From Spirochaetia bacterium (GTDB taxonomy: Bacteria; Spirochaetota; Spirochaetia; SP-2023): a stretch of DNA of 64,000 bases. How positions within the stretch are numbered: position 1 is the first letter of the stretch; every line of letters begins with the position of its first letter. Positions 1-64,000 of the stretch are shown piece by piece. The notes under the pieces were generated by a model. It did no database searches, was not told the DNA's origin, and worked only from the letters and a program-made list of their open reading frames with translations. The stretch spans positions 640,001 through 704,000 of the forward strand of contig CBDDCK010000005.1 of the NCBI GenBank assembly GCA_965225855.1, given 5' to 3'. The translations under genes and the position numbers were made by a program.

Positions 1-2
1 TT

Positions 3-275
3 TCCAATGTTGAGTATATGCATGATATGTTTAGCGGTGCCAGTGCTTTTAACCAGCCTTTGAATAAATGGAATGTTTCCAAAGTAAAGTCTATGGATTA
101 TATGTTTTACGGTACCTCTAATTTTAGCCAAAACCTTAATAAATGGAAGCTAACGGCAGTTACCACTTGCAAGCAGATGTTCTACAGTAGTAATATGCCC
201 AAGCGTGTGCAAAATATAGGAAACCCAAGGCCTAAAGCAAATTCTATTGGCTGCAATCCATCGGCCGACTCATAG
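3..275 (+). CDS. BspA/DUF285-type surface repeat protein, C-terminal part (5' truncated by window)
   Basis: Repeats 'MFSGASAFNQPLNKWNVSKVKSMDYMFYGTSNFSQNLNKW' typical of DUF285; frame open to the window edge. Confidence 0.8.
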   Translation, partial: SNVEYMHDMFSGASAFNQPLNKWNVSKVKSMDYMFYGTSNFSQNLNKWKLTAVTTCKQMFYSSNMPKRVQNIGNPRPKANSIGCNPSADS

Positions 276-334
276 CCAAAACCATAGTTTGCTTTGTAAC
301 TTTGTTGCGCAATAAAGCAAGGCATTGTTTCAGT

Positions 335-500
335 GCGGAAATCTGTATGATAGCAAGGCCGATCAAGACCTTGATCCAATGCGGAAAGATATATTATAGC
401 AAGGCCGATCAAGACCTTGATCCAATGCGGAAAGCTGTATTATAGCAATGCCGATCAAGACCTTGATCGAATTGGGAAAGCTATATTATAGCAATGCGGA
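335..500. repeat. Tandem 46-bp repeat (~3.5 units) with internal palindrome GATCAAG-AC-CTTGATC; same family as 36235-36340 in opposite orientation
   Basis: GCGGAAAGATATATTATAGCAAGGCCGATCAAGACCTTGATCCAAT-like units start at 335, 381, 427 and ~473. Confidence 0.85.
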
Positions 501-1009
501 GTAATGTGGGGTATTTGGGCAAATTGTTGCGTGTTGCCCTGCTTATGGGGCTTTCAGAGGGTGCTTGACGGGATTGGAAGTGGTTTATAGTTAGCCTACC
601 GTTTTTCACTTCTTTGTTTGACTTTGCCCAACACCTTTTTATATGGTCTCCATATTATATGGTCTCCATAGCAGATCAATAATGAAAAGCCACAATAGCC
701 CCCACCTCAACACCAAACCAATAACGGCTCCAACCCCCAACTAACACCCCAAAGCAACAAACCCGATCGACACTGTATTGTCAAAATTCTTTGCGTGAAG
801 AGCCGCAACTATATAGTGATAAGAGACCCAGCTAAATAAAGAGAAGCCCATATAGCCCAAGCTAAAGTACCCTAACACAAAAAAAGTACAAAAAAACTTA
901 CAAAAAGCTTGTATAGGCCTTGACGCAACACCCCCCCTAGCAAAATGGGGATTTACAGACTAGCCCGTATGGGTTGGTTAATCTTTATCCATTGTTGGAG
1001 GTATTGCTT

Positions 1010-3124
1010 ATGTATAAGCTCAAACTACTTTTATTGCCTGTAGCCTGGCTACTGGCCTTTATGGCCTTGGCCTGCGCCCCACCCGATGACGATGATCGAT
1101 CTTCTGGGCCATCTTCTGGGCCGTCTATCAATAATGCCATCTACGACTTTGCTACGGCTCTGTTAACCGTACAAGGTACTGACTTAAGTCCTACAGAAGC
1201 CCAAATCCAAACCATCGTAGTAGATGGCATAGCTTTAGATTCCTATACTGCAGATGACCCAGCCACTGGGCCAGATAATAGCAATCTGGCAAAAGGTAAG
1301 TACCGTATTAAAAGCGATGGCACAGCGCTTTGGCTTAGACTTACCGATCAACATAAAGCTGCTCTTCAGACCAAGGTGGGTATGAATACCAATGGTCTAA
1401 AAAAAGGGTTGCTTACTAGCTCTGGTGCTTGGGCGGGTTTAAATACACCTAAAGACTTGGACGTTAGGAATGTACCCGATAAGCAGTCTAAAGTATCCGA
1501 TGACAATCAGCCATCTAAGCAAACTGAAGACGAACAAGCTGAAGAAGAGTCGCCTAAGCAATCTAAAGACGAACAAGACGAACAAGACGAACAAGACGAA
1601 CAAGACGAACAAGACGAACAAGCTGAAGAGGAGTCGCCTAAAGCTGCAATTACCGGTGCAAGCTACAATGTTGGCACGGCGCTGTTAACCTTGCAAGGTT
1701 CTAACTTAAGTCCTACAACTGCGACCCAAGCCCAAATCCAAACCATCGTAGTAGATGGCATAGCTTTAGATTCCTATATTGCAGATGCCACAGCCACTGG
1801 GCCAGATAGTCGCGGTCTTGCAAAAGGTAAGTACCGTATGAAAAGCGATGGCACAGCGCTTTGGCTTTACCTTACCGATACCGATAAAGCTACTCTGAAT
1901 GGCAAGACAGGTATGGATAGCAATGGTCTAAAAGATGGGTTGCTTACTAGCTCTGGTGCTTGGGCGGGTTTAGATACAGCCAAAGCCTTGGCCGTTAGTG
2001 GAAACCCCGCACCCACAATTACCCGTGCAACCTATGATGTTACTATAGGCTTCTTAGTGATTACAGGTACTAATTTACCAAAAGCAGTTACAGGCTGGGA
2101 CTTTAGCAAATTGACGCTTGTATCCGGTGATGGTAGTAATAGATTCACATTACCCCGGCATAACAGCAAAACCTATGGTTATGGAAGTAGAAACAGAGCC
2201 ACAGGTTCTAGTGCAAGTGCAACAGGCTTACAGATTACTTTAATTGGTAGTGTAAAAACGGAAGCCGAGAAGATACTGGTTAAGGAAGGTCTTCGTGATG
2301 CTAATGGTGCATACAACCTGGAAGCAGCAGCAGGATTTGCAGGTGGTAGCGCTGAAGACACAAGCAATCCTATTACCGTTAGCGGGTATACAGCCAGCAT
2401 CACCAAAGCAACCTACGATGCTAATACAGGCGAGTTATATATTATTGGTATCAAGTTACCGACATCAATTGCAAGATGGGACTTTAGCAAATTGACACTT
2501 GTATCCGGTGATGGTAGTAAGAGATACCCATTACCCGAGCACGCAATAGGTGAAAACACAGCCACAGGTTCTCGTCCAGGTGTAACCTACTTAACGATTA
2601 CTTTAAGCGGTAGTGTAAAAGCGGAAGCCGAGAAGATACTGGTTAAGGAAGGTCTTCGTGATGCTAATGGTGCATACAACCTGGAAGCAGCAGCAGGCTT
2701 TGCAGGTGGTAGCGCAGAAGACACAAGCAACCCGATTACCGTTAGCGGGTATGTAGCCAGCATCAACTTCGTATCATATATAGCTAGTACAGGCCAGTTA
2801 ATTATTAGTGGTAGCAGGTTACCGACAGCAGTTGCAGACTGGGACTTTAGCAAATTGACACTTGTATCCGGTGATGGTAGTAAGAGATTCACATTACCAC
2901 GGCACTCAACCGAAGGTGCAAATAGAGTCACAGGTTCTCGTGCAAGTGCAACAGGCTTAGACATTACTTTAAGCGGTAGTGTAAAAGCGGAAGTCGAGAA
3001 GATACTGGTTAAGGCTGGTAAAAGTGATAATAATGGTGCATATAACCTGGAAGCAGCAGCAGAATTTGTACCTGGTAGCACAGCAGACCCAACCACTAGT
3101 ATTCAATTTATAAATGCTAAGTAG
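1010..3124 (+). CDS. Surface lipoprotein with two copies of one module, an acidic linker and three copies of a second beta-rich (Ig-like?) module
   Basis: GGAGG before ATG 1010; signal peptide MYKLKLLLLPVAWLLAFMALA-C (lipobox); internal repeats QIQTIVVDGIALDSY x2 and WDFSKLTLVSGDG x3. Confidence 0.85.
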   Translation: MYKLKLLLLPVAWLLAFMALACAPPDDDDRSSGPSSGPSINNAIYDFATALLTVQGTDLSPTEAQIQTIVVDGIALDSYTADDPATGPDNSNLAKGKYRIKSDGTALWLRLTDQHKAALQTKVGMNTNGLKKGLLTSSGAWAGLNTPKDLDVRNVPDKQSKVSDDNQPSKQTEDEQAEEESPKQSKDEQDEQDEQDEQDEQDEQAEEESPKAAITGASYNVGTALLTLQGSNLSPTTATQAQIQTIVVDGIALDSYIADATATGPDSRGLAKGKYRMKSDGTALWLYLTDTDKATLNGKTGMDSNGLKDGLLTSSGAWAGLDTAKALAVSGNPAPTITRATYDVTIGFLVITGTNLPKAVTGWDFSKLTLVSGDGSNRFTLPRHNSKTYGYGSRNRATGSSASATGLQITLIGSVKTEAEKILVKEGLRDANGAYNLEAAAGFAGGSAEDTSNPITVSGYTASITKATYDANTGELYIIGIKLPTSIARWDFSKLTLVSGDGSKRYPLPEHAIGENTATGSRPGVTYLTITLSGSVKAEAEKILVKEGLRDANGAYNLEAAAGFAGGSAEDTSNPITVSGYVASINFVSYIASTGQLIISGSRLPTAVADWDFSKLTLVSGDGSKRFTLPRHSTEGANRVTGSRASATGLDITLSGSVKAEVEKILVKAGKSDNNGAYNLEAAAEFVPGSTADPTTSIQFINAK
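1568..1621 (+). repeat. In-frame 9-bp tandem repeat (GACGAACAA)x6 encoding (DEQ)6
   Basis: Directly visible. Confidence 0.95.
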
Positions 3125-3348
3125 GGTTTGGTTGTTGCAACGCTTGCATTGGCCAATTGCAGCCTTGGTAAGTTTTTTATCAAGGCTGCTTTTATCAATT
3201 ATAGCCAAATGCCAGACCTCAAAAGTTATAAAGACCGCATTATCTACCAGATTAAAGGCATTCGACAACACCGCTGGACTCCTTTTCGACTATGGCGCAC
3301 AGCCAACGCAGAAGGGGAAATGATTGGCAAATTTTTGAAGTAATTTTT

Positions 3349-4791
3349 TTAAAGTAACTCAAAAGCCGTGCCAGCTAAGAAATCACTTAACGGTGTATCT
3401 TGTTTGGAAAACAAATCGGACTGGCTATATTCCAGCGGTAAAACCAAACGCAGCATGGTTAGCGATTTGCGAAAATCTTCGAGCGTGCTGGGTTGCAGAA
3501 CCGTAGAACTTTGCATAAAGGGCAAGACCTTTTGCCCATGTTGTATCCACTGCCGTTGCACCCCAAGGGGTTGGGAAACATAAATATCTTTGATTTCCAT
3601 TTTTTTGGGGCCCGTCAAATCCAACATTACCTGCCAAACTTTTAAAGAATGAAGACTGTAGCGTTGTTGTAAATATTGGTGTAAATTGCTACACAATTTG
3701 AGCCGTTGGCTGCGGTTGCGCAACTGCGTTAAAAATTCTTTATCGGCTTTGCCCAAACACAATTCATCGACCACAACAAAATGGCGCGGCTCTTGGGCCA
3801 ACAAGCACAAAGCTTTTTCCGAGATATTCAAATGGGTAAACAAAGAGGGAAAGCTATCATCATCGCTACAAAATATTTGTTCTTCATTGAGCAAACCAGA
3901 TTCTAGCGCACAGGCCACGCCTTCTACCACCGGCGCCGAAAGTGCCCGAACGTTGCGGTGCCAATATACCGTGCGAAACATTAAATAGCGCGAAAAAGTT
4001 AAACTTTCGATAATGGTTAGGCCACGCCCCGGAATGCAAATACGAAACGGCGATTCTCGCTTTGTTTCTCCTTTTATTTCTTGTGTTTGCAAAATTTCTG
4101 TATCGAGATGGCACAAGTGAACTTGCGATAAAAGATATTCCAAATCCTGAATGCCGTAGGGCACACCGCAATAATAGGCATCGCGGTTCAGATAATCCAA
4201 CTTATCTGGGTCTAGCGTACCCGAAAGTAAAGAACGATATAACAGCCCTTCACTTTGTTCTTCTGAGGCAGTCGAAACCATCGAGGGCAAGGGCAACGAT
4301 TGATCAACCAGTGCCGCAACCAATGCCGGTGCAGTGCCTAGCTCCTTGGTGAGGATCGAGGCTATCGGTTCGTTCAAAATACAACGAGCAGATATTTGTT
4401 CATGCTCAACTGACAGCCCTTCTAAAATATGTGCATAGGGGAAATGCCCTAGATCATGAAGTAAAGCTGCAGCCAAGAAAGCCTTTGCCCCTTCCAAGCT
4501 AGGGCTAAAGCCAGCAGGAATACTATTCTTACTGGACAACAAAGCAAGCAACAAACGGCGCGCCATCCAAAAAACCCCAATGCTGTGCTCAAAGCGAGTA
4601 TGGCGCGCACCGGGGTAGACCAACGTTGCCGAACTAAGCTGGCGTATACCACTAAGGCGCAAAAAAGGCTGCGAATGAATTAGCTTTTGAAACGCCTGAT
4701 TTAAATAAACATGCTTCCACAGCGGGTCGCGTAGCGGAATATCAAAAGCGTTTTGCAAATAAGCAATCACTTCAGAACAAACTTTGGTCAT
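3349..4791 (-). CDS. HD-superfamily phosphohydrolase (SAMHD1/dNTPase-like)
   Basis: IRQL..VYPGARHTRFEHSIG, LLHDLGHFPYAH, LDPDKLDYLNRD motifs. Confidence 0.9.
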   Translation of the reverse strand: MTKVCSEVIAYLQNAFDIPLRDPLWKHVYLNQAFQKLIHSQPFLRLSGIRQLSSATLVYPGARHTRFEHSIGVFWMARRLLLALLSSKNSIPAGFSPSLEGAKAFLAAALLHDLGHFPYAHILEGLSVEHEQISARCILNEPIASILTKELGTAPALVAALVDQSLPLPSMVSTASEEQSEGLLYRSLLSGTLDPDKLDYLNRDAYYCGVPYGIQDLEYLLSQVHLCHLDTEILQTQEIKGETKRESPFRICIPGRGLTIIESLTFSRYLMFRTVYWHRNVRALSAPVVEGVACALESGLLNEEQIFCSDDDSFPSLFTHLNISEKALCLLAQEPRHFVVVDELCLGKADKEFLTQLRNRSQRLKLCSNLHQYLQQRYSLHSLKVWQVMLDLTGPKKMEIKDIYVSQPLGVQRQWIQHGQKVLPFMQSSTVLQPSTLEDFRKSLTMLRLVLPLEYSQSDLFSKQDTPLSDFLAGTAFELL

Positions 4792-4851
4792 AAAACCCTG
4801 CGATAACCCTTGTATTTGATATTCTCAACTAAACCGTGAATTATCCAATTT

Positions 4852-6630
4852 TTATTCTTTGGCAGCCTCAATTTGCTTTTGGACAAATTTTTCAATCTCG
4901 GCAATTTTTGTTGCCGTTTCACTGCGCCCTAAATCTCCTTTGGCCAGACTTTTGCAAGAAGCGTAAAATTTAATTTTTGGCTCTGTTCCCGAAGGGCGGG
5001 CCGTGATAACTGAGCCATCGCTGCCATAAAGTTGCAAAACGTTTGACTTGGGTAAATCAATATCTTGTTTGGATTCACCACTAACTAAAGTTGTAGTGCC
5101 ATTTGCATAATCCTTATACTGTGCAATTTCAATATTGCCAATTGCTTTTGGTTTATCCTTGCGCAGCGTCTCCATTATTTTGTTCATCGTTTCCAGACCT
5201 TGGGAGCCCTCAAAATAATAGTTGATCAACGTTTCTTGGTAAAAACCATAGCGGTCGTAAATATCGTTTAGATAAGCTAGCAATGAGCGGCCTTGCTGTA
5301 AATTCCACATGGCCATTTCCACCGTCATCGTACTGGCCGAAATAGCATCTTTATCGCGTGCATGGCTATCAATTAGGTATCCATAACTTTCTTCACAACC
5401 AAAAATATATTGATATTTTTGGTTATGTTCCCATTCGCGTATTAGTGCACCAATAAATTTAAAGCCTGTCAAAACTTTAAAATCGGCAACCCCGTAAGAC
5501 TTTGCAATCTCATTTTGCAAATTACTAGTTACAATGGTATTGACAAATGCTGCATTGTCTGGCAACTTGTCTTGTTCTTTGAGGGTCGAAAACAAATAAT
5601 CGCACAGCATGGCACCCAATTGATTGCCCGAAATCAAAATATATTCGCCATTTTTATCTGGTACTGCAATTCCCATACGGTCGGCATCAGGATCGGTACC
5701 CAAGACTAAATCCGCCTTTCGTTGTTTAGCATGGGAGAGAGCCAATTCCATAGCAGGGGCAATTTCAGGGTTGGGAAACTGCGTAGTTGGGAAATTGCCA
5801 TCGGGCTCGGCTTGTTCTGGGACAGTAAAAACTTGGACTCCCATTTTTGCCAGAGCCCTTTCTATGCTTTGCCTTCCCGCACCATGTAAAGGGGTGTAGA
5901 CTAATTCTAACGAATGCTGTTTTACTAGCTCGGGACGCAGCGATTGAGCTGCAACCATATCGATATATGGCTGGTCAATTTCTTCATCGATCCAGCATAA
6001 AAGCCCTTTATTCAGAGCCTCGTCTTCAGAAATACTTGGCAAATCGCCCGCTACCGAATTTACCTTAGCAATAATCTCTTTATCGTGGGGAGTGATAACT
6101 TGAGCACCGTCATTCCAATAGACTTTGTATCCGTTATATTTTGCCGGGTTGTGGCTAGCTGTAACCACAATGCCTGAACAACAACCCAATTTCTGCACAG
6201 CAAACGATAATTCTGGAGTAGGGCGCAGGCTGGTAAACACCGTGCTGCGAATGCCATTGGCTGCCAAAATCAAGGCTGCTTCCTTGGCAAACAATGCCGA
6301 ATAATTGCGGCTATCATATGCAAGGCAAACATGTCGCTGTTCTTCAGCTACATTTTCGCAAATATAGAGGGCCAACCCTTGGGTGGCCTTGCGAATTGTG
6401 TAACAATTTAAGCGGTTTAAGCCTCCGCCAATTTCGCCACGCAGCCCCCCTGTGCCAAAATCCAAAGATTTGTAAAAACGCTCATACAATTCTGTTTTGT
6501 ATTTTTCTCTGTCTATATTCTTTGGCGTTCTATCGAGTTTTTCCAGCAAATCTGCCACTTGCTGCCGAAATACTAGAAATTGTTCGTCCTTTATATATTG
6601 CTCTGCTAACATAAGAATATCATCTGTCAT
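4852..6630 (-). CDS. pgm: Phosphoglucomutase/phosphomannomutase
   Basis: FGTGGLRG, VTASHNP, DPDADR, EESYG, RPSGTEPKIK motifs. Confidence 0.92.
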   Translation of the reverse strand: MTDDILMLAEQYIKDEQFLVFRQQVADLLEKLDRTPKNIDREKYKTELYERFYKSLDFGTGGLRGEIGGGLNRLNCYTIRKATQGLALYICENVAEEQRHVCLAYDSRNYSALFAKEAALILAANGIRSTVFTSLRPTPELSFAVQKLGCCSGIVVTASHNPAKYNGYKVYWNDGAQVITPHDKEIIAKVNSVAGDLPSISEDEALNKGLLCWIDEEIDQPYIDMVAAQSLRPELVKQHSLELVYTPLHGAGRQSIERALAKMGVQVFTVPEQAEPDGNFPTTQFPNPEIAPAMELALSHAKQRKADLVLGTDPDADRMGIAVPDKNGEYILISGNQLGAMLCDYLFSTLKEQDKLPDNAAFVNTIVTSNLQNEIAKSYGVADFKVLTGFKFIGALIREWEHNQKYQYIFGCEESYGYLIDSHARDKDAISASTMTVEMAMWNLQQGRSLLAYLNDIYDRYGFYQETLINYYFEGSQGLETMNKIMETLRKDKPKAIGNIEIAQYKDYANGTTTLVSGESKQDIDLPKSNVLQLYGSDGSVITARPSGTEPKIKFYASCKSLAKGDLGRSETATKIAEIEKFVQKQIEAAKE

Positions 6631-6696
6631 TTGATTTACTTCCTTCTATCATGGTCGAAAATTATGAAAATTATTTTATAGCATTTTCTGGATTTT

Positions 6697-7215
6697 CTAA
6701 TCTTTGCCAAACCTTAGCTTGTCATCATTTTGGAATAATAATTCCAATTCCGCATCTGAAACCATTACATTTTCATTATCACTTTCTTTATTGCAATTGA
6801 GGAATTCTTTGGCTAATTTTTCATTGCCATCACTAATTTTGACAATCGTTTTGCGCCATTCTTCATAATTTTTTTGCAATAGTTCCCTAAGAAAATTTTT
6901 TGGTGAATCCATGGCACTGCGCAAAAATATTAAAAACGCATGCTTTACCCGAAACAATTGATGGGTTAGCTCGGCAAAATTCAGCAACTGATTTCGATCG
7001 TCTAGCAAACGCTCATGCTCTTCCAACAAGCGGGCAATATTGCGCACTTCTTCAATAATCTGGACATTAAAAATATTGCCGTTGACTTCTAATTCCAGCA
7101 ATTCTTGCAGTATTTTTATGCGATTGCGCAAAAAGAAAAAATTATCATTGAAGTAAATTTGTTCCATGCGGTCAATCTTAACTAGGAAAAGTCTCGGGTG
7201 CAAATACTCCAGCAT
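6697..7215 (-). CDS. Helical hypothetical protein (start may be ATG 7167)
   Basis: 172-aa ORF in operon-like position between dgkA and pgm. Confidence 0.6.
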   Translation of the reverse strand: MLEYLHPRLFLVKIDRMEQIYFNDNFFFLRNRIKILQELLELEVNGNIFNVQIIEEVRNIARLLEEHERLLDDRNQLLNFAELTHQLFRVKHAFLIFLRSAMDSPKNFLRELLQKNYEEWRKTIVKISDGNEKLAKEFLNCNKESDNENVMVSDAELELLFQNDDKLRFGKD

Positions 7216-7221
7216 TATTTT

Positions 7222-7701
7222 TTAATAAGCGAACAAGTTTTTTAAATACGGCCCAAAAACAAGAATGCTTTGTATTGTTGCATGGATTGCACTTAGCAGG
7301 ACGAAAGCTGCTGCAATATCTTTAGCCATCATCGCCAAATAATTGAATTTTCGTTCGTAGATGTCTACCATATATTCTAAGGCAGTGTTGGCCAATTCAG
7401 CCCCAAGTACTTGAAAAATAGAAAATAAAATAATGCTCCATTCATTTTTGTTCAGTTGCCAGTAAAAGCCTAATAGCGCAACTGCAACCGCAAAAAATAG
7501 CTCAAGACGAAAATTGCGTTGGGTGCGAAACGCGTAGTAGAGGCCGCGAAAAGCCCAGCGAAAACTGGCAAAAGGGCTATGCTGATGCAATTGGTCAATC
7601 TCACTAAACCCTTGCTCAGCATTATCTTTTAATTGCTGTGCTAAATTTTGGTGGTATTGGTATGCTTTAGAAGTTGTGTTTTTTGCTTTTTTTGTATTCA
7701 T
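7222..7701 (-). CDS. dgkA: Diacylglycerol/undecaprenol kinase family protein
   Basis: SFRWAFRGL..QRNFR, ELANTALEYMVD, AKDIAAAFV motifs. Confidence 0.88.
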   Translation of the reverse strand: MNTKKAKNTTSKAYQYHQNLAQQLKDNAEQGFSEIDQLHQHSPFASFRWAFRGLYYAFRTQRNFRLELFFAVAVALLGFYWQLNKNEWSIILFSIFQVLGAELANTALEYMVDIYERKFNYLAMMAKDIAAAFVLLSAIHATIQSILVFGPYLKNLFAY

Positions 7702-7895
7702 AATTTTATGATTTAGCTTTAAGCTTATCTGCCATTAATGTCAATCCCTAGCTTTTGAAATTTAATTTTTGTATAAAACCCAAACAGACGCTTAACTACA
7801 GACAAAAAAAGTAACTCCACTATATTTTGATTTTGCGTAAAGCCTCCCTGAATATTAGGATTTGGTACTCTCTACAAATAAACAATTGAAGTAAA

Positions 7896-9083
7896 ATGGT
7901 AACAGTCGTGATACAACATTTAATCAAAGTAAAACCATATCAATGTATATTTTGTATTGGAATCGTGTTTCTTTGGCCTGCAAGTATTATCAGCTGTACT
8001 AAATTCAAAAGAGAGCCGGGCCCCACCAACCAAATGTCCCAATTACTTACCGAGCCAGAGCGTTGGCAAAGCTATACACCTAAACAACGTTTTGCTATGT
8101 ACAATAATATGTTGAGTCTCTACCATAAAGAAGGCTATATAAAGTTAAAAATCGAACCCAAAAAACAAGCGACTTTTCGTATAGATACCCAGCGTCTCGA
8201 TGATATTTTTATCTCTCTTATCAATACCAATCCAGAAGACCCTTACAATAGTTATTATCTGTATAATATCGCTGGTAATTATATTGAACGCGGAGAAAAA
8301 GTAATGGGTTTATGGCTTTTGCGTTCTATGTACCAGCAATTCCCAGATTTAAGCTTGACAAATTACCCCAGTATTCACTATTTATTTTTAGATGCCTTAG
8401 GACGTATGGAAGATAATGTTGACTACCGAATTGATGCAATCCAAAAAATTTTAGCCCGTTATAACCAACAACAATTGAGCCTTATGGAAGAAAATACAGC
8501 AAATCCGCGGGGTGTTTGGCTTTATCGTTTAGGTAAAGCATATGAAATGAAGGCAACAGAAATGCTCTATGTAAACCCAAAATTGGCAGACGAAAACTTA
8601 AAAGCTGGGATGAAAGTCTACAATCAATTTTTTCGTATGGACTCGGTTTTTGTTCCCGAAGAACCCAATGCGCGCAACGTTGTGGCTAGCAAAATAAGTA
8701 TTTACAATGCTCGGCGGAATTGGTATACAGACCCAAGTTTGGAAAATCTAATTCAGAAAGTTCAATATGCAATACAAAATAACGATATTAATAATGTGTT
8801 ACGGTATCAGGCCAATGGTTTTTTTGTTTTAAGCTCTGACTATCGAGATGAAGTTAGCCGTATTGGTAGCGATATTTATTTGCCCTATTTTTTAGGTGGA
8901 GTGATACAGTTTGGCAATTTAACACCCGAGTCTAACGACAAAGAAGCTTGGCTTTACAGTACCAACTGGCCATTTCATCTAACGACATGGTACTTGTATT
9001 TTCACAAGATAGATTATCCGGTATCTCCAGAAATTGATGGTAATTGGGAGTGGGCTGGAATTTATTTAGGAGATTTTTATTAG
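7896..9083 (+). CDS. Spirochaete-type TPR-like putative lipoprotein
   Basis: Hydrophobic stretch ending IISC; helical repeats; C-terminal WEWAGIYLG. Confidence 0.65.
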   Translation: MVTVVIQHLIKVKPYQCIFCIGIVFLWPASIISCTKFKREPGPTNQMSQLLTEPERWQSYTPKQRFAMYNNMLSLYHKEGYIKLKIEPKKQATFRIDTQRLDDIFISLINTNPEDPYNSYYLYNIAGNYIERGEKVMGLWLLRSMYQQFPDLSLTNYPSIHYLFLDALGRMEDNVDYRIDAIQKILARYNQQQLSLMEENTANPRGVWLYRLGKAYEMKATEMLYVNPKLADENLKAGMKVYNQFFRMDSVFVPEEPNARNVVASKISIYNARRNWYTDPSLENLIQKVQYAIQNNDINNVLRYQANGFFVLSSDYRDEVSRIGSDIYLPYFLGGVIQFGNLTPESNDKEAWLYSTNWPFHLTTWYLYFHKIDYPVSPEIDGNWEWAGIYLGDFY

Positions 9084-9085
9084 CA

Positions 9086-10072
9086 ATGGTGAAAAAATAC
9101 TGCAAACAGATCAATCTAAAAATCTTTTGGATTCTTCTGTTGTTTCTTTTTTGCATTTTTTATGGTGCGCTGAATATGTTGGTTGCTCAAGTTGGAGGTG
9201 GAGCTGGCAGCCAAGATAGCAGAGCCAATATAAATAACCAAAATGTGTCTATAGCCGATCAACAAATGGAGCAGGCAAATTTTTCTACAAAGAAAGAATA
9301 TTCTCTAAATGCTTTTGTAAACTGGGATAAAAAATTGCTTCAAATTAAAATTTCCGTGCCAGTTAAAAAACTGGAATTACAAACGCGCTACTATGTGAAC
9401 GCGATTCTTGAAAGCTATTTTTCTGTTTGGCTTTATGATTCTGTCAAAAATCTACAAATTAATTCACAACAAACCCTAAAAGATATTTGGGGTAGTACAT
9501 CGCTAAAAAATCTTTATATGCTTTTAAAGGATATATTGAAGAAAAAATATTCCGTATTTTACCCGAACCTAAAATCTTTTTCGACTGTGTATGAAATTAG
9601 CTTGTATCCGAATTTAGTTCGTTTTTGGGCCGATGAGCAATTTAAAGCAGAAAAATTGCCCTCTGCTGTTTTGAATGCCAATGGAACCGAATTTACAGGG
9701 TTAATTATTTATGTTCAAAATCAATTGCCCGTTCGCGCAGACCCTTACGGCACCAAGAAATTCAAGCGGGCATTATTCCCTAAGATATATAATGAAAATT
9801 TGCGCTTGATAATGAACTACCGCAATGTAGAAAAAGAAATATTATTACAACGTGGAATGCTCAGTTATGATATGAAAGAGAATGAAGCACAGCATAAGAA
9901 TTTTATAGGCAGCTTTCCGTTTCGTATTGTTGCTCGTGAATTATTTGGTGAGGAGCCCACCGATATTATCATCAGTAATTCTGATGCCAATTTTATATTG
10001 GAAAATGTCTATATGAGAAAGGCTCTACAGCAGGGAAAAATTTTGATATTGTATGATGAATTGGCTTTTTGA
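9086..10072 (+). CDS. Conserved exported hypothetical protein
   Basis: Signal-like N-terminus; FTGLIIY...ALFPKIY...PTDIIIS...ALQQGKILI motifs; operon position. Confidence 0.6.
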   Translation: MVKKYCKQINLKIFWILLLFLFCIFYGALNMLVAQVGGGAGSQDSRANINNQNVSIADQQMEQANFSTKKEYSLNAFVNWDKKLLQIKISVPVKKLELQTRYYVNAILESYFSVWLYDSVKNLQINSQQTLKDIWGSTSLKNLYMLLKDILKKKYSVFYPNLKSFSTVYEISLYPNLVRFWADEQFKAEKLPSAVLNANGTEFTGLIIYVQNQLPVRADPYGTKKFKRALFPKIYNENLRLIMNYRNVEKEILLQRGMLSYDMKENEAQHKNFIGSFPFRIVARELFGEEPTDIIISNSDANFILENVYMRKALQQGKILILYDELAF

Positions 10073-10093
10073 CAATGTGTTATATGTAGGCGA

Positions 10094-11479
10094 ATGATGG
10101 GTAATTGTTTTCGTATTTTGTTAGGTTGTGGGATTTTTTCTAGCCATGTTTTTTGGGGTACTTTTGGGATTTTATTTTCTCAAGAGCATGATAATGATTC
10201 GTTTGCTTCGTTATATGGGCCTGTTCGCTTGGGTATTATGGTTCAGGGCCAAGGGCAGGCCCTTTATAGTTGGTTTGGGCATGCAGGTATTGTTCTTTCT
10301 GGGCCGGCAAAAGTATTGCGTTCTGTAGCGCAACAACATCAAAAATATTTTGTCCATGCGGCACAATATATGGGTGAAGAATTATTATTTGATTATGGCA
10401 ATTTTGATGCCGGCGATAAAGATTTTATTCTCGACTTATTGACCGGTAAACTGAATTATTATAAATCGTATAAGAATTTTCAGCGATATAAAGAGAAAAA
10501 TGCTATATATCGAAAACGTGGGCTTGATGTATATTGGCTTAATTTAGATTCTGAAGCGAAACAAAAATTTGTTCAAATATTATTTCGGGATACAAACCCT
10601 AAAAATCGAGTTTACAAATACGATTTTTACTTTGATAATTGCCTAACTAGAATACGCGACCAACTAAATGAAGTTTTTGATGGCCGTTTAAAAGAGCAAA
10701 TTACAAGGATTAGTGCATATAATATTCGCCAAATTTTGCGCCGCGAAATCGGAGATAAATTTTGGGGTCTATTGTTGTTAGAATATTTGCAAGGAGCTCA
10801 AATCGATCAAAAATATTCGAGGTGGGACTCTATATTTTTCCCTAGTTATATGCCGATATTATTGCAAGAGCTACAGATACCGGGTAAAAATCAAGCTTTA
10901 CTAGTACAACACGAGAAAATTTTCCCATTTAGGCTTAATGAGTTGCAGCGTTTGCATACGTATAAATATTTTTACCAAAATGTTTGGGCTTTTACAGCGT
11001 ATGTGGTCCTATCATTTTTGATTGTATTTTTATGCTATTATTATAAGATAGCATTCCGTTTTAAACGATGGAGCAAAGTTATTTATTATGGATTGACAGT
11101 AATTATAAGTATATTACTAGGGGGGCTATCTGGAGTGATTTGGCTGGCGAATATATTGCATAACTTTGACGTTGCCTTGGAAAATGCTTTGATTTTATTA
11201 GGTAGCCCATTTTTATTATTGCAGCTGCCTGCTTTATTATTGTTGAGTTTTCGTTCTCTACGTGATCGAATTCATCGTCAAGCTAAAATTTTTATACTGT
11301 GGAATTGGCGCATTCATACATTCTTGGCATTTCTTGTACCTGTTTGGGCTTGGTTGTATAGTTTCATTTGGCAAAAATCCATGCAAAATATACTCTTGCC
11401 GTGGGCTGCTGTTTTGCCAGTACTACTGATTATCATATGTTTATCTGATAAAATTAAGACAATTCAATTGGTAAAATAA
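10094..11479 (+). CDS. DUF4105 / Lnb-like membrane protein
   Basis: LYSWFGHAGI, FDYGNFD, YKYDFYFDNCLTRIRD plus C-terminal transmembrane helices. Confidence 0.8.
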   Translation: MMGNCFRILLGCGIFSSHVFWGTFGILFSQEHDNDSFASLYGPVRLGIMVQGQGQALYSWFGHAGIVLSGPAKVLRSVAQQHQKYFVHAAQYMGEELLFDYGNFDAGDKDFILDLLTGKLNYYKSYKNFQRYKEKNAIYRKRGLDVYWLNLDSEAKQKFVQILFRDTNPKNRVYKYDFYFDNCLTRIRDQLNEVFDGRLKEQITRISAYNIRQILRREIGDKFWGLLLLEYLQGAQIDQKYSRWDSIFFPSYMPILLQELQIPGKNQALLVQHEKIFPFRLNELQRLHTYKYFYQNVWAFTAYVVLSFLIVFLCYYYKIAFRFKRWSKVIYYGLTVIISILLGGLSGVIWLANILHNFDVALENALILLGSPFLLLQLPALLLLSFRSLRDRIHRQAKIFILWNWRIHTFLAFLVPVWAWLYSFIWQKSMQNILLPWAAVLPVLLIIICLSDKIKTIQLVK

Positions 11480-12616
11480 ATGACCAAAGGGGAAATCATG
11501 GATAAATCGCTAGGTGATAATACAGAGGAGTATATCACTAAATTATCGAAAATGGGTTATAAAGCCATCAAACAAGGGAAATATCAAGTAGCAGAACAAA
11601 ATTTTCGTGATATTTTAGCACTTGATGAAACAAATAATTATGCAATAGTTGGTCTAGGTGATGCGTTGCGCCGGCAAAAACGGAATAAAGAAGCTATGGA
11701 ATATTATCGCAATTGTTTAGAGCTTTATCCCGAAAATAATTATGCATTATTTGGTGTTGCCGAAAGCTACCGTGCATTAAAGTTTTATCAAAAAGCGATT
11801 GATGCTTGGGAACGCTATTCTGCCATTGATACTCAAAATATTACGGTGATGACTCGTATGGCAGATATTTACCGAAAAATGAAAAATTTGAATCGTTCCA
11901 AAAAGATTTATCAAAAAGTTTTAAAATTGGAAGCGGATAACTTATATGCTAATATTGGTTTAGCGCATGTACATTATGATTTAGGTCTGTATCAGGTTTC
12001 GCTGGATTATTGGCAACGTATTCTAAGTAGAAAAGAGGCTCGCCTTGATATCCGTGTGCTGACCTCAATAGGAAACTGTTATCGTAAACTTAATGATTTT
12101 CATCAATCGTTGGAATATTTCCGAAAAGCAGAACAACTTGACCCCCATAATTTCTATGTATTATATGGTATTGCCGATAGTTACCGTGGTTTAACATTGT
12201 TTGATAAAGCAACAGAATATTGGATTACGATGCTTAAAGCAGGTCATAATAATCAATTTATTTTAACTCGCGCAGGAGATACGGCCAGTGCTGCCGGTTT
12301 GGAACAAAAGGCAAGGGAATTTTATTCTCAAGCGTTACAGCTAGGTCCCGATATGTATGCAATTTTAGGGTTGGCCATTTTGGAGCATTCCAGTGGGAAT
12401 TACCAAGCAGCGATTGATTTGCTGGAACAACTGTTAGAAGATCATTACCACAGCCCGCGCTTGCAGTTAGATTTAGCTGTCAATTACTGTTCTATGAATA
12501 TGCCACAAAAAGCCTTTGAAAACTTAGATGTGTATATTCGTAAGGGATATGGTAATGAAGCCATTCTTGCAATGCATCAGAATTTAAAAGAGGGTCTTGA
12601 ATATAGCAATGAATAG
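11480..12616 (+). CDS. Tetratricopeptide repeat protein
   Basis: Multiple TPR units (NNYAIVGLGDA, NNYALFGVAESYR, LTSIGNCYRK). Confidence 0.88.
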   Translation: MTKGEIMDKSLGDNTEEYITKLSKMGYKAIKQGKYQVAEQNFRDILALDETNNYAIVGLGDALRRQKRNKEAMEYYRNCLELYPENNYALFGVAESYRALKFYQKAIDAWERYSAIDTQNITVMTRMADIYRKMKNLNRSKKIYQKVLKLEADNLYANIGLAHVHYDLGLYQVSLDYWQRILSRKEARLDIRVLTSIGNCYRKLNDFHQSLEYFRKAEQLDPHNFYVLYGIADSYRGLTLFDKATEYWITMLKAGHNNQFILTRAGDTASAAGLEQKAREFYSQALQLGPDMYAILGLAILEHSSGNYQAAIDLLEQLLEDHYHSPRLQLDLAVNYCSMNMPQKAFENLDVYIRKGYGNEAILAMHQNLKEGLEYSNE

Positions 12617-13088
12617 GATACTCATTCCTGGAAGTTTTGATCCTCCGACTAATGGGCATTTACATTTAATAGAGCGAGCTGCCCATTTGTTTCCATACGT
12701 TTGCATTTTGATTTCTGTTAATGCTAAAAAAAAGAACTTATTTAGCCAAGAAGAAAGATATGGTTTATTGCGAGCGATTACCAGTGGTTTTTCCAATGTG
12801 CAAGTAGACATTTGGGATGGCTTGGTTGGGGTTTATGCGAAAGAAGAGGGCTATGATGCTTTATTGCGTGGTCTGCGAAGTGAAGCAGATTTTTCTTACG
12901 AATTGGATATAGCGAATATAAACTACAGTTTGAGCCATTCCTTAGAGACTTTGTTTTTGCCTACTCGTCAAGATAAGAGCGTAATACGTTCATCGTATGT
13001 AAAAGAACTATGGTCTATGGGGACCGTAGTTGATGAATTTGTACCACAGATTGTAGCGCAATTACTGCGGCAAAAACTTGCAGAATAA
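12609..13088 (+). CDS. coaD: Phosphopantetheine adenylyltransferase
   Basis: PGSFDPPTNGHL, LRGLR..DFSYE, IRSSYVKE. Confidence 0.95.
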   Translation: MNRILIPGSFDPPTNGHLHLIERAAHLFPYVCILISVNAKKKNLFSQEERYGLLRAITSGFSNVQVDIWDGLVGVYAKEEGYDALLRGLRSEADFSYELDIANINYSLSHSLETLFLPTRQDKSVIRSSYVKELWSMGTVVDEFVPQIVAQLLRQKLAE

Positions 13089-13105
13089 TCCCGATAGAAT
13101 AAGTA

Positions 13106-14104
13106 GTGAGTTTAAATTCTGGGCTTTTGCAAAGCCAATTTCAAGATGAAGATTTACCAGAAGAGGGGTTGCGCCCAAAGTCGTTACTGGACTTTCAAGG
13201 CCAGAGTTTGGCAAAAGAAAACCTTGCCATATATATCCGTGCTGCGTTGGAACGCAAAGAAGCCCTCGACCATGTTTTTATCAGTGGGCCGCCCGGTTTA
13301 GGCAAAACCACACTGGCGGGCATTATTGCCAATGAGCTGGGTGCAGAATTCCGCTTAACATCAGCACCAGCACTGGAAAAGGCCAAAGACTTAGCTGGTC
13401 TGCTTACAAACCTCTCAGCGCGTGCGGTATTTTTTATTGACGAGATTCACCGTCTACGCCCTGTAATTGAGGAAATGCTATATATCGCGATGGAAGATCG
13501 CGAGTTGGACTGGATTATCGGCGAGGGGCCAGCGGCGCGTGCGGTGCGCATACCATTACCGCCTTTTACGTTGGTGGGTGCTACAACACGGCCTGGAGCT
13601 GTAAGTAACCCTTTGGTGACTCGGTTTGGTATACAGCAAAGGCTTAGTTATTATAGTCGTAAAGAATTAGAAGATATTATTATCCATAATGCCCAGCTGC
13701 TACCTGCTGAAATTGAAGCAGAAGCAGCAGCGTTATTGGCCCAATGTTCCCGTGGAACCCCACGGGTAGCCAACCGCTTATTGCGCCGGATGCGCGATTT
13801 TGCGCAAGTGTCGAATGGCACTGTGATCAGTTGCCAGATTGTCGATGCAGCAATGATGCGTTTAGAAATTGATTCTTTCGGTTTAGAACGAATCGATCGC
13901 GAAATATTACGTGCCATGATCGATAAATTTGGTGGTGGCCCTGTTGGAGTGGAAACTTTGGCTATTGCAGTTGGCGAGAATCGCGATGCTTTGGAAGATT
14001 TTTATGAACCATATTTGATTCAGTGTGGTTTATTACAGCGTTCGCCACGAGGTCGTATTGCAACGACTTTGGCCTACAGTCATTTGGGAAAAAGCTTAGT
14101 TTAG
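13106..14104 (+). CDS. ruvB: Holliday junction branch migration helicase RuvB
   Basis: [47 protein letters not shown]. Confidence 0.98.
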
Positions 14105-14106
14105 CG

Positions 14107-14889
14107 TTACGGTACCAAACACAGACTTAGAGAACGAACTTCGCTGATCCAGCCTTCTTTTTCTAACAGATAAAGAGCACGACGGCACATATCAATCGTA
14201 GCCCCCGTGGTGTAAACATCATCTACCAATAGTAATTGTAATGGCCCCCGCTTACAGTAATTTTGCCAGACTAGACGGCGGGCGGGCAGTGCTAAGCTAT
14301 AAGTATCACTGTTATACAATTGCTCTAAGCGTTGCTCACGGTTTAGGCGTTTTTGTTGTACAGTGGCATTCCTTTGCAGCAGCTGCATGATGGGAAAGGG
14401 CTTGCGGCAAATATAGCCCACTTGATCCCAAGCCTCCCGTTTTAATTTTGCTTCTCGCGGAGGAACAGGTATGATTGAGTAATTTGCAAATTCGGTAAAA
14501 TAAACTTGTTGCAATAAGGCATGGAAATATTTTGCCAATGGTAGCTCTTTGTCAAATTTGTACCAATGGAGTAATTCGGCAAACAGTCCCTGATAATAGG
14601 CCAAGGGGTAGTTGCGCGTTATTTGGAAATTTGGCTGCCCTTGTAACCTGGCTATTGCATTACAGCAAGGCTCGCAATATTGTTCGGTATTATTAACATC
14701 AAATTCTTCTATCCCACATCGCAGGCAAAATTTGGAATTTGGGTTATTGTGGGTTCTTACCCAAAGGATTTGTTGTTCACATTCAGGGCATAAAAATTGC
14801 TGGCTTAGTCTGGAACATAAGTAGCAATTCTCTCGATATAAGTTGTTACTCAATATATTGTTGGTTTTGTGTTTTCTAAAAATATTCAC
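14107..14889 (-). CDS. comF: ComF family protein (zinc ribbon + PRTase-like domain)
   Basis: CxxC pairs, IIPVP, LLVDDVYTTGAT. Confidence 0.85.
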   Translation of the reverse strand: MNIFRKHKTNNILSNNLYRENCYLCSRLSQQFLCPECEQQILWVRTHNNPNSKFCLRCGIEEFDVNNTEQYCEPCCNAIARLQGQPNFQITRNYPLAYYQGLFAELLHWYKFDKELPLAKYFHALLQQVYFTEFANYSIIPVPPREAKLKREAWDQVGYICRKPFPIMQLLQRNATVQQKRLNREQRLEQLYNSDTYSLALPARRLVWQNYCKRGPLQLLLVDDVYTTGATIDMCRRALYLLEKEGWISEVRSLSLCLVP

Positions 14890-15101
14890 TTGATAAAATA
14901 GGACAAAATCGTATAAATTTTTTCATACTAAAAATTTTTGGGATATTTTGGAACAAAATCTATTCGGTTGGAAATTTCAGTTCTGTAATAATTGCCGAAG
15001 ACTAGGCATTCTGTACAATTGCACAAGCGGGTTTAGAGTGCGGGCTAGTTCCTTTCTAGTTGGTATTTATCGTTTTTACATAGTTTATACTGGAGGTTTG
15101 A

Positions 15102-15722
15102 ATGTCGATTCAACACTATTTTCCTTTGTTTTGCCTAGATTTAGAAGGGGTCTTGTGGCCTGAAGTGTGGCATTATGTAGCTAAGTTTACGGGTATTGAA
15201 GAATTGGGTCTGACGACCCAGGAAATTGGTAGCTACGATGAATTAATGCACATACGGCTTCGTGCCTTGGAAAATTCAAAAATTAGATTATCGCAGATTC
15301 AAGAGTATATTCAAGATTTACAGCCTTTAGATGGAGCCCACAATTTTTTGAATGAATTGCGCCAGCTAGGCCAAGTAGTGATTATTTCCGATACCTTTGC
15401 CGAGTTTTTGGGCCCGGTTTTACGGGAGCTCAATAACCCGATGGTTTTTTGTAATGCTTTGGAAGTCGATAGTGATGGCTTTATTAAGCGGCACATTATG
15501 CGCAGTAGTATTGGAAAAAAGGGTATGTTGGCTGCGCTCTCGAGCCAAGGCTATAGTATTGGGGCTGCTGGGGATTCATACAATGATATTGGTATGTTAC
15601 AAGAGGCCCAATGGGGTGCTTTTTTATTTGCACCACAGCATATTACGCAACAGTTTCCACAATTGCCCAATATGCAATCCTACGGTGATTTGTTGAGCTA
15701 TTGGAAACATAGCTTGTATTAA
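15102..15722 (+). CDS. thrH: Phosphoserine phosphatase/homoserine phosphotransferase (HAD family)
   Basis: CLDLEGVLWPEVW, IISDTF, AAGDSYNDIGML. Confidence 0.9.
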   Translation: MSIQHYFPLFCLDLEGVLWPEVWHYVAKFTGIEELGLTTQEIGSYDELMHIRLRALENSKIRLSQIQEYIQDLQPLDGAHNFLNELRQLGQVVIISDTFAEFLGPVLRELNNPMVFCNALEVDSDGFIKRHIMRSSIGKKGMLAALSSQGYSIGAAGDSYNDIGMLQEAQWGAFLFAPQHITQQFPQLPNMQSYGDLLSYWKHSLY

Positions 15723-15809
15723 AAAATTTCTTGAAAAATAATTTTATTTATTGGTAAAAATGCATCGATCAATGGGAGGCCTTTAGAAAGGAAATGCTTA
15801 GGAGGGGAC

Positions 15810-17438
15810 ATGATTTTACGCAGCGAAGATTACCAATTTGAACAAACAGTGTCTTTCGTCCAGCTTGATGAATATTATAACGAGCCGAAAGTAGAGTCGG
15901 TGCGTGGCAAGTTGTGGCAGCAACAGTTGCCATCGTTCAAGCGGAGTTTTTTGCATTTTAACAGTGATGGCCATTTGCTTTTATGCCGTACGGATACCGG
16001 GCAATCGGAGGAGGTGCGCTGTAATTATCAAGATGGTATGTTGGTCAGTCGTATCTTTATTGCCCAGAACGGCAGTGTTTATCGGGTGGAAAACCGCATT
16101 TACAATGAAGAAAATCTGTTAGTAGAAAAAAACTTCCAAGAGAATGGGATTATAAAGCAGCAGGTACGGTACAAATATAATGAGAAGTTTCAGCTAATCG
16201 AAGAGGAAAATCAGAAGCATATTAAATTATATTTTTATAATGATGATGGTTTATGCTATGAGCAACAGTTGCATGCTGGAAATGAGCATGTTCAATCATG
16301 TTTATATTATTATGATAAAGATAATAATATAGTGGAATTGCGTGAGGAAAGTCCTATAGGCCAAACATGCCGGTTGCATAAATATAGTTATGAGCATCAA
16401 TTGGTTTCCAGTTATCAGCTTATCAACCAAGATGGTTTAATTTTGACCAACTTAGAATATAAATACAGTAATTTTATTGGAAATGATTGGCTGGAACGTT
16501 ATACCTGGCGGCTTAGTGGGCGTTCGGGTAAATTGTCTTACCATTCGTTGCATTCGTGTTGGCGCAGCCCTTGCTTGGAGAGCAGCAGCTATGAATCATA
16601 CTTTTGCCGAGATTTTCAAACTTTAGAATTATCTAAAGGGAGTTACTATGGCCAGACTACCAATCTGGGTATAATGCATGGCCAAGGGCGTTTGGACTTT
16701 TTTGATGGTTCTTGTTACATAGGTCGTTTTGATAATGGGTGTATGGATGGTTATGGCTGTTTTTATTGGCCAGATGGCCGCGTTTACCGCGGTTATTTTG
16801 AGAAGAACAAAATGCAGGGGTTGGGTAATTATTATTTAGTCGATGGCTCTTTGTATCGGGGGACTTTTGCTGAAGGTCAATTGCTTTCTAGTAAGCCGTA
16901 TTATTATTTGGCTAGTACTTCGCCGTTGTCCAAGTTGTCTAGGCAAAATCGTAGAGCACAGGCTGCCAACCGTTTGAACCGCCAATTAGACTACCAAGTT
17001 AAAGACATTATTGAAATTGAAGAAATTCGCCAAGAAGAGCATAAAAGTGATGATCAAAAGTTTATTGAATTAGCTACTAAAGCCGTACAACAAAAATGGC
17101 AACAGGAGTCTATTGAGCCAGAGCAGGCAGTGCTGCTTGAGCAAACGTCTGAAACAGAATCTGTAGGTGAACAGCATAATTTGGATTTGTTTTGTTGTGA
17201 GCAGTATCCGGAAGAGTTGACAGAAAATTTTATGGCAGAGGATTTTATTGATATATTTTCCGAAATAGTAAATCCTGAAGTGGTAGCAGAAAGTGGCCAG
17301 ACTGTAGATTTTAGCCAAGATTTGGGAAAGCAAGGAGATATTTTGGAAAAGCTTGAGCAAGGTTTACAAGAAAATGACAGTGAGCTTCCCAAAGAGTTTA
17401 TGTTAGAAAATGTGGCCATGCATTGTGGGCAGGCTTGA
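15810..17438 (+). CDS. Protein with YD/RHS-like repeats, MORN repeats and acidic C-terminal tail
   Basis: Y.Y.E..L.E.E repeats; YIGRFDNGCMDGYG, YRGYFEKNKMQGLG MORN units. Confidence 0.7.
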   Translation: MILRSEDYQFEQTVSFVQLDEYYNEPKVESVRGKLWQQQLPSFKRSFLHFNSDGHLLLCRTDTGQSEEVRCNYQDGMLVSRIFIAQNGSVYRVENRIYNEENLLVEKNFQENGIIKQQVRYKYNEKFQLIEEENQKHIKLYFYNDDGLCYEQQLHAGNEHVQSCLYYYDKDNNIVELREESPIGQTCRLHKYSYEHQLVSSYQLINQDGLILTNLEYKYSNFIGNDWLERYTWRLSGRSGKLSYHSLHSCWRSPCLESSSYESYFCRDFQTLELSKGSYYGQTTNLGIMHGQGRLDFFDGSCYIGRFDNGCMDGYGCFYWPDGRVYRGYFEKNKMQGLGNYYLVDGSLYRGTFAEGQLLSSKPYYYLASTSPLSKLSRQNRRAQAANRLNRQLDYQVKDIIEIEEIRQEEHKSDDQKFIELATKAVQQKWQQESIEPEQAVLLEQTSETESVGEQHNLDLFCCEQYPEELTENFMAEDFIDIFSEIVNPEVVAESGQTVDFSQDLGKQGDILEKLEQGLQENDSELPKEFMLENVAMHCGQA

Positions 17439-17587
17439 TGGGAGAACACAGCAAGTTAAGAAATATCGAGATTTTTTGTTTGTAATACAATTGCAGCAGC
17501 AAGATGTACCATCATTCTTGATTTTGTTAATCCTAGTATGTGGTTGTTCTGTTATTTTATTAGGCCCTTCAGTTTGGATTGTAATTT

Positions 17588-18169
17588 ATGGCTCTGAAAA
17601 TTCGCTATAATGCGCCTTTAACCTTGACATTTTCACTTGCATGTACAGTTGTGCTATTGCTTGATTACTATTTAGGTTTGGGTATAGGCGAGAAATACTT
17701 TGTTGTTTATGGTAGAAATTGGTTTTTTTGGAGTGATAAGCGCCAGTATTACCAGTTAGTTAGCCACGTATTAGGCCACCGAGATTGGGATCATTTGTTG
17801 GGTAATTTAACTTATATCTTATTACTCGGGCCGATTCTTGAAGAAAAGTTTGGCCCTTTTCGTTTGGGGTTTATGGTGCTTATAACTGCCTTTGTTACAG
17901 GGGTAATTAATGTTACTTATTACGATAGCGGCTTGATGGGGGCTAGTGGCATTGTGTTTATGATGATTACTTTAATTTCTATTGTGAATATCCGCCGATA
18001 TGAAATCCCAATGACTTTAATTTTAATGGCACTACTGTATTTAGCACGGGAGATAATTGGTTTGTTTACCAATGATAGTGTTTCCCAAATAGCCCATATC
18101 AGTGGCGGTATTATGGGCATTGTTCTGGGCTTTATTGTTCCGCCAAAATTGGTAGTCAAAAACCGCTAG
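17588..18169 (+). CDS. Rhomboid family intramembrane serine protease
   Basis: HLLGN, GASG, AHISG motifs. Confidence 0.9.
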   Translation: MALKIRYNAPLTLTFSLACTVVLLLDYYLGLGIGEKYFVVYGRNWFFWSDKRQYYQLVSHVLGHRDWDHLLGNLTYILLLGPILEEKFGPFRLGFMVLITAFVTGVINVTYYDSGLMGASGIVFMMITLISIVNIRRYEIPMTLILMALLYLAREIIGLFTNDSVSQIAHISGGIMGIVLGFIVPPKLVVKNR

Positions 18170-18291
18170 CAGCGTTAGCGCAAGGACCGTGAGCTATACC
18201 ATCTCGTGTAGTGAATCCCTTCTAATAATAGAATGGAGCTTATGGCTGCAATAAGATCTCTATTATGGGTAGAAATAGTGCGCCCAACTCC

Positions 18292-20970
18292 TCAAGAAGT
18301 AGTTTGATTGCTTGATTGTATTACTGCTTGAGCTGCAGCAAGGCATGCAAAAGGTACTCTTAATGTAGAACAGGATACATAGTTTAATCCACATTGGTAT
18401 GCAAAGTTGATAGAGTGGGGTTCTCCTCCGTGTTCACCACAAATGCCAATAGAAAGGTCTGGTTTTGTTGTTCTTCCTGCAATAGTAGCATGTTTCACCA
18501 GAAAGCCTACTCCTGTAGTATCTAATATTTGAAATGGATCATTTTCTAATATTTTTTCGTCAAGGTAATTAGGGAAGAAAGAAGAAGTGTCTTCTCTTGA
18601 AAAACCATAGGTGAGTTGTGTTAAGTCGTTTGTGCCAAAAGAGAAGAAATCTGCATACTGAGCAATTTTATCTGCAGTGATGGCTGCTCGAGGAATTTCT
18701 ATCATAGTGCCTATTTTTGAACTAATGCTGAGTTTATTTTTTTGTTCTTCTTCTTTTATTATAAATTGTGCAAGTTCTTTAAGGCGTGCTAATTCAGTAT
18801 ATGAGCCTACTATAGGTATCATGATTTCAGGCTTTACTTTAATGCCTTTTTTAAGACATGATATTTCAGCATTGATGATTGCTCTAATTTGCATTTCATA
18901 TACTTCAGGATATATAATCCCTAATCTACATCCACGCAGTCCCATCATAGGGTTGCTTTCATGAAGTCTTTGTATTCTGTGTTGTATTTCAGTAATAGAG
19001 ATATTAAGCATAGATGCTAGTTCAGATTGCTGTTTTGCTTCTTGTGGTAAGAATTCATGTAAAGGAGGATCAAGAAGCCTAATGGTTACTGGTAATCCTT
19101 TCATTGCAGTGAGGATGCCTTCAAAATCTTTTTTTTGTAAAGGAAAAAGTTTATCTAATGCTTTTTTTCTACTTTTTTGATCATCAGCAAGTATCATTTC
19201 TCGAAAAATGTATATTCTATCTTCGTTAAAAAACATGTGTTCTGTTCTACATAATCCAACTCCTTGTGCTCCCAAATTTCGGGCTTTTAAGGCATCTTCT
19301 GGAGTATCAGCGTTTGCTCGAACATTAAAACTTGAAGGATAATTTTTAGGGCGTTTTGCACCTGATCGTATTTGATCGGCATAGCTAAGAAATGTTTTTA
19401 TATCATTGTCCATACTTGCTTCAATAAGTGGAAGTGCAGTATCATATATTTCTCCCGTAGAACCATCTAAAGTGAGTACTGTTCCTACTGGATATTCTTT
19501 ATCAGCTATAATTACACTTCTATCCTTTATTTGTAGCGTAGAACAACCAACAATACAGGGGGTTCCCATTCCTCTTGCTACGACTGCAGCATGGCTTGTC
19601 ATTCCTCCCGTACTTGTGAGGATGCCTTGTACTACACTCATTCCTACAATATCTTCAGGGGATGTTTGTGCGCGTACTAATATCGTTTTAATGCCTTTTT
19701 GGGCAGAATCTTGCGCTTCCCATGAAGAAATAACTATATTTCCGACTGCTGCTCCGGGAGATGCATTGATTCCTTTCGCTAATACGGGTGATGTTTTTTT
19801 AGCTTTATCATCAATACGGGGATGAAATACTTGTTGAAATAATTTTTCATCAACACGAAGTAATGCTTCCTCTTTAGTAATAAGTTTTTCTTTTACCATA
19901 TCTACAGCAATTTTTATTGCTGCGGCACCAGTGCGTTTTCCGCTTCTTGTTTGTAAAATATATAATGTTCCTTGTTCTATGGTAAATTCTATGTCTTGCA
20001 TATCGCGATAATGCATTTCTAATGTATCTTTTATTGCTACTAATTGAGAATATATTTTTGGCTGTTGTTCTTTTAGAGTATGTATTTTCTTTGGTGTTCG
20101 TATTCCTGCTACTACATCTTCTCCTTGAGCATTCATAAGATATTCACCATAAAATACTTTTTCTCCTGTTGATGCATCACGAGTAAAAGCAACACCAGTA
20201 CCAGAATCAAGCCCAAAATTTCCAAATACCATAGATTGTACATTTGCTGCTGTTCCTAACAGTCCAGAGATTTTATTTAGTTTTCTGTATGTTATAGCTC
20301 GTTCGTTGTTCCATGAACTAAATACTGCTAAAATAGCTTCTTGTAATTGTGTGTGGACATTTTGAGGAAAATCTTTTTTTGCATGTTTCTTAAAAAGGGC
20401 TTTATATGCAAATACTACTTTTTTTAATGCTTCTGCATTAAGTTCAGTGTCTAGTGCTACATTGTATTCATTTTTTACTTTTGTGAGAACTTGTTCAAAA
20501 TCATGATGGTTCATATTATATACAACATTACCAAACATATTGATAAGTCTTCTATAGGCATCATATGCAAAACGTTCATTTTGAGAAGATTGTGCTAGCC
20601 CTATAACAGATGTATCGTTCAGCCCTAGGTTAAGAATAGTATCCATCATGCCGGGCATTGATACTGCTGCTCCAGAGCGGACTGATACTAATAATGGATT
20701 TTTAGAATCTCCTAGCTTTTTTGAAAGTATAGTTTCAAGTCGAGTGATTGCTTTTTTGGTATTTTCTTTTAGTCCTGGTGGAAACTTTTTTGTTTCATTG
20801 TATTTTGCACAAGCTTCGGTAGTAATCGTAAATCCAGGAGGGACTGGTATGTTTAAGCCTGCTATTTCAGCAAGATTAGCTCCTTTTCCTCCTAGTATTT
20901 CTTTCATTGATGAATCTCCTTCGTATATACCTTTGCCAAAGAAATATATATATGCCAATGTTTCTTTCAT
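18292..20970 (-). CDS. ppdK: Pyruvate, phosphate dikinase
   Basis: LGGKGANLAE, VSVRSGAAVSMPGMMDT, GGMTSHAAVVARG, GLCRTEHMF, SFGTNDLTQ, GICGEHGG. Confidence 0.98.
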   Translation of the reverse strand: MKETLAYIYFFGKGIYEGDSSMKEILGGKGANLAEIAGLNIPVPPGFTITTEACAKYNETKKFPPGLKENTKKAITRLETILSKKLGDSKNPLLVSVRSGAAVSMPGMMDTILNLGLNDTSVIGLAQSSQNERFAYDAYRRLINMFGNVVYNMNHHDFEQVLTKVKNEYNVALDTELNAEALKKVVFAYKALFKKHAKKDFPQNVHTQLQEAILAVFSSWNNERAITYRKLNKISGLLGTAANVQSMVFGNFGLDSGTGVAFTRDASTGEKVFYGEYLMNAQGEDVVAGIRTPKKIHTLKEQQPKIYSQLVAIKDTLEMHYRDMQDIEFTIEQGTLYILQTRSGKRTGAAAIKIAVDMVKEKLITKEEALLRVDEKLFQQVFHPRIDDKAKKTSPVLAKGINASPGAAVGNIVISSWEAQDSAQKGIKTILVRAQTSPEDIVGMSVVQGILTSTGGMTSHAAVVARGMGTPCIVGCSTLQIKDRSVIIADKEYPVGTVLTLDGSTGEIYDTALPLIEASMDNDIKTFLSYADQIRSGAKRPKNYPSSFNVRANADTPEDALKARNLGAQGVGLCRTEHMFFNEDRIYIFREMILADDQKSRKKALDKLFPLQKKDFEGILTAMKGLPVTIRLLDPPLHEFLPQEAKQQSELASMLNISITEIQHRIQRLHESNPMMGLRGCRLGIIYPEVYEMQIRAIINAEISCLKKGIKVKPEIMIPIVGSYTELARLKELAQFIIKEEEQKNKLSISSKIGTMIEIPRAAITADKIAQYADFFSFGTNDLTQLTYGFSREDTSSFFPNYLDEKILENDPFQILDTTGVGFLVKHATIAGRTTKPDLSIGICGEHGGEPHSINFAYQCGLNYVSCSTLRVPFACLAAAQAVIQSSNQTTS

Positions 20971-21107
20971 AAGAACTCCTTATCGATTTTCAAGTATTTA
21001 GAGTATACCATCTTTAAAAATTAATGCAAAGCTTTTTTTAAAAATTAGTGCAAAACTTTTAAGATACAACTAAAGAAATTAAATACTTTTCTGCACCACC
21101 ATATCAT

Positions 21108-21378
21108 ATGGCAAAAAGAAAGATATATCGATACAAGCAATTCATGCATGTTTTAAAAGAATATCTTGTTATAAAAGTGGTTTATATTGGAATAACAAAC
21201 AATCCAGAAAGACGAGAAAGGGAACATTGCTTAGATGGTAAAAAATTCTCGCATATGAAAGTAGTTTCTATAAGAAGAATGACAAAAGCGGGTGCGAAAA
21301 AAGAGAAGCGAAAAGGTTGGCGCGATATAGAAAAAACCAAGGGAAAATCCCACATATAACAAAAATTCTAACGGTTAA
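21108..21378 (+). pseudogene. Small GIY-YIG-like nuclease, probably frameshifted
   Basis: VVYIGITNNPERREREH; expected C-terminal (E..RL.RY...G.NPTYNKNSNG*) lies in shifted frames ending at TAA 21376-21378. Confidence 0.55.
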
Positions 21379-21700
21379 AATTTAGAGCAAATATAAAAAG
21401 AGCGGTTGCGTTGCGTATGATCGTACTAAACATTTACGATTTTTTGCAATTTTTTGAGACTGCCACAGGCTCGTTGGGAAATCCCTAGGTTGCAAATCAA
21501 AAAAGCTAGTAAGGTTTTGGGCAAAAACCTTACTAGCTTTCTTTAAAAACCTTACTAGCTTTTTGAGACCATGCGCTGTTACCATGATATTTTGATACTT
21601 ACACCATCTTATACCATATTGCTGCCGACAATAACCCATATGCCGAAAAACAAAAATTCTAACGGTTAAAATTTAGAGCAAATATAGAAAGAGCAGTTGC
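21358..21700 (+). repeat. 52-bp direct repeat (21358-21409 and 21649-21700)
   Basis: AACAAAAATTCTAACGGTTAAAATTTAGAGCAAATATA(A/G)AAAGAGC(G/A)GTTGC in both copies. Confidence 0.9.
21466..21640 (-). mobile_element. Probable IS remnant (IS1182/IS5-like transposase C-terminus and right end)
   Basis: Minus-strand peptide YGIRWCKY...TAHGLKKLVRF resembles the DDE transposase tail (GLRR..Y.G...AHNLKKL); followed by GGGATTTCCCAACGAGCCTG, an IS-end-like sequence. Confidence 0.45.
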
Positions 21701-21724
21701 ATACCTTTTTCATTTCGGTTTAAT
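21693..21724 (+). CRISPR. Orphan/degenerate CRISPR repeat separated from the array by 919 bp
   Basis: GCAGTTGCATACCTTTTTCATTTCGGTTTAAT: lacks the first 3 nt and one T of the consensus. Confidence 0.92.
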
Positions 21725-21829
21725 TAGGGCCAGGGCTAGCGAGAATGTGCAGCGTGGTTTGGATAGAGACGCTGGGAAAATTCTTTGGTAAAATTAAAAA
21801 ATAAGAAATTAGGAGTTTTAGGAGTTTTT

Positions 21830-22546
21830 ATGAAAGTTTTTTGGATTGTGAAAATTTTAATGTTTGTGGCGATGATGAGTTACAATCTTTCTGGTGTGTT
21901 GTGGGCTAAGCAGCCGTTGGTGATTGGCGGTACTGTAAATGCTGGCTATACGGGTTTTAGTGGGTCTTGGACTAGCAAAACGAATGGGGTTCTCGATTTT
22001 GAGTGGGACGATGTAACTGGGCTGAGTGTGCCTATTAATGTTTTGGTACATGGGGCTTATGGCTTGAATGATTGGTTTAGCGTTGGCGGTGTGCTTGGGT
22101 TTGGTGTTGGCGTTGATTCTGATTTGGGAACGCCTAAGTATACGGTTAATGGTACTGCTACTGTGCCTTTGGTAGAAAGTGTGGTTGGCGGTTTTAGGAT
22201 TGGGCCTTATTTTCGCTTTGGTTTATGGGGCAAGGATAAAGGCGGGGGTATAGCTGTGGCTGCTTTGTTTATGATTGATTCTTTTCGGGAGCCACAGAGG
22301 TATTCTTTTTATACTGGTAGTGGTTATCTGTATTTGCAGCAAAAAGGCGTTTCGGTGGCTGGTTTGGCTTTAATGAGTGATATTTTTATCAATCGGTATT
22401 TTGGTGTAAATGTTGGTTTGGTTTTTAGTGGTTTGACGAGTGATGGAAACTTTGAAAGGGTGGCTGGCAATAAGTTGGAGCTTAGGGCTGGTGGCGTTGG
22501 CTTTTTGTTGGGGGCTAGTTTTTCTGTGCCGATAAAATTTAAATAA
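21830..22546 (+). CDS. Putative outer-membrane beta-barrel protein lying between CRISPR repeats
   Basis: AGGAG RBS; signal peptide MKVFWIVKILMFVAMMSYNLSGVLWA; alternating Gly/aromatic beta-strands; C-terminal strand GFLLGASFSVP. Confidence 0.75.
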   Translation: MKVFWIVKILMFVAMMSYNLSGVLWAKQPLVIGGTVNAGYTGFSGSWTSKTNGVLDFEWDDVTGLSVPINVLVHGAYGLNDWFSVGGVLGFGVGVDSDLGTPKYTVNGTATVPLVESVVGGFRIGPYFRFGLWGKDKGGGIAVAALFMIDSFREPQRYSFYTGSGYLYLQQKGVSVAGLALMSDIFINRYFGVNVGLVFSGLTSDGNFERVAGNKLELRAGGVGFLLGASFSVPIKFK

Positions 22547-22576
22547 TTTTTTTGTTTTTGCTGGGATAAATTCGTT

Positions 22577-22636
22577 GTTTTTTGCGAGCCCAAACCTATG
22601 TAAGTATTTTATCAATAAATACTTACATAGGGGACT
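22577..22636 (-). promoter_or_regulatory. Inverted leader-like element with 15-bp inverted repeat (22595-22631)
   Basis: Reverse complement aligns without gaps to the leader at 35945-36003. Confidence 0.75.
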
Positions 22637-22643
22637 GAGAATT

Positions 22644-25600
22644 GTTGCAGTTGCATACCTTTTTTCATTTCGGTTTAATAAATTCTTTAGGTCTTTAACT
22701 TTAGCAGTTGTTGCAGTTGCATACCTTTTTTCATTTCGGTTTAATCCGTTGCCACGAAACCTTACCACCAAGGGCGTTGCAGTTGCATACCTTTTTTCAT
22801 TTCGGTTTAATCCTTGGCTTTGATTTTTTGGATATTATTTAGTTGCAGTTGCATACCTTTTTTCATTTCGGTTTAATACCTCTACCCCTATCTCTCCCCC
22901 CACTCCTGTTGCAGTTGCATACCTTTTTTCATTTCGGTTTAATACCTCTACCCCTATCTCTCCCCCCACTCCTGTTGCAGTTGCATACCTTTTTTCATTT
23001 CGGTTTAATCTTATTCTGCTTCTTAAGTCTATTATAGGTGTTGCAGTTGCATACCTTTTTTCATTTCGGTTTAATTCAGACCCAACAGACAAACCATGAC
23101 CGGCAGTTGCAGTTGCATACCTTTTTTCATTTCGGTTTAATGATTTGGATTGTGAATTGTGGTAGGCTATAGTTGCAGTTGCATACCTTTTTTCATTTCG
23201 GTTTAATTGCGCTTAGTCGCAAGGTCAACATCCAGGCGTTGCAGTTGCATACCTTTTTTCATTTCGGTTTAATCCTCTGGAGGCCACAAAGTGTAAGGCA
23301 GTGGTTGCAGTTGCATACCTTTTTTCATTTCGGTTTAATTTACGGGAAATACAAAGATACAATATTTTTGTTGCAGTTGCATACCTTTTTTCATTTCGGT
23401 TTAATATGCCAATAACATCTGGACTATCTCTTTTTGTTGCAGTTGCATACCTTTTTTCATTTCGGTTTAATCCTATAGGGATCACTGGTGGCTCACCTCT
23501 TGTTGCAGTTGCATACCTTTTTTCATTTCGGTTTAATACACATCTTTAATCAAAAATCCTACTTCTTGTTGCAGTTGCATACCTTTTTTCATTTCGGTTT
23601 AATTTCACTGCGACCAAGGGCAATATCCTGTTGGTTGCAGTTGCATACCTTTTTTCATTTCGGTTTAATCTTTGGTGTAATCATAATGTCGAATTTCTGG
23701 TTGCAGTTGCATACCTTTTTTCATTTCGGTTTAATACAAGGTCACGACCGCGACTAGGCTTGTATGTTGCAGTTGCATACCTTTTTTCATTTCGGTTTAA
23801 TTATTCAAGTCACCATACTCACCGGCAGCATGTTGCAGTTGCATACCTTTTTTCATTTCGGTTTAATACAAGGTCACGACCGCGACTAGGCTTGTATGTT
23901 GCAGTTGCATACCTTTTTTCATTTCGGTTTAATTATTCAAGTCACCATACTCACCGGCAGCATGTTGCAGTTGCATACCTTTTTTCATTTCGGTTTAATA
24001 TTAAACGCAACCCCCATTCAGTCGACCTAGTTGCAGTTGCATACCTTTTTTCATTTCGGTTTAATACCATCGCCAGCAACAAGTCTCTTTGCGTGGTTGC
24101 AGTTGCATACCTTTTTTCATTTCGGTTTAATGATTCTACCATTCTCACGCCCTACAAGAGCGTTGCAGTTGCATACCTTTTTTCATTTCGGTTTAATGTG
24201 AGGTATTAACAGCCGATGATATAGTTAGTTGCAGTTGCATACCTTTTTTCATTTCGGTTTAATTTGTCAGCCCAAATTGTTCTTTTGTATTATGTTGCAG
24301 TTGCATACCTTTTTTCATTTCGGTTTAATTATGCGCCCGTGATCTACAATATTATGGTTGTTGCAGTTGCATACCTTTTTTCATTTCGGTTTAATAGAAA
24401 TATCTCTAAGCATATTAAAAATCATGTTGCAGTTGCATACCTTTTTTCATTTCGGTTTAATTCTCTTTCGATACGATGCATCCATTCTTTAGTTGCAGTT
24501 GCATACCTTTTTTCATTTCGGTTTAATAGTAGACATATGCATAACTTTGCCAAGTATGTTGCAGTTGCATACCTTTTTTCATTTCGGTTTAATTTTGTGA
24601 ATGGTCCAGTGTCTGTATTCGTTGTTGCAGTTGCATACCTTTTTTCATTTCGGTTTAATAATTACAACATTCATCGGCAATAAATAAGAGTTGCAGTTGC
24701 ATACCTTTTTTCATTTCGGTTTAATCATTGTACCCTGCGGTGTACGATCAACATAGTTGCAGTTGCATACCTTTTTTCATTTCGGTTTAATTCCAGGAGT
24801 AACCATAACAGAACCCTTAGCGTTGCAGTTGCATACCTTTTTTCATTTCGGTTTAATCATTGTACCCTGCGGTGTACGATCAACATAGTTGCAGTTGCAT
24901 ACCTTTTTTCATTTCGGTTTAATTCCAGGAGTAACCATAACAGAACCCTTAGCGTTGCAGTTGCATACCTTTTTTCATTTCGGTTTAATCATTGTACCCT
25001 GCGGTGTACGATCAACATAGTTGCAGTTGCATACCTTTTTTCATTTCGGTTTAATTCCAGGAGTAACCATAACAGAACCCTTAGCGTTGCAGTTGCATAC
25101 CTTTTTTCATTTCGGTTTAATCATTGTACCCTGCGGTGTACGATCAACATAGTTGCAGTTGCATACCTTTTTTCATTTCGGTTTAATTCCAGGAGTAACC
25201 ATAACAGAACCCTTAGCGTTGCAGTTGCATACCTTTTTTCATTTCGGTTTAATCATTGTACCCTGCGGTGTACGATCAACATAGTTGCAGTTGCATACCT
25301 TTTTTCATTTCGGTTTAATAGTCTTAGGAATGGAGTGGGAAGTCTGAAGGTTGCAGTTGCATACCTTTTTTCATTTCGGTTTAATATTTTTGCCCGTTGT
25401 TTTGCTTTTATTGTGGTTGCAGTTGCATACCTTTTTTCATTTCGGTTTAATAAATTTGCCTGTTTTATATTCTCGTAGTACGTTGCAGTTGCATACCTTT
25501 TTTCATTTCGGTTTAATTGGAAGTCTTGGCTGGTGAAATTGTTAAATGTTGCAGTTGCATACCTTTTTTCATTTCGGTTTAATTGCTTTTTCTTTTTCCT

Positions 25601-28600
25601 GTGTTTTTTCTTGGTTGCAGTTGCATACCTTTTTTCATTTCGGTTTAATTTAGTGAGTGTCTTATTGCCGTCTTGATGGGTTGCAGTTGCATACCTTTTT
25701 TCATTTCGGTTTAATTCGATATTCTAGGCGCTAGTAACGCAGCTGTTGCAGTTGCATACCTTTTTTCATTTCGGTTTAATGCACTGATGCATAAATAGCT
25801 AGGTTTATCGGTTGCAGTTGCATACCTTTTTTCATTTCGGTTTAATTCGATATTCTAGGCGCTAGTAACGCAGCTGTTGCAGTTGCATACCTTTTTTCAT
25901 TTCGGTTTAATGCACTGATGCATAAATAGCTAGGTTTATCGGTTGCAGTTGCATACCTTTTTTCATTTCGGTTTAATTCGATATTCTAGGCGCTAGTAAC
26001 GCAGCTGTTGCAGTTGCATACCTTTTTTCATTTCGGTTTAATCCTCTGGTAATTCTCCAAGGCTTCGATGCAGTTGCAGTTGCATACCTTTTTTCATTTC
26101 GGTTTAATCCTCTGGTAATTCTCCAAGGCTTCGATGCAGTTGCAGTTGCATACCTTTTTTCATTTCGGTTTAATTTTTAGGTCGTGATGGTGAAGAGCTG
26201 GAAGGTTGCAGTTGCATACCTTTTTTCATTTCGGTTTAATTAAACAATATTAAAGGCAAGTTTATCTTGTGTTGCAGTTGCATACCTTTTTTCATTTCGG
26301 TTTAATAAAATCCAAACAAATCATTCAACAAAACAAGTTGCAGTTGCATACCTTTTTTCATTTCGGTTTAATTTCTGGGATATGATCAAGCGTTTCGCTG
26401 GCGTTGCAGTTGCATACCTTTTTTCATTTCGGTTTAATCCGTAGAGACAACATTATGAATAAGCGAAGGTTGCAGTTGCATACCTTTTTTCATTTCGGTT
26501 TAATAGTAGTAACAAGACCAAAATGAACATTTCCGTTGCAGTTGCATACCTTTTTTCATTTCGGTTTAATAGTAAAACCTCCTACGTCTGCGCATAAAAT
26601 GTTGCAGTTGCATACCTTTTTTCATTTCGGTTTAATATAATTATTTTATTCTCCACCCCTATAAAAGTTGCAGTTGCATACCTTTTTTCATTTCGGTTTA
26701 ATTGTGGCAATTGCCCAATTCGGGATATTTTCGTTGCAGTTGCATACCTTTTTTCATTTCGGTTTAATTAGCAGACCGTAAGGACTTACCAAGAGCTTGT
26801 TGCAGTTGCATACCTTTTTTCATTTCGGTTTAATTAAAAAGGTTGTTACGAGCACTGTAGAACAGTTGCAGTTGCATACCTTTTTTCATTTCGGTTTAAT
26901 TTAAGCGTTGCTGGGCTAAAGGTAATGTGTTGCAGTTGCATACCTTTTTTCATTTCGGTTTAATTGTAATTTCTACTGCTGTAGATTAGATAAAGTTGCA
27001 GTTGCATACCTTTTTTCATTTCGGTTTAATTGTAATTTCTACTGCTGTAGATTAGATAAAGTTGCAGTTGCATACCTTTTTTCATTTCGGTTTAATAGCC
27101 TTTACCAAGTTCTTCCACCCAATCATGTTGCAGTTGCATACCTTTTTTCATTTCGGTTTAATTGACCCGTCAACAGGTCAGTTTCGGCCTTAGTTGCAGT
27201 TGCATACCTTTTTTCATTTCGGTTTAATATATAAATGCTAAGTAATACCTCCGAATTAGTTGCAGTTGCATACCTTTTTTCATTTCGGTTTAATAATAGC
27301 AATTGGACAACCGAAAGCAAAGGGTTGCAGTTGCATACCTTTTTTCATTTCGGTTTAATAGCCTTTACCAAGTTCTTCCACCCAATCATGTTGCAGTTGC
27401 ATACCTTTTTTCATTTCGGTTTAATTGACCCGTCAACAGGTCAGTTTCGGCCTTAGTTGCAGTTGCATACCTTTTTTCATTTCGGTTTAATATATAAATG
27501 CTAAGTAATACCTCCGAATTAGTTGCAGTTGCATACCTTTTTTCATTTCGGTTTAATGAAAACCTTGAGTAACATAAACCGGTGTAGGTTGCAGTTGCAT
27601 ACCTTTTTTCATTTCGGTTTAATATAAAAAAGCTCGGCCTGCTTGTTCAGTGTGTTGCAGTTGCATACCTTTTTTCATTTCGGTTTAATAGCCCCAGTCG
27701 TTTTTTATGAATGTTTTGAGTTGCAGTTGCATACCTTTTTTCATTTCGGTTTAATCCCAATACTACCCAAATCTCCCTCATCCTTGTTGCAGTTGCATAC
27801 CTTTTTTCATTTCGGTTTAATCCTAATACCACCCAAATCTCTCTCATTCTTGTTGCAGTTGCATACCTTTTTTCATTTCGGTTTAATCTAGGTCTGTATT
27901 TGATCTATCTCATTCTGGTTGCAGTTGCATACCTTTTTTCATTTCGGTTTAATATTTGTAGATTGTTCTACCATAGAAGATTGGTTGCAGTTGCATACCT
28001 TTTTTCATTTCGGTTTAATAATACCGATTATCTACAGACTGGCAAGCGAGTTGCAGTTGCATACCTTTTTTCATTTCGGTTTAATATTTGTAGATTGTTC
28101 TACCATAGAAGATTGGTTGCAGTTGCATACCTTTTTTCATTTCGGTTTAATAATACCGATTATCTACAGACTGGCAAGCGAGTTGCAGTTGCATACCTTT
28201 TTTCATTTCGGTTTAATATTTGTAGATTGTTCTACCATAGAAGATTGGTTGCAGTTGCATACCTTTTTTCATTTCGGTTTAATAATACCGATTATCTACA
28301 GACTGGCAAGCGAGTTGCAGTTGCATACCTTTTTTCATTTCGGTTTAATAGCCCCAGTCGTTTTTTATGAATGTTTTGAGTTGCAGTTGCATACCTTTTT
28401 TCATTTCGGTTTAATCCCAATACTACCCAAATCTCCCTCATCCTTGTTGCAGTTGCATACCTTTTTTCATTTCGGTTTAATATAATACTTACTCCATTGT
28501 GTAAGGCTGGGGGTTGCAGTTGCATACCTTTTTTCATTTCGGTTTAATGTGTATCATAGTAGGTCTTGAATCTAGGTGGTTGCAGTTGCATACCTTTTTT

Positions 28601-31600
28601 CATTTCGGTTTAATCCAACCAAGCAATCGCAGCAAAACTGCCAGGTTGCAGTTGCATACCTTTTTTCATTTCGGTTTAATAAAATAATCTTTACCCCAGC
28701 AACGAGTCTGGTTGCAGTTGCATACCTTTTTTCATTTCGGTTTAATGCATGGACAAGAGAATGCCGCAGAAACCTTGTTGCAGTTGCATACCTTTTTTCA
28801 TTTCGGTTTAATCCACAGAACAAAAACCTAAGACTTGGTTGGGTTGCAGTTGCATACCTTTTTTCATTTCGGTTTAATAGATATAAGATGCGGATTGCGC
28901 TTAGTCGCGTTGCAGTTGCATACCTTTTTTCATTTCGGTTTAATATTCCTGCCAAAATAGCGCCTATAGCCATAGTTGCAGTTGCATACCTTTTTTCATT
29001 TCGGTTTAATCATAACATGATCGATATGATGGCGCATTTTGTTGCAGTTGCATACCTTTTTTCATTTCGGTTTAATACTCTTAGGAATAGTATGAGAAGT
29101 CTGTAGGTTGCAGTTGCATACCTTTTTTCATTTCGGTTTAATTTTTTCTTCCGTGCTTATTAATATTTTATTGTTGCAGTTGCATACCTTTTTTCATTTC
29201 GGTTTAATATTTATGTTGCATATAACAACCTCCTATAAGTTGCAGTTGCATACCTTTTTTCATTTCGGTTTAATCTTCTCAGCCAATTCACGTTGATGAT
29301 TCTTGTTGCAGTTGCATACCTTTTTTCATTTCGGTTTAATACCATGACCGGCCATCGTGCCCTGCGGTGTGTTGCAGTTGCATACCTTTTTTCATTTCGG
29401 TTTAATCAGACCAAGCAGACCATCGGACTTAATCCTGTTGCAGTTGCATACCTTTTTTCATTTCGGTTTAATAAATAGATTCTGGTCTCTATAGAATTCC
29501 TTGTTGCAGTTGCATACCTTTTTTCATTTCGGTTTAATAATAGCCTGATCCAAAGGAAGATCACCTTCGTTGCAGTTGCATACCTTTTTTCATTTCGGTT
29601 TAATGAGACTACCGGCTTCATATTTGGGCTTTGAGTTGCAGTTGCATACCTTTTTTCATTTCGGTTTAATAAATAGATTCTGGTCTCTATAGAATTCCTT
29701 GTTGCAGTTGCATACCTTTTTTCATTTCGGTTTAATAATAGCCTGATCCAAAGGAAGATCACCTTCGTTGCAGTTGCATACCTTTTTTCATTTCGGTTTA
29801 ATGAGACTACCGGCTTCATATTTGGGCTTTGAGTTGCAGTTGCATACCTTTTTTCATTTCGGTTTAATATTTTCACAAAACCTTCACACTCACTCTCTGT
29901 TGCAGTTGCATACCTTTTTTCATTTCGGTTTAATAGTAAAATCATAAAGGATAAAGTAATATTAGTTGCAGTTGCATACCTTTTTTCATTTCGGTTTAAT
30001 ACCCCAACAACGAACCTGAAGATCGTAAGTGTTGCAGTTGCATACCTTTTTTCATTTCGGTTTAATCCTACAACCCTTCACAACTCACTCATAATCGTTG
30101 CAGTTGCATACCTTTTTTCATTTCGGTTTAATTTATACTGGCGCTAATGTTGGTGAGGATGTGTTGCAGTTGCATACCTTTTTTCATTTCGGTTTAATGA
30201 GACTACCGGATTCATATCTGGAGCTTGCGTTGCAGTTGCATACCTTTTTTCATTTCGGTTTAATAATTCTTAGATAATATCCATTTAGGGCTAAGTTGCA
30301 GTTGCATACCTTTTTTCATTTCGGTTTAATTAGTCATAAACAAACTTTCTAAAGAATATTGTTGCAGTTGCATACCTTTTTTCATTTCGGTTTAATTTTC
30401 TGGTGGTGTGGGCTCGGCAAAATCCAGTTGCAGTTGCATACCTTTTTTCATTTCGGTTTAATAATGATCAGCGCCCAACCAGATAACTTTGTGTTGCAGT
30501 TGCATACCTTTTTTCATTTCGGTTTAATTTTCTGGTGGTGTGGGCTCGGCAAAATCCAGTTGCAGTTGCATACCTTTTTTCATTTCGGTTTAATTTTGCT
30601 TTCTTGAATCTGCTTGTATTTTAGGTTGCAGTTGCATACCTTTTTTCATTTCGGTTTAATTTTGCTTTCTTGAATCTGCTTGTATTTTAGGTTGCAGTTG
30701 CATACCTTTTTTCATTTCGGTTTAATTCGGAAACAGTTATGCCAGTAGCATTGGAAGTTGCAGTTGCATACCTTTTTTCATTTCGGTTTAATACGATCAA
30801 CCTCGGCTTGAATCTGCTTGTATTTTAGGTTGCAGTTGCATACCTTTTTTCATTTCGGTTTAATCTACCCAAATGCCAATAATCATAAGTAGTAGTTGCA
30901 GTTGCATACCTTTTTTCATTTCGGTTTAATTCAGCTAGCAGAGATTCATGATACAGTTCTGTTGCAGTTGCATACCTTTTTTCATTTCGGTTTAATCGAT
31001 CATGTATTAAAGCAATCTTCTCACGGGTTGCAGTTGCATACCTTTTTTCATTTCGGTTTAATAGGTCACTAACGCGGCGCTGTACAGAAGTGTTGCAGTT
31101 GCATACCTTTTTTCATTTCGGTTTAATAATCCAAACCATCGTGGTAGATGGCGTAGCGTTGCAGTTGCATACCTTTTTTCATTTCGGTTTAATATGAAGG
31201 TTTATTTTGTGCCTTATGGGCTTGTTGCAGTTGCATACCTTTTTTCATTTCGGTTTAATCTCATTTCTCTCATCCTTCACAACCTTCCAGTTGCAGTTGC
31301 ATACCTTTTTTCATTTCGGTTTAATATCAAAAATAGTTTTTTGAAGAGATTTCTGGTTGCAGTTGCATACCTTTTTTCATTTCGGTTTAATTCGCTACCA
31401 ACAGAAAGACCATGACCGGCAGTTGCAGTTGCATACCTTTTTTCATTTCGGTTTAATAAAGGCTAGATTTTCTAAGGTTGGGCCTTTGTTGCAGTTGCAT
31501 ACCTTTTTTCATTTCGGTTTAATAAATTTTTATCAAAATAATGGCCACCTTGCGTTGCAGTTGCATACCTTTTTTCATTTCGGTTTAATAGGAAACTTCT

Positions 31601-34600
31601 TTCCTTGACAAGGCATATTGTTGCAGTTGCATACCTTTTTTCATTTCGGTTTAATACTTAGATTTTTAAGTGCTTCTACAGGTGTGTTGCAGTTGCATAC
31701 CTTTTTTCATTTCGGTTTAATCTATTGATTATGGGCCTGTTGGGCTCTTGGGTTGCAGTTGCATACCTTTTTTCATTTCGGTTTAATTAAAAAATCGTCA
31801 ATGTCGCTACTGTGTCGGTTGCAGTTGCATACCTTTTTTCATTTCGGTTTAATCTTAAATTTGTAACTTTTTTATAATTTTTGGTTGCAGTTGCATACCT
31901 TTTTTCATTTCGGTTTAATCTGCTTAATTTTTTAGCTTGGAGACTTGTGTTGCAGTTGCATACCTTTTTTCATTTCGGTTTAATTTTATCAACATCTCCA
32001 ATCTACACCAGTAGGTTGCAGTTGCATACCTTTTTTCATTTCGGTTTAATGCGAGAGCCAGCACGGGCGTTACGCTCAAGGTTGCAGTTGCATACCTTTT
32101 TTCATTTCGGTTTAATTACCCCAACAGCGAGTATGAAGTTTCTGCGGTTGCAGTTGCATACCTTTTTTCATTTCGGTTTAATCTAAAGACTCTAGCTCTT
32201 TCTCCTTTTGCAGTTGCAGTTGCATACCTTTTTTCATTTCGGTTTAATTACTCTTTAAGTAGATCGTTATCTATACCAGTTGCAGTTGCATACCTTTTTT
32301 CATTTCGGTTTAATTGTAACAACCCCCGAATGTAGGCTTGGATAGTTGCAGTTGCATACCTTTTTTCATTTCGGTTTAATAAAAGTATCGCCCAAAACAG
32401 GAGCAGTCACGTTGCAGTTGCATACCTTTTTTCATTTCGGTTTAATTGGCCGGTCAAAAGGTCAGTCTCAGCCTCAGTTGCAGTTGCATACCTTTTTTCA
32501 TTTCGGTTTAATTAGCAAAGCTAAAGGTAATTGGCAAGGTGGGTTGCAGTTGCATACCTTTTTTCATTTCGGTTTAATAAATCCAGAAACTAGCAGGCCT
32601 TTTAGTTGGTTGCAGTTGCATACCTTTTTTCATTTCGGTTTAATTCAAGGGCCATCGTAATGCGACGAATGCGGGTTGCAGTTGCATACCTTTTTTCATT
32701 TCGGTTTAATATAATTACAAAAACCCCAATACAGAAGCAGGTTGCAGTTGCATACCTTTTTTCATTTCGGTTTAATTTGAGCACGGAGAAATTAGAAGAT
32801 ACAAAGGTTGCAGTTGCATACCTTTTTTCATTTCGGTTTAATTCACTCCTTACCTTAAGCAATCCTTGATTGGTTGCAGTTGCATACCTTTTTTCATTTC
32901 GGTTTAATAGCCACGTTATCATGGATCGCATAAAGTTTGTTGCAGTTGCATACCTTTTTTCATTTCGGTTTAATAAGGCTGCATGCGTATAACAAGATTG
33001 CACCGTTGCAGTTGCATACCTTTTTTCATTTCGGTTTAATCTTGTTAAGCTTTTTAAGCCTATTATAAGTGTTGCAGTTGCATACCTTTTTTCATTTCGG
33101 TTTAATTCTGTATTTCAGCAATACTAGGTTTCTATTGTTGCAGTTGCATACCTTTTTTCATTTCGGTTTAATATACCTGTGATGCCGTCTGTACATTAAA
33201 ACGTTGCAGTTGCATACCTTTTTTCATTTCGGTTTAATATATAAAAAAGCATCAATAGATTCACCCTCGTTGCAGTTGCATACCTTTTTTCATTTCGGTT
33301 TAATAAATTCCACAAGGTCAAAAATTATTTGCAAGTTGCAGTTGCATACCTTTTTTCATTTCGGTTTAATAAAAAAGAAAAATCCAGAAAGAACAGGACA
33401 GTTGCAGTTGCATACCTTTTTTCATTTCGGTTTAATTACAATTATTGGCAATAATAGAGATATGCTGTTGCAGTTGCATACCTTTTTTCATTTCGGTTTA
33501 ATCAAGGCTAGCGACTTCTGCAGCCAATTTGTGTTGCAGTTGCATACCTTTTTTCATTTCGGTTTAATTTGTTAGCACTTCTGCCGCTTCTGGTATTGGT
33601 TGCAGTTGCATACCTTTTTTCATTTCGGTTTAATTATTATAGGTAGATTTGCGCAAAGAGTCAAGTTGCAGTTGCATACCTTTTTTCATTTCGGTTTAAT
33701 TGTGAAAAATAGCTCCTACATTTTTTTTCTGTTGCAGTTGCATACCTTTTTTCATTTCGGTTTAATTCATGCATAAGACGAAGACCCCACTCGAAAGTTG
33801 CAGTTGCATACCTTTTTTCATTTCGGTTTAATCAACCTTCTGAGATTGACCGGTCAACAGATGTTGCAGTTGCATACCTTTTTTCATTTCGGTTTAATTA
33901 ATATAGCAATCCATTGCTAATATTTCTAGTTGCAGTTGCATACCTTTTTTCATTTCGGTTTAATTCCACATCGGGAGATTAAATCATGCAGATAGTTGCA
34001 GTTGCATACCTTTTTTCATTTCGGTTTAATAACGGTGCTTGTAACAACCTTCTTGGCGACGTTGCAGTTGCATACCTTTTTTCATTTCGGTTTAATTTGG
34101 CTATATATAAGTAGGTTTTGGGCACTGTTGCAGTTGCATACCTTTTTTCATTTCGGTTTAATAAAAGTATCGCCTAATACAGGAGCAGTCACGTTGCAGT
34201 TGCATACCTTTTTTCATTTCGGTTTAATTTGTTTAGTTTTTCAGTCTTCACTATTATAGTTGCAGTTGCATACCTTTTTTCATTTCGGTTTAATGAAAAG
34301 GCCACCAAAACCTTCACGTGTCAAGTTGCAGTTGCATACCTTTTTTCATTTCGGTTTAATAGAAATATACAGTGGAATCAAAAGAATTAGGTTGCAGTTG
34401 CATACCTTTTTTCATTTCGGTTTAATTTCGGCCTTACGAACCTTGTCAACCTGAGCGTTGCAGTTGCATACCTTTTTTCATTTCGGTTTAATCATATTAA
34501 GGTCGCCGTACTCACCACAACAGTTGCAGTTGCATACCTTTTTTCATTTCGGTTTAATTTTTTTGTATTGGTCGATTATCTTGGTACTGTTGCAGTTGCA

Positions 34601-35944
34601 TACCTTTTTTCATTTCGGTTTAATTATCCTGAGATCGTTGACCGTTATCATTGTGTTGCAGTTGCATACCTTTTTTCATTTCGGTTTAATCGTTTAGTGG
34701 CAAGATCAACATCTAAACCAGTTGCAGTTGCATACCTTTTTTCATTTCGGTTTAATACATTCCGCACACGGTCATAGTCAACCTGTGTTGCAGTTGCATA
34801 CCTTTTTTCATTTCGGTTTAATCATAGGCTTGTTTTTGTTCATAGCTTAGTTGTTGCAGTTGCATACCTTTTTTCATTTCGGTTTAATTACCATCGTTGT
34901 CACCTAAAGTAGAAACATGTTGCAGTTGCATACCTTTTTTCATTTCGGTTTAATTCAATTGTGTTTTTTTGCTTGTCAAAGGCTGTTGCAGTTGCATACC
35001 TTTTTTCATTTCGGTTTAATCAAAGAGTCAAGCGTTTTTTGATGATTTTCGTTGCAGTTGCATACCTTTTTTCATTTCGGTTTAATAGATTTCTGGTATT
35101 CAAAAACATTCTTTCTGTTGCAGTTGCATACCTTTTTTCATTTCGGTTTAATTTAGGATCAGAAGCAATAATGCGCCTAGCAGTTGCAGTTGCATACCTT
35201 TTTTCATTTCGGTTTAATATAGGCTGAAACCGTATAACAAGATTTGCAGTTGCAGTTGCATACCTTTTTTCATTTCGGTTTAATAAAAATCAAAGCTTAT
35301 TCAGCTTCTTTAACGTTGCAGTTGCATACCTTTTTTCATTTCGGTTTAATAGCCACATTGTCGTGGATCGCATATAGTTTGTTGCAGTTGCATACCTTTT
35401 TTCATTTCGGTTTAATAGCGCTAGTGCCGTCACGGCCACCAGTAATGTTGCAGTTGCATACCTTTTTTCATTTCGGTTTAATAATTGCCACAATCCATAA
35501 ACTGGCAAACAAGTTGCAGTTGCATACCTTTTTTCATTTCGGTTTAATATGCTGATGATCTCAATAAGTTTTTGTCCTGTTGCAGTTGCATACCTTTTTT
35601 CATTTCGGTTTAATAATTGCCACAATCCATAAACTGGCAAACAAGTTGCAGTTGCATACCTTTTTTCATTTCGGTTTAATTTTTTGCTATATAAGGTAGG
35701 TTTTGACACTGTTGCAGTTGCATACCTTTTTTCATTTCGGTTTAATGACCACTGCCAACGAATCGGCAGCAATTTGGTTGCAGTTGCATACCTTTTTTCA
35801 TTTCGGTTTAATAATCTAATCTACAACAGTAGAAATTTGAAGGTTGCAGTTGCATACCTTTTTTCATTTCGGTTTAATACCTTCTCACGAGACCTCTTCG
35901 TCTCTCTTGTTGCAGTTGCATACCTTTTTTCATTTCGGTTTAAT
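22644..35944 (+). CRISPR. Type II-C CRISPR array, 202 repeats / 201 spacers (mostly 30 nt)
   Basis: Repeat GTTGCAGTTGCATACCTTTTTTCATTTCGGTTTAAT, 66-bp period; first repeat starts 22644, last 35909. Orientation + inferred from tracrRNA anti-repeat and a -10-like TTTAAT at each repeat end, as in Neisseria II-C. Confidence 0.99.
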
Positions 35945-36010
35945 AGTCCCCTAGCTAAGTAGTTGTTTTCACATTGCTTAGCTAGGTATGGGCTTGAGAA
36001 AAAATGCAAT
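35945..36010 (+). promoter_or_regulatory. CRISPR leader (cas-proximal) with inverted repeat CCTAGCTAAGTA...TGCTTAGCTAGG
   Basis: Abuts the last intact repeat on the cas2 side; a near-identical copy follows the degenerate repeat at 36551. Confidence 0.7.
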
Positions 36011-36240
36011 TCAACACAGTAAAAGGGCTTGTTCTCTGGCACTTTTTTTGCTGTTATCGCGTTTGTGCTGGCTGTAGCTGCTGATGTTCGCATATTGTAT
36101 ATCCGTTATCGTTATTATATCTACCTGTCCCCCCTTCGGGGGGAGAGAGTTTTTGATTCACTCTAATAATCGCTTGCGTTGTTTATTGCCGCCAGCAAAT
36201 TTATAGTATACAGAATATTGGGCCATAGTAAAGTCTTGTT
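36011..36240 (-). pseudogene. cas2: cas2 3' fragment, diverged duplicate with in-frame stop
   Basis: Translates FTMAQYSVYYKFAGGNKQRKRLLE*IKNSLPPKGGQVDIITITDIQYANISSYSQHKRDNSKKSAREQALLLC*, colinear with the intact cas2. Confidence 0.9.
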
Positions 36241-36340
36241 CCGCCTTGCTATAATATATCTCTCCGCCTTGGATCAAGGCCTTGTTCCACCTTGCTATAA
36301 TATATCTTTCCGCCTTGGATCAAGGCCTTGATCCAAGGCG
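36235..36340. repeat. 46-bp repeat element (2.3 units) ending in a perfect 30-bp palindrome (36311-36340)
   Basis: CTTGTTCCGCCTTGCTATAATATATCTCTCCGCCTTGGATCAAGGC units; palindrome CGCCTTGGATCAAGGCCTTGATCCAAGGCG. Confidence 0.85.
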
Positions 36341-36516
36341 CTTGTTTTTAATTACATGCCTTTAAGCAAGTTAGTGATACCAAAAAACTGGTGGCGTCTT
36401 TGATTACGCCAAAGATGGGATACCCAGCCATGAAAAATAAACCCAAACGCCCACCCAGCGTATTGTAGAAAGCCGAAAGAGCTTAAATAAACAGGGCTTG
36501 CGGCCCATCTAAAAAT

Positions 36517-36549
36517 AGCTTGCATACCTTTTCTTCATTTCACTTTAAT
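36517..36549 (+). CRISPR. Solitary degenerate CRISPR repeat next to intact cas2
   Basis: AGCTTGCATACCTTTTCTTCATTTCACTTTAAT versus consensus; followed by a leader copy. Confidence 0.8.
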
Positions 36550-36613
36550 TAGTGCCCTAGCTAAGTAATTTTTTCAGATTGCTTAGCTAGGCATGGGTTT
36601 GGGAAAAGGCCAT

Positions 36614-36949
36614 TCAAAACAGTAAAAGCGGTTGTTCTCTGGCACTTTTTTTGCTGTTATCGCGTTTGTGCTGGCTGTAGCTGATGATATTGGCATATTG
36701 TATATCCGTGATTGTAATTATATCTACTTGCCCCTTCTGGGGTAGGGCACTTTTGATTAACTCTAGTAGTCGCTTGCGCTGCTCGCTTCCGCCAGCAAAT
36801 TTATAGTATACAGAGTATTGGGCCATAGTAAAGCCTTGCTCTAATAGAAACTGGCGAAAGCGCGTGGCTTCTTTGCGTTCTTGTTGTTCCACTACTGGTA
36901 GGTCAAACATTAGATATAGCCACATCACTTTGTAAGGGTTAAGGCGCAT
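36614..36949 (-). CDS. cas2: CRISPR-associated endonuclease Cas2
   Basis: MWLYLMFDLPV...FRQFLL..GFTMAQYSVY...ITDIQY; downstream of cas1. Confidence 0.96.
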   Translation of the reverse strand: MRLNPYKVMWLYLMFDLPVVEQQERKEATRFRQFLLEQGFTMAQYSVYYKFAGGSEQRKRLLELIKSALPQKGQVDIITITDIQYANIISYSQHKRDNSKKSAREQPLLLF

Positions 36950-37905
36950 AGTTCTACTACATCAATAGCGGTTTGCTCATCTAAGGTGATTGGCTCTAGC
37001 TTTTGTTGCTTGCCCTCTAACACCATGCAAAAGTTTTGCACATAGCGCAGCTCTTGGCGCATTAGGTAGCTTTGTTCGTTGCTGTAATCTAGTTCTTGGC
37101 GTAGTAACTGACTAAGCGCTCGCTTACTTTCGCTATTCAGTTCACGATAACCCCAATGGTAGTATAGGTGGGTAACAAAGGCGTCTACCAACGGGCGTAG
37201 GGTTTCCATAAGGTCGCTAGCTAGGCAATAGGGGTTTTGGCTGTTGCAGTGCTGTATGCCAAACGCCCCCAGTAAACCGCAGCAATTGATGGCTCGTATC
37301 ACACAACCCAGCAAAATGGTATAGCCGTAGTTGAGTAAGCCATTGGGCGGCATTGGCCCCAAACGGCGGAAGTCATCGCCAAATAGCATAGGCCAATAGC
37401 GTTGGGCAGCTGTAGCTTCTAGCATCGTGCTGTCCCCGCTTTGTACCTTTTCGGCCATCGCCAGCAGTTCATTGGCTAAGGCTTGTTCTTCATTTGCTTC
37501 TAGGCAGTGGCGATTGTCCCAACCGAAGCTGGCAGCCATTTGCAATAGCCAGGCTTGGTTGCGTATTTTGTTTTGTACCACCCCTTGCCAGAGCCGTTTC
37601 TTTTTGGGCAACTTGGCCTCTACTTGTAGCCGTACCCGTTGTTGCAAACGGCTATGGCCGTCTAATGGCAGCATGGCTACCGAAGGTAAGTAGTCCGCAC
37701 CGCACAATAGCACAGGGATATTGCGCTTAGCCAATTGGTTTAGCAACGGTGTACTGACTGTGGATTGCGGACTATTCAGCAATAGCACGCCAATACGCTC
37801 TAGGTCTACAAGGTGCTTTTGGCCATTGCGCAGTAGTTCCAGATGGCCCCGCTTTTGGTGTAGGTAGCAGCCGCTGCTTTCTACTTCTATTACTTGTTCG
37901 TACAC
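36925..37905 (-). CDS. cas1: CRISPR-associated endonuclease Cas1 (type II)
   Basis: KIRNQ, SGD...EATAAQRYW..LFG, NGLLNYGYTIL, GIQH, LASDLMETLRPLVD. Confidence 0.96.
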   Translation of the reverse strand: MYEQVIEVESSGCYLHQKRGHLELLRNGQKHLVDLERIGVLLLNSPQSTVSTPLLNQLAKRNIPVLLCGADYLPSVAMLPLDGHSRLQQRVRLQVEAKLPKKKRLWQGVVQNKIRNQAWLLQMAASFGWDNRHCLEANEEQALANELLAMAEKVQSGDSTMLEATAAQRYWPMLFGDDFRRLGPMPPNGLLNYGYTILLGCVIRAINCCGLLGAFGIQHCNSQNPYCLASDLMETLRPLVDAFVTHLYYHWGYRELNSESKRALSQLLRQELDYSNEQSYLMRQELRYVQNFCMVLEGKQQKLEPITLDEQTAIDVVELCALTLTK

Positions 37906-37914
37906 AGAGGCCTA

Positions 37915-40900
37915 CTACCTATGGCGAACCCAGCCGCCGGGGCTAATGTATACCGCTTGGCATTGCATCTCGTCTCCAAAGATTTTGCTGATCACTTTGT
38001 ATTTCTGGGGGCTATTGGCTTCAATTAGGGGCCGTATATCTAATTTATCGTTTGTAGCGGAATATCCTTTCACCAAGTAGTATTGGCCATCGGCCTTACT
38101 GTACAAAGTGTCATTCTTATAAAGCCTAGTAAGGTGTTCGGCAGAATCTGGTGCTGTTTGCTCCTGCTTGCGTTGGGCTTGGTAGTAGCTAGTGAAGGTT
38201 ACTTTGTATTCTGCCTTACTACCGTTTACAGTGCGCCATATATCGCAGTAAGCATAGCCATCGGGCATGTAGTATTGTGGGCTGCTGGTTTTTGGCTGTA
38301 CTAGGGTTTGGTCTTTGGGTATGTAGCGTACCTTCTTGATGCCATGCTTTGCCCCATAGTCTTTGATGAAACTTTCCCAAGAGAGCTTCTTATCACCATC
38401 ACTTTGTTGCGCTTGGTAGGCCTCTTTTAGCCTTGTGCGCAGGCCATCATCAACTGGGCCTTGATAGCCTTGTTCCAGTGGCTCACAGTCTTTCTCTGTT
38501 ATCCCGCTTAGTAGCTTGCTGTTGACAAAGTAGCCATGCCAATAACGCAGGCCTATCTTGGGGTGTTCTAGCGCAAAGGCTTTGTGGCCTTCGTTCCATA
38601 ATTTTCCCAATGGTCCTTTTTGTGTTCTTTGTAGTAGTGCTTGGGTCTCTTGCTCTAGCTGTAGCAACTGGCCCCGTTGGGGTTTTATGGTTGCTGCTAT
38701 CTGGCGTAGTTCGCTTATCGAGCCTTGCAGTTCTTGTTGTTTCTTGCAGTTTGCTTTTGTGTTCTGGGCTTGGGCCGGGTTTGTTTCGGGCCGAGTAGCA
38801 ATATAATCCAGCAGCCAATGGGCTTGCTCTGGCCGTACCAACAATGGTAAGTTTTCACGCAGTGTTTTGCCATCTATAGCGCTAATTGCTTTGTAGATTA
38901 AACCATTCGCCGTTTCTGCAAACATCGCACTGTTATGGCTATGATCCTGTTTGTGGGACACAATGATACTGCTTACCACCGTTTCTATTTGCTGGCGTAA
39001 ACCCTGTCGTTCCCCAGCCATGCGCTGCATGGCATAGCGTTGCCTCCGCTTAGCTGTTTTCAGTTCTTCAGCTTCTTTGCCCAATAACTGGTCTTGACTA
39101 AATGCAAAGTAGCCACTCAAGCGTTTGAGCAAACTGCGGTCAATCATCGCTACCACTATCGCATCTATCGCATGGTGGCGGTGGTCATTGCGGTTTTTCT
39201 TTTTATGTTTGGGGTTCTCGTTGAGCAGACTATTGAGATTCAGGTTGTCCCGCAGCATTTCCGTTATGTGGCCATTGCTAGCCCACACTTGCGGGCAAAT
39301 AGATTGTAGATACTGCATAGCCTTACGGGCAATATAGGCGTTATCGGTAGTTTGCCTAGCCAAGAAGTGGTCATCGCTTTCATACCGTTTCATCGCTTCC
39401 GCTGTAAAGTGTTCTTGCTTGTTCTTAGGTAGGTTTCCGGTAGCTTGTTTGATTCGTTGCCAACGTTCCGCATCGTGGCCAAAAGCCTCGTAAGGGCTAC
39501 GGTCTCCCTTTTGGCGGTTGCAGGCCGTGTGGCTTAGCGTTAGGTTTGCCATACCATTATCTAAGGTACGGCTAAAGGGCAAGATATGCTCTATCTCCAC
39601 TCGGTTGTCGGGGCTAAATAAATCACTCGCAGGGATTTTTACGCCACAGTAAGGGCACTTTGCCGTAGTGTTCTTTAGGGCTAGCTCTTCATATAATTGC
39701 AGCTTGCGGCGGTCGTCCCTGCTGGGGTAGTGAATATTGTAGTTTTCCCGCAATTCTTTGTTCCGCCGCTCGTTTTGCTTTTTGTTCTCATTTTGTAGCT
39801 TGCTGATCTCGGCCTTGGCTTTGCGGCTATTCTTTAGGTCGCGCCCCAATTCAACCACCACCTCATCGGGTAGGCCATAATGGCCTATTATATCATTGAC
39901 TACCTTACGCACTTGGTTTAAGGCCACATGCACGGTTGGGTTGCCAATACGGCCATACTTAGCTTCATCACTGTTTATCTCTAAACCGGGCTTATTCTTT
40001 TGCAGCTTTTTGAGTGGGTAACATGATTCTGGCATTGCAGCACCATAATAGGGTAAAGTCGGCAGCAGCTGGCTCTTCTTCTGTTTATCGACACGCAGTT
40101 TCTGTAAATGGGTTGCACCGCCATCATCGGGGTATTGTTCCAATAAATAGTGTAGTACCTCCCGTTGCAGGCAGGCACTTAGCTCTGTCGTACCTGTCGG
40201 AAGTTCATAGGCAAATAGTGCTTGGCATTGTTGTTCACTTAGCCCCAGTTCTCTAAATGGCTGTAGCAGTTTGTCTTGCTCGTTATCCTTGGCATAGGTA
40301 AACAGCATAACCTTTTCACAAAGGCTATCTTGTTCCTCTAAGTTCAGCTTATGCCAGTGTTCTTTTCCAAAAAACTCGGGCTTTTGCATCTCTACATTGA
40401 CTACAGCACCCTCTAACTCTTCTTTACGGTTCTTTTCTAAGTTAAAGGTAATATTTTCGCTCCAGCCGAACATTTTGCGTATAGCTTTGAAGGTCATGCT
40501 TTTGCAGTTACACAGCTTATTGTAGAGCTGCAAGCGTTCTTGATTGTTTAAACTTATCTGGCTACCATGTTCATCTATCATGCGTAAGTTCAGCACGTTT
40601 TGGGCAATACGCAGCCGTTCACTACTGGGCTGGCTTTTATAGGCTCGGTCTTCATCTTCGTAGTACCAGCATTTGCCCCGTTCTGGTTTCTGTAAAGGCC
40701 GTTGATAAAATAGAATCTGCTCTAGCGTATCCCAATTGATGTTCTCAAAAGCTGGGTACTGGCTTTGCTGCTGCCTAATCGCTCTAAACTCATCGCGATA
40801 CATTTGTCTGTTGGCATAGAAATCGCCTATATCGGCCTGGGTGTTTTGCTCTCCTGCGGCTGTTGTAGCTTTGTCATTGCGGAAGCGTACACTTTGTTTT

Positions 40901-41457
40901 GCCTTTTTGCGTTGGTAGAGCCATGTACCCAAAGTAGCGTCTTGTGCCAAGGTTTGCTCCAACTTACGAATGCGCTGTAAATTGGCGCGCTCTTCCTTCT
41001 CTTTTTCTGTTGCTTTGTCTTCAGTTTTACTTTGTTTCCGATTACTTTGGTAGCCACGCCTCTGGCACAAGTGGAATAAAGCCCGCCCAAGTTCGTAAGG
41101 TTTTAGCTCTTGCTTCACCGCTAAAGAGCGCAATCGGTATGGGTCTTGTTTCATCAAGCTTGTATTTTCTGGGCTGTTGGGTGGTGGCAATAGCCCTTGT
41201 TGTTGTAGTTCTTTGGCAAATTTAGCCACGCGCCGTTTTAACCTACGTAGTCTGCGCCGACTACCTCTAGCCTCACGGCGAGCTACAGCTAACGAAGAAT
41301 CTTTTTCATCTCGACCATCACTAAATATACGCACTCCAGCCGTTTCTAACTGCTTTAGCGTATAAGTCTTTTTGTTTGCTTCTTTAGCATCTAGGCTCCA
41401 AATAGACCAGCCTATAGAATTTGTTCCTAGGTCTAAACCTAAGCGGTAAGGTTTCAT
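37915..41457 (-). CDS. cas9: Type II-C Cas9 (1180 aa)
   Basis: RuvC-I LGLDLGTNSIGW, Arg-rich bridge helix, NPTVHVALNQ, HNH EIEHILPFSRTLDN..N..CN..KG, RuvC-III HHAIDA; no csn2 or cas4. Confidence 0.97.
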   Translation of the reverse strand: MKPYRLGLDLGTNSIGWSIWSLDAKEANKKTYTLKQLETAGVRIFSDGRDEKDSSLAVARREARGSRRRLRRLKRRVAKFAKELQQQGLLPPPNSPENTSLMKQDPYRLRSLAVKQELKPYELGRALFHLCQRRGYQSNRKQSKTEDKATEKEKEERANLQRIRKLEQTLAQDATLGTWLYQRKKAKQSVRFRNDKATTAAGEQNTQADIGDFYANRQMYRDEFRAIRQQQSQYPAFENINWDTLEQILFYQRPLQKPERGKCWYYEDEDRAYKSQPSSERLRIAQNVLNLRMIDEHGSQISLNNQERLQLYNKLCNCKSMTFKAIRKMFGWSENITFNLEKNRKEELEGAVVNVEMQKPEFFGKEHWHKLNLEEQDSLCEKVMLFTYAKDNEQDKLLQPFRELGLSEQQCQALFAYELPTGTTELSACLQREVLHYLLEQYPDDGGATHLQKLRVDKQKKSQLLPTLPYYGAAMPESCYPLKKLQKNKPGLEINSDEAKYGRIGNPTVHVALNQVRKVVNDIIGHYGLPDEVVVELGRDLKNSRKAKAEISKLQNENKKQNERRNKELRENYNIHYPSRDDRRKLQLYEELALKNTTAKCPYCGVKIPASDLFSPDNRVEIEHILPFSRTLDNGMANLTLSHTACNRQKGDRSPYEAFGHDAERWQRIKQATGNLPKNKQEHFTAEAMKRYESDDHFLARQTTDNAYIARKAMQYLQSICPQVWASNGHITEMLRDNLNLNSLLNENPKHKKKNRNDHRHHAIDAIVVAMIDRSLLKRLSGYFAFSQDQLLGKEAEELKTAKRRQRYAMQRMAGERQGLRQQIETVVSSIIVSHKQDHSHNSAMFAETANGLIYKAISAIDGKTLRENLPLLVRPEQAHWLLDYIATRPETNPAQAQNTKANCKKQQELQGSISELRQIAATIKPQRGQLLQLEQETQALLQRTQKGPLGKLWNEGHKAFALEHPKIGLRYWHGYFVNSKLLSGITEKDCEPLEQGYQGPVDDGLRTRLKEAYQAQQSDGDKKLSWESFIKDYGAKHGIKKVRYIPKDQTLVQPKTSSPQYYMPDGYAYCDIWRTVNGSKAEYKVTFTSYYQAQRKQEQTAPDSAEHLTRLYKNDTLYSKADGQYYLVKGYSATNDKLDIRPLIEANSPQKYKVISKIFGDEMQCQAVYISPGGWVRHR

Positions 41458-41505
41458 GATAATAGCTCCTTTGGGATTATTTTATAAAAAATGTGCGATA
41501 ATTAC

Positions 41506-41534
41506 TTGTCAAAACATCGTAATTTGTATAGTAT
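41506..41534 (+). promoter_or_regulatory. Sigma70-like promoter for tracrRNA
   Basis: TTGTCA-17 bp-TAGTAT, 7 bp upstream of the anti-repeat. Confidence 0.7.
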
Positions 41535-41541
41535 AGCTTCC

Positions 41542-41665
41542 GTTGAACCGAATTGAAAACAGGTATGCTTGGGCTATACGCTTAGCTGCCAACAAGCCTT
41601 GTAAGAGGCGCAAAATTATGGCTTAACTTCAATTAGTTTCCTTTTTGAAGTTAAGCCAGTTTTTT
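41542..41665 (+). ncRNA. tracrRNA
   Basis: GTTGAACCGAATTGAAAACAGGTATGC...CTGCCAAC complementary to the repeat; short nexus-like hairpin; terminator TGGCTTAACTTCAA/TTGAAGTTAAGCCA plus T-run. Confidence 0.9.
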
Positions 41666-41691
41666 ATTTCTTTTATTGAACATAAAAAATG

Positions 41692-41742
41692 GAGCTTTAA
41701 AACTTGCGCTTATGCTTATTACTTGCGGCGGTTTTAAAGCTC
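41692..41742 (-). terminator. Hairpin downstream of the osmoprotectant ABC operon
   Basis: GAGCTTTAAAAC ... GTTTTAAAGCTC. Confidence 0.5.
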
Positions 41743-41755
41743 TTATAAAAATAAT

Positions 41756-42646
41756 TTACTGAATTAAGCCTTTCGCTTTTAGGAACTTGAATGCAACTTC
41801 CTTTGGCTCTAATCTATTTTCTTCTACATCGTAGTTCATGGCCGTCATTTCAGAATCATTGATCCTACCGCTTAATTGAGAGATAATCTCTTCTAGCTCG
41901 GGCAGACGCTCTAAAGTCTTTTGATGTACCACTGGTACAGCATAGTACGGTGGAAAAAAGTTTAAATCATCTTCAAGAATCTTCATGTCAAAACGCTTGA
42001 GTTTTGCGTCTGTAGAATAAGCATCGGTATAGTCTGCTTGCTCTTCGATAATTGCTTGGTATCTTAAACCAATTTCTAACTGTATCATTGGTTGCTCTGG
42101 TTTAAAACCGTAAGCGGCAAACATTGGCTCTGCTCCATCGCTATCACGGGCAATAAATTCACTGTCAAAGCCAGCTATTAAGTCTAAATGATTTTTCAAG
42201 TCTGAAATTTTGGTAATGCTCAATTGCTCGGCACGGGTGCGCAACATGGCAATTGCATAAGTATTGTTGAAGCCAAAGGGCTCAAATACTTTCCCTTGGT
42301 ATTCATTGCTAATTGCTTCTTGCACAATGCGCAATGTTTCATCTTGGCCAGCTTTATCTTGCTTCTTTAGGATTGCTTGATAAATAGTGCCGGTATAATC
42401 TGGATAAATATCGACATTGCCAGATTGGAATGCTTGCCATACTATAGAAGTAGTTCCCATATTGGGTTTTAAATCAACTTCAATATCACTTTTAGCTTGT
42501 ACCAGTTCTGCAAGAATATGGCTTAAAATAATATTTTCTGTGTAATTTTTAGAAGCAATAGTTACTGTTCTACTGTTCTGATTAGAATTACAAGAAGCTA
42601 TTGACAAAATAGCCGTAAATAGGACTAAAATTTTCCATTGAATCAT
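41756..42646 (-). CDS. Glycine betaine/osmoprotectant ABC transporter substrate-binding lipoprotein (OpuCC/OsmX-like)
   Basis: Lipobox IASC; ASKNYTE, YPDYTGT, GFNNTYA, FFPPY motifs. Confidence 0.9.
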   Translation of the reverse strand: MIQWKILVLFTAILSIASCNSNQNSRTVTIASKNYTENIILSHILAELVQAKSDIEVDLKPNMGTTSIVWQAFQSGNVDIYPDYTGTIYQAILKKQDKAGQDETLRIVQEAISNEYQGKVFEPFGFNNTYAIAMLRTRAEQLSITKISDLKNHLDLIAGFDSEFIARDSDGAEPMFAAYGFKPEQPMIQLEIGLRYQAIIEEQADYTDAYSTDAKLKRFDMKILEDDLNFFPPYYAVPVVHQKTLERLPELEEIISQLSGRINDSEMTAMNYDVEENRLEPKEVAFKFLKAKGLIQ

Positions 42647-42758
42647 AGTGATTTCCTTTCCTTTTAATAAAAAAATTGTAAACAAAAATTCATAATTCGA
42701 TGATTCATAGCAGTTATATAAAAGGCATTGTTCCTCCAGTAAATTGTATTTTGTATGC

Positions 42759-43382
42759 CTAATAACGGCTTAAGATTTTGCCACAGAAGATAAGTAGTGT
42801 ATCCAGCAAAACAGCTAGTAATGCCGATGGAATGGCTCCTGCTAAAATTAAATTGTTGTCTAGTACAGAGATTCCCCGAAAGATAAAGGTCCCTAGGGCT
42901 CCTGCTCCAATTGAGGCTACTAGCGTGGCGATACCGACACAAGTTACCGTTGCAACTCGAACGCCTGTGATAATCACCGGTAAAGCCAAGGGAATTTGTA
43001 CTTTAAATAAAATTTGCCATTTATTCATGCCCACACCAGTAGCACTTTCTATAATTGCAGGGTCAATTTGTTTTATACCAATGATCGTGTTTTGCACAAT
43101 AACCAGTAGAGAATAAATGACCAATGCGATAATGCTGGGCTTTAGTCCAATGCCTGCAATGGGAATTAAAAAGCCCAGTAGAGCAAGGCTGGGTATGGTT
43201 TGCATAATACCTAAGATATATTGTACAGGTGGTGCTGCTCTGCGAAAATGCACTAATAATAAGCCCAATGGAACACCGATCAACACGGCGATCAATACAG
43301 ATAGCACTGTAATTTGTAAATGTTCTGCTGTCCGCAGCATAACCTCATCAATATTTTTTACAAAGTAGACCCCAAAATTCAT
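42759..43382 (-). CDS. Osmoprotectant ABC transporter permease
   Basis: QTIPSLALLG, EAA-like loop ESATGVGM, IGAGALG. Confidence 0.9.
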   Translation of the reverse strand: MNFGVYFVKNIDEVMLRTAEHLQITVLSVLIAVLIGVPLGLLLVHFRRAAPPVQYILGIMQTIPSLALLGFLIPIAGIGLKPSIIALVIYSLLVIVQNTIIGIKQIDPAIIESATGVGMNKWQILFKVQIPLALPVIITGVRVATVTCVGIATLVASIGAGALGTFIFRGISVLDNNLILAGAIPSALLAVLLDTLLIFCGKILSRY

Positions 43383-44125
43383 TCTTTGATCTCCTCTTTT
43401 AGTATGCTTAAGTGGCGTGCGATAAAACGCTCGACAAACTCATTGGCTGGTTCATGTATAATTTGTTTTTTCGTACCAATTTGAGCAATTTCTCCTCCTT
43501 CAAATAGGCAGATTCTATCACCAATAGTAAAAGCTTCATGTATATCATGAGTAACAAAAATAATGGTTTTTTGGATTAGATGTTTTACAGATGAAAATTC
43601 TTCTTGAATTTCCTCACGAGTAATTGGGTCTAAAGCCCCAAAGGGTTCGTCCATCAATATAATATCTGGGTTGCCTATTAGTGCCCGTCCTACACCAATG
43701 CGCTGGCGTTGCCCTCCGGATAATTGGCGCGGCTTGCGTTTGAGTAAACTTTTATCAATTTGCAAAAGGTTAATAATATTTTCAAGCCATTTTTTAGTCT
43801 CTTCTGGTTGCCAATTTAGCAATTTGGGAACTACGACCAAGTTATCATGAATATTCATGTGCGGAAACAAACCAATATTTTGAAAAACATAGCCGATGTT
43901 TCGGCGTAATTTTATGGGGTTCCAGTCGAGAATTGATCTCCCTTTAATTAGAATATCCCCAGAATCAAAGGGAATTAAGCGATTTATCATTTTTAGAGTA
44001 GTCGTTTTACCACAGCCGCTGCGCCCCAACAGTACTAATGTTTGGCCTTTTTCAACGTGGAATGAAACATCTCTAATAGCATGGCTCTTGCCATAAAATT
44101 TATTTACATCTTTGAGTTCTATCAT
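43379..44125 (-). CDS. Osmoprotectant ABC transporter ATP-binding protein
   Basis: GRSGCGKTT, LSGGQRQR, MDEPFGALDP, VTHD. Confidence 0.92.
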   Translation of the reverse strand: MIELKDVNKFYGKSHAIRDVSFHVEKGQTLVLLGRSGCGKTTTLKMINRLIPFDSGDILIKGRSILDWNPIKLRRNIGYVFQNIGLFPHMNIHDNLVVVPKLLNWQPEETKKWLENIINLLQIDKSLLKRKPRQLSGGQRQRIGVGRALIGNPDIILMDEPFGALDPITREEIQEEFSSVKHLIQKTIIFVTHDIHEAFTIGDRICLFEGGEIAQIGTKKQIIHEPANEFVERFIARHLSILKEEIKE

Positions 44126-44349
44126 AAAAAATTTTCCTTTTTAATATTAGAATTGGTATAAAAATCTTAGGGACTGCATTCTATTCTATAAGTAATATCA
44201 CAGTAAGTCTAATGCAGCAGAAAAGTTGTGCTTATTTACTTTCGTGGAACTATAGCTTTCGGTTTTAAAGGGGGTAGAGCTTCGGGGAGACAAATGCCCA
44301 AATAATAAGATAGTTCAAGCACTAGATTTTATATAGATGGACAGGACAG

Positions 44350-46194
44350 CTATATGTCTGTATCTTGGCTCTTTAAAGCTGCTAAAAAGGCACTTTGCGG
44401 CAACTCGACAGAGCCGATCATTTTCATGCGCTTTTTGCCTTCTTTTTGCTTTTCTAACAATTTCTTTTTACGTGTGATGTCCCCACCATAGCATTTGGCT
44501 GTAACATCTTTGCGCAATGCATTGATTGTTTCACGAGCGATAATGGTAGCGCCAATTGCGGCTTGGATCGGGATTTTAAACTGTTGGCGTGGTATTTCTT
44601 TACTCAATTTTTCACAAATACTTCGACCCCGCCTTTGAGCATTGGTTTTGTGTGTCAACAAGGTTAAAGCATCGACAATGTCTCCATTGATCAAAATATC
44701 CACTTTATTGAGTTCTGTTACTTGGTAGTTAAGCAGTTCGTAGTCAAAAGAAGCATAACCTCGGCTCACGGATTTTAATTTATCGTAAAAATCAAATAGT
44801 ATTTCACCAAGAGGCATTTCATAGATTAGCTCTACACGTTTTATATCCAGATAGTTCATATTTTTTTGTAGGCCACGCTTCTGGCTACAAAGTGTCATCA
44901 AACCACCCAAATAATCTTCCGGCGTGATAATACTAGCTTGAATATAGGGCTCTTCTACCATTTTAAATGTGTTGGGTTTGGGGTAGAGTGCAGGGTTATC
45001 CAAATACCATTGGCTATCGTCATTGTTAGTAATTCGGTAGCGTACGGAAGGGGCCGTTAGTAAAATGTTTAGCCCAAATTCAGTTTCCAAGCGTTCTTGG
45101 ATTACTTCCAAATGCAATAAGCCTAAAAAACCACAGCGAAAGCCAAATCCTAAGACTGCCGAGGCATCTTTTTCATAAGTCAATGAAGCATCGTTCAAAG
45201 CCAGCTTTTCCATGGCTTTAATTAAGTCGTCATAGAGATTGCTATCTACCGGATAGATGGAAGAAAATACCACAGGCTTGACTGGTTTAAAACCTGCAAG
45301 CGGTTCATCTGCTGGGTTGGCTGCCAGTGTAATGGTATCTCCTACGGTAACTTCGTTGATATTCTTTACATTGCCTATTAGGAAACCTGCTTCACCAGCG
45401 CTTAAACTAATGCTAGAAACAAGCTTGATTTGAAAATAGCCTAAATCTTCCACATCATACTCTGCTTCTTTACCTTTTTGGCCGTGCATCAAACGGAAGC
45501 GTTGGCCTTTGCGCAGTTCTCCTTGGAAAACTCGCAAATGCAACACTACACCTCTATATGGGTCGTAATGGCTATCGAAAATTAAAGCTTTTAAAGCAGC
45601 TTGGCGGTTTCCTTGTAGCGGGGCTGGGCAATGCAGAATAATTCCTTCCAGTAAATCGACAACGCCTAGACCCGTCTTAGCCGACACGGAAAATATTAAT
45701 TCGGTGTTTAATCCTAAATCTTGTTCAATTTGTGTGGTAATTGCTGGTACATCGGCACTGGGTAAATCTACTTTATTTAGTACTGGTATAATCTCTAAAT
45801 TTTGCTCTAAAGCAATGTAAAAGTTTGCCAAAGTCTGGGCTTCAATCCCTTGGGTTGCATCTACCAATAGCAATGCCCCTTCACATGAAGCAATGGCCCG
45901 CGACACTTCGTAAGAAAAATCGACATGCCCCGGTGTGTCAATAAAATTGAGGCAGTACTCTAACCCATCACCTTTTGTTTGGTACAACATGGTAACCGCT
46001 TGGGATTTAATCGTAATGCCGCGCTCGCGCTCAATATCCATGGAATCAAGCAACTGGTTTTGAAATTCTCGGTCGGAAACTAACTTGGTTTCCTGAATAA
46101 AGCGATCTGCTAAGGTTGATTTACCATGGTCAATATGTGCAATAATACAAAAGTTTCGGATTCTTTCAGAAGGAAAGGGGAATTTAGCTGCCAT
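44350..46194 (-). CDS. lepA: Elongation factor 4 (LepA)
   Basis: IRNFCIIAHIDHGKST, GFRCGFLGLLH, KCYGGDITRKKKLLEKQK. Confidence 0.98.
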   Translation of the reverse strand: MAAKFPFPSERIRNFCIIAHIDHGKSTLADRFIQETKLVSDREFQNQLLDSMDIERERGITIKSQAVTMLYQTKGDGLEYCLNFIDTPGHVDFSYEVSRAIASCEGALLLVDATQGIEAQTLANFYIALEQNLEIIPVLNKVDLPSADVPAITTQIEQDLGLNTELIFSVSAKTGLGVVDLLEGIILHCPAPLQGNRQAALKALIFDSHYDPYRGVVLHLRVFQGELRKGQRFRLMHGQKGKEAEYDVEDLGYFQIKLVSSISLSAGEAGFLIGNVKNINEVTVGDTITLAANPADEPLAGFKPVKPVVFSSIYPVDSNLYDDLIKAMEKLALNDASLTYEKDASAVLGFGFRCGFLGLLHLEVIQERLETEFGLNILLTAPSVRYRITNNDDSQWYLDNPALYPKPNTFKMVEEPYIQASIITPEDYLGGLMTLCSQKRGLQKNMNYLDIKRVELIYEMPLGEILFDFYDKLKSVSRGYASFDYELLNYQVTELNKVDILINGDIVDALTLLTHKTNAQRRGRSICEKLSKEIPRQQFKIPIQAAIGATIIARETINALRKDVTAKCYGGDITRKKKLLEKQKEGKKRMKMIGSVELPQSAFLAALKSQDTDI

Positions 46195-46623
46195 AATTTT
46201 ATTTCTAGTATAGTGCTCTAATGATAGATAGGCAAGCTTGATTTGATGTTTATTTTTACAACAGAATTATTCCCGTGTTGTGCTATAGTTTTGATAATTG
46301 GATTTAAGGCCAAAGAGCTTGATAGCCCGCTGCTTTAAAGATGTTGCTGTTTTTTGTTTTAATGGGGATAAAAGTTTTTCTGCTTAGTCTGTATTTATCT
46401 TCGTGTCTTATGGAAGGTGGATGGAATCCAAATAGAAACTACTATCATTTATTTTAGCACTAAAATAAAATTTCTCATCGGACTACAAGAGAATATTACT
46501 TCAAACTAGGCAGTATCTTCTTGCTGGATTAAAAGATGTTCTAACTTAGGGGCTAATTGTTTTGTTGACTAGGCCATCAACACTATAGTAAACCCAATCT
46601 TAAACCGCTATAGTCAAGGTCAT

Positions 46624-48267
46624 TTATTGGGGCTGTTGGCTGGCAAACAATTCTATTTGTGCCAAGGCTTGGGTTTTTAGCATTGCGCTGCCATTTAAGG
46701 CCCAGGCCCCAGCCTGTTGGGCCCGCTGCAAAAATATAGTAAGTGGCGGCTGGTAGATAAGGTCATAAGCCAATTGCCCTGCTGAAAACTGATATGCTGG
46801 GATAGGGTCTTCCGTGCTATTGTGTCTATGGCTCATACCTACATTAGTGGTTTGAATAATCCAATTGCAATCGCCAGAAATATTGACCCCTTGTTGTAGA
46901 GCACACACTTTCCCTATGTTGCTGACTAGCTTGGCATAGCGGAATAGAGCCTCTAGCTCTTGGGCTTTAGCTATCGTCCTGTTGTGAATCTCGCAGTCTA
47001 CCCCATAGCTGAGCAAGGCATAGACGGCTGCACGGGCGGCCCCTCCCGCGCCAATAATGGCAGCTTTTTGGCCCCGTATGGGTAATTGCTGCTGTGCGCA
47101 AAATGCGAGTAGTGGCTGCATAAAGCCTTCTATATCGGTATTATCGGCCAACCAATGGCCATTTCTCTGTTGGTAAAAGGTATTGCTAGCCCCGAGCAGG
47201 TATACGCTAGGACTGGCCTGATCGCATGCCATGGCCCTTTGGGCCAGCGTTTCCTTGTGTGGTATGGTGCATGAGAGCCCTTTAATCGGCAGTAGCTCTC
47301 GCAAGGCCAAAAAAGGCTCTAGCTTATCCACGCGGAAGCGCAAGTAGCAGGCATTCCAACCGTATTGCTGGTAAATGGGGTTGTGGAGCTGGGGCGAATG
47401 GCTGTGGGCCACTGGGTCGCCGATAACACCGTAAATAGAGGTTGCTTCGTCAATATTGCGGTAGTGGTAACTTTCTAGTAACTCCTTTAGCTGGAATTGG
47501 CCGGGCGCAATGGCTGGGGTATGGGAGCTAGTACAAAACGTCCATTCACTGCCAATATGGGCGGACAATACACGGCTTGAGCTGCCAAATTCTCCCATGG
47601 CCAGCAAAATATAGGGTGCATGGTAGGACTGTTTCATATCCATAGCAAACTGATAAAAGCGCAATAGTTCTTGGGAATTGCTTACCATCAAGGCCAGCTT
47701 CACTATGGCCTTTTGGGAAAAGTCTCTTACTAACTGCTTTAATTGCGCTACCAGTTTATGCAGCTCTTCGTTGTTGGGCAAAGCCCCAAATTCATGAAGG
47801 GATACAATTAGCTGGTCTTGTGGTAACTGCTGCAAAAGAGGCTGGGCCAGTGTTGGCTGCCGTTGCTCTACAACCCGTTGCAGTAGGTGGGCGTCTAAAT
47901 CCAAATAGGTTGGGGCTTGGGGTTGTTGGGCTTGGGCCAAAGCCAAGTAGCACTGCTCGACAATGTTTAGATATTCACCATCGGCCATAGAGTTGGGGCA
48001 GTGGCCACCGTCTTGGATTTTGCGTAGCGTTAGGATTAGTGGGACGTCAATGCTGCAATTGGCCAAATCCCAGCACAATCGCTGTAAGCTGGCTTCCAAG
48101 GCAGGTGGGTTGGTAAAGTTCAGCATAAAGTCCAGCCGTATTTCGGCTAAGTCTAGGCTTGGGTCAAAATAGTGCTGTGCTTGCTCGGCTTGTAGCTGCG
48201 CTAATGCTTCAGCTAAGGTTGCGCAGTTTAGGCATAAGCAGGCTCTATTCTTTGCGGTCGGCTGCAT
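46624..48267 (-). CDS. Bifunctional type I 3-dehydroquinate dehydratase / shikimate dehydrogenase (AroDE)
   Basis: N-terminal EIRLD, LTLR, SLH, KLA, AMGE.G..SR, APGQ; C-terminal GDPVAHSHSP, TIPHK, NTDIEG, GAGGAARA. Confidence 0.88.
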   Translation of the reverse strand: MQPTAKNRACLCLNCATLAEALAQLQAEQAQHYFDPSLDLAEIRLDFMLNFTNPPALEASLQRLCWDLANCSIDVPLILTLRKIQDGGHCPNSMADGEYLNIVEQCYLALAQAQQPQAPTYLDLDAHLLQRVVEQRQPTLAQPLLQQLPQDQLIVSLHEFGALPNNEELHKLVAQLKQLVRDFSQKAIVKLALMVSNSQELLRFYQFAMDMKQSYHAPYILLAMGEFGSSSRVLSAHIGSEWTFCTSSHTPAIAPGQFQLKELLESYHYRNIDEATSIYGVIGDPVAHSHSPQLHNPIYQQYGWNACYLRFRVDKLEPFLALRELLPIKGLSCTIPHKETLAQRAMACDQASPSVYLLGASNTFYQQRNGHWLADNTDIEGFMQPLLAFCAQQQLPIRGQKAAIIGAGGAARAAVYALLSYGVDCEIHNRTIAKAQELEALFRYAKLVSNIGKVCALQQGVNISGDCNWIIQTTNVGMSHRHNSTEDPIPAYQFSAGQLAYDLIYQPPLTIFLQRAQQAGAWALNGSAMLKTQALAQIELFASQQPQ

Positions 48268-48284
48268 TATTGTCGGCTGAACCT

Positions 48285-50165
48285 TTAGTTATTTTTCTTG
48301 CTAAAGAGTTTTTTCCAGCGTTGCTTTAGGCTAGTCTTCTGGGGTTGTTGGGCTGTATCCTTGGTAGTATCGGGGGCTGCGGGACTTGCAGGGCTAGAAA
48401 ATTTTTGCTGCTTTGGCTGGGTTGTGGTTTCTTGCCGATTGGCTTGGGTGTCTATTGGCTTGCGCTGTGCTTGTTTGGGTTCCCGCTTTTGCGTTTGGTT
48501 TAGCTGGGTTGTTTGTGGCTCTTTTTGCTGTGGTAGCCGCTGTTGTCTGTGTTTCCTTCTTTTGTGAGCAGCATCATCTGGCTTTGCCATAGCGTTAGAA
48601 GTATTGGTGCTACTATCTTGGAGGGCACCAAAATCTTCCCCATACTTTTGCTGGTAATACTTTAGGCGTTCATTTGGGTCTTTAGGTGGCATTTTGGAGG
48701 GTATTCGAGCCTCACTGTGAGCACCCTCATGTTTGCTTTTTCTAGCCGTGGTGTGGTGGTGCCGGTTGCGGTTTTCTCTACTGGAACGCTGTCGTTCGGG
48801 CTGCCTTCTCGGCTTTCTGCTGCCTCTATCTTCAAAATTCCTACTGTGGTTGGCTTGTGTTCTACGCCCTGTACTGCGTTCTGAACTCAGCTGTGTGTTG
48901 CGCTTTGCACTAAGCTCTGAATGGTTTTCAGCCTCTCGCATAGATTCTCGGCCCCTGCTGTGTCGGCTCTTTTGGGGGGTAAGGGGCCTTTGGATTAGCT
49001 CTTCTTCTGGCAACCAAGCAACTGGAACTTTATCTTCAATATAGCGTTCAATATCGGTTAAGTTGTAGACGTAGTGTTCACAGGCCAAGCTAATGGCCTT
49101 ACCATGGGCTCCGGCTCTAGCAGTGCGACCAATGCGGTGGACATAATTTTCCGCTTCATCGGGTAGGTCATAGTTGATTACCATGGGCAGGCCGTCAATA
49201 TGCAGCCCACGCGACGCAACGTCGGTGGCTACTACAAAGCGCAGTCTACCTGCTTTTAATTGCCCTAAAATATGGGTGCGCTTGGGTTGTGGTAAGTCGC
49301 CTATCAAGAGTTTTACTTGGTAACCGTTGGCCCGCAGCCGGCCTTCTACAAAACTGGCAGCTCTCTTAGTATTGCAAAAGATAATTGCAGAGCTTGGTCC
49401 ATGTTTTTGAATCAAGCTTAGCAACAGGTTGAGTTTCTCTTTTTTACTGACGTGGTATAGCTCTTGTTCCACGTTTTTAGTGGTAATCTGCTCTGGCTCA
49501 ATAATAATCTCTGCTATTAGCCCTTCGCGCATAAATTCCCAAGTGAGATTGCCCACACGGGGGCTTAAAGTTGCACTGTAAAGCATGGTCAGTCGTTCTG
49601 CTGCTGGGGGGATTTGCTTCATAAGCCAGTGAACATCTTCGATAAAGCCCATATCCAACATACGGTCGGCTTCATCGAGCACCATGATTTGCACTTGGTT
49701 TAATAATAGTTGGCCTGATTTGGCTAAGTCTATAATGCGCCCTGGAGTCCCCGTAATAATTTGCACACCGCTACTTAGTTGGGTGTGCTGCTTTTCGTAA
49801 CCGACACCGCCGTAAAATGCGGCAATTTGCAAAGGCAAAAATTGTGCTAAGAGCTTAGCCTCTTGTACTATCTGTTGCGCCAATTCGCGCGTTGGGCTTA
49901 GGATAAGCATTTTTATATCTCCAGCAAAGGAGATTTTTTGATCATCATTGGCAGAGCCCATACGGTTGCGCTGGATTAATTCTTGCACCCCGCAGAGCAT
50001 AAAGGCTGCTGTTTTGCCAGTACCGGTTTGGGATTGTGCGTAAATATCTTTACCTTCAAAATATGCTGTAAAGCTTTGAGCTTGTACTGGGGTACAATCG
50101 ACAAAGCCAATTTCAGTGATCGCTTTTTGTAGTAAAGGTTGAAAGGGAAATTCTTCAAACTTCAT
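48285..50165 (-). CDS. DEAD-box RNA helicase (RhlB-like) with long basic/Gln-rich tail
   Basis: QTGTGKT, PTRELA, DEAD, SAT, HRIGRTAR. Confidence 0.93.
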   Translation of the reverse strand: MKFEEFPFQPLLQKAITEIGFVDCTPVQAQSFTAYFEGKDIYAQSQTGTGKTAAFMLCGVQELIQRNRMGSANDDQKISFAGDIKMLILSPTRELAQQIVQEAKLLAQFLPLQIAAFYGGVGYEKQHTQLSSGVQIITGTPGRIIDLAKSGQLLLNQVQIMVLDEADRMLDMGFIEDVHWLMKQIPPAAERLTMLYSATLSPRVGNLTWEFMREGLIAEIIIEPEQITTKNVEQELYHVSKKEKLNLLLSLIQKHGPSSAIIFCNTKRAASFVEGRLRANGYQVKLLIGDLPQPKRTHILGQLKAGRLRFVVATDVASRGLHIDGLPMVINYDLPDEAENYVHRIGRTARAGAHGKAISLACEHYVYNLTDIERYIEDKVPVAWLPEEELIQRPLTPQKSRHSRGRESMREAENHSELSAKRNTQLSSERSTGRRTQANHSRNFEDRGSRKPRRQPERQRSSRENRNRHHHTTARKSKHEGAHSEARIPSKMPPKDPNERLKYYQQKYGEDFGALQDSSTNTSNAMAKPDDAAHKRRKHRQQRLPQQKEPQTTQLNQTQKREPKQAQRKPIDTQANRQETTTQPKQQKFSSPASPAAPDTTKDTAQQPQKTSLKQRWKKLFSKKNN

Positions 50166-50264
50166 GTTTTATCCTATTTGGGCAATATTTTGGTAATATA
50201 TTGCTTGCGAGTAGTGGAGTCGTCCGTGTTTTGGAACTTTTAGAATATAGAGCAGAGATTGCTA

Positions 50265-51389
50265 CTAATTGTTAAATCGAAATTGCACAATATCACCATC
50301 TTGCATAGGGTAGGTTTTGCCTTCTAAGCGCAGCTTACCTGCACTGCGTACAGCAGCCTCACTACCTGTAGTAAATAAATCTTTGCAATGGAATACCTCG
50401 GCTTTGATAAATCCTTTTTCAAAATCGGTGTGAATTTTACCTGCACACTGGAAAGCTGTTTCGCCAATGGAAAAAGTCCAAGCTCGGTTTTCTTTGCCCC
50501 CAACGGTAAAAAATGAACCTACATTCAGGCTGTGATAAGCAAGTTTTGCCAACTGTTCTAGCCCTGATTCTGCTAAACCGGATTCTTGCAAGAATAATTT
50601 TCTCTCTTTTGGCTCATCAATTTGGGCAATATCAGCTTCCAATTGGCCACAAATATTTAGCACTTCTACACTTTCTTTTTTGGCCAATTGTTGTACGGTT
50701 TGAAGCTGGGCATTGTCACAATTTTGCAGGTCTTCTTCACTGACATTGCAAAGGTAAATTTGCGGTTTTGCCGTGATTAGGTGCAATTCTCGGAAAATTT
50801 CTTGTTCTTCTTTGTTTAGTTCATTGGCTGCTAAAAACTGGCGCACTGGGTTTAGCTGGTTCAAATGGACTGCCAAGCGTTCTAAAAAAGATAGCGCAAA
50901 CACTGATTGGGCTCGTTGTTTGGCATCGTTGGCACGAATCAAACGCTGATAGCGTTCTTTTGCTTTGTCAATAATATGTATATCGGCTAAGTTTAGCTCG
51001 GTGGCGATGGTTTCAATATCGCGCTTAGCATCAATACTGCCATCAACATGGACTATATCACCATTTTCAAAACAACGCACCACATGGACAATTAGGTTGG
51101 TCTCGCGGATATTGGCCAAAAATTGGTTGCCAAGGCCTTCACCAGTTGAGGCGCCTTTTACTAGGCCAGCAATATCAACAAATTCAATTGTAGGATAGGT
51201 GATCTTTTCTGCTGGGATTATTTTGGCAATACGCTCTAGCCGAGTATCGAAAACCGGAACGATGCCTTTATTTGGTTCTATTGTACAAAATGGGTAATTT
51301 GCTGCTTCTGCGGGCGCAGCGGTTAATGCTGAAAAAATAGTAGACTTACCTACGTTTGGTAAACCTACTATACCACAATTTAATGCCAT
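50265..51389 (-). CDS. ychF: Redox-regulated ATPase YchF
   Basis: [42 protein letters not shown]. Confidence 0.97.
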
Positions 51390-51546
51390 TAGAGGTTCCT
51401 AGCCAGCTCTACTTTTGAGCTCTATTTATTGGAGAAGGGCAAAACCTGCTAATAGTATGCTGCCCCGATCGATTGCCAACAATATAACGATTTTGCCCTT
51501 TTTAATAAAAGGAGTGCTTTGTCGTTGACTATAAAAAAATTAAAAG

Positions 51547-52005
51547 TTAGGGCAGTTCTTTTAGAATGCGCTCGGCATGGCCTTTAGCTTTCACATTATA
51601 GTAGGCCTTTTTTACCAAGCCTTGTTCATCAATTACTAGTGTTGAACGGATTAGCCCTTCAGAAATTTTGCCGTAGTTATTTTTCTCACCCCAAGCACCA
51701 TAGGCTTTGATGCAAGTTTTTTCAGGGTCGGATAGTAGTAAAATTTTTAGTTGGTGCTTTTCTGTAAAGCTTTGGTGCTCAGTTACCGTGTCTGGACTAA
51801 CTCCAACAATAACTGTGTTATGAGCAGTAAATTCATTGAGCAACGCTGTAAAATCCATAGCTTCTACCGTGCAGCCGGGGGTATTATCTTTGGGGTAAAA
51901 ATACAAAACCAATTGTTTCCCCTGAAAGCTAGCCAGAGTGTAGGTTTGTCCATCGGAACCTTGGAGCGAAAAATCGGGAGCAGGGTTGTTTTCTTCAAGT
52001 CTCAT
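51547..52005 (-). CDS. bcp: Peroxiredoxin (BCP family)
   Basis: LYFYPKDNTPGCT motif. Confidence 0.9.
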   Translation of the reverse strand: MRLEENNPAPDFSLQGSDGQTYTLASFQGKQLVLYFYPKDNTPGCTVEAMDFTALLNEFTAHNTVIVGVSPDTVTEHQSFTEKHQLKILLLSDPEKTCIKAYGAWGEKNNYGKISEGLIRSTLVIDEQGLVKKAYYNVKAKGHAERILKELP

Positions 52006-52571
52006 CGAAAAATTCCTTTAAAAGTATATACATATAAAAAAGACAGGCTAGATAGCTACGCTGGTTTAGTCAAGTAGAATTGTTTTTATAATGGGATATG
52101 GACAAGGGTTGATATATTGATGCCGGATGCGACAATTTGCCAGCTTAGTTGTGAGTACTCGATTGTTGGAATGCCTATTTTTTCTAAAGCTTTCCATACA
52201 TAGGCCCAAGATACAATTTGCGCCCAAGGCAAGGTCATACAGGCCATAACCGGCACGCCCTTTTTCGTCCCAGATCATACGCCCAGACCAATATGGGCTC
52301 TATTTTTGGCTGAATTTTTGGTTCTTGATTGCTGGCAGGCAATATATGGCATAAAAAGTTCCTTTTTTAGATTAATCCTATGTTAAGAGAAATTTTCTTA
52401 AAGTTTTTATGTGGTTTATATGCTCTATGAATATCTGAAAAAATTGTACAGCATTGAAAGAATATACATTTCCCTTCTATCCAAGTAGGCAAGATGCAAG
52501 TAGGCGGTGCAAGCTGGACTGGATAATGCTTTATAAAGCTAGTATTAAAAAAGTTGTTTTCAACAGTATGG

Positions 52572-52626
52572 CAAACAAAGAACGTACTTGAAGCTTTGTA
52601 AAAAATCCAAGTACGTTCTTTGTTTG
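52572..52626 (-). terminator. 19-bp inverted repeat after the TRAP operon
   Basis: CAAACAAAGAACGTACTTG ... CAAGTACGTTCTTTGTTTG. Confidence 0.6.
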
Positions 52627-52644
52627 TATAACAAAAAATCGGGT

Positions 52645-53649
52645 TTATTTTCTCAATGCATCAATTTCAGCAATGATACCATTTTGATATTTTTGTTCGT
52701 ATTCGTTCCACAACGGGCGTGTTGCATTTTGGAAGGCAGCCACATCGGCAACATCATTAAAAACCACACCTTCTTCTTTTAGTTTTTCAATAGCCATATC
52801 GGCGTCTGAACCCCAAAATTTTCTCTCAAGAGCAATAGCATTTGCGGCTTCTTCTTTGATAATCTTTTGTTCTTCCGCACTCAATTTCGCCAAAGTTTTG
52901 CCCGAAATCGCAAGTAAGTCGGGAGTCATAAAGTGCTTTGTCCAAGATACATATTTTGTAACTTCGTACAGTTTCAATGTATAGAGTGTAATAGGGCTAT
53001 TTTCCCAACCATCTAAAACGCCCTGCTCCAGTGCCGAATAAACTTCAGCCTGACCCATAGGAGTTGCGATCGCACCCATCAAATTGATGCCCTTCAATGT
53101 TATTTCCGAAGGGATAGTGCGAATTTTAAGCCCTTTTAAATCTTTAGGGCTATTGATTGGCTGGGAATTGTTCATCAAACTTCTTGCACCACCATAAAAA
53201 TAACCAAGAGGTTCAAACCCTTTTTCTCTTAATTTTTCGGCCAATATTTGACCCACTTTGCCATCTAGGGCCCGATACAAATGTTCTTCATTTTCAAAAA
53301 GAAATGCTAGTGAAAGAACTTCCATTTCTGGAACATAATTGGCATAAACTCCAGCAAATTGATTGGCCATGTCAATAGTGCCCAGCTGGACACCTTCAAC
53401 CATTTCTACATTTCCCCCAAGTTGACTATTGGGGAAAAGATCGATTTTGACTTTATTGTCTGTGCGCATTAAAACATTTTTACTCATTTGCGCTAAGGCC
53501 TTATTCATCGGATGACTTTCGGGTAGCGTATTCGTTACACGCAGCAAAGTTTCTTTAGATTGCCCACTAGAAGAACCTCTGGCAAAAAGATTCACTTGAA
53601 AGACTAAAAGGCTTGCTATAATCAAGCTGGTAAAAACCATTTTTTTCAT
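52645..53649 (-). CDS. dctP: TRAP transporter substrate-binding protein (DctP family)
   Basis: FPNSQLG, DLKGLKIR, EVYSALEQGVLDGWEN. Confidence 0.92.
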   Translation of the reverse strand: MKKMVFTSLIIASLLVFQVNLFARGSSSGQSKETLLRVTNTLPESHPMNKALAQMSKNVLMRTDNKVKIDLFPNSQLGGNVEMVEGVQLGTIDMANQFAGVYANYVPEMEVLSLAFLFENEEHLYRALDGKVGQILAEKLREKGFEPLGYFYGGARSLMNNSQPINSPKDLKGLKIRTIPSEITLKGINLMGAIATPMGQAEVYSALEQGVLDGWENSPITLYTLKLYEVTKYVSWTKHFMTPDLLAISGKTLAKLSAEEQKIIKEEAANAIALERKFWGSDADMAIEKLKEEGVVFNDVADVAAFQNATRPLWNEYEQKYQNGIIAEIDALRK

Positions 53650-53783
53650 TATTCTAAATTCCTTAAAAAATTATTTAATACAAAAATTGACGATATTGTT
53701 TGTTTCTGCATGCTACACAAAAGCAGAATTGTTTTATAACCACTCACATAATTTGGCCTCCTCTCGATTATTTACAATCTCAT

Positions 53784-55061
53784 CTATCGCATCAGTGAAG
53801 GTATCCACAACGAAATTGCAGGTATAAAGGTAACAAAGAGTAAGACAATCACCAAAGCTCCTAAATAATATGTGTATGTTTTTAGTATTTCACTTAGGCC
53901 GGCACCCGATATTCCTGAAGCAACAAATAAAGCAATACCTACTGGCGGGGTACATTGGCCTATTGCCATATTTACAATGGCCATAACGCCAAACTGAATG
54001 GGATGAACTCCCAGCAAAGAAACGATTGGCCAAATTATTGGAATGACAATAATGGTAATAGCGGTTGGGTCTAAAAAAGTTCCCAAAATCAATAACAAAG
54101 CGTTAATCAATAAGAGAACAATCCATTTGTTATCCGATAGACTCACGATAGTTTGGGCAATTGCATCGGGAATTCTTTCTGCAGCTAAAACCCAACCGAA
54201 GGCCGATGCAGCAGCAATGGTAATTACAACCACTCCTGTTGTTTTTGCTGCATCGCAAAAAACTCGCGCTAAATCTTTAATTTTCAATTCTTTATAGACA
54301 AAAAGCCCAACGATAAGGGCATAAGCTGCTGTAACAATTGAGGCTTCTGTTGCGGTAAATATCCCTGATGTAATACCACCTACGATAATAACAACGGTCA
54401 ATAAGGCTAGAATAGAATCTAAAAACGAATAAAATTGTTCTTTTATCGGAGCTTTTTGTTCTGGTTCTATGCCTCTTTTTTTGGTTAAATAAATATTGAC
54501 AAGCATCAAAGACAAACCCATCAATACTCCGGGAATGAATCCTCCCATGAACATGCCACCAATAGAAATATTGGCTGTTACACCAAGAATAATCATGGGA
54601 ATACTGGGCGGAATAACAATGCCAATAGAGCCTGCCGTAGCCATAACGCCCGTGGCGATGTCTGAGCCATATCCTTTTTTCTTCATAGCGGGGATCAAAA
54701 TACTTCCCACCGCCGCTGTATCGGCTGCGGCAGCCCCCGATAATCCTGCAAAAAACATTGCAGCCAGAACGCTAGTATTAGCCAATCCTCCGCGAATATG
54801 GCCGACCATATTAGAAGCAAAAGTAACAAGCCTACGGGATATGCCCCCGTTTTCCATTAATCCACCGGCTAAAATAAAAAAAGGAATGGCGATTAAACTA
54901 AAACTGTTACTGGCACGAAAAATTTTTACCGAAATTGCAATCAAATCAATATCACTAAAAAATAGAATTGATAATACCGTTGAGACCAATAGGGAAAAAG
55001 AAACTGGAACCGAAAGCACTAAAAGCAAAAAGAATGACAAAAAAAGAAAGGTAATCATCAA
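53784..55061 (-). CDS. dctM: TRAP transporter large permease (DctM)
   Basis: AIPFFILAG, IPPSIPMI, FTATEA, TPPVG. Confidence 0.92.
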   Translation of the reverse strand: MMITFLFLSFFLLLVLSVPVSFSLLVSTVLSILFFSDIDLIAISVKIFRASNSFSLIAIPFFILAGGLMENGGISRRLVTFASNMVGHIRGGLANTSVLAAMFFAGLSGAAAADTAAVGSILIPAMKKKGYGSDIATGVMATAGSIGIVIPPSIPMIILGVTANISIGGMFMGGFIPGVLMGLSLMLVNIYLTKKRGIEPEQKAPIKEQFYSFLDSILALLTVVIIVGGITSGIFTATEASIVTAAYALIVGLFVYKELKIKDLARVFCDAAKTTGVVVITIAAASAFGWVLAAERIPDAIAQTIVSLSDNKWIVLLLINALLLILGTFLDPTAITIIVIPIIWPIVSLLGVHPIQFGVMAIVNMAIGQCTPPVGIALFVASGISGAGLSEILKTYTYYLGALVIVLLFVTFIPAISLWIPSLMR

Positions 55062-55067
55062 GTTCTC

Positions 55068-55574
55068 CTATTCGATAATATGGCCATGTGCTGTTCCCAC
55101 CTGCTTACTGCACAAAGTTTCAAAAATTTGATAACAGGTATGGATTGCTATGAAAAATCCCGATATAGGCAAAACAATATAACCCCAAAAAAGAGAGAGT
55201 GGCAAAATATTCATCCTTTGAATTTTGTTTATGTTAGCCGCTTCTATACCGTAGATAATAAGAAAAAGAGAAAATACAAAAACTACGATATATACCAATA
55301 TTTCTGCATGTCTGCGTATTTTCAACGATAGTTTAGAAACCAAAAGATCAACGGAAAAATGTGATCGCGTGGCGATAGCAAAGCTCGTACCAATGAAACA
55401 AACCCAAGAAAAAAGATATGTTAAAAGCTCTTCAGACCAACTGATTGGGCTTTTCAACACAAAACGGGAATAAACTTGTAGTAAACCACAAATAAACATC
55501 ACGACTAATAATACCGAAATAAGGCTTTGCTCTACTTTGCAGAGGAAAGAATTAAACTTTTTGAATATTCCCAT
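55068..55574 (-). CDS. dctQ: TRAP transporter small permease (DctQ)
   Basis: QVYSRF...WSEEL...W..FIG...HFSVD; four TM helices. Confidence 0.88.
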   Translation of the reverse strand: MGIFKKFNSFLCKVEQSLISVLLVVMFICGLLQVYSRFVLKSPISWSEELLTYLFSWVCFIGTSFAIATRSHFSVDLLVSKLSLKIRRHAEILVYIVVFVFSLFLIIYGIEAANINKIQRMNILPLSLFWGYIVLPISGFFIAIHTCYQIFETLCSKQVGTAHGHIIE

Positions 55575-55605
55575 ATGCTCTCTTTTATTTTTGTATTGTA
55601 ATTTT

Positions 55606-56613
55606 TTAAAGCATTTGAGTAATAGAAGCCCAAATATCCTCAATCACAGGAATCCCTTGTGCCAGATTTTCACTGCGAGTTTTTATTACCCGTTCACCGG
55701 GATAGAGTATCTCATGGTTAGAGCTCACGGTTTCAGATTTTTTAATGCTTTTCAGTACCTCGTCGATAATTGTGTTTATTTCTTGGGTATTACACATAAC
55801 TGGATTTATCGCAATCAAAACTTGAGAAATACCATATTCATCTTCACATTTTGTGCCAACAGCTGTAGTTGAATTGCCGCCAGAAAGAATGGCTGCAATC
55901 AAGTCTAGTGCAATGGATAAGCTAGACCCTTTCCAAAATCCTATGGGCAGAACGCGCCAACTTTTCTCAATTTCTAAAGGGTCTTTCGTAATATTTCCCG
56001 CTAAATCAAAACCACCAGCCACGGGCAATTGCTGGCCTTTTAATTTGTATTCTTCCATTTTGCCATAGGAAAATTGAGCCATAGAACAATCAACTACTAC
56101 ATGTTCTTGGTTACTCCGAGGTACGGCCAATACAAAAGGATTATTTCCGATGTTTGGTTCTTTTCCACCCCAAGCGGGCATATTGGGCATCGTATTTGTC
56201 CAACACATACCAATCATTCCAGCATCTGCGGCCTGCCAACCATAAGAACCTCCTCGCATCCAATGATTGGTATTGTTTATGGTCACAACTCCAATCCCAT
56301 TTTCTTTAGCCAACTCTATCGCCCTATCCATTGCAGATTCAGCATTTGTGTTGCCCATAGCCAAATTGCCATTCCAGCGTTCCAAACAGCCGAAGGTCTG
56401 TGTTACAGATGGTACCGCATTGATTTTAATATAACCTTTGTCAATATAAGAAATCACTCTGGGAAAACGATTTAGACCATGTGAATAAACGCCATCACGG
56501 CTATTATCTGTAAAAAGTTTTGCACTTCGAGATGCTATTTTTTCAAAGAAACCTTTGTTGAGAAGTATTTGTTTTAAGGTTTCAAACATCTCTTGATATT
56601 GAATTCGCAGCAT
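55606..56613 (-). CDS. yiaK: 3-dehydro-L-gulonate 2-dehydrogenase-like (YiaK/DlgD, Ldh_2 family)
   Basis: DGVYSHGLNRFPR, NTNHWMRGGSYGW, CWTNT, GNNP, LPIGFWKGS, YPGE. Confidence 0.88.
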   Translation of the reverse strand: MLRIQYQEMFETLKQILLNKGFFEKIASRSAKLFTDNSRDGVYSHGLNRFPRVISYIDKGYIKINAVPSVTQTFGCLERWNGNLAMGNTNAESAMDRAIELAKENGIGVVTINNTNHWMRGGSYGWQAADAGMIGMCWTNTMPNMPAWGGKEPNIGNNPFVLAVPRSNQEHVVVDCSMAQFSYGKMEEYKLKGQQLPVAGGFDLAGNITKDPLEIEKSWRVLPIGFWKGSSLSIALDLIAAILSGGNSTTAVGTKCEDEYGISQVLIAINPVMCNTQEINTIIDEVLKSIKKSETVSSNHEILYPGERVIKTRSENLAQGIPVIEDIWASITQML

Positions 56614-56711
56614 GTTACTTTTTCCTTTCCTACGTTTATTTGCTTCATATCCACACATAGCTTTTTTTATTTCGATGTTAATTTTTTTAGGGTTTAGCCC
56701 CAACTATTTTT

Positions 56712-57800
56712 TCACCGTTGTACTCGACCAGATGCGTTGCCACGCATTAAAAGCTCTACTTCTTCCTTGCTGCTGTAATTAAAATCTCCGCGTATACTGT
56801 GGCATAGGCAAGAGGCTGCCACTGCAAAACGAAGTGCATCTTGCGTTTTGTATAATCCACAATTCAATGCATAAATTAACCCTGCTGCAAATGAATCGCC
56901 TCCGCCTACACGGTCCACAATATTACGGATTTCATAGGGTGCATAATGGCCTTCATTATCTAACGGGGCAAAATAAGCTTGCCCATCACTATAGAGCATT
57001 GCACCCCAATTGTTGTGGCTTGCAGAAATGCTTTCTCGCAAAGTAATAGCTATTTGAGAAATACTGGGGAAACGCTGGGTTATTTGCTTGGCAACGTTGA
57101 TATAAGCATCTTGTGCGATTTTACCTGATTCTATATTTGTTTCTGCAGCATGAAGATTTAGCACATCTGATGAGTCTTCTTCATTGGCAATGAGTACATC
57201 GACATATTGCAGCATATCGGGCATAGTTTTTTGAGCTAGCTCTTTTGGAGAAGTTCCCGGCTGCCATTGCCACAGTTTTTTGCGAAAGTTTAAATCACAG
57301 GATATGCGCAATCCATATTGTTTGGCCAATTTACAAATTTCCAGCGAATTGGTGCTCGACTGTTGCGAGAGTGCTGGGGTTATCCCGGTTATATGAAACC
57401 AGGAAGCTCCTGCAAAAATAGCCGGCCAATCAAAAGCGGTATATTCTATTAAACTAATAGCCGAATATTGGCGGTCATAAATCACTTTACTGGGACGTTG
57501 ATTGGCTCCGGATTCAACATAATAAGTACCTAAACGCCCTTTAGTGCTCACGATAAAATCTGTGTTCAACCCGATACCGCGTAGTTGCCGAGCACAAGCT
57601 TCACCCAATTCGTGGTTAGGTAAAGCGGTTACAAAACGCACTGGCTCTTTACTGAATTCAGATATAGAAACAGCTACATTGGCTTCTGCACCACCAAAAG
57701 TATAACGCAATGTTCCCGGTAAATTTTGTATAAAGCGGTGATGGCCCAAAGTATCCAAACGGCCCATTATTTCGCCAAAAGTAACAACTGTCTTACTCAT
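56712..57800 (-). CDS. kdgK: 2-keto-3-deoxygluconate kinase (PfkB family)
   Basis: FGEIM.RL, GGAEANVA, DLNFRKKLW, DRVGGGDSF. Confidence 0.88.
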   Translation of the reverse strand: MSKTVVTFGEIMGRLDTLGHHRFIQNLPGTLRYTFGGAEANVAVSISEFSKEPVRFVTALPNHELGEACARQLRGIGLNTDFIVSTKGRLGTYYVESGANQRPSKVIYDRQYSAISLIEYTAFDWPAIFAGASWFHITGITPALSQQSSTNSLEICKLAKQYGLRISCDLNFRKKLWQWQPGTSPKELAQKTMPDMLQYVDVLIANEEDSSDVLNLHAAETNIESGKIAQDAYINVAKQITQRFPSISQIAITLRESISASHNNWGAMLYSDGQAYFAPLDNEGHYAPYEIRNIVDRVGGGDSFAAGLIYALNCGLYKTQDALRFAVAASCLCHSIRGDFNYSSKEEVELLMRGNASGRVQR

Positions 57801-57805
57801 AAAAG

Positions 57806-58456
57806 TTAGCTCCTAGATTCTTTATTGATAGCCATTGCTTGCTCTGTTTGCTTGTGTATTTCGCTCCAAGCTTTAGAAATTATGAGCTTGCGTGAAGCAA
57901 GCCATGAACCACCTACGGCACCAACCATCGGGCTTTGCAAATAGTTTGCCAAGTTCTCCAGATTAACCCCGCCCAGTGGGATATAACGCAAATTAAGGTG
58001 GGCGTAAGGTGCATTCAAATTCTTTAAGTATGATAGCCCACCAATGGCTTCGGCAGGGAAGTATTTTAGTAGCCGTAAATCATATTCCAAAGCTGTTTCA
58101 ATATCAGAAGCGGTCGTGATACCGGGGAAAAATGGCAGGCCAACCTTGCGGGCTGCTTCGATCACCCGGCGATTCAACCCTGGCGCAACGGCAAAGTCTG
58201 CAATTTGGGCAATTTGGGCAATTTGTTGCGAGTTTAATACGGTTCCTACACCCAAAAGCAATTCGGGATATTTTTTCTTTACCAGTTCAACGGCGGAAAT
58301 AGCATAAGGGCTTCGCAAAGCTAATTCTATGGCCTGTACCCCACCACCAACTAGAGCTTCAATGGTTGGTGCAACTTCTTCTTGTTTTTCAAACACGACA
58401 ACACAGATAATCCGGGCATCACAAATGTTGCGCACTATTTTCGCTTCTTCATTCAT
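57806..58456 (-). CDS. eda: KDPG/KHG aldolase
   Basis: IELALR, GVGTVL, KYFPAE, PLGGV. Confidence 0.92.
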   Translation of the reverse strand: MNEEAKIVRNICDARIICVVVFEKQEEVAPTIEALVGGGVQAIELALRSPYAISAVELVKKKYPELLLGVGTVLNSQQIAQIAQIADFAVAPGLNRRVIEAARKVGLPFFPGITTASDIETALEYDLRLLKYFPAEAIGGLSYLKNLNAPYAHLNLRYIPLGGVNLENLANYLQSPMVGAVGGSWLASRKLIISKAWSEIHKQTEQAMAINKESRS

Positions 58457-58832
58457 TACTTGTAACTCTTATCATTTATTTAGAGCATTAACCTTATGGA
58501 GGGCCAATGTAATACAACTTTTTTGGTTTGTCAAATATTTTTATGAAAATTATTGCGAAAATAGTGCTGTCGTATCAATTATGGTTTTGTTGTATTGTTT
58601 TGTAAATTGGTAGGTTAAGCCCGTGTTACTCTCAAAAGATAGTCTTTATTTTATGGCGATGATTTTTGATAGGCATCAATCTATCTTTATAGTTTGATTA
58701 TTTTGTAAATACTAGAGTTTATGATAGGTCCACAACTATGGACATGATAGAGTATAAGGTATCGACATCATAAAACCTAAATTTATACCACTTGATGGAA
58801 AAACTTTAAACCTTGGTTGAGTGCAGCGTTTG

Positions 58833-60095
58833 TTAAATAACCGTATTCGCAGACAAGCGGCCACTTTTTGGGATTATCACAATACCATTGCGAACAGAAT
58901 AATCTTGGTAATCTCCATCGCGCAATTTTTCTGGCTCTAGTCCAATGCGGCAACCTGGGCCGATGTAAGCATTTTTGTCGATAATGGCGTTAGCTATTTG
59001 GCAATTTGCCCCAATACCGATATTGAAATCTTTATGGTAAAAATCGTTTCCCATGACATAGGCTTTGTGCAAGGTGCAATTCTTCTGGATAATACTGCGC
59101 ACGCCAATCAATGAAGAATGGAGTTTTATATTATTGTCGAGTACAGAACCCTCTACAACCATGCTTTTATTAATATCTGTATTGCCATTAAATACAGCAG
59201 GAGGCAGTTCTCGCCGGTAGGTAAAAAGGTTTGTCGATGGGTGGTAAAGGTTAATAGGTAAGCGCGCTTCCACTAGGGCAATATGTACATTAAAAAAGGT
59301 TTCAAAAAAACCAATATCTTCAAAAAAACCTAAGTGGGGATAAAGTAGCATTTTGTAATGCTTAGCTGCATAAGGTATTACGCCACTACCAAAATCATGG
59401 CTGCCTTTATTTAAAATATCTTTGAGGATATTGGCTTTGATTAAATAGCTTCCCATTGAACCCCAGTAAGGTTTATCGGGGGCTGCTCCACTATTAAATT
59501 CAGGCTGGTCTTGTTGTGGTTTTTCTAAAAAGTCGCGTACTTGTCCAGAAGCATCACTTTTTAAGATACCGTATTTATCGAGTTGTTTAGAACCAATCGG
59601 AGTTGCGGCAATGGTAAAATCCGAATTTTGTTCTAAATGATGGATTAACATGGCTTCCATATCCATTTCGTGAATTTGGTCGCCAGCAAGAATTAGATAG
59701 TGTTTATAAGATTTATCTCCATAGCTGCAGTAATCAAGGCTTTTTCTCACGGCATCTGCAGAGCCAAGAAACCATTGTTCCATATCATTTTGCATATGGG
59801 ATTGGTTTGCTGCCAGTATTTGGATATCGCCTTTGGTAAAGGTATCAAAACGGTAGGTGCGATTGATATGTAAATGAAGGGAGGCGGAATTATATTGGGT
59901 CAATACATATAGGTTTAATAACCCCGCATGAATGCAGCGCGAAAGCGAAATATCTACTAAGCGATAACGGCCAGCAAAGGGTACTGCTGGTTTACAGCGT
60001 TTTAATGTTAAAGGATAAAGTCGGGTACCGCGCCCTCCGCCCAAAATTAGGACGGCAATTCTTTCTTTAATTGTTTGGCAAATTAATTTATCCAT
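58833..60095 (-). CDS. glgC: Glucose-1-phosphate adenylyltransferase
   Basis: ILGGGRGTRLYPLT..RCKPAVP, GSADAVR, FLEKP, hexapeptide tail. Confidence 0.92.
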   Translation of the reverse strand: MDKLICQTIKERIAVLILGGGRGTRLYPLTLKRCKPAVPFAGRYRLVDISLSRCIHAGLLNLYVLTQYNSASLHLHINRTYRFDTFTKGDIQILAANQSHMQNDMEQWFLGSADAVRKSLDYCSYGDKSYKHYLILAGDQIHEMDMEAMLIHHLEQNSDFTIAATPIGSKQLDKYGILKSDASGQVRDFLEKPQQDQPEFNSGAAPDKPYWGSMGSYLIKANILKDILNKGSHDFGSGVIPYAAKHYKMLLYPHLGFFEDIGFFETFFNVHIALVEARLPINLYHPSTNLFTYRRELPPAVFNGNTDINKSMVVEGSVLDNNIKLHSSLIGVRSIIQKNCTLHKAYVMGNDFYHKDFNIGIGANCQIANAIIDKNAYIGPGCRIGLEPEKLRDGDYQDYSVRNGIVIIPKSGRLSANTVI

Positions 60096-60169
60096 AATAA
60101 CCCTTTCTTTGTGAAAATTTTATTTGTGCAATTGTTGCTTTGTCGCTCTCTTTTGTGTTTATCGATAAA

Positions 60170-60209
60170 AACAAGAGGGCTTACAGTTTTTTCTGTAAGC
60201 CCTCTTGTT
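60170..60209 (-). terminator. Intrinsic terminator after fusA
   Basis: 17-bp stem AACAAGAGGGCTTACAG/CTGTAAGCCCTCTTGTT with T-run on the minus strand. Confidence 0.75.
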
Positions 60210-60240
60210 CAGTTGGGAAAACAAATTTTCCAAACTGATA

Positions 60241-62334
60241 TTATTTATTCTTTTCGGCTCGTTTCTTCTGGTATTTTTTAATTAACTCGTCTGCAACCCC
60301 TTGGGGGACTTTAGTGTATTTTGCAAATTCCATAGAAAATTCTGCTTTACCTTGGGTTAAGGAACGCAAGTTGGTTGAATAGCCAAACATTTCTGAAAGT
60401 GGAACTTCAGCCTGAATCGTAACAATCATACCTTCTTCTTGGTTGTCAACAATCATGCCACGGCGTTGATTTAAACTACCGAGTATGGCTCCTTGAAATT
60501 CTGAAGGGCCTTGGACTTCAACCATCATCACTGGCTCAAGAATCACTGGCTTAGCTTTGGCATAAGCTTCGCGAAAAGCACCCACAGCGGCTGCTTGGAA
60601 CGCATTGTCAGAAGAATCCACAGGGTGGCTTTGTCCATCGTTAATGGTCATTCTAATACCAACAATGGGAAACCCAATAAGCGACCCTTCACTTAAACAA
60701 GCTTGGAAACCTTTATCACATGAAGGAATGTATTCGGTAGGAATCACGCCACCTTTGACTTGATTTACAAATTCGTAGTCTCTTTCTTCAAGAGGCTCCA
60801 TAACGCCGGCGACGCGGCCATATTGGCCTGAACCACCTGTTTGTTTTTTGTGGGTATAGTTAAACTCTGCTGCTGTCGAAATAGCTTCACGATAGGCAAC
60901 TTGCGGAGCACCAACGACAACTTCGGCACCGTATTCGCGCTTCATACGCTCAACATATACTTCCAGATGTAATTCACCCATTCCTTGGATAATTGTCTGG
61001 TTAGATTCGTCATCGACATAGGTGCGGAAGGTTGGGTCTTCTTTGGTAAAGCGATTGAGTGCTTTGGCCATTTTGTCCGATGCACTTTTGTCTTTCGGGG
61101 TAATGGACAACGATATAACGGGATTGGGCACATACATCGAGGTCATAGACAGGCTGTATCCTTGCTGGCAGAAGGTATCACCAGAAGCGCAGTCTATACC
61201 AAACAAACCAATAATATCACCCGGCCCCGCTGCCGAAACATCTTCGATACTATTGGAATGAATGCGCACTAGGCGCCCCACTTTAAAACGTTTTTGAGAC
61301 CGAACATTGAGAAGGTCGACACCTTTTTTGACAATTCCTTGGTAAACGCGAACATAGGTCAATTGACCGTATTGCCCGTCATCCAGCTTAAAGGCTAAAG
61401 CAACCGTTGACTTACTGGCATCGGATTCAAGCCCTACTTCAGCTTCATCTTTTTCCAAATCAAGGGCCACATTACTTACATCGCTAGGGCAGGGGAGATA
61501 GCGATCTACAGCATCGAGCAAGGGCTGAACCCCTTTATTTTTATAGGCCGAACCGACAAATACCGGACACAGTTTTAATTCGATTACAGCCTTGCGCACT
61601 ACATCATAAATTAACTCGATTGGAATTTCTTTTTCCTCAAGGATTAATTCCATTAGCTCATCAGAAAAATGGGACAATTCGTCAAGCATTTCATGACGCT
61701 TTTCTTCTGCCTCCACTTTTAAAGCTTCCGATATGCCGGCTTCGCGCACCGAGTAACGCTCATCTGCATCAAAATAAAGAGCCTTCATAGTTATTAAATC
61801 TACGCAACCTTCATGCTTATCCTCCAGTCCAATGGGGATTTGCATCATAACGGGATTGAGGTTTAGTTTATAGCGCAGCTGCTCTTTCACGCGGTATGGG
61901 TTGGCCCCTGTTCGATCACATTTATTTATAAATGCCAAGCGTGGTACATTGTAGCGTTTGAGCTGGCGATCCACGGTAATCGATTGGGACTGCACACCAG
62001 AAACAGAACACAGAACAAGGATAGCACCATCAAGCACACGCAAAGCGCGTTCAACCTCTACTGTAAAATCTACGTGTCCAGGGGTATCAATAATATTGAC
62101 AACTTTATCTTTCCACTGTACTTGGGTGGAAGCTGAAGTTATGGTAATACCACGCTCGCGCTCTAACTCCATGTGATCCATGGTAGCTCCAACCCCATCT
62201 TTACCACGAACCTCATGAATGGCGTGTATGCGCTGACAAAAAAACAAAATTCGTTCTGTTAAAGTTGTTTTACCTGAGTCAATATGCGCACTAATACCGA
62301 TATTACGCATAGTAGGTACATTAATAAGTGCCAT
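60241..62334 (-). CDS. fusA: Elongation factor G
   Basis: [48 protein letters not shown]. Confidence 0.98.
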
Positions 62335-62558
62335 GTTTAGGCGATCTCCTTTGTGAGAAACCCTAAAATATTTTATCTATATAAAGCAAAACTACTTCCG
62401 ACAAAAATTCTCAGAGCTTTCGGATATTATTATATTAGGAATAATTTCATTACCGATCAAAGCTTGTACATCATTGACTATAAGTTTTGACAAAAGAGGC
62501 ATTATTGTGGCGAAATCTGCAAGAAAAGACAAGATGGATAATAAAAAAAGGAATATGG

Positions 62559-63041
62559 TTACTTTTCTAATTTAAGATTTTTACGCAGGTTTTCTATTGG
62601 CATGCTAAAAAAATCCATATTTATTTTATTTCCTAACATTTTACAATGACCATTGATCTGGGCTCCGCTTTGAATAGACAACTGCTTTGTTAAAATATCT
62701 CCAACCAACTTGCAATTATTGCGCAAGATACTTTTCCCTTGGGCTTGAATGTTGCCCGTAATCTGGCCATAACAGTCTAATATTTGGCAATGAATATCCC
62801 CATCTACTTTTCCACTTTTGCTCAATTCTAAGTTTCCTTCACGCGCTAAGATAGAACCTTCAAGTTTGCCCGAAAAATACATATTCCCTGAAAATTCTAA
62901 TTCTCCATTGATCTGGGCACCTTCTGCAACGCGGGAGGCATTGGCACTGAGCATGCTAGATTCTGAGCCCGGCATATTAGAAGCAGCACTCAAAGCCTCT
63001 ACGATTTTTTCTTTAGGGCTACTTCTACGAAGTCTTGCCAT
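62559..63041 (-). CDS. Bactofilin (polymer-forming cytoskeletal protein)
   Basis: I.G.L...G...G.I beta-helix repeats. Confidence 0.85.
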   Translation of the reverse strand: MARLRRSSPKEKIVEALSAASNMPGSESSMLSANASRVAEGAQINGELEFSGNMYFSGKLEGSILAREGNLELSKSGKVDGDIHCQILDCYGQITGNIQAQGKSILRNNCKLVGDILTKQLSIQSGAQINGHCKMLGNKINMDFFSMPIENLRKNLKLEK

Positions 63042-63137
63042 TCCAATCTTCCCCCGAAATTCAATAGTAATTTAGCCGATTCATTAGCTTGAACTTATTA
63101 CTCATTCTTTTAGAATAAATTTATTTTACTGAAATAA

Positions 63138-63464
63138 TCAATTATTGATCGGATGAACGATAGGCCATGTCACTTGCTTGAGCTCCTTGCCCGCACGGAA
63201 TAACGGTACCCCATGGCTTTCGACAGAAGTAATCTCACCTGTTCTCGGATTACGAGCTTTCTCTTTGCCTTTTCGTGTCCGCACCTCAAAAGTACCAAAC
63301 CCCCGTAACTCGATCACTTTATCCTCTTCTAGCGCATTTTTTACGTTTTCAAAAAAATGATCCAAAATCAACTTAATATCTTTACGATCCAAGTGAACTT
63401 GTTCTTTTAGATCATTTTGAATGTGTTCAACTAGTTCGGCTTTAGTTACTTTTTCTCTTTTCAC
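63138..63464 (-). CDS. HU/IHF-family DNA-binding protein (Hbb-like)
   Basis: TKAELV, IELRGFGTF, ARNPRTGE; adjacent to rpsT as in Borrelia. Confidence 0.92.
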   Translation of the reverse strand: MKREKVTKAELVEHIQNDLKEQVHLDRKDIKLILDHFFENVKNALEEDKVIELRGFGTFEVRTRKGKEKARNPRTGEITSVESHGVPLFRAGKELKQVTWPIVHPINN

Positions 63465-63480
63465 CTGAAACTCCTACAGA

Positions 63481-63753
63481 TTAGCAGTTAGAACCCAAGA
63501 CATTTAGCTTTTTGGCTAAGCGGGATTTTTTACGAGCAGAAAAATTGGGATGGTAAACTTTTTTACCTGTAGCTGTATCAATAAGTTTGGCAAACAAGCG
63601 GAATTGTAATTTAGCAGCTTCTTTGTCTCCTCTTTTCAAGGCAGCTTCAAAGATCTTTATACTGGTCCGTACACGGCTTCGAGTTATTTTGTTGCGACTA
63701 TAACGCACAAGATTTTGGCGATGACGTTTTTTTGCATTTAATGAATTAGGCAA
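63481..63753 (-). CDS. rpsT: 30S ribosomal protein S20
   Basis: TTG start after AAGGAG; PN...AKKR.RQ...RN...RS..RT..K, H.N..ARKKSRL. Confidence 0.93.
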   Translation of the reverse strand: MPNSLNAKKRHRQNLVRYSRNKITRSRVRTSIKIFEAALKRGDKEAAKLQFRLFAKLIDTATGKKVYHPNFSARKKSRLAKKLNVLGSNC

Positions 63754-63821
63754 AATAAACTCCTTAAATATTATTGTAGACAATATGCTACAATACAACT
63801 AAATAATAAATTGTGATTCAA

Positions 63822-63992
63822 TTAGAAAAAATCACTGGGTCTGCGCTCTTGTTGCTTACAAGAATCGCACTCTGCATAGTGCTTCATCTTTCCAGATGAG
63901 AAAATTGATTTCATCTTGATTTCTCCGCCACAAGAATGTAAGATCTTTTTTGTAGAAAAGCTAGCGCGAGCATTTTTACTTTGTTGAGCCAT
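63822..63992 (-). CDS. Small putative zinc-binding protein (56 aa, below the ORF-track cutoff)
   Basis: MAQQSKNARASFSTKKILHSCGGEIKMKSIFSSGKMKHYAECDSCKQQERRPSDFF*; HxC...CxxC. Confidence 0.65.
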   Translation of the reverse strand: MAQQSKNARASFSTKKILHSCGGEIKMKSIFSSGKMKHYAECDSCKQQERRPSDFF

Positions 63993-64000
63993 TTTTATAC

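Follow-up and report, generated by a model that had tools for sequence, protein, structure and literature searches.

The CRISPR array in the window (the whole 64,000-nt stretch of DNA from a Spirochaetia bacterium that was analyzed) lies between two homologous sequences that face inward: the leader on its right, referred to as leader A, and an inverted sequence on its left, referred to as the left copy. We estimate a probability of roughly 65% that the left copy is the stranded leader of a related, oppositely oriented cas2–leader module, which was carried on a gene insert into the oldest slot of the array, likely no longer directs insertion, and forms a predicted hairpin hiding an extraneous guide. 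According to this reading, the leader palindrome would be left over from the related module, and a 919-bp gene insert would have brought it into the oldest slot, either by recombination between repeats or through an aberrant Cas1–Cas2 event. The left copy is probably a fossil, most likely one showing the swap and stacking of II-C modules at one site, and a secondary role for it is plausible. The original prediction, which described two inward-facing leaders and offered two-ended acquisition, a relic of an oppositely oriented array, or a protein-bound boundary to explain them, is partly supported. The features of the locus, in window positions, are as follows.

21690–21724, plus strand: degenerate repeat with three 5' mismatches and one T missing, overlooked in the original prediction
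21725–22643, no strand: insert of 919 bp in the array's oldest 'spacer' slot, between the degenerate repeat and repeat 1
21785–22546, plus strand: ORF of 253 aa from a TTG or 238 aa from the ATG at 21830, predicted outer-membrane beta-barrel
22555–22569, plus strand: possible remnant of a lost cas2, comprising its last five codons and stop (a weak match; p=0.01 against copy A, 0.09 against copy B)
22570–22636, minus strand: left copy, an inverted II-C leader homolog identified by homology to the locus's own leaders
22637–22643, no strand: 7-bp filler separating the junction position of the left copy from the GTTG end of repeat 1
22644–35944, plus strand: CRISPR array of 202 identical 36-nt repeats and 201 spacers (171 distinct), from a repeat search
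35945–36010, plus strand: leader A, abutting the last repeat at the probable acquisition end, with its palindrome centred 23.5 nt from the junction
36011–36241, minus strand: 3' fragment of cas2, interrupted by an internal stop and sharing 87% aa identity with the intact cas2 by sequence comparison
36513–36613, plus strand: degenerate single repeat B (about 36513–36549) and leader B (36550–36613), with the third palindrome copy
36614–41457, minus strand: type II-C operon of cas2 (36614–36949), cas1 (36925–37905), and cas9 (37915–41457), from ORFs and Pfam
41540–41666, plus strand: tracrRNA candidate, pairing with the plus-strand repeat at -39.9 kcal/mol and ending in a hairpin and U-run

Homology and register of the left copy

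A repeat search of the window retrieved positions 22578–22636 and 35945–36003 as an inverted repeat of 59 nt at 73% identity. The minus strand from 22636 and the leader at 35945 read as quoted in the original prediction, and their gapless alignment was confirmed, with 43 of 59 positions identical (5' arm 15/17, loop 6/13, 3' arm 9/12, tail 13/17); the difference of TG/CA versus GC/GC is present, and pairing is kept. Because two palindromes match twice for each chance event, the null consisted of 2,000,000 random palindromes that retained the left copy's own pairing, none of which reached 43 matches (maximum 39, mean 15.7). Searches by BLAST, by pattern, and with a DNA profile revealed three copies of the palindrome in the 2.7-Mb genome, all at the II-C locus: the left copy on the minus strand, the copy at 35945, and a third at 36551, beside the intact cas2, which the original prediction had missed. 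The next nhmmer profile match after these had E=0.051. The genome does contain many dispersed palindromic repeats; however, the null result and the confinement of all three copies to one locus indicate that the palindrome is neither a chance similarity of unrelated hairpins nor a common dispersed, REP-like repeat. This explanation, the second half of which the original prediction had named as its own refutation, is itself refuted and retains a negligible probability. Three palindrome variants in one genome, one in register with a long array, one with a collapsed array, and one 7 bp off at the wrong end, make it possible to test the requirements of a II-C leader. Among four genomes of the genus, only this one contained the exact palindrome pattern, and the two matches of the pattern in viral contigs, viewed with about 100 bases of flank per side, had the palindromic core alone in common. 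Comparison with phage records by blastn and with Rfam gave no match.

The core palindrome of the left copy spans 22595–22631, its native junction position lies at 22636|22637, and its A-tract occupies about 22578–22583 on the minus strand. In a sliding comparison with 29 foreign leaders, the left copy matched a leader from another family (L170, genome G065) at 27 of 42 positions without gaps at offset 7 (0/2000 shuffles) and one from the same genus (L002, genome G001) at 22 of 42 at offset 8 (p=0.0125). Four of the 29 leaders fell below p=0.05 and 25 did not; the other two of the four, L186 at offset 8 and L004 at offset 12, were in other or weakly supported registers. Matches summed over the foreign leaders peaked at offsets 7–8 (394, 450) compared with 346 at offset 0, suggesting that the left copy's own junction lies 7–8 bp short of repeat 1. 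The 7-bp gap to repeat 1 (22637–22643) given in the original prediction is real, but repeat 1 is not the outermost repeat, as the degenerate repeat at 21690–21724 lies beyond it. Judged by homology in register with authentic leaders (43/59, 27/42, and 22/42), the left copy is a II-C leader by descent.

The nearest match of the left copy is leader A (30/42), as would be expected if it were a local inverted duplicate of leader A kept as a protein-bound boundary, occupied by an IHF/HU-like protein or by Cas1–Cas2 and serving, for example, in array looping or as a decoy. Three IHF/HU-family genes in the genome, one of them in the window at 63138–63464, and the conserved half-site spacing would suit such a boundary. 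However, L170 is matched at 27 of 42 positions by the left copy and at 21 by leader A. The left copy thus has states in common with a foreign leader that are absent from leader A, a pattern better explained by a foreign origin than by decay of a local duplicate. Moreover, the left copy sits on a gene insert, and the other arrays examined have no such copy. The TATCAA that the original prediction called IHF-like is present at 22610–22615, but it does not belong to any match to the IHF consensus WATCAANNNNTTR, which has no match with at most one mismatch in 22570–22643. Such matches numbered 144 in the window, with 134 expected, and the one-mismatch site in leader A at 35956–35968 corresponds to chance frequency. 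The consensus comparison thus lends no support to an IHF-bound boundary, and we regard a duplicated and retained boundary as an unlikely account. We infer that the left copy came from another module rather than from local duplication.

Consistent with an origin beside cas2, the distance from stop to junction is 67 nt for the possible cas2 remnant and the left copy, compared with 66 nt and 64 nt from the cas2 stops to leaders A and B. Against this, no cas gene remnant longer than five codons was found to support the lost module. In sequence, palindrome, A-tract, and stop-to-junction distance, the left copy agrees with the locus's own leaders and with those of related II-C loci. Unlike the type II-C leaders between cas2 and the array known from N. 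meningitidis, R. anatipestifer, and F. columnare (PMC12477760, PMC6008519, PMC8092290), it lies at the opposite array end, is inverted and 7–8 bp off the junction, adjoins the 5' end of the repeat, and has no cas2 beside it. We also surveyed leader–trailer homology in other arrays. Twenty-five were fetched, three ended at a contig or stretch edge, and none of the 22 scored showed such homology (lowest p=0.07), some of which may stop short of the true trailer; this array scored 28 (0/300 shuffles). The relic of an oppositely oriented array, one of the options in the original prediction, is supported by leader identity, homology, offset, and spacer polarity.

On the right side, the operon contains cas9, cas1, and cas2 without csn2 or cas4, the gene content of type II-C, and is flanked by the array and an ABC transporter. 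The sequence at 35945, called the cas-side leader in the original prediction, is indeed a leader, but it adjoins the broken cas2 fragment and not the cas operon. A dispersed palindromic repeat at about 36230–36341 truncates this fragment. Leader A with the cas2 fragment is 86% identical to leader B with cas2, which suggests replacement of one II-C module by another or stacking of the two, and leader B keeps one degenerate repeat. Since module stacking is already visible at the locus, the left copy is more readily read as a relic of a further module. Relatives of Cas1 among the genome contigs are distant (33–39%), and synteny with relatives was uninformative, with ppdK found in one of three.

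Direction of array growth

Sixteen pairs of distinct spacers overlapped, compared with 0 of 16,638 in the shuffled control. In fourteen of these pairs both members had the same strand, and in the other two (offsets -5 and -2) they lay in opposite orientation; exact shared 3' ends occurred in eight of the 16, all same-strand, including s6/s158, s7/s133, and s41/s98. Spacers s1–s5 overlapped no other spacer, and the uniform polarity applies from s6 on. The caveat of the original prediction that most spacers entered with one polarity, based on spacer 7, is in line with the s7/s133 pair, which shares strand and exact 3' end, and with the uniformity from s6 on. The plus strand is presumably the crRNA strand. 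By eye, five of seven overlap-derived 3' flanks of at least 5 nt fitted NNGNT, and none of the six spacers that match their own genome perfectly (22812, 24132, 30931, 31128, 32315, and 33305) had an NNGNT flank at the matched site; among the own-genome matches, s129 falls on a multi-copy repeat. The presence of these flanks in the overlaps and their absence at self matches place the PAM end on the right. Exact multi-copy spacers amounted to 24/67 in the left third of the array, 26/67 in the middle, and 2/67 in the right, and s4 is identical to s5.

According to the passages available, new spacers have their PAM end turned toward the leader (PMC8092290) and II-C arrays grow at the cas2-side end (PMC6008519, PMC12080349). 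Spacer polarity, the PAM side, and the gradient of duplicated spacers together suggest that the right end of the array is new and the left end old, and that new spacers enter at leader A (35945). Two-ended acquisition, in which Cas1–Cas2(-Cas9) would also integrate at repeat 1 under the guidance of the left copy, could draw on a near-complete leader facing the array, an intact repeat 1, and the suggestion, in the part of the source available, that II-C may include subgroups differing in acquisition end (PMC12638026). However, the left copy is offset by 7–8 bp and faces the 5' (GTTG) end of repeat 1, whereas working leaders abut the opposite, cas-side end. From s6 on, the spacers beside it are neither the newest nor turned with their PAM end toward it: s6, s7, and s41 share strand and register with right-hand spacers, and left-inserted spacers would be reversed on the crRNA strand, judging from the passages of PMC8092290. 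Duplicated blocks are also concentrated on the left and in the centre. The evidence thus argues against integration at the left copy, and two-ended acquisition, as put forward in the original prediction, is very unlikely.

Searches in three relatives gave no protospacers apart from repeat matches. The full repeat had no match in metagenome contigs; a 16-nt part of it gave 119 stretches with a single match, and one of the 80 fetched held one repeat-like match, with no array of this repeat among them.

The genome also carries an array of 323 repeats (G000:C5:1074339-1094683), which from its appearance we take to be type V-A. Six II-C spacers overlap spacers of this array, suggesting that both systems sampled the same invaders. 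Spacers 66/67 and 200 (26965–26994, 27031–27060, and 35813–35842) match the V-A-like repeat with non-native flanks and in opposite orientations; their target may be a mobile element with its own V-A repeat or mini-array.

The insert and the old end of the array

The insert comprises the ORF at 21785–22546, followed by the left palindrome and 7 bp at its end. The ORF belongs to no Pfam family and a protein search returned no relative but itself; one homolog of 30% identity is present in genome G002, and its flanks, where viewed, contain no repeat. Its neighbours in the Atlas score 0.97 and several are outer-membrane beta-barrel clusters, so the product is predicted to be an outer-membrane beta-barrel. 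The degenerate repeat at 21690–21724 is likely the true trailer, or extra, repeat. Speaking against the favoured reading, repeat 1 is a perfect copy, whereas 60% of II-C extra repeats are mutated, according to the passages available (PMC12080349). The sequence after the degenerate repeat was compared with the leaders and with the left end, and the likeness was rejected (p=0.10–0.21). An origin of this repeat as the tracrRNA anti-repeat of a lost module was not favoured either, as by inspection it is a near-perfect repeat copy with no bulge. The sequence that leads into the degenerate repeat recurs as a 40-bp direct copy (95%) beside a dispersed multi-copy repeat (21361–21409; 21435–21658). Contig depth over the insert is 27 versus 10.6, probably owing to repeat words in the contig.

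A second II-C locus (G000:C5:896071-906679) has cas9 followed directly by cas2, with no cas1 ORF between, and 59 repeats. Near the old end of its array, one repeat is split by a 2.7-kb insert with ORFs that by eye resemble a transposase, presumably IS1595-like, and a DNA methylase. Insertions at the old end of an array are thus not rare in this genome, and both cases place foreign DNA between the oldest repeats; unlike the insertion in the second array, the 919-bp insert has no transposase, splits no repeat, and ends in a leader homolog.

Sequences from other samples cover the old end. A contig of public run X1, which may be the source sample, spans 21657–22679 with no differences. In run X4, from another study, a 151-nt contig corresponds to 22480–22630 with eight differences, six of which are listed and all of those outside the palindrome; it shows that the 3' end of the insert gene and the hairpin are linked in a second allele, and X4 pieces of the insert gene differ by 3–10%. 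A perfect left palindrome with none of the listed allele differences inside it could mean that the left copy is still under selection, but a lack of change over about 33 nt of palindrome in the X4 allele is not significant. Another X4 contig joins the 21175 region directly to a repeat with three differences, followed by 91 letters unlike the window, indicating strain-to-strain variation at the old end of the locus. An X5 contig contains the repeat followed by leader A. The sequences from other strains do not extend across the junction with spacer 1.

The 919-bp segment could instead be a 'giant spacer', that is, a gene-bearing fragment ending at a foreign leader junction that Cas1–Cas2 put between repeats and that was then domesticated, with the old repeat driving the outer-membrane gene and the captured leader re-used as a guide-blocking insulator or an occasional second integrase docking site; we consider this quite improbable. 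Whole-gene capture as a spacer, or integration at the left copy, would, if true, change the view that arrays grow at one end and with short spacers only. No report of two-leader or gene-interrupted arrays was found in the literature searched, mostly papers outside subscription.

Leader palindromes, predicted folding, and a present role

We examined 38 Cas1 loci, 34 of which had an array within reach (this locus and its close kin included, the kin not being independent). The best inverted repeat was centred within 30 nt of the cas2-side junction in 26 of these 34 arrays, a count made without a null and with kin that are not independent. Many related II-C leaders (among L002, L170, L012–L015, and L171–L194) contain an inverted repeat with its centre 12–30 nt from the junction, which often starts with AG and is followed by an A- or T-tract. 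In G001, a genome of the same genus, the leader carries an identical TAAGTA-N13-TACTTA core, whose centre lies 22.5 nt from the junction. In an alignment of four sequences, both-sided changes affected three of 14 palindrome pairs; the G001 leader is unlike both leaders A and B at two of these pairs and unlike leader A at the third. Ordinary leaders of the clade therefore differ in the same manner as the left copy, and the compensatory change stressed in the original prediction reflects the normal evolution of a II-C leader palindrome and is not by itself proof of selection at the left site. The junction-adjacent palindrome of many related II-C leaders is little characterised in the open literature, although Santiago-Frangos et al. 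2021, on leader motifs, may already describe it.

The left element had folding z-scores of -4.8 on the plus strand and -5.7 on the minus strand. Its hairpin has a core stem of 15–17 bp, and 23 of the 25 nt preceding repeat 1 are paired in the MFE fold; mean pairing probability over these 25 nt was 0.81, compared with a mean of 0.49 and a maximum of 0.76 for the other 201 repeats. The stem exceeds the helix of at least 8 bp, overlapping the 25 nt upstream of the first repeat, by which guide-sequestering hairpins are recognised (Feussner et al. 2025, PMC12080349). In the accessible passages of that paper, guide-covering helices are reported to be over-represented ahead of II-C arrays, and one of them is shown to block targeting in C. 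jejuni. The left hairpin is like these hairpins sequestering an extraneous crRNA guide in that a strong helix takes up most of the 25 nt in front of the first full repeat, 3' of a co-oriented gene; it differs in being a recycled inverted leader, and leader homologs are not described in those passages.

Transcripts of the insert gene would run into repeat 1. The repeat contains the hexamers TTGCAT-N17-TTTAAT, which lie below the filter of a consensus promoter scan, so read-through transcription is assumed. As the predicted hairpin pairs most of the 25 nt upstream, a spacer-less RNA made from repeat 1 is predicted to be poor at loading or targeting. With up to four mismatches allowed, the genome offers no further site for the 20-nt extraneous guide. 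On these models, a guide-sequestering hairpin is the likely present effect of the left copy, which would make it a naturally occurring example of a leader put to new use as a guide-blocking hairpin.

Alternatively, the left copy may be kept for its minus-strand RNA structure, which would cap or stop antisense array transcripts in the way that leader A would cap sense pre-crRNA and so insulate both array ends. The crRNA strand gives the more stable fold for leaders A and B (-25.1 vs -17.0 and -28.0 vs -16.5) and for 27 of the 34 related leaders (base skew not controlled). An outer helix of five pairs, one of them G-U, is formed by the minus strand of the left copy and by the plus strand of leader A but not by their opposite strands. 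The leader of the second II-C locus is a hairpin followed by a T-run. In contrast, an A-tract and not a U-tract follows the left hairpin; no U-tract was found after it on either strand and a terminator scan made no call, so the hairpin is not of the Rho-independent class. A relic of a leader would keep the same fold in any case, and such a copy occurred in none of the 22 other arrays. A retained antisense cap is hence rather unlikely, and we favour the stranded leader.

Another structured RNA of the locus is the tracrRNA candidate at 41540–41666, which has the complementarity to the repeat expected for type II-C and gave no Rfam match at gathering score. Its anti-repeat (41540–41600) is interrupted by a 15-nt insertion between the upper and lower stem, a larger bulge than is known for other Cas9 tracrRNAs.

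Follow-up and report, generated by a model that had tools for sequence, protein, structure and literature searches.

For most microviruses the host is unknown. Table S4 of Kirchberger, Martinez and Ochman (2022; PMC9239249) carries the entry "CRISPR predicts Spirochaetes" for the subfamily Shukshmavirinae, Tables S1 and S4 together name Brachyspira as the CRISPR-predicted host in 8 of 58 Shukshmavirinae rows, and two Family 9 genomes are given Treponema as predicted host in the tables of the same paper. In its main text, spirochaete links that depend on single binned contigs are deemed error-prone; the earlier spirochaete link is a supplementary CRISPR prediction together with binned contigs doubted by their own authors. 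A second line of work concerns viral countermeasures, among which Camara-Wilpert et al. (2023; PMC10651486) described the RNA anti-CRISPRs RacrVA1-3 and solitary repeat units.

A 64,000-nt window of a spirochaete genome (contig CBDDCK010000005.1, positions 640,001 to 704,000) contains a type II-C CRISPR array (Table 1) that is very probably the immune record of a Cas9 system. Its host, a member of the Haliotispira genus, has likely undergone repeated infection by several microviruses that are related to one another and probably belong to the Shukshmavirinae.

Table 1. Coordinates within the window of the CRISPR locus, of the spacers discussed in the text and of the host marker gene.
Feature	Position	Strand	Basis
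Type II-C CRISPR array	22644..35944	+	202 identical 36-nt repeats, 201 spacers
s66, Cas12a repeat handle followed by TAGAT; duplicate at 27031	26965..26994	+	Sequence comparison
s92, antisense to VP1 (RCWGKDYF)	28681..28710	+	Profile
s102, antisense to VP1 (TPQGTMAGHG)	29341..29370	+	Profile; overlaps s32 (24726) and s7/s133
s125, antisense to VP1 (TTYDYWHLG), top profile score	30865..30894	+	Profile and protein score
s128, antisense to VP2 (SVQRRVSD)	31063..31091	+	Profile; overlooked by the sequence-only reading
s143, antisense to VP1 (LERNARAGSR)	32051..32080	+	3 mismatches to bajarodmic virus 567
s156, antisense to VP5 (KLYAIHDNVA)	32909..32938	+	Profile; variant with identical peptide at 35351
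s180, antisense to VP4 Rep (CGEYG motif)	34493..34522	+	Profile; variant at 23802
s200, antisense copy of the second version of the s66 handle plus TAGAT	35813..35842	+	Sequence comparison
Decayed duplicate of array flank and cas2 3' end	35945..36230		By eye
cas2	36614..36949	-	TIGR01573
cas1 (NMENI type)	36925..37905	-	TIGR03639, 239 bits
cas9, 1180 aa	37915..41457	-	TIGR01865, 533 bits
Predicted tracrRNA: anti-repeat and hairpins 3' of it	41542..41660	+	By eye; fold z = -3.98
lepA, host taxonomy marker	44350..46194	-	Marker comparison

The type II-C locus and its host

The array sits on a 2.03-Mb contig; 171 of its 201 spacers are unique, and a length of 30 nt is shared by 192 of the 201. 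Its crRNA reads on the + strand, as judged by eye from the anti-repeat at 41542-41594, and the predicted tracrRNA is preceded by a promoter-like TTGTCA-17-TAGTAT at 41506-41534 (by eye). Only three ORFs lie between the array and an ABC transporter, the operon consisting of cas9, cas1 of the NMENI type and cas2, while csn2 and cas4 are absent from the operon beside the array. The gene set, the 36-nt repeat, the spacers of about 30 nt and the tracrRNA anti-repeat identify the locus as type II-C. The decayed duplicate has a counterpart, with a worn repeat, near 36520-36830 (by eye). The repeat of this array was not found in 60 relatives, and six of its spacers match the host chromosome exactly.

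The host, a marine spirochaete, belongs to the same genus as Candidatus Haliotispira prima (Spirochaetia). Three genes for the sheath protein FlaA are present in its genome, compared with none in 14 control genomes, and its LepA is 87-88% identical to the LepA of three same-genus genomes. One same-genus genome has a protein that carries the name Ca. Haliotispira prima, and in a FastTree marker tree a four-row clade joins the host with the named species with a support of 100. A probable spirochaete host had been proposed in a sequence-only reading of this DNA, and the FlaA genes and the LepA identity within the genus bear this out.

Microvirus sequences among the spacers

When compared with profiles of microvirus VP1-VP5, 25 of the 171 unique spacers beat a threshold set at the 99th percentile of shuffles, where 1.7 would be expected, and these 25 fill 27 of the 201 array positions. 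By gene they fall to VP1 (15), VP4 (5), VP2 (2), VP5 (2) and VP3 (1), the single VP3 match being of low complexity and probably false. The target genes include those of a Phage_F-type VP1, the rolling-circle Rep VP4, the pilot protein VP2, and VP5. A first test against microvirus proteins (score of at least 38) retained 19 of the 171 spacers, in comparison to one each among 170 shuffles and 170 30-mers of the host genome, and the two tests together uphold the earlier claim that the spacers come from microviruses. The peptides cited for that claim are present in reverse-complement translation at all 22 placements, and 18 of the 22 pass the shuffle threshold as microviral, whereas YVDRTPQGTM, both LQTSH spacers and SLRFLFC lie below it. 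YVDRTPQGTM nevertheless agrees in 6 of 6 common residues with the passing spacer at 29341, and VTAPVLGDTF barely passes (28.8 versus 28.0), its place within VP1 being unsure.

The passing VP1 peptides were placed at homologous sites along VP1, and there are 13 homologous spacer pairs on the same strand, versus one in shuffles. The RCWG site of VP1 is represented by three different versions (28681, 30001 and 32117). The repeated infection or exposure read from the sequence is thus confirmed by the versions of this site and by the homologous pairs, and the host met at least three related viruses. The proposal that viral genes could be partly tiled from overlapping spacers holds to a modest extent, with 104 of 500 VP1 profile columns covered by this array and 154 of 500 when the Cas12a array is added; however, the matched pieces derive from several viruses, and no virus genome can therefore be rebuilt from the spacers.

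In total, the microvirus signal spans five arrays distributed over three genomes. In the Cas12a array of the host, 14 of 286 spacers lie above the threshold (2.9 expected). Two sister genomes contribute three further arrays, each built on a repeat of its own, with 20 of 59 (G401a), 11 of 88 (G401b) and 10 of 129 (G402a), where 0.6, 0.9 and 1.3 are expected; no such signal was found in G402b (7 spacers) or G404 (14 spacers). This is a new, genus-wide record of microvirus exposure.

Strand bias and PAM

Among the passing spacers of the II-C array, 24 of 25 pair with the virion (coding) strand. With arrays pooled, virion-strand guides amount to 48 of 56 for type II-C and 12 of 24 for type V-A (Fisher p = 0.0015, strand p-values being overstated because the spacers are not independent). 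This near-complete preference for the virion strand among Cas9 guides, which Cas12a guides do not share, is a new observation. PAM supply was rejected as its cause, as 56.5% would be expected from it, against the 24 of 25 seen. Since II-C Cas9 cuts ssDNA and RNA in a PAM-independent manner (PMC6282386), virion-strand guides are likely preferred because cleavage by this enzyme can extend to the single-stranded genome or its mRNA, and the Cas9-specific bias could reflect a natural role of ssDNA cutting by II-C Cas9.

On the 3' side of the protospacers, the fifth position is a T in 10 of 12 flanks inspected by eye (few in number and partly cross-virus) and in none of the 6 self-targets. The putative PAM with this T is tentative.

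A Cas12a repeat handle in spacers and microviruses

Two spacers, s66 and s200, are copies of a lone Cas12a repeat handle, in two versions. The host's Cas12a array was rejected as their source, given at least four and at least five mismatches to its 323 identical repeats, with two and four mismatches falling within the PAM-proximal 10 nt, and the host genome has no other intact Cas12a handle. Four GenBank microviruses (MK496734, MK496751, MG945527 and MG945824), ssDNA phages of 4.6-6.4 kb, have a lone handle of this kind between genes. Around the MK496734 handle, whose unit lies at about 2170-2270, there are a promoter-like site (one of six found, 2.4 expected) and a terminator-like site (one found, 0.1 expected), and the handle stem forms in all computed folds. 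A V-A system whose repeats bear this kind of handle is present in the host. The lone handles of the four microviruses are candidate RNA anti-CRISPRs, and they would point to such a function in phages thought to be nearly without accessory functions.

For s66 and s200 alone, a moderately probable source is a tailed dsDNA phage with a lone Cas12a repeat (a Racr-like unit), instead of a microvirus. Of the IMG/VR loci that carry the handle, 80 have sufficient flanking sequence and none of these is microviral (40 more were too short to classify). Behind the handle, a TAGAT tail is seen at 3 of 89 unique loci and on three contigs of 19-79 kb, and a handle of that kind occurs in Leptospira phages. 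Other spacers of the array also match contigs of 4-13 kb that resemble tailed phage (by eye). A microviral source is favoured by the handle query itself, four of whose five matched records are microviruses, and by the two-version pattern, which resembles that of the microviral spacers. Both spacers, moreover, have their best match among 50,697 phage records in the microvirus Cap1_SP_161, filed under Shukshmavirinae in Table S1 of PMC9239249; this handle-bearing virus ranks 207 of 231 for VP1 peptides, which speaks again for a tailed phage and caused Cap1_SP_161 to be rejected as the actual target. It is a tentative and rather unlikely proposal that the host's microviruses carry a Cas12a repeat mimic against its V-A system, that Cas9 guided by s66 and s200 would cut this decoy, and that virion-strand guides would destroy the ssDNA genome. 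If true, no earlier anti-CRISPR in ssDNA microviruses would be on record in the searched literature, and this one would lie within a two-system arms race in a spirochaete.

Affinity of the targeted viruses

No genome bearing the protospacers was found among 113 microviral loci, IMG/VR, metagenomes and sequencing runs. The best nucleotide match among the 113 loci has three mismatches, at conserved motifs, and the whole array gave weak matches only by blastn against the 50,697 phage records. Spacer-derived patterns occurred in 0, 0, 2 and 3 IMG/VR contigs, none usable: the two have no match to a microvirus VP profile, and the three are microviruses in which, among the matches listed, no spacer has five or fewer mismatches. 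Two pattern scans of metagenomes gave 0 contigs, none of the contigs listed for runs X1, X2, X4 and X5 lies on a microviral spacer, and the matches listed for the sequencing runs include no RNA holder.

In a FastTree VP1 tree calculated without the Shukshmavirinae record MG945808, one group (SH 94) holds 9 of 9 named Shukshmavirinae, both Brevinema prophages and the 12 best-scoring references, the spacers being assigned to this group by peptide score and not by placement on the tree, with a branch below 95. The viruses are most likely Shukshmavirinae as judged by these scores, an assignment that is partly circular, since references were gathered from spacer-led matches and the profile clade was picked by peptide score; the named Shukshmavirinae themselves rank 88 to 229 of 231 for VP1 peptides. 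An unlikely alternative that still deserves weight is that the targets are microviruses of this host from another Family 3 lineage, such as a marine gokushovirus clade. The best-scoring references are unnamed Logan/ENA proteins, and the branch enclosing them has an SH of only 94 and is densely sampled because the query was the VP1 of a Brevinema prophage. However, tree references outside the group score 336-585, against scores of 665-689 for the top 12, which all belong to it, and published spirochaete CRISPR predictions exist for the Shukshmavirinae.

Phage_F is present in 3 of 401 Spirochaetota genomes. In the Brevinema genomes G095 and G181, five phage genes lie amid host genes between direct repeats that are 5,015 and 4,955 nt apart, respectively. 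The LptB encoded on the G181 contig shares 79-99% identity with its orthologues in the other 11 genomes of the family. The flanking repeats are taken to resemble dif, the site at which Enterogokushovirus prophages integrate through host XerC/D. These regions are microvirus prophages between dif-like repeats, new for Brevinema. Among the spacers, no convincing dif-like motif was found.

Origin of the spacer record

In the course of microvirus infection, viral DNA would have entered the cell and replicated, Cas1-Cas2 together with Cas9 would have captured 30-nt pieces beside a PAM with T at position 5, and guides pairing with the virion strand would have been preferentially captured or kept. None of the genomes G000 and G401-G405 has Phage_F, and no prophage turned up in the host or elsewhere in its genus, which would make the viruses lytic, or cleared, in this host. 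It is improbable that microvirus DNA instead entered without productive infection (by uptake or by abortive entry of phages that belong to neighbouring bacteria) and that a promiscuous adaptation system drew spacers from it. Exact matches to the host's own chromosome do indicate that capture is not strict, and a matching virus or prophage was not found in the genus, but the signal recurs in the five arrays, involves four or five phage genes and reaches 20 of 59 spacers, and the clade that matches best is a single group to which spirochaete prophages belong as well. Though some one to three false positives are to be expected among the passing spacers, and 4 of the 22 cited placements are below threshold, chance matching of short translations can be dismissed as an explanation of the peptide likenesses almost entirely, given the roughly fifteen-fold excess over shuffles and host-genome controls, the one-strand bias, the homologous VP1 placement and the replication in sister genomes, and for the spacer set as a whole it is refuted by the profile and protein tests against controls.

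Repeated infection by microviruses is therefore retained as the preferred explanation. The link to spirochaetes is made solid by five arrays, spread over three genomes of a single genus, and by the Brevinema prophages; this evidence suggests hosts for a subfamily that is known from metagenomes only.

Comparison with known systems

In the literature searched, outside subscription journals, there is no report of a link between the Haliotispira genus and microviruses or of a microvirus Racr. The virus-host pair that the sequence-only reading called undescribed is accordingly new at the level of the genus, whereas the link between Shukshmavirinae and spirochaetes was already present in PMC9239249.

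Like RacrVA1-3 (PMC10651486), the handles described here are lone intergenic V-A repeat handles in viruses, but their carriers are the small ssDNA phages and their function is putative, predicted from sequence; "Microvir" has 0 matches in the text and supplements of that paper, Extended Data Fig. 8a apart. The Brevinema prophages share with those of Enterogokushovirus a size of about 5 kb, the lack of a listed integrase ORF and dif-like direct repeats, and differ in their spirochaete hosts, the dif call being made by resemblance only.

The Legionella pneumophila record of Gokushovirinae (Deecker et al., bioRxiv 10.1101/2021.03.08.434514) is alike in that missing phages were inferred from recurrent VP1, VP2 and VP4 spacers, with neither a phage isolate nor a host prophage. 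It concerns another phylum and another virus clade, and a strand bias and a repeat mimic are not reported in the preprint as available.

The Shukshmavirinae (Sukshmavirinae, Family 3; PMC9239249) have gokushovirus-like VP1, VP2, VP4 and VP5 in common with the targets here. Compared with the tables of that paper, in which "Brevinema" has 0 matches, the host belongs to a different spirochaete lineage, the Haliotispira genus, and the connection is drawn from dozens of spacers across the five arrays and from chromosomal prophages in Brevinema.

Microvirus signal in the spacers

All 22 peptide placements cited in the sequence-only reading, which took the spacers to record repeated Microviridae infection of a probable spirochaete, are real, and that reading holds in its essentials. 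When scored against microvirus proteins of 98 loci, 19 of 171 spacers reach at least 38, versus 1/170 shuffles and 1/170 host-genome fragments. With VP1-VP5 profiles built from the best-matching clade and a threshold at the 99th percentile of shuffles, 25 of the 171 pass where 1.7 are expected (15 VP1, 5 VP4, 2 VP2, 2 VP5 and one doubtful VP3); four of the cited placements fall below this threshold. Both tests are partly circular, with references drawn from spacer-led matches and the clade chosen by peptide score, but the excess is far beyond what circularity could plausibly produce. The 25 passing spacers are a floor, because variable regions escape recognition.

One capsid site is present in three versions (28681, 30001, 32117), and 13 homologous same-strand spacer pairs occur versus 1 in shuffles, pointing to at least three related viruses recorded in the array. 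The expectation that viral genes could be partly tiled from spacers holds to a modest degree: 104 of 500 VP1 columns are covered by the window array, and 154 when the host's second (Cas12a) array is added, but no genome can be reconstructed, because both arrays combined yield just 19 nucleotide overlaps between spacers (0 in shuffles).

The finding is well replicated, firming up the predicted host link. Among 286 unique spacers of the host Cas12a array, 14 pass (2.9 expected). In related genomes, whose repeats differ from those of the window, passing spacers number 20/59 (G401a), 11/88 (G401b) and 10/129 (G402a), with no signal in two short spacer sets (G402b, 7 spacers fetched; G404, 14). No cas1 match was present in the related genomes G403 and G405.

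The CRISPR locus and its host

The contig that carries the array measures 2.03 Mb, in a genome of 2.7 Mb. The array is adjoined by cas2, cas1 (Neisseria type) and cas9; the locus is type II-C. An anti-repeat (fold z = -3.98 for its region) and a promoter-like site, read by eye, stand upstream of cas9 on the + strand, and the crRNA is therefore the + strand. Within 4 kb past the V-A array, no cas1 or cas2 ORF was recognised and a short cas4-like fragment alone was seen.

Features described in the text, with positions in the window or in retrieved loci (L) and genomes (G)
Feature	Position	Details
CRISPR array	22644-35944	crRNA + strand; 202 identical 36-nt repeats, 201 spacers (171 unique)
Type V-A locus, host genome	G000:C5:1069566-1094680 (L332, L333)	Cas12a 1568 aa (TIGR04330), 323 repeats
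Complete microvirus prophage	L185:6943-11958 (G095:C4)	dif-like direct repeats 5,015 nt apart
Complete microvirus prophage	L186:7382-12337 (G181:C14)	dif-like direct repeats 4,955 nt apart
Lone intergenic Cas12a handle	L003:2172-2270 (MK496734)	promoter-like site before, terminator-like site after
Lone intergenic Cas12a handles, other microviruses (MK496751, MG945527, MG945824)	L180:3006; L308:2276; L329:5692	

Repeats of other spacers make up 30/201, and blocks of 2-3 spacers occur as tandem duplicates, up to five times over (24726-25283, 27954-28313, 29473-29832). The chimeric-looking 36-nt spacer at 30793-30828 shares its last 22 nt with that at 30595. The array flank and the 3' end of cas2 are present twice, in a decayed duplication (35945-36230 and 36520-36830), and a worn repeat adjoins cas2. 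Six spacers are identical to sites in the host chromosome (22812, 24132, 30931, 31128, 32315, 33305), the one at 31128 matching a dispersed repeat with more than 100 near-copies. Among the matches listed, contigs of run X5 (4,293, 7,746 and 12,728 nt) are matched by spacers 26175, 27624, 28482, 29011, 31524, 32513 and 33437; by eye, the 4.3-kb contig resembles tailed-phage terminase genes.

The suspected spirochaete host, for which LepA had been proposed as a check, is borne out. The host genome has three FlaA genes versus none in 14 control genomes, and its best LepA matches are spirochaetes (identity up to ~68% over full length). LepA identity to G401-G403 is 87-88%, these genomes form one clade with the host (support 100), and the G402 protein carries the name Candidatus Haliotispira prima (Spirochaetia), which together place the host in the genus of Candidatus Haliotispira. 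Its habitat is presumably marine and animal-associated, as the genus name suggests.

Target viruses and prophages

None of the source viruses was found: among 113 microviral loci the nearest nucleotide match has 3 mismatches, and pattern scans gave nothing, or relatives alone. In a FastTree VP1 tree of 56 rows, the 12 top-scoring references and all 9 included named Shukshmavirinae share a 43-row group (SH 94). By VP1 peptide score the top 12 reach 665-689 versus 336-585 for rows outside this group. The targets are likely Shukshmavirinae, graded no higher because named members rank 88-229 of 231 by this score.

Phage_F was found in 3/401 Spirochaetota genomes, one of which (G249) was discounted as evidence, being a lone 5.7-kb contig. 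In the other two, whose proteins carry the name Brevinema sp., all five phage genes lie inside 59-kb (G095) and 115-kb (G181) contigs, and both prophages sit in the 43-row group. For G181, where the flank was checked independently, LptB on the contig is 79-99% identical to its orthologues in the family's 11 other genomes. These prophages, carried by 2/12 genomes of that family, with none found in the host genome or G401-G405, support the microvirus-spirochaete link directly.

Strand bias

Among the 25 passing window spacers, 24 run antisense to the coding strand of the virus; their guides would therefore base-pair with the virion strand. Sister II-C arrays run in the same direction (15/20 and 9/11, oriented by repeat likeness), and Cas12a arrays are without bias (6/14 and 6/10); pooled, 48/56 versus 12/24 gives p = 0.0015, a value that overstates significance, since spacers are not independent. 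II-C Cas9s are described as cutting ssDNA and RNA PAM-free in vitro (PMC6282386), and such cutting would favour virion-strand guides. Alternatively, the bias could arise at capture. PAM supply was rejected as the cause, predicting just 56.5%. A PAM with T at position 5 is tentatively proposed, with T in 10/12 flanks (read by eye) and 0/6 self-matching sites.

Cas12a handles in spacers and microviruses

Spacers s66/s67 (26965/27031) and s200 (35813) each hold a Cas12a repeat handle of 19 nt with TAGAT after it; the two handles are not identical to each other or to the host's own repeat. They probably derive from a tailed phage: none of the 80 IMG/VR handle loci with enough flank is microviral, the TAGAT tail also occurs in larger contigs, and the window array targets other elements too. 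Against this, both find their best match among 50,697 phage records in Capybara microvirus Cap1_SP_161 (MK496734), at an intergenic site; this virus is listed as Shukshmavirinae in Table S1 of PMC9239249, and for one handle query 4/5 matched records are microviruses; a microviral source is nevertheless rather unlikely.

The handle is rare, since it is present in 2/98 microviral loci and 0/10 further genomes. By analogy with solitary repeat units acting as RNA anti-CRISPRs, shown for V-A (PMC10651486), the microviral handles fit candidate RNA anti-CRISPRs of ssDNA phages. Of the 18 nt 3' of the handle in Cap1_SP_161 (L003:2186-2236), 16 are complementary to the promoter region of the same unit and no TTTV PAM adjoins, which may reflect either self-regulation or a plain hairpin. 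A lone Cas12a handle also occurs in Leptospira phage LbrZ_5399 (KF114879, L331:1020), with a terminator-like hairpin after it and an annotated toxin-antitoxin gene downstream.

Relation to known systems

The pair is less novel than proposed. For Shukshmavirinae, named from termite guts (PMC5759034), Table S4 of PMC9239249 states 'CRISPR predicts Spirochaetes' and Table S1 has 8 Brachyspira rows, besides 2 Treponema rows in Family 9; the phylum-level link is therefore predicted in print, rather than undescribed. Kirchberger et al. (2022; PMC9239249) doubted spirochaete links from single binned contigs. The results that most deserve follow-up are those on strand bias, on the Brevinema prophages and on Cas12a handles in microviruses. 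Microviruses go unmentioned in the searched text and supplements of the paper on solitary repeat units (PMC10651486). The nearest precedent in kind is the Legionella case (10.1101/2021.03.08.434514).

Follow-up and report, generated by a model that had tools for sequence, protein, structure and literature searches.

Cas9 spacers bearing a Cas12a crRNA handle point to solitary viral repeats as candidate RNA decoys

Why should a Cas9 system keep spacers that contain the crRNA handle of Cas12a (type V-A), and from which invader could they have come? The window that raises this question is a stretch of 64,000 nucleotides from a contig of a Spirochaetia bacterium. It contains a CRISPR array (22644-35944, plus strand) with 202 identical 36-nt repeats and 201 spacers, 171 of them unique. 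On the minus strand lie cas2 (36614..36949), a type II cas1 (36925..37905), the sole cas1 found in the host genome, and cas9 (37915..41457), whose 1180-aa product has RuvC and HNH motifs and a predicted PAM with T at position 5. Upstream of cas9, an anti-repeat (41542..41577; 26/36 identical to the repeat) marks a putative tracrRNA. The presence of cas9-cas1-cas2 without csn2 or cas4, together with 36-nt repeats, 30-nt spacers and an anti-repeat, makes this a type II-C locus.

We searched for full handles with the exact pattern AATTTCTACT-NNN-GTAGAT, that is, 16 fixed bases around a 3-nt loop. It matches in spacer 66 (26965..26994, plus strand; handle at 26968-26986, loop GCT), in its identical copy, spacer 67 (27031..27060, plus strand; handle at 27034-27052), and in spacer 200 (35813..35842, minus strand; loop GTT), where the complete 19-nt handle announced by the original prediction is indeed found, as an exact match at 35819-35837. 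Spacers 66 and 200 have all 16 fixed bases, and in each the handle is followed by TAGAT, as had also been noticed. Spacer 142 (31985..32014, minus strand) is cut by its edge: of the handle it retains the final 14 nt, with loop GGT, all 11 visible fixed bases matching, followed by 16 nt starting TGGAG. The three loops differ as had been noted, with the qualification that spacer 142 does not show the AATTT part. The handle hairpin forms upon folding in spacers 66, 142 and 200, with an energy that is unremarkable against shuffles (z -1.1 to -1.8 for the three).

Chance mimicry, an alternative raised at the outset, can be discarded. With the base composition of the spacers, 3.6e-6 full handles are expected over 4106 windows, and the 11-base edge case of spacer 142 has a chance of 2.4e-4. 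Because 16 exact handle bases are so improbable, pure mimicry is excluded, and the handle in three distinct Cas9 spacers is real; it is absent from the host's 286 unique V-A spacers and from the 53 unique spacers of its third array. These spacers represent three independent acquisitions, not four, since spacer 67 duplicates 66. Spacers 66 and 200 are identical at 24 of 28 positions on opposite strands, and by this similarity probably derive from homologous sites of related viruses.

An obvious source would be the host itself. Searching its genome for the handle and for cas12a, as had been suggested, yielded both: an array whose 323 repeats are all identical and terminate in this 19-nt handle (G000:C5 1074340-1094685), and a cas12a with three RuvC motifs that scores 1025.6 bits against TIGR04330 (cut-off 300). 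Adjoining cas12a is a gene for a 1202-aa protein that keeps RuvC-like and zinc-ribbon motifs and whose only two PDB matches are both Cas12a3 (E about 1e-52). Acquisition from this array, followed by mutation or by loss of the matching V-A spacers, would fit the GTT loop of spacer 200, which is that of the host repeat, and self-acquisition does happen, as six II-C spacers have perfect matches in the host chromosome. However, while the 323 repeats are identical, none of them has the sequence found upstream of the handle in spacers 66 and 200, nor the loops of 66 and 142, and no host V-A spacer (0/286) starts with TAGAT. This origin is largely refuted and we consider it highly improbable; neither the host array nor the rest of the assembly yielded the source. 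The best host matches of the three distinct spacers reach 26, 23 and 25 of 30 positions with PAM-proximal mismatches, and it is because each of them mismatches the host array near the PAM that they survive beside 323 similar repeats.

The other spacers of the host say more about the invader. Ten of the 171 unique II-C spacers score at least 34 against 150 microvirus capsid proteins, compared with none of 171 shuffled ones, and four match microvirus Rep (120 Rep proteins; none when shuffled). Capsid matches are also found for 6/286 V-A spacers and 5/53 third-array spacers, again with none after shuffling. Judged from these peptide matches, all three host arrays target microviruses, in agreement with the suspicion that these are the invaders. 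Spacer 102 (29341..29370, minus strand) encodes the capsid motif TPQGTMAGHG and is one of the ten. Next to handle-bearing spacer 142 lies spacer 143 (32051..32080, minus strand), with the major capsid motif LERNARAGSR; spacer 144 (32117..32146, minus strand) shares 16 of 19 overlapping nt with capsid-derived spacer 92 and is probably capsid-derived too. Among capsid spacers scoring at least 33, 10 of 11 share the orientation of both minus-strand handle spacers. Under assumed spacer numbers, three handle hits are 7 to 200 times likelier for 4.8-kb than for 40-kb genomes, although they exceed a uniform model even for microviruses (P 0.001-0.011). No microvirus prophage was found in the host genome; such prophages occur in 2/401 genomes of the same class, and neither bears the handle. 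In one of the two, 27 of 28 nt agree with spacer 52 of the third array.

Do microviruses carry solitary handles at all? Four INPHARED microviruses (MK496734, MG945527, MK496751 and MG945824) do: each carries a single perfect handle that lies between genes, in gene-sense orientation, against about 0.03 expected by chance among the 3675 capsid-matching records. In MK496734 it is flanked by a promoter-like site and a terminator; the closest relatives of this virus lack it. In IMG/VR, none of 14 microvirus loci has the handle, and handle-bearing IMG/VR and metagenome loci, many of only 0.6-3 kb, gave no microvirus capsid or Rep hit; a capsid query found nothing related in GTDB and, in IMG/VR, no match other than itself. 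The protospacer contigs of our spacers were not found in JGI metagenomes, GTDB, INPHARED or PLSDB, nor among the matches listed for IMG/VR, and comparing handle-bearing loci with the spacer flanks and the other host spacers gave short chance hits only. Hence, of the proposal that an invader carries a solitary V-A repeat, the existence of such microviruses is borne out, while the search for the actual protospacers came back empty. Only 30 nt of each protospacer are visible, with tails of 6-16 nt past the handle.

These tails are nevertheless informative. TAGAT follows 4 of 78 non-coding solitary viral handles, against none of the host V-A spacers (p 9e-6). In GTDB, handle+TAGAT occurs in 23 stretches, 13 of them arrays and 10 not, and none in a non-V-A array; five non-V-A arrays (about 250 spacers) of three same-genus genomes have no handle spacers either. 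Generic slippage as the origin of TAGAT was rejected, no 4-, 6- or 7-nt duplications being seen in the list when read by eye. Self-binding of TAGAT at the handle's own TTG covers only 5 nt in most cases, and 12 nt in one tandem case. A multi-repeat V-A array on a plasmid, a virus or donor DNA, that is, a rival CRISPR system, could also yield such sequences, given those 13 arrays and the V-A arrays that we found in 5 other genomes among 60 relatives. Yet it would take three arrays with three loops, and two spacers share a TAGAT start that none of the 286 host V-A spacers has; PLSDB holds no plasmid match to the handle spacers, and no cas- or array-derived source was found. We regard this origin as very improbable.

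The same tails bear on whether the handle could be embedded in a viral reading frame, by dual coding or as a coding motif that resembles it. The three spacers have an open frame in common (N-F-Y-C/W-C-R-L-D/E), in which the loop difference, like two more farther downstream, falls on a third codon position; loops GCT and GGT are also commoner in 32 chance matches within ORFs (2 and 3) than in the 78 non-coding solitary handles (1 and 0). Against this, the spacer peptides score just 20-24 versus the 120 Rep proteins and below 33 versus the 150 capsids, of 15 IMG/VR matches to the shared pattern, not one falls within a microvirus gene or has that frame open from end to end, and handle+TAGAT is found directly behind stop codons in phages. 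A Rep zinc finger as the origin of the CRLD/E peptide was rejected on spacing and scores. Besides, dual coding would leave the handle functional anyway. All in all, a coding origin seems improbable, and the TAGAT tail favours solitary units, as far as sequence comparison goes, although the open frame and the rare loops leave doubt.

We infer that the protospacers of the three spacers are solitary units, and our preferred reading, to which we give a probability of about 0.66, is that the spacers sample solitary V-A repeats which serve viruses, most probably microviruses, as Racr-type decoys. Cas1-Cas2 of the II-C system would have taken the three spacers from viruses, most probably microviruses, bearing a lone hairpin. 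This hairpin is predicted to be transcribed, processed and bound by the host Cas12a and Cas12a3-like proteins, and effectors bound to the decoy RNA would be lost to immunity. Since Cas9 does not use the V-A handle, the decoy would not impair it, and Cas9 could cut the gene that encodes the decoy. Pressure from Cas9 may in turn account for the three different loops, because only the loop and flanks can vary without losing Cas12a binding. A tailed phage may be the carrier instead: the handle+TAGAT examples that we inspected come without exception from larger phage contigs or from bacterial ones, never from a microvirus, and a putative terminase-like motif is present in at least one II-C spacer. 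Solitary handle units are also present in tailed phages.

The viral units could alternatively be programmed guides, either Cracr-type RNAs through which Cas12a would repress its own gene or, as in mini-arrays, guides directed at rival viruses. Behind its handle, spacer 142 has 10 nt that match exactly at the start codon of host cas12a, one of the five host sites of this 10-mer (p about 0.002 by position, or 0.012 if all sites are gene starts, both post hoc), and CracrVA1 is described as acting through a 10-nt match (bioRxiv 10.1101/2024.10.29.618823). The handle of spacer 66 is followed by 8 nt with a match 36 nt deeper in cas12a, but this 8-mer has 300 matches in the host genome. Neither cas12a-matching site adjoins a TTTV PAM, with TATA and TCTG there instead, and TTTV+TGGAGATG occurs nowhere in the host genome, TTTV being taken as the V-A PAM, which may not be that of the host Cas12a. 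No PAM-adjacent target of at least 9 nt lies near 19 handle+TAGAT loci. The V-A repeat that comes last upstream of cas12a is followed by another tail, and by comparison with that repeat no CreR with the same tail was found. Moreover, GGAG in the tail of spacer 142 is a common arrangement directly behind phage handles, where it serves as a ribosome-binding site; 11 of 97 non-coding contexts combine such a site with an ORF start within 32 nt. Genes 3' of such handle+RBS units encode tail, tape-measure, methylase or unknown proteins, with no anti-CRISPR family among 10 of them (PHROGs). Programmed guides are thus unlikely.

If decoys are indeed what the spacers sample, this array would be a genomic record of how one CRISPR system targets the RNA inhibitor that a virus directs at another, which would give a concrete reason for a cell to keep several CRISPR types. 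The range of RNA anti-CRISPRs would then include ssDNA phages of 5 kb, candidates being available in four public genomes, and there would be a candidate natural inhibitor of Cas12a3-type effectors as well as a sequence signature for predicting the hosts of microviruses. A wider scenario is tentative, and we rather doubt it as a whole: microviruses, too small for most anti-CRISPR proteins, would carry a minimal 19-nt handle RNA that blinds Cas12a and an RNA-triggered Cas12a3-like effector, Cas9 would retain spacers against it above chance, the viruses would vary the loop, and handle+TAGAT would recur in phages and bacterial chromosomes as a hitherto undescribed design of such RNAs.

The concept of a V-A Racr is already published, whereas microviral carriers and Cas9 spacers against Racrs were not found in the literature searched, the virus taxonomy of Extended Data Fig. 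8a in PMC10651486 excepted. In the accessible parts of that work (Camara-Wilpert et al. 2023), V-A Racrs and SRUs are lone viral V-A repeats whose host has the matching subtype and which are predicted to compete for the effector, and three of them (RacrVA1-3) inhibited MbCas12a. The units proposed here would be alike, the host having cas12a, a Cas12a3-like gene and an array with the same handle. They differ in being known only through host Cas9 spacers, in flanks that do not show the 5' half of the host repeat, in a likely microviral carrier and in a host that also has a Cas12a3-like effector. The SRU table shows no GCT or GGT loops in forward orientation, nor MK496734 among 18 rows; it gives IMG/VR ids without taxonomy, and microviral SRUs may be among them. 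Cracrs, in the available text of Liu et al. (bioRxiv 10.1101/2024.10.29.618823), are also single 19-nt phage handles with a spacer-like tail, which the 10-nt match of spacer 142 to the cas12a start recalls. There they are defined by a PAM and at least 9 PAM-proximal pairs, and their 219 candidates comprise 202 Caudoviricetes, 16 plasmids and 1 Megaviricetes; here the adjacent TTTV PAM and a host CreR sharing the tail were not found. Shmakov et al. 2023 (bioRxiv 10.1101/2023.03.03.530964), in the part accessible, likewise propose that solitary V-A repeat-like sequences bind and inhibit the effector, but their V-A cases lie in host cas loci, whereas the units discussed here would be foreign and themselves CRISPR targets. 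No report of an RNA decoy against Cas12a3 was found in the literature, as far as it was accessible. The host 1202-aa protein matches Ba1Cas12a3 (PMC12851939; PDB 9HLX, 21WE) along most of its length and may belong to clade a2, a3 or a4, and Cas12a3 is described there as binding the 5' pseudoknot of its crRNA as Cas12a does.

The window's type II-C array, whose cas9 (37915-41457) is adjoined in the locus by cas1 and cas2, comprises 202 identical repeats and 201 spacers, 171 of them unique. As the original prediction had it, some of these Cas9 spacers contain the crRNA handle of a type V-A system: the identical spacers 66 and 67 carry it exactly on the plus strand (loop GCT), spacer 200 carries it exactly on the minus strand (loop GTT), and spacer 142 holds its last 14 nt only, on the minus strand with loop GGT. 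With chance expectations of 3.6e-6 for the full handles and 2.4e-4 for the edge case of spacer 142, the handle is a real feature of these spacers. Since 66 and 67 are identical and the others distinct, they represent three independent acquisitions, scattered through the array. No handle was found among the 286 unique V-A spacers or the 53 third-array spacers of the same genome. With a probability of roughly two in three, we consider that the handle spacers come from viral solitary V-A repeats: a virus would carry such a repeat as a decoy for the host Cas12a and Cas12a3-like proteins, and the Cas9 system would have acquired spacers from it.

The host genome does possess cas12a and a V-A array with the matching handle. 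The array lies on the window's own contig and has 323 identical repeats, each ending in the spacers' handle. Directly downstream is cas12a (TIGR04330, 1025.6 bits), unusually large at 1568 aa and with all three RuvC motifs located, followed by a gene for a 1202-aa protein that has no Pfam or NCBIfam match and whose PDB matches are two sequences only, both Cas12a3 (E ~1e-52), effectors described in the literature consulted. The two genes (contig positions 1065917-1074272; L001:5917-14272 in our extracted stretches) have the one array in common. A cas4 remnant of 81 residues is what we found of adaptation genes at this locus, and V-A cas1 and cas2 were not found in the genome (assembly 94% complete); the V-A locus has therefore probably lost the ability to adapt.

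Several peculiarities of the host arrays were also observed. Two spacers are chimeric or fused: V-A spacer 79 (contig position 1089685, 54 nt) consists of two spacers joined without a repeat between them, and II-C spacer 124 (window 30793-30828, 36 nt) has its 3' part in common with spacers 121/122. A duplicated cas2 fragment, a leader and a degenerate repeat lie to the right of the II-C array (window 35945-36840); on the left, some 950 nt from the array, is a degenerate II-C repeat standing alone (window 21690). The third array and a second cas9 occupy contig positions 896070-902540, within a cas9-cas2 locus (896070-906679) without cas1; an IS1595-family transposase and a DNA methylase break up this array, whose repeat also occurs singly 250 kb off, at 1152749, beside restriction-modification and HTH/M78 genes.

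Acquisition from this genome's own V-A array, an alternative raised originally, was not borne out. The 327 genome-wide handle matches are the 323 identical repeats and the four spacers. Compared with those repeats, spacers 66 and 200 differ in the upstream flank and spacers 66 and 142 in the loop, and the top host matches of the three spacers reach 26/30, 23/30 and 25/30, every one mismatched near the PAM end; we therefore reject copying from the host array. PAM position 5, as deduced from spacer overlaps, is T in 8/9 cases (p 4e-4), and a complete handle upstream of spacer 142's protospacer would supply this T. Among the flanks listed for six perfectly self-matching II-C spacers, none of nine has it. 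A dispersed host repeat family is perfectly matched by II-C spacer 129 (window 31128-31157) and V-A spacer 47 (contig position 1091722), in 8 and 50 copies respectively, and another 11 spacers match single host sites.

Microviruses, suspected from the start as the invaders, are indeed targets of the II-C array. When translated spacers were compared with 150 microvirus capsid proteins (score ≥34), matches were obtained for 10/171 II-C, 6/286 V-A and 5/53 third-array spacers, versus 0 in each shuffled control set; at the same level, Rep was matched by 4/171 II-C spacers versus 0 shuffled. Spacer 143, adjoining 142, is among the capsid spacers; spacer 144 shows an overlap with another of them, 92. 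In eight pairs the two spacers lie in one register and are 24-28/30 identical, as expected under repeated attack by related small genomes. Tailed phages are likely also among the targets. A same-class genome (G116) harbors an integrated microvirus (contig C8, about 1087900-1092100; L364) whose capsid gene matches third-array spacer 52 at 27/28 nt.

If the repeats are viral decoys, microviruses are their most likely carriers, a view we hold with moderate confidence. In a model in which spacers are acquired uniformly, each genome has a single handle and the spacer numbers are assumed, at least three handle spacers arise with a probability of 0.0009-0.011 if 40-100 spacers come from 4.8-kb genomes; with 40-kb genomes the figure is 6e-5 to 1.3e-4. 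Small genomes are thus favored as the source, though even their probability is too low. This suggests that handle spacers were preferentially acquired or retained, or that a virus carried more than one handle.

At least 121 handle stretches were found in IMG/VR, a scan for GNT loops gave 49, and the matches listed include 110 distinct single-handle contexts, 78 of them outside ORFs of ≥100 aa. Four INPHARED microvirus genomes found through BLAST seeds (MK496734, MG945527, MK496751 and MG945824; L195, L341, L342 and L344) carry a perfect, single, intergenic handle in gene sense, where about 0.03 would be expected by chance in 3675 capsid-matching records; in MK496734 it is flanked by a TTGACA-17-TATCTT site on one side and a terminator on the other. 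Handle-bearing IMG/VR and metagenome loci showed no microvirus genes, and none of 14 IMG/VR microvirus loci has a handle, nor do the two closest relatives of MK496734 or two prophages in same-class genomes; microviral handles are thus real yet rare. The handle also occurs in Leptospira phages and one Methanosarcina virus. In eight stretches a solitary handle lies directly upstream of a ribosome-binding site and start codon, the genes behind being ordinary phage genes (tail, tape measure); judging from this layout, bound Cas12a would cover the ribosome-binding site. At L039:1501-1560, a viral solitary handle precedes a further repeat-like stretch, which we take to resemble a type II-C repeat, making a multi-type decoy cluster possible.

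Less probably, the handle instead lies within a viral reading frame, with dual coding. One frame is open across all three spacers, the loop and two tail differences falling at third positions, and among the matches listed loop GCT occurs in 1 and loop GGT in none of 78 non-coding contexts, versus 2 and 3 of 32 in-ORF ones. However, the spacer peptides do not match microvirus Rep or capsid, and a scan for the pattern common to the spacers found no microvirus gene. Alternatively, the loop may be the sole place that a virus can alter to escape Cas9 with the stem kept; a review (PMC6507119), in the sections consulted, describes the stem and AAUU motif as conserved, with loop tolerance varying by orthologue.

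Whether spacers 66 and 200 derive from solitary repeats can also be judged from the TAGAT that follows their handles. It begins 0/286 host V-A spacers and follows 4/78 non-coding solitary viral handles among the matches listed. In a handle+TANAT scan it accounted for 17/30 stretches and 8/18 families (p 0.016), and handle+TAGAT lay outside arrays in 10/23 GTDB and 10/18 metagenome stretches; repeats within arrays would be expected to be far more numerous than solitary ones. TAGAT is thus enriched behind solitary handles, and we therefore lean toward a solitary origin for these two spacers. No microviral example of handle+TAGAT was found. Twelve stretches from phage operons and bacterial contigs carry it, sometimes in tandem copies, with two per genome in three genomes; one copy lies upstream of an ORF that is presumably dnaK-like.

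In the literature as far as covered, Racrs (RNA anti-CRISPRs) are already published, three V-A ones among them (PMC10651486), as are V-A standalone repeats and Cracrs, phage RNAs guiding an effector to repress a cas gene (bioRxiv 10.1101/2024.10.29.618823). Microviral V-A units were not found described in the portions consulted on microviruses with anti-CRISPRs, Racrs or repeats (including PMC12908700 and PMC11656645; the Racr paper's virus-taxonomy figure and the Cracr supplement lie outside this scope), nor were spacers directed against Racrs or such units in the literature searched. Two spacer tails have short matches at or near the cas12a start: in spacer 142 the 10 nt that follow the handle agree with the start codon region, one of five host sites, and in spacer 66 the 8 nt that follow it match 36 nt further downstream (p 0.002-0.012, post hoc). 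GGAG after a handle is common also as a ribosome-binding site. Neither cas12a site has an adjacent TTTV, however, which sets the spacers apart from Cracrs by the published rule, as given in the part of the preprint consulted. The four public microvirus genomes are Racr candidates in their own right, and the decoy proposed here, a candidate known from spacers, would work as Racrs do.
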